NCBI GenBank assembly: GCA_950097015.1
Contig: CATNEN010000024.1
Location: forward strand, 4,588,001 to 4,652,000
Reading direction: 5' to 3'
From: Macrostomum hystrix
Taxonomy: Eukaryota; Animalia; Platyhelminthes
DNA: 64,000 nucleotides
The translations under genes were made by a program, and so were the position numbers. Below the pieces are notes generated by a model, which worked only from the letters and a program-made list of their open reading frames with translations, searched no databases and was not told the origin of the DNA. Shown here piece by piece: positions 1 through 64,000 of the stretch (position 1 is its first letter; every line of letters starts with the position of its first letter).

Positions 1-80
1 AGAAAAGGGCACTCCTACAATAGAGTTACCATAGAAAAGGGCACCCCTACAATAGAGTTACCATAGAAAAGGGCACTCCT
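1..80. repeat. 32-bp tandem repeat (agaaaagggcactcctacaatagagttaccat), about 2.5 copies, cut by window edge
   Basis: Unit restarts at 1, 33 and 65. Confidence 0.9.
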
Positions 81-825
81 CCCTATGAGAGGGCACATTG
101 TTGGCGTATATCCATTCAGTCATAAATTTTCCTGTGACAATCGAGTGAGAGGCAGATTTCCACGCTCTGCCAGTTGCACCTTCTCCCTGCAAGTTTGCCA
201 GGAGGAAATTCCCACGCTTCTACTCCCACATCCCAGGACATATTATCCCGATTCAAATTCGCCTGAGCCACAAGGTCCTACTTAGTATTTATGACATCTG
301 TTACACATCTAGCCGTAGCTTCAGCACCGCAGCAGCAGCAGCAGCAGCAGCAGCAACGGCATCTCATTTTTCATGCAGACCTAAGCCAAGCTAACCGAAT
401 CTTTCGTGCATATTGCCAGCTCCATCGGTGTCCATGTGAAGAGCTGAACAGTTGAAAAATAACGAGTTACTCTTTAATATGGTGACTAAGTGTTGTAAAG
501 CCTAGGTTTAACTAACTAAAATACAAGAGGGTATGGGAGCAGGATCAACTGCAGTAGACCGATCATTCGTTCGTTCGAGAAAATTGCTAATTTATCCCCG
601 CTTTTGCGAACTCCTGGATATGCTGCTGACTCAGGCGAAATAGGAATCTTGCCTGCGTTACGGAGGACTGATCGAAAATCTGGGATGCAGACGGCTTTGG
701 AGGGGATTGGACAAAACCACACACCAACATGATCTGCGGCATTCCTACTGAAGATGTCGGGCAGAAGAGAACTGTTATCTGTAAAAATTTACTCGTTGAC
801 TCGTTCAATATTCTAATTAGCCACA

Positions 826-1470
826 AATCAACCAGGGAGTGACATTCTAATGATCCATCATCAATTAACCAGGGAGTGACATTCTAATGATCCATCATCA
901 ATCAACCAGGGAGTGACATTCTAATGATCCATCATCAATCAACCAGGGAGTGACATTCTAATGATCCATCATCAATCAACCAGGGAGTGACATTCTAATG
1001 ATCCATCATCAATCAACCAGGGAGTGACATTCTAATGATCCATCATCAATCAACCAGGGAGTGACATTCTAATGATCCATCATCAATCAACCAGGGAGTG
1101 ACATTCTAATGATCCATCATCAATCAACCAGGGAGTGACATTCTAATGATCCATCATCAATCAACCAGGGAGTGACATTCTAATGATCCATCATCAATCA
1201 ACCAGGGAGTGACATTCTAATGATCCATCATCAATCAACCAGGGAGTGACATTCTAATGATCCATCATCAATCAACCAGGTAGTGACATTCTAATGATCC
1301 ATCATCAATCAACCAGGTAGTGACATTCTAATGATCCATCATCAATCAACCAGGGAGTGACATTCTAATGATCCATCTATCAACCAGGGAGTGAGATTCT
1401 AATGATCCATCAATCAACCAGGGAGTGACATTCTAATGATCCATCAATCAAACAGGAAGTGACATTCTCG
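826..1470. repeat. 37-bp minisatellite (aatcaaccagggagtgacattctaatgatccatcatc), about 17 copies
   Basis: Head-to-tail near-identical units with no spacers; degenerate copies continue to about 1560. Confidence 0.95.
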
Positions 1471-2609
1471 AGAATGAAAGTATGACTAACAATCAACCTG
1501 GGAGTGACATTCTTGAGAGTGAGTGAAATTGTGATTTATCAAGTAACCAGGGAGCGACATTCTTTGGTGTGAAAATAAACATTGAACGGCCAGTTGTTCT
1601 GATGCAACTCAGAAATCTTTCTTTGCTAGGCAAAATTATTCTGAAACTTTTTCGTTAAAGAAACAAGGTTATTATATGATTTATTATTATCAAAAGCAAT
1701 AACAAGACAAAAACAAAACAATGAGGTGAATGTGTCGAAGAAGTGCTTTTTAGTTTCTATTATAAAAAAACAAAAAACAAAATACGTTTTTCCAAATTTC
1801 AGTATACGCTCATTATTTTAACAAGACGGTAGAGCATCATAGAGAATAATTACTATTGTAAAACAATTTTTCTAATTTTTTTCAAGTAAAGTAGATGATT
1901 ATATTCATTGGTAACGTATTCTAACTGTAATTATACTGGGCATGTATGGTATACTAATTTGAAACTAGTTTATTTTCTTAATTTCAAACAGTAGCTCTAA
2001 TAATAGAATAATAGAGTTAGCACAATATGCAGCTACTGAAAGTAGGAGGAATAGTTTATGCGCATATTTTTATTGATTAATTATAATAATTGCACAACGC
2101 CAAATGCTACTATACAAGTGAATACTGGAGCAGCTGGATAGGGATGGGACAAAGAGCGAGTTTTTACTTTCGCTGTTCCCAATCTTGTTGCTTATGTATA
2201 ATATCATAAATGATAGAAGCATGGTATGCCCATACAGGTAATTGAAGAAATAATAACAATAGTTATAATAATAATAATGAAGAGGATAAATTGTCGTTGC
2301 CAGTCTTTCTTGGGTATAAATTTTATATTGGCAGAGAGAGAAATAAGACTACAAATTAACATGCGGTTAGCAACTTAGACAGTAGTGAACACGTGAAGGT
2401 CAGACAGAAGCTGATTGATGGTTAACTAAGTAAAATTAGAAAGCTGCGAAGCAAACCAAAGGAAGCGAATATATCAATGTGCTGAAACAGTGACAGGGCA
2501 GAAAAAAACAATGCAAATATTAGCGTTTTCTTCTTAAAGAAACAATCGACAACGAGAAATTATACTCGCACGATGACACTGTGATCATTATTCAATGTAA
2601 ACAAATCGG

Positions 2610-5561
2610 TCAGGGCCGGCAGTACTTGTAGCGATTGTTCATGTGCTGCGAGAATGAACCGCTGTGCGAGAATCGCTTGCCGCAGCGGCCGCATTGAAAC
2701 GGCTTCTCACCGCTGTGCAGCCGTTCGTGCTCGGTCAGGTGGTGCTTGTGCTTAAAGGCCTTGCTGCATGTGGAACAGGAAAACGGCCGGATGCCTGCCA
2801 GCGATTTCAGGGGGTTGGGGAGCATCTGACTATGCGACTCGGTAGTTCAATTGTACCTGGCCTGATACATATTGAATCTCTCGACTTTCTCGACTTAATC
2901 AATTCATCAATCTCACACAGGCACACGCTCACACAGGTGTGTACATCTGCCCTGACTTTCTCATCGTCAGGCAGTGTACACTCTCACTGCGCCTTGGAGG
3001 TTGGCCCTCAAGGGCGCAAATTGCACGACAAGCCACCAAGCCTTCTCTCTGCGGCTGCGCCCCAATTTAATGTGACCTCGCCGCGGAATCGAACTCAGGG
3101 ATCTTGGAGCGAGAGACAAACGCGTTAGACCACTTGGTCACTAACCCCTATTAATCTATCTATACATCACTCAATTTATTAATCTACCTGTCGATCTCTA
3201 GGCTCTGAATCGTTACAACCAGCTTTCTCACCAGTGTGCTCATATCGATGCCTAGTAAGCGAGCTGAGCTTTGAGAAGACTTTGCTGCACTTTTCGCACG
3301 GGAAGCAGTCCCCGCCGCCGCCGCTGCCGCCGCCTAAGGCGCTCCTTTGATCGCCGGTGGAGTTGGCGCTGTCTGGCCTCTCGACAATGACCGGGCTTAG
3401 CTGAAAAAAATGGTGACACAAATGAAAAAATTGCCTGTTAAAAACTAACTTGAATTAAATATGACAATTATGGCTCCAGGTGGCCACAGTCCAACGATAA
3501 CGCTGGACTGAGAACTTGCTGGCATTCGGATTAGGGATAATGAGCCCCTAAGGGAAACGTCGAGGCCAGAGGTAGAAATTGGGAATTTAGGGAGAGCGTC
3601 CTACCTCTACTACCTCTTGAGCATCTTCAATTTCTATCCATCCGCGATCTTCAACCCCTCACTCCCTCCGCCTCCGAATGGGATCAGTCGAGAGGCCCCC
3701 GGCTCCAGTCCCAGGGGGTGGTCTCCGTTCGGCTTCGTCTATCAGGCTTCGGTCATCTGTTGTCCTATTTTCCCAATCGCCTTATAGGAGTAATATACGC
3801 ATATACAGATGATGCTTAACCCTTCATATCGAACTGGGTAGAATAGGAAAAATTTGAGATGCCAAATATGGCGAAACTATGGGTCCACGTCTAGGGTAAT
3901 AGGTAATTTTAGACAAACTCCCTTCTTCCTCGTCCCAAATCTCCCAAAGCTCTCTTAGTCTAGAGTCATGGCGGTTATTCCTCTGCTTCACACCTTAACT
4001 TCGTTAGCCGATGGAGCCCCAAATATAGGTGCCGCCGCTAATCAGAATGCGTAAGAGAGAATGATTTAATTTATCCACCGCGCCAAGCCTAATCATTGAC
4101 TATCCGCGGCTTCAGCAGAAAATGCAAAATAAATCGAGTGGCCTAGATGACGGCTGAGTGAGCTGACTCACGGGGGAAGGGGGGCGGCGGCTGCGGCTGA
4201 GCAGGGAGTGCCGCCACCGGTTTGAGTCCGAATTGAGGTGAGGCACTGGGACTGGCTATTCGGCAGAAACGGTTCGAGGATCTTTTAGAGAGAAAGTAAA
4301 AAAGGGAAGAAGTAGAAGAGAAGAACCAGTTGCGGATGGATTTGGATAACCAGGAGAGCCGGGTGAGCGAGAGCCCGCACCCCACAGGCCGCCGCCGGTG
4401 GAATTGCCCGGTGGCTATCGGGTCGGAAAGTAATTTAGCGGGGAGGCCTATGTAAATTTATTGATTTCTACCCGCCACCCCAATCCAGATTCCTGAGCAC
4501 TCGTTCGAAATCGCCCCTTCGCATCGGCCTCGTTCCAGCCCTCCTACACAACGTAGCAGACCAGGAGGGCCTGGCGGAGGAAAGGCGAGTGGAAGAGGAA
4601 GAACTCTCTCTCTCTCTCCTGACAGTTATTGGTAGAGCTGTCAGGTGGGGCCGCAGCTCTTAAGTCCCTGTGATCTGATGCGCGAGGCGTGAGTAGGCAG
4701 AACGGATGAGACAACATTGCTGCAGAAAAATTGGTGTTCGGTTTCTTAGCGAATTGGGTCCCCTATGTCTTGAGGGCGGCAAAATACTGATCTTTAACGG
4801 TTAGAGACCAAAATTAACAGGCCTTGGGAAATCAAAAGATCCACGTATCTAAAGATCCCATTAGTTACTCACGAGGCCATCGAGTCTAGCGGAGCCGTAG
4901 CTGCTCTCAAGCGCATCGTCGCTCATCTGCTCCGCGTCCTCTGGATGCGGCTCCCGCTTAACGCAGAGGTCCAGCACCTGGTTGGCGACCAGCGGCGCCT
5001 CTGACTGCCGCTGCTGCTGATAATGCTGACTCTGCTGCTTGTGCTGGCGATGATGCTGCAGGTGTGGCAAGTGAAGCTGGTTGCGCACCGCTGCTACGGA
5101 CCATTTGTTAGCCGCCGACGCGGGAGGCGCCAGGCGAAGATCCAACGGTTCAGCCTGAATGTCCGCCTCAAGCTTCTCCTTGATGCTAGGCGGTGCCGCG
5201 GCCAATACTGCAGCGGCCGCTGTCGCTGCTGCCGCCGCAGCCGCAGCAGCTCGCAATGGATTTTGAAGATTTTGTTGCGGCAGATGCAGCTGCTGCTGCT
5301 GCTGTTGAGCAATAGCAGGTAGGTAGGCAGGCCAAGGATAGGCTGCCTGGGCGGTCGGCAGCCACATGCCGATGGCTGCCAAGTCGCCGGCGCGAGGTCC
5401 GCCAACGCAGCCAGCTCCGCTAGTGACGGGGAACGGAATCATGCAGGCGTTCGGCACAATGTGAAGGTTGTGAATCACCGCCTCCTTGTCCGCAGCGGAC
5501 TGGGCTTGTGATTTCCGGCTAGTCACGATGCCGGTGGGCAGTAAAGTCTGCGGCGACAGCT

Positions 5562-5592
<31 letters not shown>

Positions 5593-7786
5593 TTGGGGTG
5601 GCGCAGAAGAGATTGGCGGCGCTTGCACTGGCACGCCGGTGGCTTTGATCTCCTTGCCCTGGCGCCGATCGCGAGAGCGTGAGTTCTGGAACCAAACTCT
5701 GACTACCTTCGGTGAGAGCCGCGTCACGGAGGCGATGCGCTGAAGGTCCATGGCAGTCGGCAGCGGATTGGACTGGTAGAACACCTTCAATGCGTCCACT
5801 TGGTCAGCGTGGATCACCGAGCGGGTCCGCTTCTCCCTGTCAGCGCTGCCTCCGCCTCCGCTGCTGCCAACGCCAACGATGCTTCGCTCACTGTCCATAA
5901 CAGCTTCTCCGTCGGGTTCATCGAAATCGGCGCCTACGCTGGCGCTGCCTCCACCCATCAAGTCGACGGTCGGCATGGCGACAACTGCGTTCGAGATTTC
6001 CGACTCATCACCCGGATAAACGCGATGAAAGTCGACTACGACGGGAAGGTCGGCCGCCGCGGATTTGGCGCCGCTGTCGCGCACAGTCTCCAGAATGCGC
6101 CTGATTGAGCTGAGGTCCTCGCCGCACGACGATGTGTCATCGTCCGGAGAGCGAATCCCGCAGTTCGCCGTCATCTCGTCCAGATTCGCCGGAATTAGCG
6201 GCGGCGGTGGTGGCGGCGGCAGGAGCATCGGCTGATGCAGCAGCTGCGGCTCCGGCTGCCGGTGAGTCAGCAGCGGCGGAGGCGGCGGCAGAACCATCGT
6301 CGGCGGCTCTGACTGCGCGATCCGCTCTCCAGCCTTGGTCGGGGAGAGGGCGGCGCACTTTTTGGAGGTCATGTGACTGCTGTAGGAGCCGCTGTGCGAG
6401 AACCGCTTGCCGCAGGACTGGCACATAAACGGCTTCTCGCCTGAGTGAATTCGCACGTGCTCCTTCAGGTGGTGCTTAAACTTGAACGCCTTGCCGCACT
6501 CCTGGCATTTGAACTTGCGCAGCTCGGAGCTCTCATTGTGACTAATTAGGTGGCGCTGGAGGCGGTAGATGTTGGCGAACATCTTGTTGCAGACGCCACA
6601 CTTTTGCGCATCCGGACTGTGCTCGGCGCTGTGCCGGTCCAAGTCGGTCTTGCTGGCGAAGGCGCCGCCGCACTCGATGCAGGCGAAGCGACCGTCGGCA
6701 TCGGCTTCGACGTCGATTTCAATGTTGTCGGTGTCGTCCGCTTCAGCAGATGGCTCCAGTGGGCTGGGTGCTGGAGCTGGGGAATTTTAGTGGAATTTTA
6801 CTTGAGTTTTATTCAGATTAAGAGAAACTTTTTTATCTACTTCAGGGGTCGGCAAACTTATTAGCAAGCGGACCAAAGAGAGATTCTAAAAGACGACAGC
6901 GGGCCGTATTGACAGTAGAAATCTGAGACACAGGAGAGATGAGAAACGGGAGAGATGAGAAACGGGAGAGATGAGACACGGGAGAGATGAGACACATGAG
7001 AGATAAGAGACGGAAGAGATGAGACATGGGAGAGATGAGACACGGAAAAGAGTAGACCGAGAGATGACACGGGATACTGTAGGTGGAAGGGGCAGCGGGC
7101 CGGATTTGGGAGCTTCGAGGGCCGCATCTGGCCCGCGGGTGCTCTTCTTCCTCTCTGAACCTTCTCTCCTCCTGATCCATCGATCCTCACCATCATCAGC
7201 AGAGTCGGTCTCCAGGTTGCGACTGTGGCCGTCAGCCTTCTCATCCAGCACAGCGGTCGATTCGTTTTCGTCGACATCCATGGCTGCTACGGGACGGGAA
7301 AGTTTATCAGCGCTTTTTAGATTTGAACAGATAGATGCGAATGACACCTAAGCGAGTTGGGCCAGATGTACAGCGGTTCGGTCCATGGACTGGGGGAAGC
7401 TGGCGCACTTACTCAAATATCTACCGAAGCTTATGCTGGTACCCATTTTACAGCTGTGTGAACTGAAGCAACGGGAATTTAAGGCTCTGGTTTAAGGACA
7501 CAAATTACTTCCTATCCTATGATCTGGGATACGAACCCACGACCTCTCGGTCGCAAGACTTGAAGCTCTAACCACTGGACTCGAATCTACCAGATTGCTA
7601 AATAGTGCATAACATGAAGAGCTTACCGTGGGCCAAATCGTGTGCTGGCGCAAGATTCTGATTCTCGTCCGGTTTCATCATCAGCTGCGGGCTGGCTTCG
7701 GGCACATCAACGTTCGGCATCTGTTCCTCCTCTCCAACTGCCGCTATGGGATTACCGTCAGTGTCTGCGAAGGAGAAGAAGTTCAT
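2610..7786 (-). CDS. zfh1: ZEB/Zfh1-family zinc-finger homeodomain transcriptional repressor, 5 coding exons, 837 aa
   Basis: Exons 7786-7627, 7286-7191, 6776-4873, 3400-3232, 2794-2610 all have GT/AG ends and compatible phases (1,1,0,1); 2514 nt in total. N-terminal cluster of 4 fingers ([62 protein letters not shown]); central homeodomain [21 protein letters not shown]; CtBP motifs PLDLR and VLDLC; C-terminal 3 fingers ([56 protein letters not shown]). This is the canonical ZEB architecture. Confidence 0.93.
2915..3148 (-). mobile_element. tRNA-derived SINE, family 1, in ZEB intron 4
   Basis: Minus strand begins ggggttagtgaccaagtggtctaacgcg (A box) and gagttcgattcc (B box); body matches the copy at 33431-33665. 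Confidence 0.85.
4873..6776 (-). CDS. zfh1: ZEB/Zfh1 large exon 3 (N-terminal zinc fingers, homeodomain, PLDL motifs)
   Basis: Acceptor ttccccag|ct at 6777/6776, donor ctc|gtgagt at 4873/4872; contains ORF 4861..6642 of the track. Confidence 0.95.
6843..7140 (-). mobile_element. hAT-type MITE, one end missing, in ZEB intron 2
   Basis: TIR caggggtcggcaaac at 6843, internal gagagatgagacacgg repeats, and subterminal ggcccgcgggccagatgcggccctcgaagctcccaaatccggccc shared with the intact copies; the last about 20 bp of the other TIR is absent. Confidence 0.85.
7341..7584 (-). mobile_element. tRNA-derived SINE, family 2, in ZEB intron 1
   Basis: Head tccagtggttagagc..ggttcgtatccc; central ttcagttcacacagctgtaaaatgggtacc block; 3' cccccagtccatgga..catctggcccaact shared with the copies at 16441 and 55690. 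Confidence 0.8.
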
Positions 7787-8872
7787 TGTGGATGTTTTTT
7801 TAATGACCATAGTTGCTTCAAATATGAGAATGCGAATGTCAGTTTCTTAGCAACTGTATCTGTGCATCCAAAAGCGAGATCAGTATCAGTACTCATTATA
7901 ATGATAATAATAATAATATTGCATATATGATTAATAGCACGCTTTGCATTTCCTGAAAGTATCTCTTTGAACTCCCTCCCACGATGAATAGCCTGCTGCT
8001 GCTGCTGCTGCTGTTTTTTTCTATGTCATATCACATTTCGGCCTATAAGCTCCTGATTTATCTCAGCCTTCAAGAAACGGAAATAATAAAACACACAGAC
8101 ACAGACACACACTCAAAAGCCCCTAGGTACCATGCTAGCTGCAATTGGTGAATTAAGCTGACTAACTTGAGAGTATCAATATCAGTTTTCAAACTGAATT
8201 CTGTATTTTCTTGCATAATTATTGCTAAGGTGCTGATACTGCGAAGCAAGTATCTGAAAGCAAAAATAACCACAGGAAAAAATTATGAATAAAAATAACT
8301 GCATGAAGCAATTCATCTGTCTTAATGCTTCGCCATAACAGATTACGAAAAGACAAGCCAACAAACTGATACATGCAATAGGGCTTGTGTCAACCACTTT
8401 ACCTCCAAGCATCTGTTGCCTGTATGCCTGAATGCATTCTACGAATGCGAATGAATAATGATGCTTTCAGTTTTTTTGTTATTGGGTTGCATGGTGCGCG
8501 ACCTGCGTCATCTCACCGCTTTTGTGCAAGAACAGGTCGCGCAGGCTCTCACACACACGCAATACCACTGCATCACAGCATCTGCGCCCGTGATATTTTA
8601 GTTTGAAACCATTGAAACCCGAGTAAGGTGCAGGTCGGGCACACGCTTCTCACCGTTGTCAAACGCAAATTTTGTTAAATGAATATATGAAGAATATTAG
8701 CTAAGAAGCTATGTTGCAGAAAAAACAGTAAGTTGCTGGCTTAGTGCGAGATCGTGTTAGACGAAACTAATGAATTAGATTTGCTGAAACTATAAGACTA
8801 GAGGAACAAGGACTTGTAAGCCTGCCAATCCCTTTTACTCTTCCATCCATCTATTCTAATTGTGTTCCATCC

Positions 8873-9480
8873 TTAGATCAACTGACCGTCTCTCCCATCC
8901 GTAAATCTTGACACACTCTCCCATCCCTAGATCAACCGTCACTCTCTCTTATCTCTAGATCAGCTGACACTCTCTCCCATCCCTAGATCAACCGTCACTC
9001 TCTTATCTCTAGATCAGCTGACACTCTCTCCCATCCCTAGATCAACCGTCACTCTCTCTTACCTCTAGATCAGCTGACACTCTCTCCCATCCCTAGATCA
9101 ACCGTCACTCTCTCTTATCTCTAGATCAGCTGACACTCTCTCCCATCCCTAGATCAACCGTCACTCTCTCTTATCTCTAGATCAGCTGACACTCTCTCCC
9201 ATCCCTAGATCAACCGACACTCTCTCTTATCTCTAGATCAGCTGACACTCTCTCCCATCCCTAGATCAACCGTCACTCTCTCTTATCTCTAGATCAGCTG
9301 ACACTCTCCCATCCCTAGATCAACCGTCACTCTCTCTTATCTCTAGATCAGCTGACACTCTCTCCCATCCCTAGATCAACCGTCACTCTCTCTTATCTCT
9401 AGATCAGCTGACACTCTCCCATCCCTAGATCAACTGACACTCTCTTATCTCTAGATCAACAGTCACTCACTCGTGTCTCT
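8873..9480. repeat. 56-bp higher-order minisatellite (dimer of two related 28-mers)
   Basis: Alternating ctctagatcagctgacactctctcccat and ccctagatcaaccgtcactctctcttat. Confidence 0.9.
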
Positions 9481-12400
9481 AGATCGATGCTTATTCCATT
9501 GTATTTCAATTAAGTAGGAAAGACAAATTTTACAAAGGCAATTTCAAAGCAAACTAAATCAAATTATATAAACTATAGCCTGTGGTATTATGTGTAGTAG
9601 GTAAGGCCGGTACGAATTCTTATATTGAACCGCTTCAGTAAAAAGTGAAATTAAAGAAGAAGCAGACAAACTAGAGGAGCACATAAGAAGGAAAAAAGAT
9701 TCGACGGGCTCTTATATTGGGATGTTTGATCGGGTGTTCTGTGAAGCATCTCATCTCTCAGTGTGGTCAAACACCTTCTTACAGACGGCTAGAAGGAGTC
9801 TCTATTGACCACCGGAACTTCAGACACGAGCTAGGAGCAAAGTTGTACAAGAAGTGTTAATGTGTTAGAGGCCTATGGGCAGGAGTTCGTGTTTACTGAT
9901 TGAGCGGTGTAGGGGAGGATGGGGTGGCTGGCTGCCCATCCCACCCAATTTCAGATTGCTCAAGTTGGATTGAAGGCCTTATATACATAAGTTGAGCTCC
10001 GCGAGATGAAGCGGCGAGACTTCGCGGGAGCCAAGGAGGTGAAGAGAAAACAGAAATGAGAGGATCGGGAGCAGAAATTGCTGCATGGGAGAGAAACAAG
10101 GCGCGAAGATTACCTCAAAAATTGATCCCACGCGCTGTCGAAGCCCCGATAGATATAACGAAGATCTAGGAATGGAAAGAAGGAGAACGTTTGGGCCGGC
10201 CTCAATACCCCTTTCTATAAGGCCCTCCCACCACCGCGTGTTTGCCGACGGCCTCAAAGGCGTTCTAGAGCTAGACAGGCCGGGCTGGGGGGTCTTAGGA
10301 AACTGTTTAGCTGTTAAGCCGGCCGCTGACAGCGCACAAATTATGAAATAAATTCCAGCAGCAGAAGCAGCAGCAGAGCATCTCCTAGGTGGCCAAAGCT
10401 TCTCATTCCCGGTTTCATCCCCTCACGAACCGTTTCCCCGCCACCCACCCCTGAACAGGAAAAATCCTTTCCACAAATTGGCTTCCCCTCCACCCCACCC
10501 CGTAGAGCGAGCGGCTCACTTTCCATCAAGGTTGGAGCTGTGTGTAAAGGTCCGCTTATACAGACCTCCAATCTTCACCAAAATATCCCTTATCCTCGCG
10601 TTGGAGCAGGATTGTATAAGCTTGTGGGTTGGCTCTCTCGACTCAAATAATGCTGCACTGCTGCACTCACAAATTACAGACTTTAGTGTTAGCAATGCCA
10701 ACGGAATCTCTAAGAAATTAGGGACGGGGCGGGAAATAGCGAAAACTCTCATGAATAGCATCTGGGAGATTTCAGTCTAATTTTATCCCAATTTGTGATA
10801 GCTTATCCATCTCAGCCAGCCCTAACTAACCTCGCCCAGTCCTGTCAAAGATCCTTTCCGTTCCCCACAATAAGTTAGAATTTTCTAGACTAAACGCAGA
10901 AGCAGTTTAAATATTTTTGGTTCAAGAAATATCTTACCTTAACTTGTCCACAATTAAGGTATTAATTTTTTCATTAAAAATGTTTTCAAATTTGTCAATC
11001 TAGGGTTTACATATGAGACATGTTTGACCATTGGATTATATTGAACTGCAAGCTGAGCACACCAGCTCAAGCTGTTGGGATATTTGCTTGCCCAGAGCAA
11101 CCTTATTTGAGCATTTATAATATTAGGCGAAGGGAAAACAGCGTCTGTAAGTGTATGCTGGAGAAATCCCACTTGAGAAGCCGCACATGAGTTCTCACGG
11201 AGGGAGACAAGATGGGAAGCGATTGGTGTGAGAGTTTGTCATACCAGCGTGCCCAAATATAGGGAAAGCAGACAGACTGAAAAAGACAGAGGATCAGCTA
11301 TATAGGCACAAACGCTTTAGAAAGGAAAGTGATTTCTGCTGTTCGAAAACAGGCAAAGCTTCCGTGTGCTTCCGTGTGCTCATATATGCTTACAAGCGGT
11401 GCCCATTTCCTGCGACTGGGCGCAACCTATTCACGAATGCTCAACTCTGTTCAGTTTAGATTTCTGCACAAAACACAAACAATATTGGAAAAGTGGGAGA
11501 GATTTCTACGTGACAATTAATCTCCGTTAAGGGTTAAATCATAGTGGCTAGCCCGATATTGGAACTAGAGACATTTTTTCGTAGGTAAACTCACCAGAAT
11601 TTAGAATCACTTGCATTCTATAATTAAATCGATGATTGATATTAGTTGAATTTATTTTTTTACTTTTATTACTTAAGATGAAAGATAAAATAATTTTGTC
11701 CCGTAATCTGTGATTCCGTATATATTCGCAGCATCCAACGAATGGGATGAGGATGCCGCGCCGCCGGCGGGGGCTTCACAAATGTGGAGACCAATTAGAC
11801 TTACTCACCTACCTCACCTGCCCGCCTGGACCACCCCCCGCCCTGCCAGCCTCCGTCCAACCAGTTATCGTCTCCCTCTCTCTCTTTTCCCAGTCTCCCC
11901 ATTCAAGGCTGTACAGGTGAATCCGAGGTGGGGCGGGATATTTCCACTCCACCCATCACCGTCCGCCATATTCGCGAAATCCCCGCTAGCCGCTGATTCA
12001 TTCGAGAAAATTTAAGCAAGCAAAACTGATTTTCAACAATATGTAGAATAGTTTGGACTTCAATTCTAATAAAATGAAATCCCCAATTTCCAAGTTTCAA
12101 TGGCATCCGATTAATTTTTTTATGATCGAGAGGAAAAATCTGAATTTCGTTCACACCTTGCACCTTAGGAGAATATAACCATAGGATTTGGACAGACCTA
12201 GGTGGGAAAGAGGCAATCGAACTGAAATTTATTGAATAGAGAGAGGTACAAGAGAGAGAGCAACACGTGTGCCAAATACAACCTGGCACACCCACCCCCC
12301 GCCAGAAAATCCTTCAACAGTGAGTGTAGTTGCCATTACAATCGCCAATATAGCCTATATAGGTAAGTCATGCGGGCAGTGGGAACAAAAAATAGGTAAG

Positions 12401-13047
12401 CCGAGCTGTTTTCGTCACTACGCCATATAGGTATTAAGACAGAAAGGTAAAGGCTGAGCGAGGCATATAATATTCTGTTGTTCGACTACCCCCCACTGAG
12501 TCCCTTGGCCTAAGCAACAAGGTAGGCAATGCCTGAGTACGGAATTCTGTAGTCTCGTAGCAATGCCGTATTGGGAAGAATGACGCGGGAGACTTAATAC
12601 TCGTAGTTTATAGGCATAGGTGAGCGGGCTTGTGCATGGATTCAAGGTGCACAGGCTAAGGAGGAAGGGAGGGGCGGGAAACCAATTTCTTATCGATATT
12701 ATAGATTTTTCTCAGCCAACAATCGGATTTAGACTGCGAGCTATAAGCAGCAACTCAACAGGAGGTGCAGGGGTTGGTGTTTTGTATGCGACATGCAACA
12801 ACAGCACACCTCCATGCACAGCATGTGTGCGGTAGCCTCTATTTATATTGGTCTTACCTATTACTACTACCTTAAGATTAGGAATTGCATTTAAAATCTA
12901 TTTTCCTATAGTGACAAATTGAAATAATCGAAAAAAATAATCACGAACGTGCTTTTGGTTCTAGGCTAGGATTTGATTTGATTTATTTCATATACCGTTT
13001 TTCGTCACCTGAACACAATGACTTCAATGACGTCAATTCACTAACAA

Positions 13048-13740
13048 CAGGGGTCGGCTCGTGAATTTATGAAATCTGCAACACTTTCAACACATCTCCA
13101 GTATATCATCTCACTTTTCTCATCTTCCGTGTCATTATCTCTCACTTATTTCACCTCTACGTGTCTTATCTCTCACTTTTTTTCACCTCTACCGTGTCTT
13201 ATCTCTCACTTTTTTCACCTCTACCGTGTCTTATCTCTCACTTTTTTCACCTCTACCGTGTCTTATCTATCACTTTTTTCACCTCTACCGTGTCTTATCT
13301 CTCACTTTTTTTCACCTCTACCGTGTCTTATCTCTCACCTATTTCACCTCTACAGTGTCTTATCTCTCACTTATTTCACCTCTACCGTGTCTTATCTCTC
13401 ACTTATTTCACCTCTACCGTGTCTTATCTCTCACCTATTTCACCTCTACCGTGTCTTATCTCTCACTTATTTCACCCCTTCCGTGTTGTATCTCTCACTT
13501 ATTTCAACTCTACCGAGTCTTTTCTCTCACCTATTTCACCTCTACCGTGTCTTATCTCTCACTTTTTTAACCTCTTCCGAGTCTTATCTCTCACTTATTT
13601 CACCTCTCCTATGTCTAATATCTTTTTTTTCACCTGTTCCGTGTCTCATTTCTCTTTACTCTCACCTCTCCTAGTCTATTATCTCGTTGCTTCATTGTCA
13701 GCAATCCATGGTAGATGTTATAAGTTTTAACCCTATTTAG
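13048..13740 (+). mobile_element. Decayed hAT-MITE relative containing an expanded about 32-bp (2x16) repeat
   Basis: caggggtcggc at 13048; acatctccagtatatcatctc resembles the MITE interior; array tttcacctctaccgtgtcttatctctcactta (about 13110-13680) resembles a dimer of the MITE 16-mer; no TSD found. Confidence 0.55.
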
Positions 13741-16396
13741 TATGACAATAATTTTTATACCGAAAACTCCTCAAAGGTCTGAGATCAAAGTTGGCTTTTC
13801 TATATTCGCAGGTTTGCGTCTTGAATTAATTTCTTTTTATCTTAAATAGCTAGCCAGATGCACATTGAATTAAAACTGTGAGGCTCCACTATAGAAGCAG
13901 ATTAGCTAAAAGAATTGCTTGGCCGTGACAGACAGAGCGCACCGCACGCCCAGGATGAAGGAGGTGCATGAGCTCGGGAAAGATCGGTCCTAGATATTTT
14001 ATTTTCCTCCAGAGAGAGAGCGGGAGAGAGAGAGCGGCAGCAGGAGATGAGCTCAGAATGTTTATGCTAATGAGACTGCGCTGTTAATCAGCTCTTCGTA
14101 GGTGGCACTTGGCCTTCCAATATAGTTTCCCCCTCCTCCTTAGTCCTATACACCATTTTGCCCTTGCTCATTCTCATCCCGTTCTCCCATGCGCCCGATC
14201 CCCTATATCCCCCCGGCTGCGGATCTCCCCAGTTTAGGTGAACAGGTTGTCTCGGGGATAGGGCGCGATTCCCGCTTCGAGCCGAAGCGCATTTTCTGGA
14301 AGCGGAGACGGTTTTGAGTATTGGCGGGTCCAGGGGAGATTTCACGTAGGTCCCGTATATAGCATCCCCCAATAAGTCTCAAATTGAATTTTTGCTCCCA
14401 TGCAGGCCATCTCTTGTCCCCCTCCCCAGTCCGGAAAATATTCAAATTGGGCCCCGGTTCAGCACACAGCAAACGTATGCCACTCCGCTCCCATCAACGC
14501 AATCCAAGCAACCTATGCCAGTTTGCTCCTCAAAAACACACCAGATAATCCCTAAAAATTGTTTCCCATACTCCACCGCGGTCGATCCTCTAACCAACCT
14601 CCCCAACAGCCTCGCAGTCAGACCCATCCCCAGCCTCCACGCCACCAATTTGCAGTCCGAGTCTACGCTGACCCACACACCGCGGGGACTCCTAAACAGT
14701 TAAGCGAGTATTGCAGTCCACGCTTTGGCATTTAGCATCAGAATGCAGCATCTGTCAATGTGTTGCATGCTTTACCAATGCCAGTCCTCCCCTAATCTGA
14801 CCCTCTCATTAGTAAACTAAACACACATGCTTCCTGAATCCATCCGCAACTCGCTACTAAAAAATACAACGGTGAACCTGTTGATCACTAAACTGATCAG
14901 AGAGATACACTTCTCTCGATTCCTTCCTTCCTGAATCAGCTAATCGAGCCCAATATAGGCGGTCTGGTCATTCAACCATAATTAGCCCTATCTGAGCCAC
15001 GCTGAATATAGTGTAATTACCGGATCATGCCCACCTCACTCCCAACTGCCGGCCTTCCGCTCTGAGAAAAAAAAACCGGTTTCAAATATTGCCAAGGGAC
15101 TCATTAACGAGCTTTACTAATAGCTATAGATGGTGATTTTTGAAGCTTCGGGAGAGAATGGGGGATCAACAATCGTTTCTCCCTAAACTTCCGCAAAGGT
15201 AATTGCTCGAGTGGTCTCCTCTGAGGGTAGTATGGGGGCCACTTCCCACACCCGCCACCTCATCCTACTCATCCCCTGATTCCGCGAACTATATTTCATC
15301 CCTCCCCGCGAGCAGTTTGAGTCCGGATGTGAGTTGAGCCGATTAAACATGTGCTAGACCAATTAAGGATCACAAACTTTATCTAACAATCGATTGGAAG
15401 ATTGTAGATCGATCTGCTTTTTTCCTTCTGGGATAATAAAAAGTTTTTCAATTTGAAAACCGGCAAGGTGAATTATCCTCTCGATTGCTATTTTATAGCT
15501 AAACGTAACAAAAAAAGAACTCCAGATTAATTTGCCAGATTTCCGGATGAAACCTGTCGACTGGAAAAGAAAGAAAATAAACAAATTTAATTGCGCAAGG
15601 CAGGCAAGCAGTCGCGAACCAATTTCAGCCACCTATATAGGCCCGAATGTCAGGTCCGATCAAGCCTACTCAATCATTCCGCTTAACTCCTGCCCAGGCC
15701 GCATGACAGAAAGAACGGTTACGGATTCTGGCAGTCTAAATTTTCCAAACCTCACTTATTTTTCTCTTTTTTTCTCTTCTACTTCTCATATAGTTAATGC
15801 TCGGTATATCCCACCTACGATATTAGGCCCAAATCCCAACGGATTTAGCTCTTTGCCGTATGACTAATATCTAAATAATAAATATATACAGACATTACGT
15901 ATGTCTCAGCCAGCTCCGTGCCATATAAATATAAAATCGAGTCCGATCGGGACTTGTTTCCAATTGCCTGGTATCGGTGCGAGATGAGGATTCGGAGGGG
16001 GAAAGCGCTTTTGGGATGTGAAGAAAAAAACGGACGAGAAGAGGTATATATAGAGAGAGGATGGGGCGGGGAAGAAGGCACCACCTGAATTAGGTCGACA
16101 GATTGGGAGACGGACGTAGGATTTTTTAGGATCTGCGAGTAGAGTTGCTACCATTTCTGAAAGCAGCAAAGCGGGCTTCAGCTTCGGGATTTCGAAGTCG
16201 ACGATTAAGCATGAGGCGAGACACGTTTGGCAATTGGCGGGGGGGACTTTCGATTGCGAGAAATTACATGGGTCGGCATAAATACTTGTTGTTGTAGTAC
16301 TAATAATATTAACGTGATTTTCGCAAAGACTTGTTGATAACCTGAAGGGACATTGGAATAACTTCCTTTTGGAGGTGCTGTGGACATCTAATTTTC

Positions 16397-16575
16397 TACC
16401 CCAACTGATGGTACCCATTTTAGAGCTGGTTGATAATCGAGAGTTAGGTGTGGCGTCCCCCCAGTCCATGGACTGAACAGCCGTACGCAGCCTTCAGATG
16501 CGCCGCGCAATAGCTGCGGCTGTGCTGTCGGCTGCACATCTGGCCTAACTTGGGCAGGCGTAATAAATTATTATT
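16397..16575 (+). mobile_element. 5'-truncated SINE family 2 copy with an inverted internal segment
   Basis: 16441-16575 matches the family-2 3' half in sense; 16397-16433 is the reverse complement of the adjacent ccagctgttaaatgggtaccagcatcagctgggg block. Confidence 0.75.
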
Positions 16576-16665
16576 GAAGACACTATGGAATTAAGCGAGA
16601 TTCGAACTCTGGACCACTCATTATGTCACACGTAATGTGTCATCTGCATAGTTAAGACTCTAAAG

Positions 16666-17132
16666 CAGGGGTCGGCAAACTCCGGCCCGCGGGCCAGATG
16701 CGGCCCTCGAAGCTCCCAAATCCGGCCCGTTGCCCCTTCTGACATCTACAGTGTCCTGTTTCATCTCTCTCGTGTCTAATCTCTCCTGTGTCTCATCGCT
16801 CTCGTGTCTAATCTCTCCCGTGTCTCATCTCTCCCGTTTCTAATCTCTCCTGTGTCTCATCGCTCTCGTGTCTCATCTCTCCTGTGTCTCATCTCTCCCC
16901 TGTCTTATATCTCCCGTGTCTTATCTCTCCCGTGTCTAATCTCTCTCGTGTCTAATCTCTCCCGTGTCTAATCTCTCCCGTGTCTAATCTCTCCCGTGTC
17001 TCATCTCTCCCGTGTCTAATCTCTCCCGTGTCTCATCTCTCCCCTATCTCATATTTATACAGTCAATGCGGCCCGCTGTCGTCTTTTAGGTTCTCTCTTT
17101 GGCCCGCCGGCAAATAAGTTTGCCTACCACTG
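16666..17132 (+). mobile_element. Intact non-autonomous hAT (Charlie-like) MITE, 467 bp
   Basis: TIRs caggggtcggcaaact ... aagtttgcctaccactg; perfect 8-bp TSD ctctaaag at 16658-16665 and 17133-17140; internal 16-bp repeats. Confidence 0.92.
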
Positions 17133-18849
17133 CTCTAAAGTCTAGAAAACTAAGGGAACATGGATCCTATAAGGAGACTCCTACTCGTATATACGAATAT
17201 GTGTCTACAAGAAAAGACTAACTTATTATCGAACATAAACAAAACAAAAAAAATAAGTTGTGGAGATGGCCACATTTTTTACTCAAGCCTTCGAAACTGA
17301 TAGTCGACACACTCACCACCTCACACCCGGAGGCGAATGAAGAACTGACACGCTCCTTCTTCGTGTTAAAAAATTCAGTTGCTGTTTTTCTATCCAAAGC
17401 CAAGATTTAGTCTAGAATGAGCTGCCATGTGAAAATTGTTAGAGCTGATGAAAACGAGGTTGCCCATCTGTTAGTCTGGCCTGTCTGTCATCAAAGTTTA
17501 TAATTCTTTTAATTTTTTGTAGAATTCATTCCTTCAGGCTACCTGCTTCAAGCATTTTTCTAGCTAGCTAGCTAGTTACTCATACTCACTCACTCTGCCC
17601 AATATCACAGAATGCAGTTTTTAGTTATATCGAAAGTGTCCAGCAGGCAGCTAGTCTCCGGGGAGATTTAGTTGCGAATGGGAAATAAGGAGGTGGAAGG
17701 GGAGAGTCGGGAGGTAGGCAGAGGGGGGGGGAAATTTCACCTCGTATCCTCCCGCCGCTGTCGAAATTCTCATAAACATCAAATAGTGGGGAGATATTTC
17801 TCTGTTCTCAAAGCTGTCTACATATTTTGAGTACTAGCTATCTATGCATAACTCGGAGAGACTGGGGATCATAAAGCCTTCACAAATATCTCCCCATTTA
17901 TGGTTCTGAACCATTCCTAATGTTTTTGGCTCTTGCGAGACAACGAAGGAACCGGAGTGTTTGGCAGGTAACTAGGCGACATCAGGCATTTGCTTCCTAA
18001 TCCATGCATATAAATTCTGTTCTATAAGGCGGCAGATGGATCAGGAATTATCAGGTAAAGAAACGCCTGTTCTATAGCCACAACCTGGTTGGCAAAGCGC
18101 AGAAGCAAAGTGCATTAAGCTTAACTAGAAATATGTCAGTCGTTAAAATATGCCTGTTTGCTGACACGCCAGTAAACCCAAGAAATAAATCTTATAGCCA
18201 GGGTTGAATTTATGAGCACACATCAGGTGACACTTCGACTATAGCGCTAGCTATTGAGGGGGGATGCAGGACATTTTAAACTTACCGGTTCATGGGAATC
18301 AGGAAAAGCATAAGAGAGAAGCGTGGGAGAGAGGCTTTGATGCTTCAAAGATATCGGTGGGATAACTAAGGTAGGCCATTGGCGGATCAACTATAGGTGA
18401 CTGGAGAGGCATAAATATGGAAACTAAACTTGACCGTATTATTGTGTCCGGCATTGGGTCCGCACTAACTCACATGTAGCAGCTACGCATTATTACTAAG
18501 ATATTGCTATAATCACAGCCACAGGTCCACAACAAATAGTGTGAAAATAGCTAACTAGTCGTCTCAAATTTCAGCCTAAAGGGCGCGATTTTGCTGTGGG
18601 AAAATTATTTTTTTTCTGATTTGGTAAAGGTATTGAGAATAAAAAGGTCATTGACAGTTAACAGACCTTGTCCACAAACATCAATGGGTCAACAACCTAC
18701 GGAATGCGGAACCGCCCCCCCCCGACCCCTTTAGCATATATTCTCCTCTCCCGTCTCATCGCTCATCATTCTTTCCTCTCTTCAGTCTGCTCTCTACCCA
18801 GCCTACAACTCTCAACTGCCACATCTCTCTTCAGTCTCCTCTATCTCCA

Positions 18850-19480
18850 CTCCCCAACTGTCTCATCTCTCTTAAATCTTCTCTCTCCCCACCTTTCTCA
18901 TCTCTCATTAGTCTCCTCTCTCCCCACCTGTCTCATCTCTCATTAGTCTCCTCTCTCCACCTGTCTCATCTCTCATTAGTCTCCTCTCTCCCCACCTGTC
19001 TCATCTCTCATTAGTCTCCTCTCTCCCCCACCTGTCTCATCTCTCCACCTGTCTCATCTCTCCACCTGTCTCATCTCTCATTAGTCTCATCTCTCCACCT
19101 GTCTCATCTCTCATTAGTCTCCTCTCTCCACCTGTCTTATCTCTCATTAGTCTCCTCTCTCCACCTGTCTCACCTCTCATTAGTCTCATCTCTCCACCTG
19201 TCTCATCTCTCCACCTGTCTCATCTCTCCACCTGTCTCATCTCTCCACCTGTCTCATCTCTCATTAGTCTCCTCTCTCCACACCTGTCTCATCTCTCATT
19301 AGTCTTCTCTCTCCACCTGTCTCATCTCTCATTAGTCTCCTCTCTCCACCTGTCTCATCTCTCATTAGTCTCCTCTCTCCCCAATTGTCTCCTCTCACCC
19401 GTCCCCAGCGTTATCTCTCCTGACAATCCGTCCCGCTGTCGTCTTTAAGATTTGTCATTATTATTTTCTGGCAAAGTTTG
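18850..19480 (+). repeat. CT-rich 17/26-bp array related to the MITE 16-mer, ending in a decayed MITE right end
   Basis: Units tctcatctctccacctg and tctcattagtctcc; followed by cccgctgtcgtcttt..ggcaaagtttg, matching the MITE right arm. Confidence 0.7.
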
Positions 19481-21355
19481 TTAAGGTTGCAACTTGCAAG
19501 CGACATAGTTTGGAGAAAAAAATCAGCAGAAAACGCTAAGAAAAAAGATAATTTGCACAGACGAAAAGTTTGAATCACGACATATTATATTAAATATATA
19601 ATTAATGACTTCACAGCTAACAGTATCCTATAGTTGTTGCGCTGTTTTTTCCAGTTCTAACTCTGTTAGACCCAGCGTCGCTTCTAGCATCGGTGAAGTT
19701 TCTCCAAAAATAGGGTCCAAAATCATTTATCGCGAATTTCGTTCTTAAAAAGCTAGACTGCAACGCATATGATATAGCTAGTCTTAACAAGAGAAAGTTA
19801 ATATTTCAATGTCAAAACAACTTAACTATCCTAAGACCATCTTTTAAAAGTCGCGCTTAATGATTTACTAACTAAATAGATGAAAATTTCCAGCAAAATA
19901 TGCAGCTATCAGGTAGCAATTCCCCATTTGTAGGACTGTGACTATATACTCGTATATATGTATAGACATCTGGTGCATATACCAACTACAATATTGCTGG
20001 GACAGGTGGCGCATGTCACAAAATACTCAAACAATTGAAATCTGATAGTTGAAAAATGACTAACCGAAGTTAATTTTTTTAGTAAGAATTCTATATGCAG
20101 TAGAAAAACAAATTGTCTTACATACCTGATGTCTTCTGGGGCCGTTTCTGCTTTCGCCTGTTCAGCGCAAATTCCATTTTAATCATGTCTGGCTGATTTT
20201 TGTTGACTTTGAATAATAGATTGTTGTCAATCCTGAATTTCCGCTAGCCTAGATATGGCAAAAGCAAAGTGGAGCAGGCCTTTTTTTCTTGAAGCAGTTT
20301 CTTCGGGGGGTTTTGTATCATCCGCCAATTTGAAGTGAGCAGCAAGGTGGCAGAGCATTGGGGTGGTCGGTTCCTCGGTGTGGGAGATTCCTAGTTGGTA
20401 GCTCAAGAACTGGCCAAAAAAATTGGGGAGGGGAGGAAGCGGTCAGAGGTGGTGAAGGGGTGGCTGCCGAATAACAGGCCACGCGACTAAATTTCTGCCA
20501 GCCGTGAGCCAATCCCAATCTAGTAGTATTCGATATTCGAAGTTGTTCCAGTTTCCCTATTCTATAAGGCGGGATGACAATTTTCACAGTAGCAATTTTC
20601 ACAGTTGCAACAAGAAACAGAATAAATATGATTTTGTTGCACAAGTTCAAGCAATCTTTTACCTGTTGCTTTAGTCGCTTTTGTCCAACGTGAGTAAAGG
20701 TAAAAGTTAAAAACTACACTTGTGTTTAATGAACGAACCAAATGAAGATCTTAATGCCATAGACAGGGGTGAAAAAAGCTCCCCTCGTTCTTAGTCGCTT
20801 CTTATAGTCGAGTTTTCTTGTCCTTAAAATGGTTAGACTGGGGCTTTGAATTTGTTTTCCTGACTTCAGCCACCCTAAAAAACGAATGCACCTCCCTTTA
20901 GTCCACGTTGTATGCCAAGCCAGACCAGCCACCCCAATATATCGAGCCACGATTCTCCGCATTTGACGAATTGAGAATTTAGAGCAGAAGTGTCAGGGGT
21001 CTTCTGGCAGAGGTAGGGGGTGGCGCTCGATCGGCTTTAGTCAGGATTGGGGTGGGGGGCAAGGCTTTTGTGACTTCTCGCAGACCAGACTTGTTGTTTT
21101 CTGTCTGTTATTTCCTCTAAGTGAGACAGTGAGGCTGGAAAGTGTGAAATCCTCTGTTTTCTTTAATTCGCCAGACGCACATGCTAGATTGAAGGTGCAT
21201 CAATAAAATAATAGTGCTTTAGAAGTGGACAGACTTGAGACTGGAAAAACAAATCTTAAGAAGATAAACAAGATGTTTGTTCAATCAATTAGTTCAACGA
21301 ATTGTTTGTTCTGGATCAGCTGGCCAAAACACAGAGTTATTTCTTTACCTTAGCT

Positions 21356-22218
21356 CAGGGGTCGGCAAACTTATTAGCAAGCGGGCCAGAAAGAGAACCT
21401 GAAAGACGACAGTGGGCCTCAATTGACTGTAGAAATATAAGAGAAATATATCAGAGATGAGACACGGGAGAGATGAGGCACGGGACAGATGAGACACGGG
21501 AGAGATGAGACACGGCAGAGATGAGACACGGGAGAGATGAGACACGGGAGAGATGAGACACGGGAGAGATGAGACATGGGAGAGAAGTCACAAGGGAGAG
21601 GTGACACACGGGGGAGATGAGACATGGGACTCGGGAGAGATGACACACGGGAGAGAAGTTACAAGGGAGAGGTGACACACGGGGGAGATGAGACACGGGA
21701 GAGATGACACACGGGAGAGAAGTCACAAGGGAGAGGTGACACACGGGGGAGATGAGACACGGGAGAGATGAGACACGGGAGAGATGAGACACGGGAGAGA
21801 TGAGACATGGGAGAGAAGTCACAAGGGAGAGGTGACACACGGGAGAGATGACACACGGGAGAGATGACACACGGGAGAGATGACACACGGGAGAGATGAC
21901 ACACGGGAGAGATGACACACGGGAGAGATGACACACGGGAGAGATGACACACGGGAGAGATGACACACGGGAGAGATGACACACGGGAGAGATGACACAC
22001 GGGAGAGATGACACACGGGAGAGATGACACACGGGAGAGATGACACACGGGAGAGATGACACACGGGAGAGATGACACACGGGAGAGGTGACACACGGGG
22101 GAGATGAGACAGGGGAAAGATAAAACAGTATACTATGGGTGTCGGAAGGGGCAACGGGCCGTATTTGGGAGCTTTGACGGCCGCATCTGGCCCGCAGGCC
22201 GGAGTTTGCCGACCCCTG
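21356..22218 (-). mobile_element. Intact non-autonomous hAT MITE, 863 bp, with expanded 16-bp minisatellite
   Basis: TIRs caggggtcggcaaact ... agtttgccgacccctg; perfect 8-bp TSD ccttagct at 21348-21355 and 22219-22226. Confidence 0.93.
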
Positions 22219-23212
22219 CCTTAGCTACTAGTTTGTTTAGAGGACTTGATTAGTTTAAGTTTAGGTATTTTGGCGGTGAATTTGCTTGGCAAATCGGGGG
22301 GGAGAAGATTTGTGGCTAAAGAAGACAGCCCAGGAAAATTCACCTGCTTGCAAGTTCGCTGGCTCATTTTTTTTTTCGGAGGTGGGACCAGGGAGCATTA
22401 TAGGAGTTAAAGGGGTTTTGTCTTATCTGAAGCAATTTTCTGTTCGAGTCAGTCAACTGGTGGGCAAAATGGGTTTAGTTAGGGATCTGGTCCAGTATAA
22501 GGTAAAGGGGTGGTTAGAATGAGATCACGCGCGACCCTCATTCGTATTAGAAGCACCCGGGGTTTGTCCCTCATTCGTTTCTTATTTTTCTACCTCTTTA
22601 ACTAACCTGCAGGCGGCAGTAGCCACCACCCAACATTTACCGCCCCCCCTCCTCTAACCAAAAATTCAGTTCCACAATGCCACCACATACTGAGTCCTTG
22701 AGTTATTCAGTCCTGACACGGACAGAGGTAAAGCATTGGTGAAAAATTACACCTGCCTTTTGGCCTGCCACCGCGCTGGTAGGATTAATATCTATAATTT
22801 TCTACTTATCCCAACCCAACGATCCCCCCTGTCTTGTGTGTCTCGTCTGCGACAATCTAAATTTCTCTTCAGGGCTCATATAGTTCCCAGGGGGAGTGCG
22901 CTAGCCGACATTGTGAGCAGTTATTGAGTTATTGCCACAGTCCGACACAAACACCCCCCTATAAGGCTTTACCTATAACTATAAGGCTTGTCAAGGTTGC
23001 GCTGGCGTGTTTGTTGTTGCTGCTTCTGCTTCTATTGTTTCGCTTAACTAAATTGGTCCAGGATTCCAGGAATGTTAGGGGAAGGGGCGCATGCCATGCA
23101 AAGCCACTGCATTTTTAAGATAGATTTTCGCTACAACGGGGCTTCGGTCCGATTTTTGGGTCCTAACTTTTAAGTCTTCAGAGTTTCGGCTTAATTTCGT
23201 TTTTTTAGATTT

Positions 23213-23905
23213 CGGGTTAATTAAGTTTCGGGTTTGTCAAGTTTCGGGTTTATCTAAGTTTCGGGTTTGTCAAGTTTCGGGTTTATCTAAGTTTCGGGTT
23301 TGCCAAGTTTCGGGTTTATCTAAGTTTCGGGTTTGTCAAGTTTCGGGTTTATCTAAGTTTCGGGTTTGTCAAGTTTCGGGTTTATCTAAGTTTCGCGTTT
23401 GTCAAGTTTCGGGTTTATCTAAGTTTCGGGTTTGTCAAGTTTTGGGTTTGTCAAGTTTCGGGTTTATCTAAGTTTCGGGTTTGTCAAGTAACAGGTTTAT
23501 CTAAGTTTCGGGTTTGTCAAGTTTCGGGTTTATCTAAGTTTCGGGTTTGTCAAGTTTCGGGTTTATCTAAGTTTCGCGTTTGTCAAGTTTCGGGTTTATC
23601 TAAGTTTCGGGTTTGTCAAGTTTTGGGTTTGTCAAGTTTCGGGTTTATCTAAGTTTCGGGTTTGTCAAGTAACAGGTTTATCTAAGTTTCGGGTTTGTCA
23701 AGTTTCGGGTTTATCTAAGTTTCGGGTTTGTCAAGTTTCGGGTTTATCTAAGTTTCGGGTTTGTCAAGTATCGGGTTTATCTAAGTTTCGGGTTTGTCAA
23801 GTTTCGGGTTTGTCAAGTTTCGGGTTTATCTAAGTTTCGGGTTTGTCAAGTTTCGGGTTTGTTAAGTTTCGGATTTGCTAAGTTTCGGATTTGCTAAGTT
23901 TCGGG
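23213..23905. repeat. 33-bp dimeric minisatellite (gtttcgggtttgtcaa + gtttcgggtttatctaa)
   Basis: Alternating 16- and 17-bp subunits. Confidence 0.92.
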
Positions 23906-24730
23906 TGCAATGCAAAAATGGGTGCCATGATTAAGGGCACTATATAGATTAGTAGGTGCACAGTAATTATCCAGCATAGGTTTCTGTAATGTCGTATCGA
24001 TAATAAACTATCCGATTATTATCCAGTTAGGGATTGCAGTCCCAAAAGCAGCCCAATCATGTCCTGTGTGCATGCATGGGGGAAGTGGCAACCGAAATTA
24101 GCCAGGTGCAAATAGCCATCTGCTCAGAATGAGCTGGTTGAGCTGGGAAGCCAATAGTTTTATTAGGAGCCCCAGGACACACACATGGATCCTTTCATGG
24201 AGTTGTTTATGTATTCGATAATATATATATATACCTATACACGTATGGCACATACGTTATAAGTTATTATACCTATGCAAGATGATGATCGCATTCCCCA
24301 GACAGACAAACAATAAGTATTTCCTAACTAACTAACCTAACAGAAGGAAGTCATAGATAAGACTTCCATAGATCATTAGTTCGATGCTATGTATTAACTA
24401 GAGTAGAACGCTAAATATCTAAATATTGGACTGCTCTTATCGAAACTTATCCCATTTTATCGTGAACTAGAGTTTGTCTGGTTTCAAATATACAAAAAAC
24501 TACCGGCCAGTCTCAATGGAAAAACTTGCTTGCCTTTTATTAGAACTCAAACTAGCTAGCGGCCGCCGGTTAACATCAAAAGCATTTCGAAAAGCTAATT
24601 TTAAAGTACAAAAAAGACATAAGAAACTAACAAACTGAAATTCTTCTCCCCCATCCTCTCTCTCTCTCTTCCCCATTCTCTCTCTTCCCAATTCTCTCTT
24701 CTCATTCACTGCATTTATGAAAATCGCTCA

Positions 24731-24781
24731 TTTTGCCCTGACGAAGATTATACGAATATAATATAAGAGAAAATTCGGCAC
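24731..24781 (+). ncRNA. Minimal type-I hammerhead ribozyme motif, copy 1 (stem II disturbed)
   Basis: UGCC-CUGACGA-A-G[AUUAUA cgaa UAUAAU]AUAAGA-GAAA-AU-UC-GGCA: core, 4-bp stem I and palindromic AAUU stem III are present; stem II carries an unpaired 3' insert. Confidence 0.5.
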
Positions 24782-24844
24782 TTTTTAATCTTAACGGACT
24801 TTCTTCCCCTTTTTGCCGTCAGTGCCTGCGGTGTTTGAGGCGCT

Positions 24845-25830
24845 CCTCCTCTCTCCCTCTCTCTCCCTCTCTTCCTTTCACTCTCCCTCTCTCCCTCTCT
24901 CCCTCTCACTCTCGCTCTCTCCCTCTCACTCTCACTCTCTCCCTCTCACTCTCGCTCTCCCTCTCACCCTCTCTCTTCCTTTCACTCTCCCTCTCTCCCT
25001 CTCTCCCTCTCTCCCTCTCACTCTCGCTCTCTCCCTCTCACTCTCGCTCTCTCCCTCTCACTCTCGCTCTCTCCCTCTCACTCTCGCTCTCCCTCTCACT
25101 CTCTCTCTTCCTCTCACTCTCCCTCTCTCCCTCTCTCCCTCTCACTCTCGCTCTCTCCCTCTCACTCTCGCTCTCTCCCTCTCACTCTCTCTCTTCCTCT
25201 CACTCTCGCTCTCTCCCTCTCACTCTCGCTCTCCCTCTCACTCTCTCTCTTCCTTTCACTCTCCCTCTCTCCCTCTCTCCCTCTCACTCTCGCTCTCTCC
25301 CTCTCACTCTCGCTCTCTCGCTCTCTCTCTCGCTCTCCCTCTCACTCTCTCTCTTCCTTTCACTCTCCCTCTCTCCCTCTCTCCCTCTCTCCCTCTCACT
25401 CTCGCTCTCTCCCTCTCACTCTCGCTCTCTCGCTCTCTCTCTCTCTCGCTTTTCTGCCCTGACGAAGAATTTTTAATTCGAAATATCGGCAAAGTTAAAA
25501 TTAAAGTCAGCCTTAACTCTTTACCGCGTCAGTGCCTGGGATTGGAGGTGCTCTCCTCTCTCTCCCCCTCTCTCCCTCTCTCACTCTCTCTCTTCTTTTC
25601 ACTCTCCCTCTCTCCCTCTCTCCCTCTCTCCCTCTCACTCTCTCTCTTCCTTTCACTCTCCCTCTCTCCCTCTCTCCCTCTCACTCTCGCTCTCTCCCTC
25701 TCTCCCTCTCTCACTCTCGCTCTCTCCCTCTCACTCTCGCTCGCTCCCTCTCACTCTGCCTCTCTCCGTCTCTCTTCCCCATTCTCTCTCTTCACCACTC
25801 TCTCTTCCCCATTCTATTCCCCATTTTCAT
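24845..25830. repeat. CT-rich low-complexity arrays (ctctccctctcactctcg-type) between and after the hammerhead motifs
   Basis: Two tracts, about 24845-25447 and about 25550-25830. Confidence 0.9.
25451..25494 (+). ncRNA. Minimal type-I hammerhead ribozyme motif, copy 2 (intact)
   Basis: UGCC(25455-58)-CUGACGA(25459-65)-A-GAAUU uuu AAUUC-GAAA(25480-83)-UA-UC(25486-87)-GGCA: complete core, 5-bp stem II closed by G-C, stem I UGCC/GGCA, palindromic AUAU stem III; predicted cleavage after C25487. Confidence 0.75.
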
Positions 25831-26409
25831 TCGACCACTCATTTTAATTCTATTCCCAAGTTTTCATGCTATTTCCCATTGTCCCGCTATTCATAAGTTG
25901 CTCTCAGGACATTCGAAATTTTAATTTGTTTCGATTACATATTTGCCAAACATTATTCCCAGTTGAGTCCTATCACTTTCTATATGCCCACGCCATGTCA
26001 AGTCAAATAAGGTTTCGCTGCGGTGTCTGATAAACACTAATTGCTATTATTATAAATGTCACACAGAATACAACAAGACAAAGCGTCACTTCCGAACGCG
26101 ATCGAATTTCATAAATATATTGATTATAACAAAGTCACCTTGCTGACAACAGAAATGATTAAATTAAAGCAAAAATGCTGTTGATAATTTCAATGATCCT
26201 CTGGGAATACGAGCTATATGATTGCATCAGCTCATTAGCTGATCCTATGTACCTACTTATCTACGCGATTCTCAAATTACTCAATGTAGTAATACAGAAT
26301 TGGCAGTTTAAAGCTGTATTACCTGTCATTATTGCTGAATATAAAATGTTAATTCTAAATTTCAGTTACCGAGTTTCCCCCGGTCTAACCAAGATTCCAG
26401 ATCGAACGA

Positions 26410-27135
26410 GTATTCCATATTTAACGAATATCCCATATTTAACGAATATCCCATATTCAACGAATATCTCATATTTAACAAATATCCCATATTTAACGAA
26501 TATCCCATATTTAACGAATATCCCATATTTAACGAATATCCCATATTTAACGAATATCCCATATTTAACGAATATCCCATATTTAACGAAGATCACATAT
26601 TTAACGAATATCCCATATTTAACGAATATCCCATATTTAACGAATATCCCATATTCAACGAATATCTCATATTTAACAAATATCCCATATTTAACGAATA
26701 TCCCATATTTAACGAATATCCCATATTTAACGAATATCACATATTTAACGAATACCCCATATTTAACGAATATCCCATATTTAACGAATATCCCATATTT
26801 AACGAATATCCCATATTTAACGAATATCCCATATTTAACGAATATCCCATATTCAACGAATATCTCATATTTAACAAATATCCCATATTTAACGAATATC
26901 CCATATTTAACGAATATCCCATATTTAACGAATATCCCATATTTAACGAATATCCCATATTTAACGAATATCCCAGATTTAACGAATATCCCATATTTAA
27001 CGAATATCCCATATTTAACGAATATTCCATATTTAACGAATATCCCATATTTAACGAATATCCCATATTTAAAGAATATCCCATATTTAAAGAATATTCC
27101 ATATTTAACGAATATCCCATATTTAACGAATATCC
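26410..27135. repeat. 18-bp minisatellite (tatttaacgaatatccca), about 40 copies
   Basis: Variant unit tattcaacgaatatctca recurs every 198 bp (11 units). Confidence 0.95.
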
Positions 27136-28194
27136 TAGAAAAAGTTATATCCCAGATTTAACGGAAATCCGTTATGTAACTAAAACCTCAGATTTAACGA
27201 AAATCCCTGATTTTACGAAAGTCCCAGATGTAACTATTATCCCAGATTTAACGAATGTCCAAGACCTACTTTATAAGGACAGTTTCCTTATAAAGCTGAA
27301 TTCTCAAATCTCAATTTTATTCAACTTTCAATTTTGTTAAAAAAAAGCATTTCTGCATGCGCAAAAATGTTAATTCTCCCCTGGTGTGCCAAAGGCTGGA
27401 TAATATTGGGAAGTGCAATCATCCAGATGGCTTCACTCCGCTGATAACTATAATATTGACGCACGAACACAGCAGCTATATGGCTCTTTTAGCTATTTTA
27501 GCTAGGCTGAATTGAGTGCACACGAGGAAAATAATATTATTGGGAGAAATTTATTCCAGAATCCAGATGTATCAGATTATGAAGGTCTCACTCAACAGCT
27601 CAACAGGTATAGTGAATGCCTGAGCTAAGTCTCTTGGCAGTCATCGAACTGGGATAGCTTGGAATGAAATGCGCAGACAGGATGGCTGCATAGGTTTAGG
27701 CCTGTCAGACCGAAGGGGATAAAGGTATCAAAATGCTTCTCTACCATTGCTTTTAACAGTTGCCAGCAATGCGCCTGGCTCTCGTGTCCGGTATGTCGGA
27801 CCAGTTTTTCCTAGGCACGGCTCATCACTAGCTCGGTGGATGAAGGAGAAAATTTGCAACTCAGAGTCCCTGCTCACGTCTCAGACAATACGCTAATTGA
27901 GTTTCAGTCGTTTTTTTCTGCTGCTGCCTTCTGTTTTGGCTACAGAAATTTATTATTGCTTTTAGTTGTTCGACCAGTTTGTAGCGGGCATCGAACACTC
28001 CAAATAGATTGTAGTCGAACCCCAAGGAACGACAAAACGTGCTTCCGCACCTCGCCAGCCGCATTTTGTTAAAGATTTTTTTCATTTCTTTGTTTTCTGT
28101 TGAAAATTAGAAGTTAGCTGAATCTTGGTCACATCAACCAATGGATGACTTCGGCTTTTACAAGAAAATCACGATTTGAGGAAATTATTGGGGA

Positions 28195-29085
28195 ATAGAG
28201 GTGAAGTGAGAGGAGGAGTGGGAGAGTGAGGGGAATAGAGGTGAAGTGAGGGGGAGAGAGGGAGAGTGAGGGGGAGAGAGGGAGAGTGAGGGGGAGAGAG
28301 GGAGAGTGAGGGGGAGAGAGGGAGAGTGGGGGGGAGAGAGGGAGAGTGAGGGGGAGAGAGGTAGAGTGAGAGGGAGAGAGGGAGAGTGAGGGGAAGAGAG
28401 GGAGAGTGAGAGCGGGAGAGGGAGAGTGAGAGGGAGAGGGGTAGAGTGAGAGGGAGAGAGGGAGAGTGAGGGGGAGAGAGGGAGAGTGAGAGCGGGAGAG
28501 GGAGAGTGAGAGGGAGAGGGGTAGAGTGAGGGGGAGAGAGGGAGAGTGAGAGGGAGAGAGGGAGTGAGAGCGAGAGAGGGAGAGTGAGAGGGAGAGAGGT
28601 AGAGTGAGGGGGAGAGAGGTAGAGTGAGGGGGAGAGAGGGAGAGTGAGGGGGGAGAGGGAGAGTGAGGGGGAGAGAGGTAGAGTGAGGGGGAGAGAGGGC
28701 GAGTGAGGGGGAGAGAGGTAGAGTGAGGGGGAGAGAGGGCGAGTGAGAGGGAGAGAGGGAGAGTGAGGGGGAGAGAGGGAGAGTGAGAGCGGGAGAGGGA
28801 GAGTGAGAGGGAGAGGGGTAGAGTGAGGGGGAGAGAGGGAGAGTGAGAGGGAGAGAGGGAGTGAGAGCGAGAGAGGGAGAGTGAGAGGGAGAGAGGTAGA
28901 GTGAGGGGGAGAGAGGTAGAGTGAGGGGGAGAGAGGGAGAGTGAGGGGGGGAGAGGGAGAGTGAGGGGGAGAGAGGTAGAGTGAGGGGGAGAGAGGGCGA
29001 GTGAGGGGGAGAGAGGTAGAGTGAGGGGGAGAGAGGGCGAGTGAGGGGGAGAGAGGTAGAGTGAGGGGGAGAGAGGTAGAGTGAG
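28195..29085. repeat. GA-rich array (gagagagggagagtgaggg-type)
   Basis: Reverse-complement counterpart of the CT tracts at 24845-25830. Confidence 0.9.
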
Positions 29086-31712
29086 ATGTGGTGAAAGATT
29101 CCGGGCTTTCGCAACGGAATTTAACTCAAGATATAATCTTTCCTATGCATCACAGGAGCCGCCCGGATGCAGCGCCGGCTGAGAATTGAGCACAGATTCT
29201 AACAACTGCAAACTGGCAGAGCTGCTGGAAGCCGAGAACGGAGGTCAGCGAGTGGAAAAGCGATGCGAGATGTTGCAGGGATGAGGCGGAGAAGGGTCAG
29301 CGGAGAAAGGGAGGAGACACCACACGGAATGATCGATATTTCTTGCCGCCGCAGATCGATTCGTCACGCTCTCTCTCTTTCTCTTCTGCTTCTGCCAGTT
29401 CTGCTTCTTCCGCCTCTCGCTCTCTCTCATTTTCTGCTGGCCATTTTAACGGTGCTTTGAACACGGCGAAGTAACCTGAACAGACGTTTCTGTTTAGAAA
29501 TGAAAGCGGCGGAGGACCCAATGATTCTTGGTTCTTGGAGGGCCCGCTGAACCGGCCGGAGAACCGCCCACGGGCAGGGTGAGGGGGGTGAAGAGGAGGG
29601 AGAGGGGAGACTTTTCCCAACTAATTTAGGATGCGAAATTAATGGCGAAAGAGCGAGAGAAAGAGGAAAAGAAATTCAATGGGACCCGGGAAAACATTGA
29701 CGCGGAGGTCTTTGATGGTGATGGCGGCTCACTGCTCAAGTCGAAACAAATCTATCTATTTAGGAAAGTTTGCCCACCGCCACCTTGATAGAGAGCGGTG
29801 GGGCCTAATCAGGAGGCGGTCTGTCAGATTCAGATGAGGTTTCTATTAAGGTGCGATAAGCCGGGCCCAGCCTCCCTAATCTCCCTCATCATCGGAGCAG
29901 CCAGAGGCCGGGCGAAGCGACGAAGCAAAAGGGAAAATCTGGGCCAGCTCAAGCATGAGAAGATCTTTGGCTCCCTGTCTCAGCAGTTCTGCTTCCCCTG
30001 TCACAATGTCACAATTATGCATTCACAGTTTGCTATTTACTTCGCTGACTGCAGTGTTTGGTCTCAATGCCGAGTAATCCATTCGCTCAGCTTCATCAGA
30101 GAAGAATAGAGGGCCTATCGCTAATTTCCAATCAAATATCGGCCGATCCCCTGACAGCAGACACTGTGGATGGCAGGTCCTCCAGCAGCAGCTGCTGCTC
30201 GATTTGCTTTCAATCTTCCGCTTCTGCTTCTTAATCGTTTTGCTCCGCCTCCGTTAATTCGTCGAGTCAACAGACACCAGACGGTGCGAATTCGGTGCTG
30301 GGGGATAAAGGGGGATTTGAAGGTGGGCTTTGTGTGCCAGGGATATAAAGCCATCGGGCAATCGTCTAAATTGGTTTGGACAGTTTTTGAGATCCCGTCT
30401 GGAGAAAATACACGGAAGTCTCACACACGCATTCACGGTGCGACGCGATTTTAAATGAAGGATGAGCCCAAGGGGGCCAAGGGGAGCGGGGATAAAAAAT
30501 GGCCTGCTCGGTATAAAAGAGGGATGATTGTGAAAAGATTGGAGGCTTCATGCAGAAGTTTCGGAGGTGGCTATATAGGCTGCTAAAATGGTGTTGCCGG
30601 AAAAGTGACGGCCTCTTAAAAGAACTCAATAGCTCGCTAACTAGCCACTGCTCATAACACTGCGGGCATATTGCTGATGGGGAGGATTGGGTGTGGCTAA
30701 ATCTACCGCTTATGGGCCTGAACGGCCCTCACTTTTAATACCGACGAAATTAGGGGAGAATCGTATAAGAGGAGAATCAGGGAGCGAGCGAAAATGACAA
30801 ATCGCCGGTTAGTCGCAACTATATAAGAAATCGGGAGGCCGCCCGCGTATTTTGAGTCGGGATTATCTACCAGTTGGCCCTCCAAACCTCCTCACTCCCG
30901 AACCTCCCTTGCAGATCCCAGAACCCTTTATCCCCTGTATACGCCCCGCAGGCTGGAGAAATCGCTTCGCATCCTGTTTGAGTCGGGGTTCGCTATGCAG
31001 CAGCAGCAGCAGCAGCAGCAGCCCGCCCACCTAAGCGTTGGCAACACTTATGCATTCTGATGCTCCGCCATTCGAGAAAAACAGAATCAAGACACAGGAG
31101 AGAAAGTGGCTGACAGAGAAGGGGATTAGACAGGCGAGCCAATCTTCCCTTCTCCAATTTTCCCCAACCACCTTAGGGGGGCGCCAGGCAAAAGCCTGAG
31201 GGAGATTGAGGAGGGGATAAAGGGGAACGGTAAGAGGGAGATTCCAGCTAGAATTAGGGTGGAGGTACCTCTCTCTCCAAACTCAACCTTTCATTTCTCT
31301 CTGCAGCCATGTGAGAGCCGCTAGCCTTCGTACCCAATGTCCTCACAATCGCATCCCACCGGCCCCCGCCCCTAATTTCCCAAGGCGGCGATAAAACCTG
31401 GCCAAGATACATCAGCCGAGGTTGAGCTATATATATATATATATGCGTAGTTAGAGATCTGGAATGAAAGATGAACCGATATACGAGCTATATTTTGCTG
31501 GTATGTAGGTAAAAAAATTAGAAAAGCAAACTATGCCTAATTAATGACACTGGTTAAGTTTTAATCGTGATTCACATTTTATTTCCTATTTAATTCATTG
31601 AATGAATAAATATATAAAAAGGTAAATCTGTTTTCAAATTTACTTGTACAGTGTGACCAAATATTTCTGGATAGGATTAAATAAGTTTGAATAAGAATGA
31701 AAAATCTGTGGA

Positions 31713-34700
31713 CTAATGCATGTCCAAGTAGTCCTTTACTAGGCTGTCCAAAGTTGTGTAGGAGCTGGTCTGAAAACAAATAAATCAGTTTTGTTTGTAC
31801 GTGACTTGCTTAATTTAAGCCGAACGCTAACGAAAAATTGTGTCAGATCAAAGTTTTCGGGTCAGATGAGAGTTTTTGGGTCAGATGAGAGTTTTTGGGT
31901 CAGATGAGAGTTTTTTTAGGTCAGATGAGAGTTTTTGGGTCAGATGAGAGTTTTTGGGTCAGATGAGAGTTTTTTGGGTCAGATGAGAGCTTTTGGGTCA
32001 GATCAGAGTTTTTGGGTCAGATGAGAGTTTTTGGGTCAGATAAGAGTTTTTGGGTCAGATGAGAGCTTTTGGGTCAGATGAGAGCTTTTGGGTCAGATCA
32101 GAGTTTTTGGGTCAGATGAGAGCTTTTGGGTCAGATCAGAGTTTTTGGGTCAGATGAGAGCTTTTGGGTCAGATGAGAGCTTTTGGGTCAGATCAGAGCT
32201 TTTGGGTCAGATCAGAGTTTTTGGGTCAGATCAGAGTTTTTGGGTCAGATGAGAGCTTTTGGGTCGCATGAGAGCTTTTCGGTCAGATCAGAGTTTTTGG
32301 GTCAGATCAGAGTTTTTGGGTCAGATCAGAGTTTTTGGGTCAGATGAGAGCTTTTGGGTCAGATCAGAGTTTTTGGGTCAGATGAGAGCTTTTGGGTCAG
32401 ATCAGAGTTTTTGGGTCAGATGAGAGCTTTTGGGTCAGTTAAGAGTTTTTGGGTCAGTTAAGAGTTTTTGGGTCAGATCAGAGTTTTTTGGGCCAGATCA
32501 GAAGTTTTTTGGGCCAGATCAGAGTTTTTTGGGTCAGATTAGAGTTTTTTGGGTCAGATCAGACTTTTTGGGTCAGATCAGAGTTTTTGGGTCAGATCAG
32601 AGCTTTTGGGTCAGATCAGAGTTTTTTTGAGTCAGATTAATTTTTAGGTCAGATCAGATTTTAGCGGTCAGATTAAAGTTGTCTGTGGGTCAGATAACAA
32701 TGTGCAGAAGTTCTGTCTATGGCCAAACTCACCCGATGGTTAAATACGCTCTCAATCTGTTTAGCGTTGACCAGCAGGTCGCATCGATGAGCCGCCGCCG
32801 CCGCCGCAGTTGCCGACTGTCTAGAAGCTGCGGCGCGATTTAACAGCTTGACGCCGAAGCGCAGAGCCTTCTGGCCCTCCTCCGGCTGACCGATGTACTT
32901 TATAATCCCCTCCTGCTGCTTTTGCTGTTCCAAGCGCAGGGTCACCCTGTCGCCCAGGTGAATGAGCAGACCAACCAGGCGGCTACGCAACTGACGACTA
33001 GGTCGACGGCCGAGGCCGCTGTCACTCCCGCCTCCGCCTTGGGCAACGCTGCTGAAGCTGCCGAAGCTGCTCTGGACAGCTGAATTTGCTATTGCTGATT
33101 TTGTCAACTGCGCTTTGACACCGACGTTACTGGCACTGCTGTTGAAGCTGCTTGTTGGTGTATCGAGCGATTTCTGAGCTGACTAAAAGAGTTTAAATAT
33201 TTCGCTTTAAAAGTAGCTACTTGTGAGTAGAAAAAGCCGTGTTTTGGTCTCGGGAATGCGCACCATAGACAGAGACTAAGAGACTTTAGGATTCCAAAAT
33301 ACTATTTTGTGATCCATGCGGATGACATTTCCGGATCATGGAGGGATATTTGGGAATCGATGAGTGAGATTTGGGGATCAAGGAGGTTGAGTATTAAGGT
33401 GGAAGATTAGGGGATAAAAGGTCTAGATTTGGGGGTGAGTGGCAGAGCGGCTAACGCGTTTGCCTCTCGCACCAAAGTCCCTGAGCTCGATTCCACGGCG
33501 AGGCCACATTTATTTGGGGCGCAGCCGCGGAGAGAAGGCTTGGGGGCTTGTCGTGCAATTTACGACCTTGAGGGCCAACCTCCAAGGCACAGTGAGAGTG
33601 TACACTGCCTGACGATGAGAAAGTCAGGGCAGATGTACACACCTGTGTGATCGAGTGCCTGCGAACAGTATCTGTGTGCGTGTGTGCTCAGGAGTCAGCG
33701 AAATGGGCAGAATTGCCTCCTCGCTGGCTGCAGGTCTAGTGTCACCAAATGATGCATTATTGCCCGCAGCCCTCCTGCAAGTATTATTATTGTTATTATT
33801 ATTATTTTATTTTATTTATTAGGGCCTAAAATTGTGGGATTTAGAATACATAATTTAGAATCATATATTAGCTATTTTAGATCAAGGACTCAAGTTTTAC
33901 TCAATGATTGCTAATTAGGGATTCGAGAAGGGAAATCATGTGAGCAACTCCTTCACAATATCCCGACGCTCACGCTGTTGAACTCAACGGCACTCGACTG
34001 CGAAGCCGTCTCGCTCTTGGACTCCTCGGAAGCTTCTTGCTGAACAGTTCCAGTGGAACTCTCCCTGCAATTCTCAGCCCAACCATCAGGCCAGCTCAGC
34101 TCAGGATTCAGGCGGCGCAGTTCAGTCAGCAGGCAGCGCAGCTTCTCGACCTCCGCTTTAGTCGCTGCCAACTCGTCGCCTACCCGGCGCTGAAGCCGAC
34201 GCGCCGCTGAAGTCAGAAGCTGGGCATCGTTGGCAGCATCCGTCAGACGACGATTTTCATCAAGCAGTCGCTGGCGACCCTCCATAGCCTCGGCGCAGTC
34301 CTGAAGGCGATCGTCCAGCATGGCTGCTCGCTCCGCTTCGAATCTTAGCTGGTCGGTGAGGCCGGCGACTCGATCCCGCGACCTCTGCTCGGCCAGTTTG
34401 GCGACCTTGTCGGATTGGATGCAAGTCGATATTGGTTATAATCGCATAAGGAAATGCACATATTCATTTTTTGTCCTCAGCTAAATACCTCCACGTCTTT
34501 TTCGGCAGCCTGTTGTCGGCCCAGTGACTGGCAAAGCTCAAAGTCTTTCTCGCGAATAGTTTGTCTGTTGAAAATAAATTTGCGTAATAAATAATTAGAC
34601 TTACAATGATTTTGCTAAGGACTAGTAGGAGTCGAAGGACGGGAACCTAAGTTTCTTAGAATATGTTTAGAAGGCTGGCTTTTGCAGAACAAATACACTT

Positions 34701-37054
34701 CGGGATTTTTTACTCACAAAAAATCACGATCGCTTTTTATTAGAACCAGATCCAAAGCTGTTCTTTTTATTTAACTTACCTAACATTTTGTTCCAACAAA
34801 TTCTACAAAGTTGTATTCATGGAAACCTGATCGTCATGCCATTTTCTGATAGTATGCCTCCCAAAAGCCTTCTAAACATTTGTTTTCTAAGAAACTTACT
34901 AGACGAACTCTCAGTAGACCTCGTGTTTTCGCATTTTCAAAAAATTGTTTGTTAAATTGATTTCAGCGTCACTCACTCCAACTGATTGACTTTCCCCTTC
35001 AGTGTCTTAACCTCAGCTTCGAGGTCGTCAATCTTGTGGCCTGAAATCCAGTTTTAACAAACAGAGAGTGCTGATAAAACAACAAAGAATCTCGTAATAA
35101 TAGCCATGAGAATCCTAGTGTCATGAGAATGCTAGTGTCATGAGAATCCTAGTGTCATGAGGATCCTAGTGACATGAGAATCCTAGTGTCATGAGAATCC
35201 TAGTGTCATGAGAATCCTAGTGCCATGAGAATCCTAGTGTCATGAGAATCCTAGTGTCATGAGAATCCTAGTGTCATGAGAATCCTAGTGCCATGAGAAT
35301 CCTAGTGTCATGAGAATCCTAGTGTCATGAGAATCCTAGTGCCATGAGAATCCTAGTGTCATGAGAATCCTAGTGTCATGGGAATCCTAGTGTCATGAGG
35401 ATCCTAGTGTCATGAGAATCCTAGTGTCATGAGAATCCTAGTGTCATGAGAATCCTAGTGTCATGGGAATCCTAGTGTCATGAGAATCCTAGTGTCATGA
35501 GAATCCTAGTGTTATGGGAATCCTAGTGTCATGAGAATCCTAGTGTCATGGGAATCCTAGTGCCATGAGAATCCTAGTGTCATGAGAATACTAGTGTCAT
35601 GGGAATCCTAGTGTCATGAGAATCCTAGTGTCATGAGAATCCAAGTGTCATGGGAATACTAGTGTCATGAGGATCCTAGTGTCATGAGAATCCTAGTGTC
35701 ATGAGAATCCTAGTGTCATGAGAATCCTAGTTTCATGAGAATCCTAGTGTCATGGGAATCCTAGTGTCATGAGAATCCAAGTGTCATGAGAATCCTAGTG
35801 TCTTGAGAATCCTAGTTTCATGAGAATCCTAGTGTCATGGGAATCCTAGTGTCATGAGAATCCTAGTGTCATGAGGATCCTAGTGTCATGAGGATCCTAG
35901 TGTCATGGGAATCCTAGTGTCATGAGAATCCCAGTGTGAGATCTTACTAGTCATGAGAATCCTAGTGTCATGAGAATCCTAGTGTCATGAGAATCCTAGT
36001 TTCATGAGAATCCTAGTGTCATGGGAATCCTAGTGTCATGAGAATCCTAGTGTCATGAGGATCCTAGTGTCATGAGGATCCTAGTGTCATGAGAATCCCA
36101 GTGTGAGATCTTACTAGTCATGAGAATCCTAGTGTCATGAGAATCCTAGTGTCATGAGAATCCTAGTGTCATGAGAATCCTAGTGTCATGAGAATCCTAG
36201 TGTCATGGGAATCCTAGTGTCATGAGAATCCTAGTGTCATGGGAATCCTAGTGTCATGAGAATCCTAGTGTCATGAGAATCCCAGTGTGAGATCTTACTA
36301 GTCATGAGAATCCTATTATGAGATCCCACAAGTCATGAGAATCCTAGTGTGAGATCCCACAAGTCATGAGAATCCTAGTGTGAGATCCCACAAGTCATGA
36401 GAATCCTAGTGTGAGATCCCACAAGTCATGAGAATCCTAGTGTGAGATCCCGCAAGTCATGAGAATCCTAGTGTGAGATGTCACATGTCATGAGAATCCT
36501 AGTGTGAGATCCCACAAGTCATGAGAATCCTAGTTTGAGATCCCACAAGTCATGAGAATCCTAGTGTGAGATCCCACAAGTCATGAGAATCCTAGTGTGA
36601 GATCCCACAAGTCATGAGAATCCTAGTGTGAGATCCCACAAGTCATGAGAATCCTAGTGTGAGATGTCACATGTCATGAGAATCCTAGTGTGAGATCCCA
36701 CAAGTCATGAGAATCCTAGTGTGAGATGTCACATGTCATGAGAATCCTAGTGTGAGATCCCACAAGTCATGAGAATCCTAGTGTGAGATGTCACATGTCA
36801 TGAGAATCCTAGTGTGAGATCCCACAAGTCATGAGAATCCGGGCCTCACCTTTCTCCTCCAGAGTTCTCATCTGTTTTGCTCTGCGCCTTAGCTCCGCCT
36901 CCTTCTCTTTCAATAAATCCTCCTTGTTACTCAGCTCCTGTCTCAGCTTGTCGTGACTGTGCTCAAGTCGCACTAGTTGAGCAGTCTTCTCGGCTAGCTC
37001 AGGCATCAGGTCTTCGTTGTCCATGCGTTTATGGCAGTGCAATGAAAGTGTTTG
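31713..37054 (-). CDS. Coiled-coil protein with C-terminal degenerate CAP-Gly-like domain (6 linked exons, 5' end uncertain)
   Basis: Exons 37054-36850, 35040-34977, 34564-34489, 34405-33974, 33182-32733, 31769-31713 splice in frame (phases 1,2,0,0,0). Heptad-rich segments LRQELSNKEDLLKEKEAELRRR and KIDDLEAEVKTLKGKVNQLE; IHLGDRVTL..EGIIKYIGQ..LRFGVKL resembles the CAP-Gly core; ends TSSYTTLDSLVKDYLDMH*. The acceptor at 34405 is a weak AAG. Confidence 0.7.
31855..32665. repeat. About 20-bp minisatellite (gggtcagatcagagttttt)
   Basis: Fills the last intron of the coiled-coil gene. Confidence 0.93.
33431..33665 (+). mobile_element. tRNA-derived SINE, family 1
   Basis: gggggtgagtggcagagcggctaacgcg head, gagctcgattcc B box, body collinear with 2915-3148. 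Confidence 0.85.
35105..36840. repeat. 17-bp minisatellite (catgagaatcctagtgt) grading into a 31-bp derivative
   Basis: 17-mer to about 36300, then catgagaatcctagtgtgagatcccacaagt. Confidence 0.95.
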
Positions 37055-37439
37055 CTAAAACAGAAACCAGATCTCTACTGCCATAGGCAAAACCAACTGT
37101 GTGCAACTAACGGAACGCCTGCTTTGCCAGCCTCCTTAACTGTTTGTTTCTACACGTTGGAGTTATTTCACTTTGCGTCTGCTTGAAGCGATAATTTAAA
37201 TTATATATATCTCTCGCTGTCTATATCTTCTCATTGTAAGCTTTACATTCCTTACATTCTCTGGTCCGTGGAGTGTTAAAATATTAGAGTGGCCTTCGTC
37301 GAGGGTGGGGTGGAGACAGAGTAAGCAAACTGAAAAAAGAAAGAAAATAACTTTGCACACTGCATACAGCAATGCAAAATATTTTATAGTAGCTCGTGAA
37401 GCAGTTATCTACAAAATAAAGATAATTTTCTAGGATGGA

Positions 37440-39820
37440 TATTCGGAATCAAGTAGTTAGATTCGGGATCAAGTAGTTAGATTGGGATCAAGTAGTTAGA
37501 TTTGGGATCAAGTAGTTAGATTTGGGATCAAGTAGTTGGATTCGTGTTCAAGTAGTTAGATTTGGGATCAAGTAGTTAGATTTGGGATCAAGTAGTTCGA
37601 TTTAGGATCAAGTAGTTAGATTTGGGATCAAGTAGTTAGATTTGGGATCAAGTAGTTAGATTTGGGATCAAGTAGTTAGATTTGGGATCAAGTAGTTAGA
37701 TTCGTGTTCAAGTAGTTAGATTTGGGATCAAGTAGTTAGATTTGGGATCAAGTAGTTAGATTTGGGATCAAGTAGTTAGATTTGGGATCAAGTAGTTGGA
37801 TTCGTGTTCAAGTAGTTAGATTTGGGATCAAGTAGTTAGATTTGGGATCAAGTAGTTCGATTTAGGATCAAGTAGTTAGATTTGGGATCAAGTAGTTAGA
37901 TTTGGGATCAAGTAGTTAGATTTGGGATCAAGTAGTTAGATTTGGGATCAAGTAGTTAGATTTGGGATCAAGTAGTTAGATTTGGGATCAAGTAGTTAGA
38001 TTTGGGATCAAGTCGTTAGATTTGGGATCAAGTAGTTAGATTTGGGATCAAGTAGTTGGATTCGTGTTTAAGTAGTTAGATTTGGGATCAAGTAGTTAGA
38101 TTTGGGATCAAGTAGTTAGATTTGGGATCAAGTAGTTGGATTCGGGATCAAGTAGTTGGATTCGTGTTCAAGTAGTTAGATTTGGGATCAAGTAGTTAGA
38201 TTTGGGATCAAGTATTTAGATTTGGGATCAAGTAGTTGGATTTGGGATCAAGTAGTTGGATTCGTGTTCAAGTAGTTAGATTTGGGATCAAGTAGTTAGA
38301 TTTGGGATCAAGTATTTAGATTCGGGATCAAGTAGTTAGATTTGGGATCAAGTAGTTAGATTTGGGATCAAGTAGTTAGATTTGGGATCAAGTAGTTAGA
38401 TTTGGGATCAAGTAGTTAGAGTCGGGATCAAGTAGTTGGATTTGGGATCAAGTAGTTGGATTTGGGATCAAGTAGTTGGATTTGGGATCAAGTAGTTGGA
38501 TTCGGGATCAAGTAGTTGGATTTGGGATCAAGTAGTTGGATTTGGGATCAAGTAGTTGGATTCGGGATCAAGTAGTTAGATTTGGGATCAAGTAGTTAGA
38601 TTTGGGATCAAGTAGTTGGATTTGGGATCAAGTAGTTAGATTTGGGATCAAGTAGTTAGATTCGGGATCAAGTAGTTAGATTTGGGATCAAGTAGTTAGA
38701 TTCGGGATCAAGTAGTTAGATTTGGGATCAAGTAGTTGGATTTAGGATCAAGTAGTTAGATTTGGGATCAAGTAGTTAGATTTGGGATCAATTAGTTAGA
38801 TTTGGGATCAAGTAGTTAGATTTGGGATCAAGTAGTTAGATTTGGGATCAAGTAGTTAGATTTGGGATCAAGTAGTTAGATTTGGGATCAAGTCGTTAGA
38901 TTTGGGATCAAGTAGTTAGATTTGGGATCAAGTAGTTGGATTCGTGTTTAAGTAGTTAGATTTGGGATCAAGTAGTTAGATTGGGATCAAGTAGTTAGAT
39001 TTGGGATCAAGTAGTTAGATTTGGGATCAAGTAGTTGGATTCGTGTTCAAGTAGTTAGATTTGGGATCAAGTAGTTAGATTTGGGATCAAGTATTTAGAT
39101 TTGGGATCAAGTAGTTGGATTTGGGATCAAGTAGTTGGATTCGTGTTCAAGTAGTTAGATTTGGGATCAAGTAGTTAGATTTGGGATCAAGTATTTAGAT
39201 TCGGGATCAAGTAGTTAGATTTGGGATCAAGTAGTTAGATTTGGGATCAAGTAGTTAGATTTGGGATCAAGTAGTTAGATTTGGGATCAAGTAGTTAGAG
39301 TCGGGATCAAGTAGTTGGATTTGGGATCAAGTAGTTGGATTTGGGATCAAGTAGTTGGATTTGGGATCAAGTAGTTGGATTCGGGATCAAGTAGTTGGAT
39401 TTGGGATCAAGTAGTTGGATTTGGGATCAAGTAGTTGGATTCGGGATCAAGTAGTTAGATTTGGGATCAAGTAGTTAGATTTGGGATCAAGTAGTTGGAT
39501 TTGGGATCAAGTAGTTAGATTTGGGATCAAGTAGTTAGATTCGGGATCAAGTAGTTAGATTTGGGATCAAGTAGTTAGATTCGGGATCAAGTAGTTAGAT
39601 TTGGGATCAAGTAGTTGGATTTGGGATCAAGTAGTTAGATTTGGGATCAAGTAGTTAGATTTGGGATCAAGTAGTTAGATTTGGGATCAAGTAGTTGGAT
39701 TTGGGATCAAGTAGTTCGATTCGGGATCAAGTAGTTGGATTTGAGATCAAGTAGTTAGATTTGGGATCAAGTAGTTAGATTTGGGATCAAGTAGTCAGAT
39801 TGGGATCAAGTAGTTAGATT
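37440..39820. repeat. 20-bp minisatellite (gatttgggatcaagtagtta), about 119 copies
   Basis: Homogeneous array with an internal 880-bp block duplication. Confidence 0.96.
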
Positions 39821-39829
39821 TTGACTCAC

Positions 39830-39886
39830 CTGTTCTCATCTGATCCTGGCAGTTTTCAGTTCGGCTTCAAGTTCCGCTAAGCGATC
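39830..39886 (-). other. Probable upstream exon of the coiled-coil gene carrying an in-frame TGA
   Basis: cag|gatcgc...gaacag|gtgagt, 57 nt, phase 0/0, DRLAELEAELKTARIR*EQ; in phase with the next exon at 37054. Confidence 0.55.
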
Positions 39887-40481
39887 CTGTCTATATATTT
39901 TAAAGTTGTTATCTCTATTAGAGAAATTTTGCTTATGGTCTACTTATAGTAGAGTAGTCAGTTTTTATTCAGGCTAAGCATCGGCCTTATAAGAATTAGA
40001 TTTTTAAGCTCTGAACTTGCACACTAAGCCCCCCTTGGGGGGCACTACTGTTGAGACAAAAATATTGTGTAATGCAGAAAGACAAAACACACCTGAAAGT
40101 AAACAAAAACGAAAACTCATTTCGTCCGTATTAATTTCAGTGATTGCGAATATACGTGATTGCGATTCAACGAGAATTTGAATCCTCACTAAATACAGAA
40201 ATAGTCGGAGCTTGAATACATTCTGAGACATCCGGTCTGTACACCAGGAGCACCATTGGGGCAGATTTACAAAAGTCACTTTCGTTTGATACTACTCAGC
40301 TTAGTGCTACTAAAGTACATGCGAATACTATCCCCTCAGCAGAGCAGTAGAGAACCAATGTGATGTGGACTTACAACTCGTACTAACTGCGATTACTTTT
40401 TGTTGTGCTCGTGTGAAGTGTCTAGGGGTAAAACCTCCTATCACATTACTGTAGTAAAGAGAGCCCGCAAGCCAGCGGCCT

Positions 40482-40844
40482 ATGCTGCATGCTGCATGGT
40501 ATACCAAGCGTCCACTTGGTAAGAACACCCTGTCGACCATGGTGAAACGTCTGTGTGAGGAGTCCGGCATTCAGGCTAACAAACGCAATCACAGCCTGCG
40601 AGCGTCTTGTGCCACGAGACTGTACCGCACTGGAGTCGATGAGCAACTTATCATGGAGACCACTGGTCACAGAAGCATCGTCGGCGTGAGTCAGTACAAA
40701 CGAACAAGTGATATACAACTTCAGGACTGCTCCGCAGTGATCGACGGTCGGCAGGTGCGGCGAGCAGCTCAAGAACAATCCGGCAGTGGAGAAGTCTCAA
40801 TTCAATTTCATCTGACGAACTGCAGTGTGGTGATCAATAATTAG
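40482..40844 (+). mobile_element. Crypton-type (DUF3504/tyrosine recombinase) transposon fragment, C-terminal catalytic part
   Basis: WYTKRPLGKNTLSTMVKRLCEESGI..NHSLRASCATRLY..GVDEQLIMETTGHRS..GVSQYKR..FHLTNCSVVINN: HxxR, H and Y catalytic motifs and Crypton-like C-terminus. 5' part missing (in-frame TAA 8 codons upstream of the ATG). Downstream to about 41150: ataaagccc..gtgctttat and cgggca..tgcccg inverted motifs. Confidence 0.8.
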
Positions 40845-41273
40845 GCAGAAAAAATGATTTCAGCTACTCCATATAGTTGTTTCTCACAGTTGACATACCC
40901 TTTGCTATTTCGTTTTTCTAATATGTGTACTTTTGTCTGGTATAGCGTCAGCTAAAATTCCGAGCACTATTTCAGTGCCATAGACGTTAAACACGAAATA
41001 TAAAGCCCGCAGCTTCATAGAACGCTTGCAGTTGTGAGCACTGTGAGGCTCCACCATACTCTATCTTCTACATAGAGTATCCTAGGATTCCTTTCGGCTC
41101 TCGGGCATTAAAAAATAGTGCCCGGAAAACGTGCTTTATCTTCTACATCTTCTACATATAACGAAGCAAACGAATGAGAAGCACGAGCAAGGTTGACGAC
41201 AAGGTCACACCTGCCTACGAATTATTCATACGAATACAACTGCTCGTCTTTCTCCCTGCCTTCCAACACATCA

Positions 41274-42050
41274 CAATGTCCCCTCAGCAGCAGAGAACTA
41301 ATGTCCCCTCAGCAGCAGAGAACCAATGTCCCCTCAGCAGCAGAGAACTAATGTCCCCTCAGCAGCAGAGAACCAATGTCCCCTCAGCAGCAGAGAACCA
41401 ATGTCCCCTCAGCAGCAGAGAACCAATGTCCCCTCAGCAGCAGAGAACCAATGTCCGCTCAGCAGCAGAGAACCAATGTCCCCTCAGCAGCAGAGAACCA
41501 ATGTCCCCTCAGCAGCAGAGAACCAATGTCCCCTCAGCAGCAGAGAACCAATGTCCCCTCAGCAGCAGAGAACCAATGTCCCCTCAGCAGCAGAGAACCA
41601 ATGTCCCCTCAGCAGCAGAGAACCAATGTCCCCTCAGCAGCAGAGAACCAATGTCCCCTCAGCAGCAGAGAACCAATGTCCCCTCAGCAGCAGAGAACCA
41701 ATGTCCCTTCAGCAGCAGAGAACCAATGTCCCCTCAGCAGCAGAGAACCAATGTCCCCTCAGCAGCAGAGAACCAATGTCCCCTCAGCAGCAGAGAACCA
41801 ATGTCCCCTCAGCAGCAGAGAACCAATGTCCCCTCAGCAGCAGAGAACCAATGTCCCTTCAGCAGCAGAGAACCAATGTCCCCTCAGCAGCAGAGAACCA
41901 ATGTCCCCTCAGCAGCAGAGAACCAATGTCCCCTCAGCAGCAGAGAACCAATGTCCCCTCAACAGCAGAGAACCAATGTCCCCTCAGCAGCAGAGAACCA
42001 ATGTTCCCTCAGCAGCAGAGAACTACTGTCCCCTCAGCAGCAGAGAACCA
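41274..42050. repeat. 25-bp minisatellite (atgtcccctcagcagcagagaacca)
   Basis: About 31 copies. Confidence 0.95.
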
Positions 42051-42051
42051 G

Positions 42052-43062
42052 GCATGAACTATCGAGTGAAAAGCATGAATTATCAAGTGAAAAGTATGAA
42101 TCATCGAGTGAAAAGCATGAATCATCGAGTGAAAAGGATGAATTATCAAGTGAAAAGCATGAATCATCGAGTGAAAAGCATGAATTATCAAGTGAAAAGC
42201 ATGAATTATCGAGTGAAAAGCATGAATTATCAAGTTAAAAGCATGAATCATCGAGTGAAAAGCATGAATTATCAAGTGAAAAGCATGAATCATCAAGTGA
42301 AAAGCATGAATTATCGAGTGAAAAGCATGAATCATCGAGTGAAAAGCATGAATTATCAAGTGAAAAGCATGAATCATCGAGTGAAAAGCATGAATTATCG
42401 AGGTAGTAGCATGAATTATCGAGGTAGTAGCATGAATTATCGAGGTAGTTGCATGAATTATCGAGGTAGTAGCATGAATTATCGAGGTAGTAGCATGAAT
42501 TATCGAGGCAGTAGCATGAATTATCGAGGTAGTAGCATGAATTATCGAGGTAGTAGCATGAATTATCGAGGTAGTAGCATGAATTATCGAGGTAGTAGCA
42601 TGAATTATCGAGGTAGTAGCACGAATTATCGAGGTAGTAGCATGAATTATCGAGGTAGTTGCATGAATTATCGAGGTAGTAGCATGAATTATCGAGGTAG
42701 TAGCATGAATTATCGAGGCAGTAGCATGAATTATCGAGGTAGTAGCATGAATTATCGAGGTAGTAGCATGAATTATCGAGGTAGTAGCATGAATTATCGA
42801 GGTAGTAGCACGAATTATCGAGGTAGTAGCATGAATTATCGAGGTAGTAGCATGAATTATCGAGGTAGTAGCACGAATTATCGAGGTAGTAGCATGAATT
42901 ATCGAGGTAGTAGCATGAATTATCGAGGTAGTAGCACGAATTATTGAGGTAGTAGCACGAATTATCGAGGTAGTAGCACGAATTATCGAGGTAGTAGCAC
43001 GAATTATCGAGGTAGTAGCACGAATTATCGAGGTAGTAGCACGAATTATCGAGGTAGTAGCA
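42052..43062. repeat. Two adjacent 21-bp arrays sharing the core gcatgaattatcgag (tails tgaaaa then gtagta)
   Basis: Unit switch at about 42400. Confidence 0.95.
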
Positions 43063-43457
43063 TATATTTTCGAGGGGACGGAAAGGCTTTTGAGAAAGCA
43101 GCATTTTTTGAGGGGGTAGCAAAACTTATCCAGGGAAAGCGTGAATTGTCGAGGAGTAGCGAAATTTAAGAATGGGGTAGCATGATTCATTGAAGGCGTA
43201 GCATTTGAGGTGGTGCCGACTGAAAAGAAAGAGCTAGCTAATTTTGTTCTTTTTCATCAGTAATTAAAAGCTTTGAAACAATTCCTGTCGGAAATTCTCG
43301 CGGCTAAAAACCGACAATAGCGCATGCCCTGTTTGTTTGTCTTCTCCGACACGCGAGAGAAGTGAGAAGAGAGTGCTGAGTAGAGCTGGCACAAGTCCCA
43401 GACAGGTTTGCCAGTTTCCAAAAATATTTGCTTTAAGAATGAATGACTGGGTTGCTC

Positions 43458-43980
43458 AGTCTCAGCCTACTCATGTAAACAGGCTCAGCCTACTCATGTA
43501 AACAGTCTCAGCCTACTCATGTAAACAGTCTCAGCCTACTCATGTAAACAGTCTCAGCCTACTCATGTAAACAGTCTCAGCCTACTCATGTAAACAGTCT
43601 CAGCCTACTCATGTAAACAGTCTCAGCCTACTCATGTAAACAGTCTCAGCCTACTCATGTAAACAGTCTCAGCCTACTCATGTAAACAGTCTCAGCCTAC
43701 TCATGTAAACAGTCTCAGCCTACTCATGTAAACAGTCTCAGCCTACTCATGTAAACAGTCTCAGCCTACTCATGTAAACAGTCTCAGCCTACTCATGTAA
43801 ACAGTCTCAGCCTACTCATGTAAACAGTCTCAGCCTACTCATGTAAACAGTCTCAGCCTACTCATGTAAACAGTCTCAGCCTACTCATGTAAACAGTCTC
43901 AGCCTACTCATGTATACATTCTCAGCCTACTCATGTAAACAGTCTCAGCCTACTCATGTAAACAGTCTCAGCCTACTCAA
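43458..43980. repeat. 23-bp minisatellite (ctcagcctactcatgtaaacagt)
   Basis: About 22 copies. Confidence 0.95.
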
Positions 43981-44214
43981 TATGATTCACAGCCTACTTA
44001 AATAAAGAGCCTTAGCCTACTTAAGCAAAGTGTCTCAGCCTACTCAAATGTAATTCACTGCCAACGGAAACCAACAGTCCAAACCTACTCAATGGGCTGT
44101 GGAACCGAGCTCAGGGAACTTGGTGCAAGAGGCACTCTGCAACTCACCCCTGATCTGTAACAATGCCATCCCTTTCTCAATTCTGTCATCTCTGATACCA
44201 AAACCTAAAAACTT

Positions 44215-45495
44215 TAATCCCTAATCCCAAACACAGTCATCCATAATTCCTAACACTTTCATCCCTAATTCCAAACAATGTCATCCCTAATCCCAAACAC
44301 TGTCATCCCTAATCCCAAACAATGTCATCCCTGATCCCAAACACTGTCATCCCTAATTCCAAACAATGTCATCCCTAATTCCAAACAATGTCATCCCTAA
44401 TCCCAAACAATGTCATCCCTGATCCCAAACACTGTCATCCCTGATCCCAAACACTGTCATCCATAATTCCAAACAATGTCGACCCTGATCCTAAAACACT
44501 GTCATCCCTAATCCCAAACAATGTCATCCCTAATCCCAAACAATGTCATCCCTGATCCCAAACACTGTCATCCATAATTCCAAACAATGTCGACCCTGAT
44601 CCTAAAACACTGTCATCCCTAATCCCAAACAATGTCATCCCTAATCCCAAACAATGTCATCCCTGATCCCAAACACTGTCATCCCTAATTCCAAACAATG
44701 TCGTCCTTGATCCTATACACTTTCATCCCTAATTCCAAACAATGTCATCCCTAATCCCAAAAAATTTCATCCCTAATCCCAAACAATGTCATTCCCGGTT
44801 TCCAAATAATGTCATCCCTGATCCCAAACACTGTCATCCCTAATTCCAAACAATGTCATCCCTGATCCCAAACACTGTCATCCCTAATTCCAAACAATGT
44901 CATCCCTGATCCCAAACACTGTCATCCCTAATTCCAAACAATGTCGTCCCTGATCCCAAACACTGTCATCCCTAATTCCAAACAATGTCATCCCTGATCC
45001 CAAACACTGTCATCCCTAATTCCAAACAATGTCGTCCCTGATCCCAAACACTGTCATCCCTAATTCCAAACAATGTCATCCCTGATCCCAAACACTGTCA
45101 TCCCTGATCCCAAACAATGTCATCCCTGATCCCAAACACTGTCATCCCTGATTCCAAACAATTTCGTCCCTGATCCCAAACACTGTCATCCCTAATTCCA
45201 AACAATGTCATCCCTGATCCCAAACACTGTCATCCCTAATTCCAAACAATGTCATCCCTAATCCCAAACACTGTCATCCCTAATTCAAAACGCTGTCATC
45301 CCTAATCCTAAACACTGTTATCCCTAATTCCAAACAATGTCATCCCTAATTCAAAACGCTGTCATCCCTAATCCTAAACACTGTTATCCCTAATTCCAAA
45401 CAATGTCATCCCTAATTCAAAACGCTGTCATCCCTAATCCTAAACACTGTCATCCCTGATTCCAAACAATTTCGTCCCTGATCCCAAACACTGGG
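44215..45495. repeat. 22-bp minisatellite (catccctaatcccaaacactgt and variants)
   Basis: About 58 variant copies. Confidence 0.93.
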
Positions 45496-46343
45496 ATCCT
45501 CATATTTGGCATCTTTTGGTGAATATGCATATGAACGGTGGTATATGCATATATTTTTAAAGGGTTCAGTGTGTCCTTTGGTGTTGTACATGATGCGAAT
45601 GGTCTAATTGAGAATCCTGACTTTATCCAATTAGGAAGCCGGGCAGGTTTCATTCCTGATGAGGATGATGGCAGTGTTAATTAGGAAGGTTAAAAAACAA
45701 AACAAGAATCATGTGAAGGATCATGTGGTAACCCAAAATATGTTATAATTACTCTGAGAGATGCCAACGTGAGATATTCACATGGAGCTGTTAGATCAAT
45801 ACAACATGAAATCAGTGATAATCTTTGCCCTGCAATGCCGCAAAATGGAAATCTAATCAAAATAAGGCTCCGCTGCGCAGCGGGTCGCTTGCTGACGCAG
45901 CAATTCTGTGCCTTTTTGCCCTCTCTTCTTTCCCTTTCTCCCTACATTTTTCGGAGTTGGGATCGCCTTCCCCTCCTCGCTGCTCGCGCTTTCGCTTTCT
46001 CTTTCACCTTCCATTCGCTTTGCCTTTGCTTTGCTACTTTGAGGGGCTGTAGGTTAATGCTTTTTTACTACATTCTGGCCTAGCCTGCTAATATGCAATC
46101 ACAAGGACTGAAAAAAGTACTTCAGCACTTAATGGATTGTTCGTCACGACTTCAGCAGAAACCGAACCGCCAAGTCCATGCGAAGGCATCACGTGCTCCA
46201 GCGATCACCCCATACTTAACAGAAAGAATTTAACACGGTCCGTTCAGACACGGATTGTCCTGACGGCCTCACACTCTGCACAAACTACTTCAAAGCAATA
46301 ATTCTACACAGAAAACTTTCAAACTAAATCACTGTGCTATGAA

Positions 46344-47856
46344 ATGAAATCCTTCAGTGTGCAAGTTGTGGAAACTGCAGCGCTGGCTCTGCTGCTCTGC
46401 TCGCTGGCAGCTGGCCAGGTCTCCCAGTGCGCAGCCACAGGCCCAACGCAGCTCCGCTTCGTGGCCCAGCTCAATGTGAACGGCTGCGTGTTGTTCGTGC
46501 ACGACACGGGAGCGAGCGACGGTCCGCACTTTGCCATCGAGCCGGTCATGTGCGTGACGAAGAGGCCTAAGTCTCTAGTTACATCTACGCCACTGGCAGG
46601 AATTACTATCATTCACTTAGTATCTGCTGCTGCTGATGGATGATGAAATGCTCGCAGCAGCTAAGCGCCAGCTGGAGCATCTGTCACCGAGGTCCGTGAG
46701 CTTCCCGGTGATTCCAGAATTGTTTTCCAAGTATCCAAGCATTCCAAGTCTTCAAGTTTTCCAAGCATCCATGGAAACTAACAGCACATTTAAAGCTTCA
46801 TTTCATGGCTATGACGAGGAGTACTTTCATGGCTATGATTTTCGGAGGCTTCTGGGATTCGTCAATATTGAGGATTGGAGTTCCGATCGCAATTACTCAG
46901 TAGCAAGCTCCATATTGTAAGTTGCCAGTAATAATCTCGCGCAGCTAGGAATATAATAGAGTTCGATTTGAATAGAAATTGGAGCTCGCGTCATTTTCCG
47001 CAGATCAGAAATTCAATCAGATCCATCGGTGGTGTTAAACGATCTGATGCTGACCGTACCTTTTCGTGGGGATGCTGACACCTGCTATCAACGTAGCTAC
47101 CGCCCGATGCTGCAGAACCAGACCTTTGATCTCGAAGTGGTGAGAAAGAATTACTACCTCCCGGCATGTCAGGAGATAGTATTCATCCGCTCGATCAACG
47201 TCGCGAACTGCACTGCTCAAGTGCACCAGAGGCTCGACATTGAGGGCCACTTCCTCATCGAGCCTCTGCTCTGCCACAACATCAGCAGCTTGAGCAGCGA
47301 GTCAATCATGCATGACTACAGCCGTAGCATGTCCTACCTCAAGCTGGATGTAGTGCTGCAAGATGAGGTCACACTGGAAGCTGTGAGGTCTCAGCTGGCT
47401 GATCTGTCTCCTCAGCAGGTCACCTTCATGAAACTGTGGAGTGCTCAGAGCAGTGTGAGCTCGGCCTTGAGTTCTCGCTTCTCAATCGGTCCGCTGAGGG
47501 TGTCGGCAGACTGGAAGACTGCTCAGCTGCAGTTGTTCTGCAGATTCGAGAAACAATGCCATGGGCTGAGGTCAGTGGAAATAGTTACTCAATAAGTTTA
47601 AAGATCGCTTATAAAAAGTAATATTTCCCGTTTTCTATCAGGTCGGAAATAATTTTCGAGCCAGTCAACTTGTTCCGCCATATTGGGTGGCAGGTGACAT
47701 CGATAGCGAGACAGCTGTGCCTTGTCGAGTCGAACGAGCCGCGGTTTCTGTGGCGAATGAGACAAACTGGAGCAGCTCATCAGGGACATATGTGATGGCG
47801 TAAAATTTAACTTCTCCACTGCAGCCAGTGGCAACTTAATTTCCATTGTGCTGTGA
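46344..47856 (+). pseudogene. Secreted protein with two tandem copies of an unrecognised domain; frameshifted (pseudogene or sequence error)
   Basis: Signal peptide MKSFSVQVVETAALALLLCSLAAG; introns 46917-47003 (gtaagt..ttttccgcag) and 47571-47641 (gtcagt..ttttctatcag), both phase 2; internal repeat LRFVAQLNVNGCVLFVH..HFAIEPVMC..DDEMLAAAKRQLEHLSPRSVSF versus IVFIRSINVANCTAQVH..HFLIEPLLC..DEVTLEAVRSQLADLSPQQVTF; frameshift at about 46623 and probably a second lesion near 47745. Confidence 0.7.
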
Positions 47857-48192
47857 GAATATATTTCCTGTCTTATCTGAAACAATAACAGTTAGAATAT
47901 ACAGGAGGAAATTACTCCATTATCACCTTGCTGAATGCACAATTCAACTATTGGTTAATCAGTAAATACGTTATATTCACTATATCTATAGACTTGAGTA
48001 TAGACTTGAGCAAAGTTAATTTCGCAAGAAAATTTTAATTAATCTAGCAAAATCCTCGCTAGCAAAGTTCGTCTAGCAGATTTCCTGCTAGCAAATCTCG
48101 TACTGCCAATAAAACACAACGAAAAAAAATTCATAATGCATTAAAAAATAGTCTAGAAAGCTACAGTCCCTGTCACTCAGTACCTAACTTGG

Positions 48193-48398
48193 CTACCAGG
48201 ACGCTCTGAAGTAGTCAGGTCGCCGCTGCCTTCCTGAGCGACGGGGCCCTTCCAGGCACTCGGCAGCCGGGGGCTCGCACAGCCACTCCCAGGTGCCAGG
48301 GCCGTCCAGCTCCGGGTCGTGGCTCACGTCAGCGGCTGCTTGCTGGGCCGCCGGCTGCGTCTTGCAGATTCTGCTGATTGCAGATTCGCTCGAACCAC
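48193..48398 (-). CDS. Orphan candidate terminal exon (phase 1), product unknown
   Basis: Acceptor gcattcag|gt; only one frame is open (GGSSESAISRICK..GTWEWLCEPPAAECLEGPRRSGRQRRPDYFRASW*); GC-rich island; upstream partner not found. Confidence 0.3.
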
Positions 48399-48639
48399 CT
48401 GAATGCTTTCCTCTCAATAATTCATGCTACCACTTTGTTATATCATGCTATCCCTGGACACATCTTGCTAACCACTTAATTTATGCTTTTCCCACGTTAA
48501 TTTATGCTTCCCCCTCTATAATTTATTCTATCCTCTCGACAAATCATGCAATTTTGTCGATTATTCACGCTTCCCATCGACAACTCATGCTTCGCTCTTG
48601 ATAATTCATGATTTTCTCCTCACTACATCTTGCTTCGCC

Positions 48640-49710
48640 TGTATAATTCATAGTTTCCTCCGTTAATTCATAGTTTCCTCCGTTAATTCATAGTTTCCTC
48701 CGTTAATTTATAGTTTCCTCCGTTAATTCATAGTTTCCTCCGTTAATTCATAGTTTCCTCCGTTAATTCATAGTTTCCTCCGTTAATTCATATTTTCCTC
48801 CGTTAATTCATAGTTTCCTCCGTTAATACATAGTTTCCTCCGTTAATTTATAGTTTCCTCCGTTAATTTATAGTTTCCTCCGTTAATTCATAGTTTCCTC
48901 CGTTAATTCATAGTTTCCTCCGTTAATTCATAGTTTCCTCCTTTAATTCATAGTTTCCTCCGTTAATTCATAGTTTCCTCCGTTAATTCATAGTTTCATC
49001 CGTTAATTCATAGTTTCCTCCGTTAATTCATAGTTTCCTCCGTTAATTCATAGTTTCCTCCGTTAATTCATAGTTTCCTCCGTTAATTCATAGTTTCCTC
49101 CGTTAATTCATTGTTTCCTCCGTTAATTCATAGTTTCCTCCGTTAATTCATAGTTTCCTCAGTTAATTCATAGTTTCCTCCGTTAATTCATTGTTTCCTC
49201 CGTTAATTCATTGTTTCCTCCGTTAATTCATAGTTTCCTCCGTTAATTTATAGTTTCCTCCGTTAATTCATGTTTCCTCCGTTAATTCATGTTTCCATCT
49301 CGATAGTTTATGCCTAACCTGAATTATTTATTCTACCCCTCTATAATTTATGTTACCCCCATAAAAATGCATGCTTTTCGCTTGGTAATTTTGCTTGGCA
49401 ACTCCCTTGATTATTCATGCTGCCACTTCGATAATTCATGCTGCCACTTCGATAATTCATGCTGCCACTTCGATAATTCATATCTAATTCATAATTAATA
49501 ATTCATGAATTCATAATTCATAATTCATGAATTCATAATTCATAATTCATAGTTCATGAATTCATAATTCATAATTCATAATGAATGAATTCATAATTCA
49601 TAATTCGTAATTCATAATTCATGAATTCATAATTCATAATTCATAATTCATAATTCATGAATTCATAATTCATATCTAATTCGTCATAATTCATATTCAT
49701 AATTCATATC
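48640..49710. repeat. 20-bp array (cgttaattcatagtttcctc), then 21-bp gataattcatgctgccacttc and 7-bp aattcat repeats
   Basis: 48640-49290, 49410-49480, 49480-49710; reverse-complement relatives of 42052-43062. Confidence 0.9.
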
Positions 49711-49785
49711 CATGTGAAGCGCTTCAAAAAATATCTGATGGACCAGAAACTGCTGGACAACATCGAAACAATGCCGATCCGCGAG

Positions 49786-49850
49786 GGGCGAGTGGGTCAG
49801 CGGCTAACGTCGCTGCCTCGCACTCCAAAGGACGCTAGTTCGATTCACCC
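49786..49850 (+). mobile_element. tRNA-like SINE head related to family 1, with a different body
   Basis: ggggcgagtgggtcagcggctaacgtcg..ctagttcgattcaccc. Confidence 0.55.
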
Positions 49851-50918
49851 TTCAATTCACGATTAATTTCGGGACTTGTTGGGGGGGTTTGGACAGTAGC
49901 GACCGGCAGAGGTGCACCATATTTCGTGCAATCAAAGCTTGAAATAATAGCTTCGCTCCTACCTTCTGTGTGCCTGTTCTGCGTTGTGTGAGTTGTGTGC
50001 GTTGGCGCTGGGGCGTGAGGCCTTGCGGTGGGGGTGGCTGGGGGCGGGTGTACACCGCCGCACGCTTTCTGGACTTCCGTCAGCGCGATTGGATAAGTGT
50101 ACACTCATCACCCGGCCCCCCCTGAGGACTGATTTCATATCAGCCTTCCGCCCCGGCTTGGTCTGCTATGTGCGTGTGGGGCTGGGGTGGGGGACACTGC
50201 TGCCTATTCTGGGTGCCTCCTGCCCTCCCCAGCTGGTCTGTGCTGCTGTGTGTGGTGCCTGCTCAGGGGAGGCGGCGCGATGGGCGCAAAAGCGCCTAGT
50301 TCGCCGGTCTGGGGGCGTGCCGCTCCGTCGCTTGTGCGACAAGTGCCCCGGGCCCCCCTGCATATAGATAGATAGAATGCCGATCCGCTATCTTTGTGCC
50401 TATATGCGGCTGTGGTTTGTGTCACTGAAGACTCAGGACTATTCTATTTTGTTGAAATTGAACGCAAAAAGGTGTAACGGGTGTCCCAAAAAACTATAGT
50501 ATCATTAGTTATCTAAACTATAATTATATGATCGCTTCGCTCGCCTCGGACCATTAAACGCAGCCTCAGACTTTTTAACCAAAAAAACTGCAAATTGAGC
50601 AGCCACTATTTTATATGAAATTCGATTTGGTTTGGCGCCCATTATACGTTTAATGGGCCCCGTTTTCGGGACCATTATATGGCACACTGGTTCAAGACTT
50701 CGCATTTTCCAACCATAGACGATAGATTCGTGGCTCAGAATGCGCCCATTAAAAGTCCATTAACGACGAAATCGGATTTTATAAACTCTTCAATTCTAAA
50801 AATAGTAAATAGAAAACAGTTACTTAAAAACTAAAACAGTTACTAATAATTATGCATAACGCTCGATTGATAGTTCCCTTACTGATAATTGCTGTTTCTT
50901 CAATAAATGAAAATGAAA

Positions 50919-51140
50919 ATGTCAGGGTTCTCAATTCTCAGTGTGACGGGATGTCAGGGTTCTCAATTCTCAGTGTGACGGGATGTCAGGGTTCTCAATT
51001 CTCAGTGTGACGGGATGTCAGGGTTCTCAATTCTCAGTGTGACGGGATGTCAGGGTTCTCAATTCTCAGTGTGACGGGATGTCAGAGTTCTCAATTCTCA
51101 GTGTGACGGGATGTCAGAGTGCTCAATTTCCAGTGATGTC
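50919..51140. repeat. 32-bp minisatellite (tgtcagggttctcaattctcagtgtgacggga), about 7 copies
   Basis: Direct tandem units. Confidence 0.92.
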
Positions 51141-51147
51141 AGAGTGC

Positions 51148-51561
51148 TCAATTCCCCATGGGGATCCTGATCTGGGATTCCAGAATCTCAACGGAGTGAA
51201 TTGCTCGCAGCAGCTGTTCTGGTGTCGCTGGCAAAGCAAACGCGGACTGCTGCTGAATCCCTACGGATGTGGCTGTGGGAGCCGCTGACGTGCTTAACCG
51301 TCGCCTGTACTGCGGCTGATGTCGCTGACCTCCTTGGCCTCCAACGGACGGCAGGCGAGCTGTCGGCTCTTCTGCGGTGGCCGATAACGCCATCTTCGTC
51401 TTCAACCATTGTCCATCGTTGCTTCTGACGCACATCGCAGCTGCGACCGCCTCAGCCGTGACACTCTGCGAGCGTCGGGTTCGACCAAGACGGTTGCCAT
51501 TTGGCACTGACGTCAGATTCAATGGAATGGCCTCTTCAATGCAGGACATTGGCTTGTCCAT
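51148..51561 (-). CDS. Candidate coding exon/ORF, 137 aa, with a PLNLT (CtBP-type) motif
   Basis: aaaaATG start context; GC-rich, non-repetitive ORF MDKPMSCIEEAIPLNLTS..PEQLLRAIHSVEILES; no clear splice donor. Confidence 0.35.
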   Translation of the reverse strand: MDKPMSCIEEAIPLNLTSVPNGNRLGRTRRSQSVTAEAVAAAMCVRSNDGQWLKTKMALSATAEEPTARLPSVGGQGGQRHQPQYRRRLSTSAAPTATSVGIQQQSAFALPATPEQLLRAIHSVEILESQIRIPMGN

Positions 51562-52039
51562 TTTTCCAGGCTTTGCGAAGTTAAATTTCTCATTAATATT
51601 TTTTATAACTATATCCTCCCATCAAACAAGGGTTACTCGGTGTTTTTCATATATATGTGTAGTTCAAAGCGTATAATTAGTGCATTAAGCTAGCCAGACG
51701 TGCCCACTTCACTCTCAAGTTTTAGCCAATTCTAACAGTTTGCGTGAACAGCATCGTTTTTCACTCTATTCGTGTATATCTAATGTAAAGTTCTTCTTGA
51801 GAAAAAAGTAATAATGAAAACAAAAAACAAGTGAGTTATTTTTCACACTGTCACGCTGCAGTTGACATCGAAGACTATTTGCAGGGATGAGATTTATTTT
51901 TTTATTGTGTATTTTACCTTTTAGCGTTTGAGTTTAAAAATTTAATTCGACCAACCAATTATGGACACATTTAGAAGATGTTATTCAACAAATGCTTGCT
52001 AGATGGTCAATCATTATCATCCTCTGTGTCTCCCTCTCG

Positions 52040-52585
52040 ATCCCCCCTCTCTCATCTCCCTCTCTCATCTCCCTCTCTCATCTCCCTCTTATCTCCCTCT
52101 CTCATCTCCTTCTCTCATCTCCCTCTCTCATCTCCCTCTTATCTCCCTCTCTCATCTCCCTCTCTCATCTCCCTCTCTCATCTCCCTCTCATCTCCCTCT
52201 CTCATCTGCCTCTCTCATCTCCCTCTCTCATCTCCCTTTCTCATCTCCCTCTCTCATCTCCCTCTCTCATCTCCCTCTCTCATCTCCCTCTCTCATCTCC
52301 CTCTCTCATCTCCCTCTCTCATCTCCCTCTCTCATCTCCCTCTCTCATCTCCCTCTCTCATCTCCCTCTCTCATCTCCCTCTCATCTCCCTCTCTCATCT
52401 CCCTCTCTCATCTCCCTCTCTCATCTCCCTCTCTCATCTCCCTCTCTCATCTCCCTCTCTCATCTCCCTCCCTCATCTCCCTCTCTCATCTCCCTCTCTC
52501 ATCTCCCTCTCTCATCTCCCTCTCTCATCTCCCTCTCATCTCCCTCTCTCATCTCCCTCTCTCATCTCCCTCTCTATCTCCCCTC
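52040..52585. repeat. CT-rich 11/13/15-bp array (ctctctcatctcc)
   Basis: Related to the MITE 16-mer core tctcatctctccc. Confidence 0.9.
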
Positions 52586-53924
52586 TATTTATGATAATAG
52601 CTAATGATAATGAAATCTTTACATGGGATAGGCATTCTTTTGATTATTTTGTTTTAAATTCAGTCACATACCGCAATGAGTAGCAACGAATGCAAACAGG
52701 ACTAACAAAAACATGACAGCGAAAACAGGAAACGAAGACAATATTTCTCATAATTCTCAGCACAGACTGATATATAAACTCACACAGAGATAAGCAGAGA
52801 TACGGATTTGAATATTTTGGGAAGCAAACATCACTTGGGAAGAGGACAAACACTTAAAGCGAAAATAAGTTTATACATTTAAACATATAACTTGGTTGAT
52901 ATTATGTACGTAATTATAAAACACGGACAAATTATGTAAATTTAAATTATCTCCCGCGTTTACTAAACATTTTCTAATTTGACATCTGACGTCACGCAAA
53001 AAAATTGTGTTCAACAAATCAATCAAAAAATGTATTTGCTAGAATATAGAAGAGCTCAATTTGTTGGTTTACAAAGGGCGAGACAACAATAAACACTTCT
53101 TGACACTTCTTGCTTTGATGAAACAACTAATCCCTAAAACTGGGAAGAAATTTACCTGGGCGGCGGTATGGCGGTCTCTCCAGTCCACGCACTGAACAGT
53201 TGTACACAATAGCGCTATCTATCAATCTATCAATCTATCAATCTAATTTGAACTTTAGAGTGGAGTTTTGTGCACAGAAGCTATATATTTAAGGGGAATA
53301 ATAAGGTATCGATAAACGGAGAAAAAAGGAACAAAACATTGAGAGACAGGTAGTTAGGGTGGACCAATTTTCACTGTACAGACAAAGCAAAACGTTCAGC
53401 ACATGAGGCCGCCAATGCTGAAATAGCAAGACAAAAAATAAAATTGTCATTTCAGAACACAAGCTATTAAACAGGACCAGAGAACAGAAAACACGCTATA
53501 AATTTTGCATACAATCTACTGACAGTAATATATCGAATACATTTTTGTTTTAGTTTTAGGAGACCCAAGAAAAACTTCCTAAATTAATCAAAAGAAGAGC
53601 TTTGGACCTACTTCTAATAGAAAAGAATCACGATTTTTGTGTGAAAATGTGTGAAAACATTTCTATCTACTTAGTGTATTTTTCGTCTAAATCTGCCTCA
53701 TTAAAACTTATTCTAAGAAACGCAGTTTCCCGTCCTTCTTCTCCTAGTAGTCTTTGCTGGGAAACTATCAGCTTGGGGTATTATTCAAATGTGATCCAAT
53801 GCGTGAAAGAAGAACAGGGTATGGCACAGGTATAGCCACAGGTATAGCCACAGGTATAGCCACAGGTATAGCTAACGAATAGAGCAGCTTGTTGATAATT
53901 TCAGTTTGCGAAAACGGCCACCTG

Positions 53925-54406
53925 CTAGGAGCTGGTCGCCGAATGCTCAGGCCGCAGCAGAAATTGCTCCGGACAGAAGTCTTCTTCTTCTTCTTGTTCA
54001 ACTTCCTTTGCCTCAGGTTTCGCTTCGACGATTTCGATTCCTGCTGAGGCCGGCTGATGACCGCTGATAGCTGCCGAGATGGTTTCGTCCAGACTGCCGC
54101 TAACTGTTGTCTTTGCCTGCGGCAGAACAGCCGGCTGGAGAAATATTAACTGCTGCTGCTGCTGCTGCTGCTGAGAAAGATCTTCAGATGGCGCATAGTA
54201 GATGATGTACTCTTGTTGTTGCTGTTGCTGCTGCTGCTGTTGCTGTAATTCCTGCGCTAAAGCAATGGGCTGGGCTGCACTCTGTGGCTGCAGCTGGTGC
54301 TGAAAAGATTCAACTGTCGGGTAGAAATCAACGGGATGATGATGGGGCTGCGGCTGCTCCGATGGATCGTCGCCGCCGATGCCGCCGCGAACTAGTGGGA
54401 CGGCGG
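53925..54406 (-). CDS. Gln-rich/acidic terminal exon (phase 1), probably an alternative C-terminus of the E-protein gene
   Basis: Acceptor ttttaaattacag|cc; 482 nt open only in phase 1 (AVPLVRGGIGGDDPSEQPQPHHHP..poly-Q..EQEEEEDFCPEQFLLRPEHSATSS*). Missed by the ORF track because it lacks a start codon. Confidence 0.55.
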
Positions 54407-54594
54407 CTGTAATTTAAAAGGTAGGTGAGTCTTTCGGTTGCGGCTGACTAACTACTACTGAAAGTAGTTAAAATTGTACGCTCAAATTGTTTCTTCTAAA
54501 CCATGGTAATATTGCTCCTGTAATTAATGTTCAAAAACTGCTCCAATCTGGTTCGAAAAGCTGTTAAAATTCTGTTAATAACGGTTCTATTCCG

Positions 54595-55680
54595 TGTTCT
54601 AATCCTTCTTCTATAAACTGTTCTAATCCTTGTTCTATTAACTGTTCTAATCTTTGTTCTACAAGGACAAACTGTTCTAATCTTTGTTCTATAAACTGTT
54701 ATAATCTTTGTTCTACAAGGACAAACTGTTCTAATCTTTGTTCTATAAACTGTTCTAATCCTTGTTTTACAAGGACAAACTGTTCTAATCTTTGTTCTAT
54801 AAACTGTTCTAATCTTTGTTCTATAAACTGTTCTAATCTTTATTCTATAAACTGTTCTAATCCTTGTTCTAAAAGTACAAACTGTTCTAATCCTTGTTCT
54901 ATTAACTGTTCTAATATTTGTTCTATAAACTGTTCTAATCCTTGTTCTAAAAGTACAAACTGTTCTAATCCTTGTTCTATTAACTGTTCTAATCTTTGTT
55001 CTATAAACTGTTCTAATCCTTGTTCTACAAGGACAAACTGTTCTAATCCTTGTTCTACAAGGACAAACTGTTCTAATCCTTGTTCTACAAGGACAAACTG
55101 TTCTAATCCTTGTTCTATTAACTGTTCTAATCTTTGTTCTATAAACTGTTCTAATCCTTGTTCAACAAGGACAAACTGTTCTAATCTTTGTTCTATAAAC
55201 TGTTCTAATCCTTGTTCTAAAAGTACAAACTGTTCTAATCATTGTTCTATTAACTGTTCTAATCTTTGTTCTATTAACTGTTCTAATCCTTGTGCTAAAA
55301 GTTCAAACTGTTCTAATCCTTGTTCTATTAACTGTTCTAATCCTTGTTCTAAAAGTACAAACTGTTCTAATCCTTGTTTTATTAACTGTTCTAATCTTTG
55401 TTCTATAAACTGTTCTAATCCTTGTTCTAAAAGTACAAACTGTTCTAATCCTTGTTCTATTAACTGTTCTAATATTTGTTCTATAAACTGTTCTAATCCT
55501 TGTTCTAAAAGTACAAACTGTTCTAATCCTTGTTCTATTAACTGTTCTAATCTTTGTTCTATAAACTGTTCTTATCCTTGTTCTACAAGGACAAACTGTT
55601 CTAATCTTTGTTCTATGAACTGTTCTAATCCTTGTTCTACAAGGACAAACTGTTCTAATCTTTATTCTATAAACTGTCAT
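54595..55680. repeat. 24/29-bp minisatellite (aaactgttctaatccttgttcta + variants)
   Basis: Resumes after the SINE at about 56066. Confidence 0.92.
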
Positions 55681-55689
55681 AATCCTGGA

Positions 55690-55999
55690 TCTGTAATTAT
55701 TATAATTATAATTGATTACACCTGCCCCAATTGGGTCAGATGTGCAGCCGACAGCACAGCGCAGCTAATGCGTGGTGCATCTGAAGGCTGCGTACAGCTG
55801 TTCAGTCCATGGACTGGGGGGACGCCACACCCACCCTCAATTACCCCAGCTGATGCTGGTACCCATTTAACAGCTGGGTGAACTGAAGTAAAGTGTCTTG
55901 CTAAAGGACACAAATTGTTCCAGTGGAGTCGGGAATCGAACCCCCGACCTTCAAGTCGTGAGTCCGACGCCCTAAACACTAGGCTACAACCTCTTGGTT
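55690..55999 (-). mobile_element. Full-length tRNA-derived SINE, family 2, inserted in a minisatellite
   Basis: Head tagcctagtgtttagggcgtcgg, B box ggttcgattccc, central gtgtcctttagcaagacactttacttcagttcacccagctgttaaatgggtacc (CORE-like in appearance), AT-rich (taa)n tail. Confidence 0.88.
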
Positions 56000-56674
56000 T
56001 TAGTATAAGTGACTAGCTTAGGTGACTAGGCTAAAACCTCTTGGTTGTAGCCTAGTCACCTTGATCTATAAACTGTTCTAACCATTGTTCTAAAAAGTGT
56101 TATAAATTGTTTTCATGAAAAACATTTTCATATTTTTCCTAAACCGCTCTAAAACGAATCTAATTCTGCTAAAAATGAGTTTCAAAATTTTTCTAGAAAT
56201 TATTCTAAAGTCTGTTTTTTTATTTCCGTTCAAGCTGCCATTTTAAGCCAAAGTTCCTTATAAAACTCTAGTCTATTTAGCAAATACCTGAAAAAAAAAC
56301 ATTAGTGCATGCATTCCGCCAAAAAACAAATAACTATTTTTTCAAAGTATGCTTTGCTTCTTTGCTAGAAACACAAACAGGTAACCACTTTTCATTCACC
56401 AATTATTTAAAAAAATCATTTTCTAGTAAGTCGCTCTTTCAGTAACATTTAAAAAGAAAATAAAAGATAATTAAATTCCCGTAGCCAATAGCAAATTCTT
56501 CAATAGTCACATTATAACCTCATTTGTTCAGGCAGTTATCATCCTTGTCAACTGCAAAAGGCACAGAGATTAAAGTACAAAGAGTTTTAATAGTGAAATC
56601 ACCAAAAACAAGAGTTGCTATAGCACAGCTGCTCCTTGATCAAAGAGGCTGAGAATAGACTCAAATTGACTCAC

Positions 56675-59600
56675 CTTACACTCGCTAACAGCTGCCGAAT
56701 AATGATTAGCCAGCTGGTGATGATGCTGATGACTCTGGAAACTGGAAACTGGAACGCCGGGCGAGGCGTCCGGCTGATGAAGCTGATGGTGGTGATGATG
56801 ATGCTGAACGGAGCTGCTGCTGCCGCTGGGGCCGCCAGCTGCGGCAACGGCTACAGCGGCTGCAGCCGCCATGCCCATCGGATCAGCCGGATGATGATGC
56901 TGATGAAGGCCTACGCCGCCGCCACCGAGACGGACAGGAATTTCGTCGCTTTTCTCCTCTTCCCGACGCTTCAAACAGGCCGCTTTGGGATTCAGATTGC
57001 GCTCTGGAGTTGTTCGGGTTTGGAACCGGTAATCCCCTCTAATAACTAACTGGCTTCTCTCATATTTTGGAGGCAAACTGTTCTACTGAGTTAGTAGTAC
57101 CACGAAGAAATGAGCACAGCAAATTGCAATCAGGTTAAAAAATGCATTCGTCTAGACAAGGCGGTGGCCCAGGCCAACGAGGGATAAAAGAGAAAAATTG
57201 CGGGCCATATGAAGGGAGGAGAGATGAGACATGGAAGAGATGAGACACGGGACAGATGAGACACGGGACAGATGAGACACGGGAGAGATGAGACACAGAA
57301 GGAGATGAGACACGGGAGGTATGAGACACGGGAGAGTTGAGGCACGGGACAGATGAGACACGGGAGAGATAAGACACGGGACATATAAGACACGGGAGAG
57401 ATAAGACACGGGACAGATGAGACATGGGTGAGATGAGACACGGGAGAGATGAGACACGGGAGAGATGAGGCACGGGAGAGATGAGACATGGGAGAGATAA
57501 GACACGGGAGAGACGAGACACGGTAGAGATGAGGCATGGGAGAGATAAGACACGGGAGAGATGAGACACGGGAGAGATGAGACACGGGAGAGATGAGACA
57601 CGGGAGAGATGAGACACGGGAGAGATGAGACACGGGACAGATGAGACACGGGAGAGATGAGACACGAGAGAGATGAGACACGGGAGATGAGACACGGGAG
57701 AGATGAGACACGGGAGAGATGAGACACGGGAGAGATGAGACACGGGAGAGATGACACACGGGAGAGATGAGACACGGGAGAGATGAGACATGGGAGAGAT
57801 GAGACACGGGAGAGATGAGACACGGGAGAGATGACACACGGGAGAGATGAGACACGGGAGAGATGAGACACGGGAGAGATGAGACACGGGAGAGATGACA
57901 CATGGGAGAGATGAGACACGGGAGAGATGAGATACGGGAGAGATAAGACACGGGAGAGATGAGACACGGGAGAGATGAGACACGGGAGAGATGAGACACG
58001 GGAGAGATGAGACACGGGAGAGATGAGACACGGGAGAGATGAGACACGGGAGAGATGAGACACGGGAGAGATGAGACACGGGAGAGATGAGACGCGGGAG
58101 AGATGAGTTAGAGAGATGATTGGCAGTCATTACCTCGAACTTGCTGCTCCAAGGCGGTGATGACTGTGACAGCCTGCTGAAGCACGCCGAGTTTTGTCTG
58201 CGGCTTTTCATTTTTCAGGTGCATCATTGTCATGCGGCCCAGCTCCTTGAAGGCGCCATTGATGTCGCGAACGCGAACTCTGGGCGATGATTAGGTCAAA
58301 AGAAACATGCGAATTGAGGCGTGCTTTTGCATGACGTGCATTCATTAAACACTTCACACCGGCAAAAACATTTGCCTTAAATTTGGGTTAAAGTTTATTG
58401 AAATGAATTCATAAGGCGAAGATTCGCAAACTATATATTAGCAGTTCAATCTCTTTCCTAAATAATTTCTTTGTCTCCTTAGAAACGAGGCGGTCATAAT
58501 TGCTTTCCAGTATTTTTCGCACCTGGAAAATTCTTTTTAATCCTCACAAGCTTTCCGTGCAACAACCATTCCTGGATAGGTGCTTGAGAATAATTGCTCA
58601 ATTTTCTAGCTGAAAACAATCAAATGCAGACTGAATTGTTGTCGCCTTTGTGGAAAATTGTCAGCCCAATTAGCAATAGGCTCTTTGACTAGCAATCGAC
58701 TATGGACTGAAGTGGTTCGAAAACTTTCTTTTTGGACCAGTGAAACACCAGTCTGCTTGAAGAACACAGATAACTTTAACTTGAGTAGCCTATTCTCTCC
58801 CGTCTCAATATTCGGGGCTTCTAGCCGATGTCAACGAAAGTGGGAATGGGTATTGTCGGTGAAAAAATATTTCCTCACATTGCTCGCTTATCCAGGCAGG
58901 GAATAATTGGGGTGGGTTAGCAGCGAAACATCTGGCGCAACTCCCTGAGCAGGTTTTGTCGTCGGAACCCCAAAACACGGCCAAAATCGGGTTCAGTTTG
59001 AGAAGAATTGGCTTCAATTGCAAAAAAATGCAACACTATAGGATTTTCGTGCATTGAAATTTACGCAAATTTTCCTATTTGGTTTGGTTCGTTAGCTTGA
59101 CTATGCAGTTAGATAAGTGCACCGATTTTTAATTTCGAAAATTAGTCAACCTTCAGTTTCATATTTTAAACCACTCACAATCCACAGCCTGCACAATACA
59201 TAGGCTGTACAATACCCAGGCTGCACAATCCACAGCCTGCACAATCCACAGCCTGCACAATCCACAGCCTGCACAATCCACAGCCTGCACAATACACAGC
59301 CTGCACAATCCACAGCCTGTACAATACACAGCCTGCACAATCCACAGCCTGCACAATCCACAGCCTGCACAATACACAGGCTGTACAATACCCAGGCTGC
59401 ACAATCCACAGCCTGCACAATCCACAGCCTGCACAATACACAGCCTGCACAATACACAGCCTGCACAATACACAGCCTGCACAATACACAGCCTGCACAA
59501 TACACAGCCTGCACAATACACAGCCTGAATTATCGAAAGTTCACAACCTATGCAATGAATAATCAAAAACATTCACACCTCACAACCTTCAAAATCCACA

Positions 59601-62023
59601 AATTTCACAATCCGAAACCTGCAAGATCAACAATTTGAGATTAGATACCGGAGAGATGAGATACAGGAGAGATGAGATGCAGGAGAGATGAGACAAGGCA
59701 GAGATGTGACAGGGAGAGATGAGACAGGGGAGAGATGAGACAGGGAGAGATGAGACAGGGAGAGATGAGACAGGGAGAGATGAGACAGGGGAGAGATGAG
59801 ACAGGGGAGAGATGAGACAGGGAGAGATGAGACAGGGCGAGATGAGACAGGGAGAGATGAAACAGGGAGAGATGAGACAGGGAGAGATGAGACAGGGGAG
59901 AGATGAGACAGGGGAGAGATAAGACAGGGGACAGATGAGACAGGGGAGAGATGAGACAGGGGACAGATGAGACAGGGGAGAGATGAGACAGGGGACAGAT
60001 GAGACAGGGCGAGATGAGACAGGGAGAGATGAAACAGGGAGAGATGAGACAGGGAGAGATGAGACAGGGGAGAGATGAGACAGGGGAGAGATAAGACAGG
60101 GGACAGATGAGACAGGGAGAGATGAGACAGGGGAGAGATGAGACAGGGGAGAGATGAGACAGGGGAGAGATGAGACAGGGAGAGATGAGACAGGGGAGAG
60201 ATGAAACAGGGAGAGATGAGACAGGGCGAGATGAGACAGGGAGAGATGAGACAAGGAGAGATGAGACAGGGGAGAGATGAAACAGGGAGAGATGAGACAG
60301 GGAGAGATGAGACAGGGAGAGATGAAACAGGGAGAGATGAGACAGGGGAGAGATGAGACAGGGGAGAGATAAGACAGGGGACAGATGAGACAGGGGAGAG
60401 ATGAGACAGGGGAGAGATGAGACAGGGAGAGATGAGACAGGGAGGGTTTCGCTTCACAAACCAATCAATTTTATGTGACACTTGGAGATTTTAGCTCGTA
60501 AATAGCACTCTGGGATTGAACGGAAATTCTCCATGCTGCCCATGCTTCATAGCCCACGGCAATGCAAGCTCTCATTCTGCCCAATGGCACTTGTCTTGAG
60601 AATTCACAGTCACCTCTAACTTGCTGCTCCAGGGTGGTGATTATCCCCACCGCCTGCTGCAGCACCATCAGCTTGGTGAGGGGCTGGCTGTTTCCCGTGT
60701 GCATGTCCACCATTTGCCCGAGCTCCTTGAAGGCATCGTTGATGTCTTTCACTCGCAGTCTGTGCGAGACGACATCAAAGCAGTGAAGCTAAGTTTTATA
60801 GAATATAACTGAACTGATTCCATTGGTCAAAGAGCTAGGCACGTGCGAGTTAAAATATATTTTTTCAATGGCAGGGAACGAAAAATACGACCTCAAATGA
60901 TCCTTCCTCGAAAATACCCCGATCCTCAAACTTTACTCCCACCTCCAGTAATCCCAAATTTGAATCCGTATCTCCAGCAATCCCAAACTTGAATTCCACC
61001 TCCAGTAATCCCAAACTTGAATTCCAACTCCAGTAATCCCAAATTTGAATCCGTACCTCCAGTAATCCCAAACTTGAATTCCAACTCCAGTAATCCCAAA
61101 TTTGAATCCGTACCTCCAGTAATCCCAAACTTGAATTCCAACTCCAGTAATCCCAAACTTGAATTCCAACTCCAGTAATCCCAAACTTGAATTCCAACTC
61201 CAGTAATCCCAAACTTGAATTCCACCTCCAGTAATCCCAAATTTGAATCGGTACCTCCAGCAATCCCAAACTTGAATTCCAACTCCAGTAATCCCAAACT
61301 TGAATCCCAAGACCACTAATCCCGTCCATGAATCCCACATCAAGTTATCCTAGCTATAAATGCTACCACCAGAAAATCCTACCTTAATTTAATTCTACTT
61401 CCAATCAACCCCACCCAAAGAACCATGCCCTAAATAATTCTAAATAAGAAATCGGCCTCTAAAACTCCTTCTCCAAAAGATAAAATCCCAAAATTCTCCC
61501 TCCCGACATTGCTGGCAGGCTCCGCTCACCTCTCCCTGGCATTGTTGGCGTATCGCCTGGCCTTCTCCCTCTGCTGTTTCTCCTCCGGGCTCAGCTCGAA
61601 CTCGTCGTCGTCGTCGTCGCTAATTGACGTCGCGGCGCTGCTCGGCCCGGCTCGGCGCTTCAAAGCCTGCCCGCTCTTGTCCGATGACGAGGAGGCGGCG
61701 CCTCCCAGGGCGGACATGCCGGACAGCGCGTGCAGCTGCTGCTGGACCATCGCCAGACTCTTGGCCGATATGCCGCCGATGCTGGCGCCGTCGAATTCAT
61801 CCATGCCTGAGGTTGGCGACACCTGCGAAGGTGCGGGAGCGTGCTGCTGCAGCTGCTTGATCGACGGTTTGGCTTGGCTGCGGCTGCCGCCGGCACCTCC
61901 GGCTCCGTCCTGCAGAATCGGCGGAGTCGGTAAAAGATGCTGCTGCTGCTGCGGCAGCGCAGGCTGATGATGCTGCTGCGGTTGGCCCGAAATTGCGGCG
62001 GAATGCGAAATTGGGCAGGCGGA
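56675..62023 (-). CDS. da: E-protein (class I bHLH; daughterless/TCF3/TCF4/TCF12 family), 3' part; 5' exons not identified in the window
   Basis: Exon 62023-61530 ends [19 protein letters not shown] (phase 2); HLH exon 60759-60614 or 58279-58134; exon 57003-56675 begins [18 protein letters not shown], diagnostic for E proteins; all junctions GT/AG and in phase. Confidence 0.93.
57220..58110. repeat. 16-bp minisatellite (gagagatgagacacgg), same unit as the MITE interior
   Basis: About 55 copies in the intron after HLH exon B. Confidence 0.95.
58134..58279 (-). CDS. da: E-protein HLH exon B (mutually exclusive)
   Basis: cgcccag|a..gttcgag|gtaatg; 146 nt; [48 protein letters not shown]. Absent from the ORF track. 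Confidence 0.9.
59175..59530. repeat. 16-bp minisatellite (cagcctgcacaatcca)
   Basis: About 22 copies. Confidence 0.93.
59645..60445. repeat. 15/16-bp minisatellite (gagagatgagacaggg[g])
   Basis: In the intron after HLH exon A; one-base variant of the MITE 16-mer. Confidence 0.95.
60614..60759 (-). CDS. da: E-protein HLH exon A (mutually exclusive)
   Basis: cgcacag|a..gttagag|gtgact; 146 nt; [48 protein letters not shown]. Confidence 0.9.
60935..61310. repeat. 28/30-bp minisatellite (ctccagtaatcccaaacttgaattccaa)
   Basis: About 13 copies. Confidence 0.92.
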
Positions 62024-62746
62024 CTGGAACAAAGAAGAAAGTTTGAAAACAGGAGTTTTGTTCGCATATTTGCTAATTAGGCGACGAGGCATTTAGTTTA
62101 AAAACTACAGGCTTAGTTGCTCCCGCCTTCTGTCCGGTGGAGATTTTTCAGGATCATATTATTCCTCTTGAAGTCTTCAGAAGGCAGCACCCGCGCCAAT
62201 TGCCAATTAAAAAATGGCAATCTGCCACCCCCAAACCCCCCTGAGCGTGAGGTGTCACACCTGGCCAGCACTTGACAGCCCACCTAGGGACAGCCTCCTC
62301 TGCGGGAAGCCGGCTGGTGCTGGTGAAATTGGCACTTGTTTATTTTCTCTGCGGCTGCGGCCCGTTAATGAATGCCCGAAAATTGACGCTGAAAAGAATT
62401 TTTAGCTTAAAAAATTGAACGAAAACTCGAATAGGTCCCCTGCCTAGACCTTGCCAGTAAGGCCAAAAACTGCCCCAGCTACCAATCAATTTGGGCATTC
62501 ATTTCCTCATTGACCGACTTGAAGATTCAAATCGAGCATCTGGCAACCCGATGTTAGATAGGACACCGAGGACAGCGACTAGCTACTGTGGCATCCCTTG
62601 TTCTGATTCAATTTCAATGGGCCTCCTTTTAATCGCTTGGCTGATATCGAAAAACATAAGTTTAACAATTTAGACAGCCGAGATATTCCGATTGTGATCC
62701 ATGACATTAGATCATATCGATTCTGTTGACCACTCTGATACAGGCA

Positions 62747-64000
62747 TTGATAAGGATTCTGATACAGGCATTGATAAGGGTTCTGATACAGGCATTGATA
62801 AGGATTCTGATACAGGCATTGATAAGGATTCTGATACAGGCATTGATAAGGGTTCTGATACAGGCATTGATAAGGATTCTGATACAGGCATTGATAAGGA
62901 TTCTGATACAGGCATTGATAAGGATTCTGATACAGGCATTGATAAGGGTTCTGATACAGGCATTGATAAGGATTCTGATACAGGCATTGATAAGGATTCT
63001 GATACAGGCATTGATAAGGATTCTGATACAGGCATTGATAAGGGTTCTGATACAGGCATTGATAAGGATTCTGATACAGGCATTGATAAGGATTCTGATA
63101 CAGGCATTGATAAGGATTCTGATACAGGCATTGATAAGGATTCTGATACAGGCATTGATAAGGATTCTGATACAGGCATTGATAAGGATTCTGATACAGG
63201 CATTGATAAGGATTCTGATACAGGCATTGATAAGGATTCTGATACAGGCATTGATAAGGATTCTGAGACAGGCATTGATAAGGGTTCTGATACAGGCATT
63301 GATAAGGATTCTGATACAGGCATTGATAAGGATTCTGATGCAGGCATTGATAAGGATTCTGATACAGGCATTGATAAGGATTCTGATACAGGCATTGATA
63401 AGGATTCTGATACAGGCATTGATAAGGATTCTGATACAGGCATTGATAAGGATTCTGATACAGGCATTGATAAGGATTCTGATACAGGCATTGATAAGGA
63501 TTCTGATACAGGCATTGATAAGGATTCTGATACAGGCATTGATAAGGATTCTGATCTTTCCTGTTAATTAGGAAATTAACAGGCATTGATAAGGATTCTG
63601 ATACAGGCATTGATAAGGATTCTGATACAGGCATTGATAAGGATTCTGATACAGGCATTGATAAGGATTCTGATACAGGCATTGATAAGGGTTCTGATAC
63701 AGGCATTGATAAGGGTTCTGATACAGGCATTGATAAAGATTCTGATACAGGCATTGATAAGGATTCTGATACAGGCATTGATAAGGATTCTGATACAGGC
63801 ATTGATAAGGATTCTGATACAGGCATTGATAAGGATTCTGATACAGGCATTGATAAGGATTCTGATACAGGCCTTGATAAGGATTCTGATACAGGCCTTG
63901 ATAAGGATTCTGATACAGGCATTGATAAGGATTCTGATACAGGCATTGATAAGGATTCTGATACAGGCATTGATAAGGATTCTGATACAGGCATTGATAA
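62747..64000. repeat. 24-bp minisatellite (gatacaggcattgataaggattct), runs off the window end
   Basis: About 50 copies with one interruption at about 63553-63580. Confidence 0.96.

Follow-up and report, generated by a model that had tools for sequence, protein, structure and literature searches.

In our opinion, the 64,000-nt stretch of Macrostomum hystrix DNA analysed here (hereafter the window) is best explained as carrying an E-protein gene with two tandem HLH exons, A and B, of which each mRNA would take one, the pair itself being ancient; we regard this account, taken as a whole, as probable. By its sequence, the gene is a class I bHLH gene, i.e., an E-protein (daughterless or TCF4/12-like), present as a single locus of which the window covers the 3′ part; the exons further upstream, where the N-terminal activation domains (AD1, AD2/LH) would be encoded, fall outside the window, which ends at 64000. 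The E-protein basic region R-R-x-A-N-N-A-R-E-R is found directly before helix 1 (61585–61529), and the 18-residue extension that follows helix 2 in E-proteins is identical at 18 of 18 residues (57004–56951). The Pfam HLH family (PF00010) matches both exons (E = 2e-8 for A and 9e-7 for B), and the best PDB matches of both are TCF4/E2A chains (exon A, 56.8 bits, E = 5e-15; exon B, 64.7 bits, E = 2e-17). The features of the locus are as follows.

61530–62023, minus strand: basic-region exon, ending in ..NNARE and the first two bases of an Arg codon
60760–61529, minus strand: intron between the basic-region exon and exon A, with a ~28-nt minisatellite at about 60950–61330
60614–60759, minus strand: HLH exon A, 146 nt, "QPLTKLM" type, net charge 0
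58280–60613, minus strand: intron between exons A and B, 2334 nt
58134–58279, minus strand: HLH exon B, 146 nt, canonical "ELGRM..HLK.EKPQTKL" type, net charge +4
57004–58133, minus strand: intron between exon B and the common downstream exon
56621–57003, minus strand: common downstream (ERNLNPK) exon, open to a TAG stop at 56620–56618

The initial annotation had described two open HLH exons of equal length and phase, and this anatomy is confirmed on the minus strand. Each exon is exactly 146 nt long, runs from phase 2 to phase 1, and is flanked by AG and GT (acceptor ..CACAG/ and donor /GTGACT for A; ..CCCAG/ and /GTAATG for B; the slash marks the exon boundary), with no further exon of this kind between them. 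The two are identical at 33 of 48 residues and 97 of 146 nucleotides; 15 codons differ synonymously only and 15 non-synonymously, and within each exon the HLH frame is the only open one. A tblastn search within the window returned no third, decayed HLH copy. The basic-region exon ends at 61530 with a split codon (AG/N) and the donor GTGAGC, while its 5′ end is a prediction from the acceptor ..TTGTTCCAG/ at 62025–62024. The common downstream exon starts at 57003 (..CTCCAG/AGCGCAAT) with the ERNLNPK segment and may end earlier than listed, at a consensus donor (AAG/GTGAGT) after 56675.

The introns are rich in repeats. A 15–16-nt CT-rich minisatellite (~59649–60436) and a 20-nt minisatellite (~59200–59530) lie in the A–B intron, and the intron downstream of exon B consists almost entirely of the same CT-rich 16-nt minisatellite (57217–58107). 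This repeat is also found on both strands at 6.9, 16.8–17.0, 19.0–19.4 and 21.5–22.1 kb of the window. Its position 3′ of both exons had suggested a part of the duplicated unit or a splicing signal, an idea that was dropped because the many other sites mark it as a dispersed repeat.

The claim that the two exons cannot be included together holds: the joined translation of A and B is frameshifted and runs into stops, and because 146 is not a multiple of 3, skipping both exons shifts the frame as well. Each mRNA would carry either A or B, while forms with both or neither would meet early stops and would presumably be removed by nonsense-mediated decay. The two predicted isoforms would share the N-terminus, the core basic region (RRYANNARE) and the C-terminal tail, and would differ at ten diagnostic positions spread over the last part of helix 1, the loop and the first part of helix 2. 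The loop would be canonical and positively charged (+4) in isoform B and uncharged (net 0) in isoform A. Residues of the bHLH loop and of the start of helix 2 contact the DNA backbone (PMC8431614), and the isoforms may differ in such contacts and/or in their choice of partner. As to what might enforce exclusivity, a search for RNA structures gave three weak inverted repeats only, and folding at the two acceptors was unexceptional (z = -0.29 and -0.19); a docking/selector or hairpin mechanism is thus unsupported.

The same arrangement recurs in other flatworms. Exon A followed by exon B within one locus is found in Macrostomum lignano (P0003 and its paralogue P0023), as in the window, and in the tapeworms Taenia solium (L005), Echinococcus (L008) and Schistocephalus (L009), where all exons measure exactly 146 nt with AG/GT sites; the A–B intron of T. 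solium is only 126 nt long. Gene models of monogeneans and schistosomes contain A-type or B-type exons. At the DNA level, the exact length was checked in one ostracod, three cestodes and two bivalves, each bivalve having three copies, and the 146-nt length, the final G and the GT donor of exon A are kept in every species checked. The donors of A (GTGACT, GTGGTG, GTAATC) are weaker than those of B. Compared with M. lignano, window exon A is identical at 47 of 48 residues (98%) and exon B at 46 of 46 (100%), whereas the flanking basic-region exon is identical to that of P0003 at only 85 of 121 (70%). Compared with neodermatan exons of the same type, identity is 75–79% for A and 69–81% for B, versus 60–71% for A–B pairs, so that orthologous exons resemble each other more than paralogous ones do.

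The two copies are almost certainly real alternative exons, their use in M. hystrix being deduced from these sequence comparisons. A search of sequencing runs with a 5.5-kb query, mostly intron and minisatellite, yielded two small-share runs of unclear type, and their reads on exon A and its flanks assembled into zero contigs; a query so composed will probably have kept genuine RNA runs under the word threshold. In Schistosoma rodhaini, gene models join A to NNARER, and in Heterobilharzia they join B on both sides; among the flatworm gene models seen, none has a clean join of A to ERNLNPK. Three models (P0054, P0201 and P0202) read through the A donor and stop shortly afterwards in the intron, and four (P0003, P0197, P0198 and P0028) fuse A and B. 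Annotated alternative use is available from molluscs: isoforms of a single Sinanodonta locus tag (ACJMK2_026725; P0076 vs P0187) carry either of two HLH exons, and different HLH copies are used by an oyster cDNA-like contig (P0005) and by RefSeq isoforms.

The read-through models, the weak A donors and an open reading frame continuing 45 codons past exon A (60471–60752) would also fit exon A being a terminal alternative exon. A transcripts would then end in the A–B intron and encode a truncated E-protein that has the HLH and lacks the ERNLNPK tail and the C-terminus. We consider this unlikely. The length, final G and donor of exon A, kept in all species checked, matter only for in-frame splicing of A to the exon that follows; the oyster contig and RefSeq isoforms show molluscs of the same architecture splicing A-type exons to ERNLNPK; and the peptides read through into the intron differ between species instead of being conserved.

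Less probable still, at a level we would call slight, is that one copy, presumably the divergent exon A, is left over from the duplication without being used, as a relic, and that only canonical B makes protein. The higher score of B against TCF4/E2A (64.7 vs 56.8 bits) would agree with this, as would the zero contigs on exon A, the runs behind them having been found with a query of mostly intron and minisatellite. Exon A, however, is open, of constant length and equipped with splice sites from Macrostomum to tapeworms, it is nearly unchanged between the two Macrostomum species while its neighbour is not, and its type is the sole HLH type among the molluscs and annelids sampled. Moreover, the suggestion that both exons are under selection is borne out by synonymous and non-synonymous counts, taken from cestode loci instead of M. 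lignano DNA. Between Taenia and Echinococcus, these are 7 and 0 for exon A and 2 and 2 for exon B; between taeniids and Schistocephalus, 27 and 3–4 for A and 22 and 8–9 for B. Both exons are under strong purifying selection in cestodes, and A is the more constrained of the two.

The phylogeny of the exons, based on 48 columns, addresses the origin of the pair. Flatworm A exons are monophyletic (96/79) and group with all mollusc exons (100/96); window exon B falls with the Macrostomum B exons; and vertebrate E12, E47 and TCF4 form one clade (94/89) apart from both A and B, so that neither window exon groups with a particular vertebrate copy. AU tests, for groups named after the tree was seen, reject a duplication confined to flatworms (p=0.002) and one confined to Macrostomum (p=0.016). 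Between A and B, synonymous change has reached saturation (pS 0.67). Judged from these sequences, the A/B pair is ancient and predates the split between Macrostomorpha and Neodermata; molluscs and annelids share the A type with flatworms.

These results bear on the initial annotation, which had read the pair as an independent duplication converging on the E12/E47 switch of vertebrates. Independence from vertebrates stands. Vertebrate TCF3/E2A is, like the window gene, an E-protein gene with two tandem homologous HLH exons and the same 3′ boundary (..QQVR/ERNLNPK, phase 1), and it places one exon in each mRNA, producing isoforms that differ in DNA-binding and dimerisation (PMC6795145, PMC6120717, PMC6317319). 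The duplicated unit nevertheless differs, as had been proposed: each vertebrate copy (E12 and E47 models P0024 and P0025) brings an acidic segment and a complete basic region of its own, whereas the unit in the window starts after NNARE. The vertebrate pair consists of two canonical B-type copies, unlike the A + B pair of the window. Since the vertebrate exons form a clade of their own and belong to a larger duplicated unit, the origins are independent and the resemblance is convergent. What did not survive is the notion that the duplication is private to one invertebrate. The same pair occurs in other flatworm orders, the AU tests reject such a restriction and the A–B synonymous sites are saturated; a recent, lineage-specific duplication is, in our estimate, marginally less credible even than the relic. 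The supposed echo of E12 and E47 in the opening residues (LRV.. and VRV..) proved uninformative, as the first residue is L, V, I or M across copies. Finally, a false join of two paralogous loci in the assembly, conceivable in view of a second E-protein locus in M. lignano (P0023) and of minisatellite-filled introns that are hard to assemble, has a negligible chance of being correct, given that the order basic–A–B–tail is found on independent assemblies of at least five species, with cestode introns down to 123–152 nt, and that P0023 itself has both types.

Comparable layouts exist outside flatworms. Mollusc TCF4/12-like genes resemble the window gene in having a basic exon ending NNARE-AG/, 146-nt HLH exons (two or three) and an ERNLNPK exon (oyster L001, Pinctada L007); in the oyster, the AG/GT split follows NNARE as it does in the window. 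All mollusc copies are A-type and so match window exon A in HLH type, with no B-type exon between the basic and tail exons of the Pinctada locus; in the exon tree, they appear to have arisen by later duplication within the A lineage. Two tandem HLH exons are likewise present in crustacean daughterless orthologues (Darwinula, Cyprideis, Hyalella), 146 nt long with AG/GT sites in Darwinula (L006). Both crustacean copies are B-like, unlike the A + B pair of the window, the classical da-type exon being the downstream one. In the exon tree, the first copies of the two ostracods pair with each other (95/82), and the branching does not resolve how the crustacean exons relate to the flatworm pair. That tapeworms, oysters and small crustaceans share the layout indicates an old and widespread arrangement, not a one-off copy of the E12/E47 switch. 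In the butterfly Bicyclus anynana, a mutually exclusive pattern has been reported for daughterless, also an invertebrate da gene, involving two exons that had not been annotated before and that lie upstream of a common one (PMC9218548); unlike the window pair, these exons are not stated to encode HLH. In the literature searched, no invertebrate E-protein gene is described as switching between HLH exons, in agreement with the initial annotation, although alternative HLH exons already appear among mollusc isoforms in GenBank; the tandem mollusc exons are present in database annotation, with no paper found describing them.

A broader scenario, in which our belief and our doubt are about equal, places the duplication before the split of flatworms, molluscs and annelids, setting an uncharged-loop A beside a canonical B. 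Flatworms would have retained the two as a switch for over half a billion years; in trochozoans only A would have remained, to be duplicated again in bivalves; and crustaceans and vertebrates would have built pairs of their own. Alternative HLH surfaces on a common bHLH partner would then be a recurrent, selected solution.

Tissue-specific bHLH factors (proneural, myogenic, Twist, Hand) depend on E-proteins as obligate partners. In reviews and in work on invertebrates, genes of the daughterless/HLH-2 type are treated as encoding one protein per genome (PMC6317319, PMC10108603; for mollusc counts, PMC5381572). If the ancient A/B reading is true, the "single E-protein" of protostomes would often not be single, and if two or three E-proteins that differ in their helix 1/loop/helix 2 surfaces are made in each of flatworms, bivalves and crustaceans, splicing could set partner choice and DNA affinity. 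Should the isoforms be real, RNAi or in situ probes directed at common exons would average over them, and the gene models in UniProt and GenBank that fuse the copies (P0003, P0196, P0197, P0198, P0200) would be wrong. The repeated independent origin of such exons (vertebrate TCF3, the flatworm A/B pair, the bivalve triplication, crustacean pairs) would be a clear-cut example of exon duplication converging on a single protein interface. Isoform-specific tests are practical in Macrostomum, which serves as a transgenic model of regeneration.

The 3′ part of the E-protein gene (daughterless / TCF4/12-like, class I bHLH) was read on the minus strand across 56800–61800, and the exon structure was checked by script. 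The exons concerned are as follows (slashes mark exon boundaries).

Exons of the E-protein gene in the window
62023–61530, minus: basic-region exon, acceptor at 62025–62024
60759–60614, minus: HLH exon A, ..CACAG/ACTGCG ... TTAGAG/GTGACT, 146 nt
58279–58134, minus: HLH exon B, ..CCCAG/AGTTCG ... TTCGAG/GTAATG, 146 nt
57003 to the stop at 56620–56618, minus: downstream (ERNLNPK) exon, open to the stop, acceptor ..CTCCAG/

At its 3′ end (61530), the basic-region exon reads ..AAT GCC AGG GAG AG/GTGAGC, i.e., NNARE plus two bases of Arg. Both HLH exons run from phase 2 to phase 1, and each has one open frame only. Both match Pfam HLH, with TCF4 and E2A foremost among their PDB matches, and B is the more canonical copy. 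The two are identical at 33/48 residues and 97/146 nucleotides and differ by synonymous changes only at 15 codons; a simple Nei-Gojobori count gives a saturated pS of 0.67 and a pN of 0.24. A tblastn search with both peptides revealed no further HLH copy in the whole window. Splicing A to B produces stops, according to the script, and skipping both exons would shift the frame too, since 146 is not divisible by three. What the initial annotation had stated of the structure of these exons, including their equal length and phase, was borne out throughout by the minus-strand reading and the script. The ORF of the last exon in view contains a consensus donor, AAG/GTGAGT, at 56675/56674, with 55 nt left before the stop, and the true C-terminus of the E-protein may be encoded further downstream.

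The proteins nearest to the window gene are Macrostomum lignano UniProt entries, with 70% identity (85/121) in the flanking exon and 47/48 and 46/46 identical residues in HLH exons A and B, respectively. These values point to a Macrostomum species other than M. lignano or to a diverged homeologue. One gene model, A0A1I8JSA8 (P0003), contains A then B in a single protein, while A0A1I8JQI8 joins NNARER to A and A0A1I8IPN2 joins B to ERNLNPK. It is quite probable, in our opinion, that A and B are an ancient pair of alternative HLH exons in this gene, used one per mRNA; the chief rival explanation is that transcripts taking A end within the following intron. If the exons are alternatives, each mRNA would carry one HLH exon, with the reading frame and NMD as the likely enforcers.

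The A/B pair is not confined to one locus or species. A second M. lignano E-protein locus (P0023, A0A1I8FSE8) has one A-like and one B-like copy, which indicates that the pair was duplicated as a whole in the M. lignano lineage; its A-like copy has a longer loop (..HSELDSGSQQPPLTKL..). Gene models with A then B are present in Taenia solium, Echinococcus granulosus, Schistocephalus solidus, and Cichlidogyrus casuarinus, A-containing models in Protopolystoma, Hydatigera, T. asiatica, and Schistosoma rodhaini, and models of B with a splice on both sides in Heterobilharzia. In the cestode DNA checked, from T. solium (locus L005, HLH exons at 9659–9804 and 9931–10076), E. granulosus (L008), and S. 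solidus (L009), each of the two exons has a length of exactly 146 nt and AG/GT flanks, and A precedes B, with introns of 123–152 nt.

Synonymous / non-synonymous differences in the HLH exons
T. solium versus E. granulosus: exon A, 7 / 0; exon B, 2 / 2
Taeniids versus Schistocephalus: exon A, 27 / 3–4; exon B, 22 / 8–9

Constraint is strong on both exons and stronger on A. Comparison of the window with M. lignano shows a 30% loss of identity and added gaps in the neighbouring exon, whereas A and B are almost unchanged; a dead exon would not survive in this way. The earlier suggestion of selection on both copies is upheld by the synonymous excess in cestodes and by the near-identity to M. lignano.

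Across flatworms, identity is 75–79% among A exons, 69–81% among B exons, and 60–71% between A and B. In a maximum-likelihood tree of 43 exon peptides, the resolution of which is limited by its 48 columns, window A is sister to M. lignano A (100/94) within a flatworm-A group (96/79), itself enclosed by a group of flatworm A and all molluscs (100/96). Window B joins the Macrostomum B exons (99/93), placed among canonical arthropod and vertebrate exons, where resolution is poor. AU tests rejected forcing together all flatworm exons (p=0.002) or all Macrostomum exons (p=0.016), the groups having been named after the tree was seen. The simplest reading of these sequences would be that B keeps the ancestral bilaterian state, that an exon duplication older than the divergence of flatworms from molluscs and annelids gave rise to A, that flatworms retained both copies, and that the sampled trochozoans retained A alone, which was duplicated again in bivalves. 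The vertebrate E12/E47 duplication is a separate event and involves a larger exon, with the full basic region in each copy (vertebrate gene models P0024, P0025). The independent duplication proposed initially thus stands with respect to vertebrates, whose E12, E47, and TCF4 exons fall in a group of their own (94/89) in the exon tree that had been suggested, but not as an event of one lineage, given the pair across flatworms and the AU tests.

In oyster genomic contig L001, the basic exon ends in ..NNARE AG/GT and is followed by three 146-nt HLH exons. Pinctada locus L007 likewise has three HLH copies, and no B-type exon was found there ahead of the ERNLNPK exon; its third copy (P. imbricata, L007:42213–42357) has a one-base frame break past 15 codons, which reflects either decay of this copy or an error in the assembly. 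Use of the HLH copies varies among RefSeq isoforms of oyster and a Logan contig resembling cDNA (P0005), and in Sinanodonta woodiana a single locus tag has isoforms with one or other of two HLH exons. Two 146-nt tandem HLH exons are present in the ostracod Darwinula (L006), and two tandem HLH segments each in the ostracod Cyprideis and the amphipod Hyalella. The HLH is of A type in the annelids Dimorphilus and Ridgeia and B-like in one bdelloid rotifer. All three HLH copies are run together in the old oyster model K1QGM5, and many fused flatworm, bivalve, and crustacean models (P0003, P0196, P0197, P0198, P0200, P0028, P0035, P0037, P0052) hold two or three alternative HLH exons in one protein, often with intron read-through; such deposited E-protein models are mis-annotations.

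Other variation was seen around the basic region. In most Haliotis RefSeq isoforms (P0211–P0217), 20 additional residues, YVASKTTPLVKAALNNARER, separate ..NNARER from the HLH exon; they look like a small cassette exon in which the final part of the basic region is repeated, but with many fewer basic residues. In molluscs and annelids, N, C, Q, V, D, or T can take the place of the invariant Ala of NNARER (proteins examined: P0184 and P0185 versus P0072 and P0177–P0183 of the chiton Liolophura; P0045, P0050, P0077, P0089, P0205, P0224), and isoforms of the single chiton gene differ as NNARER versus NNNRER; this variation is a sign that alternative copies of the basic-region exon, too, may be present in these animals. 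The model P0100 of the tardigrade Hypsibius exemplaris (1037 aa, ‘transcription factor 12’) has two complete, divergent bHLH domains ~270 residues apart, each with its own basic region and tail, an arrangement different from tandem HLH exon pairs.

The introns of the window gene are rich in minisatellites. The core of a CT-rich one with a 15–16-nt unit, CTCATCTCTCCC, has 163 matches versus 0.6 expected.

CT-rich minisatellite in the window
57217–58107, minus: bulk of the intron behind exon B
59649–60436, minus: bulk of the intron behind exon A
6932–7039, 16808–17043, 18913–19381, 21466–22108, both strands: elsewhere in the window

The array that follows each HLH exon belongs to a dispersed repeat, which would form long pyrimidine tracts in pre-mRNA. 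Two more minisatellites occupy introns of the same gene at 59200–59530 and 60950–61330 (minus), one with a ~20-nt unit (GCAGGCTGTGTATTGT..) and the other with a ~28-nt unit (GGAATTCAAGTTTGGGATTACTGGAGTT). Inverted repeats and folding around both acceptors gave no sign of a structure-based selector of exon choice.

Flatworm A and B sets share no residue at ten exon positions (1, 15, 17, 18, 21, 22, 24, 25, 27, and 31), which fall at the end of helix 1, in the loop, and at the start of helix 2; A has a net charge of 0 and B of +4. Residues of the loop and the helix-2 start, as well as bHLH positions 12–14 and 17, contact the DNA backbone (PMC8431614), and these positions lie within the duplicated exon. 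DNA binding differs between E12 and E47 (PMC6317319). The A and B isoforms would be expected to have unlike DNA affinity, partner preference, or both.

The literature searched yielded no account of alternative HLH exons in any invertebrate E-protein gene. A lophotrochozoan bHLH survey lists one E12/E47 gene per mollusc, splicing being unmentioned (PMC5381572), and the exclusive exons of butterfly da are other ones than the HLH pair described here. Alternative HLH exons are already visible in mollusc GenBank and RefSeq isoforms. We rate the flatworm pair as a variant on the TCF3-type switch; the weight of the finding lies mainly in the age and breadth of the HLH exon pair, not in a single locus.
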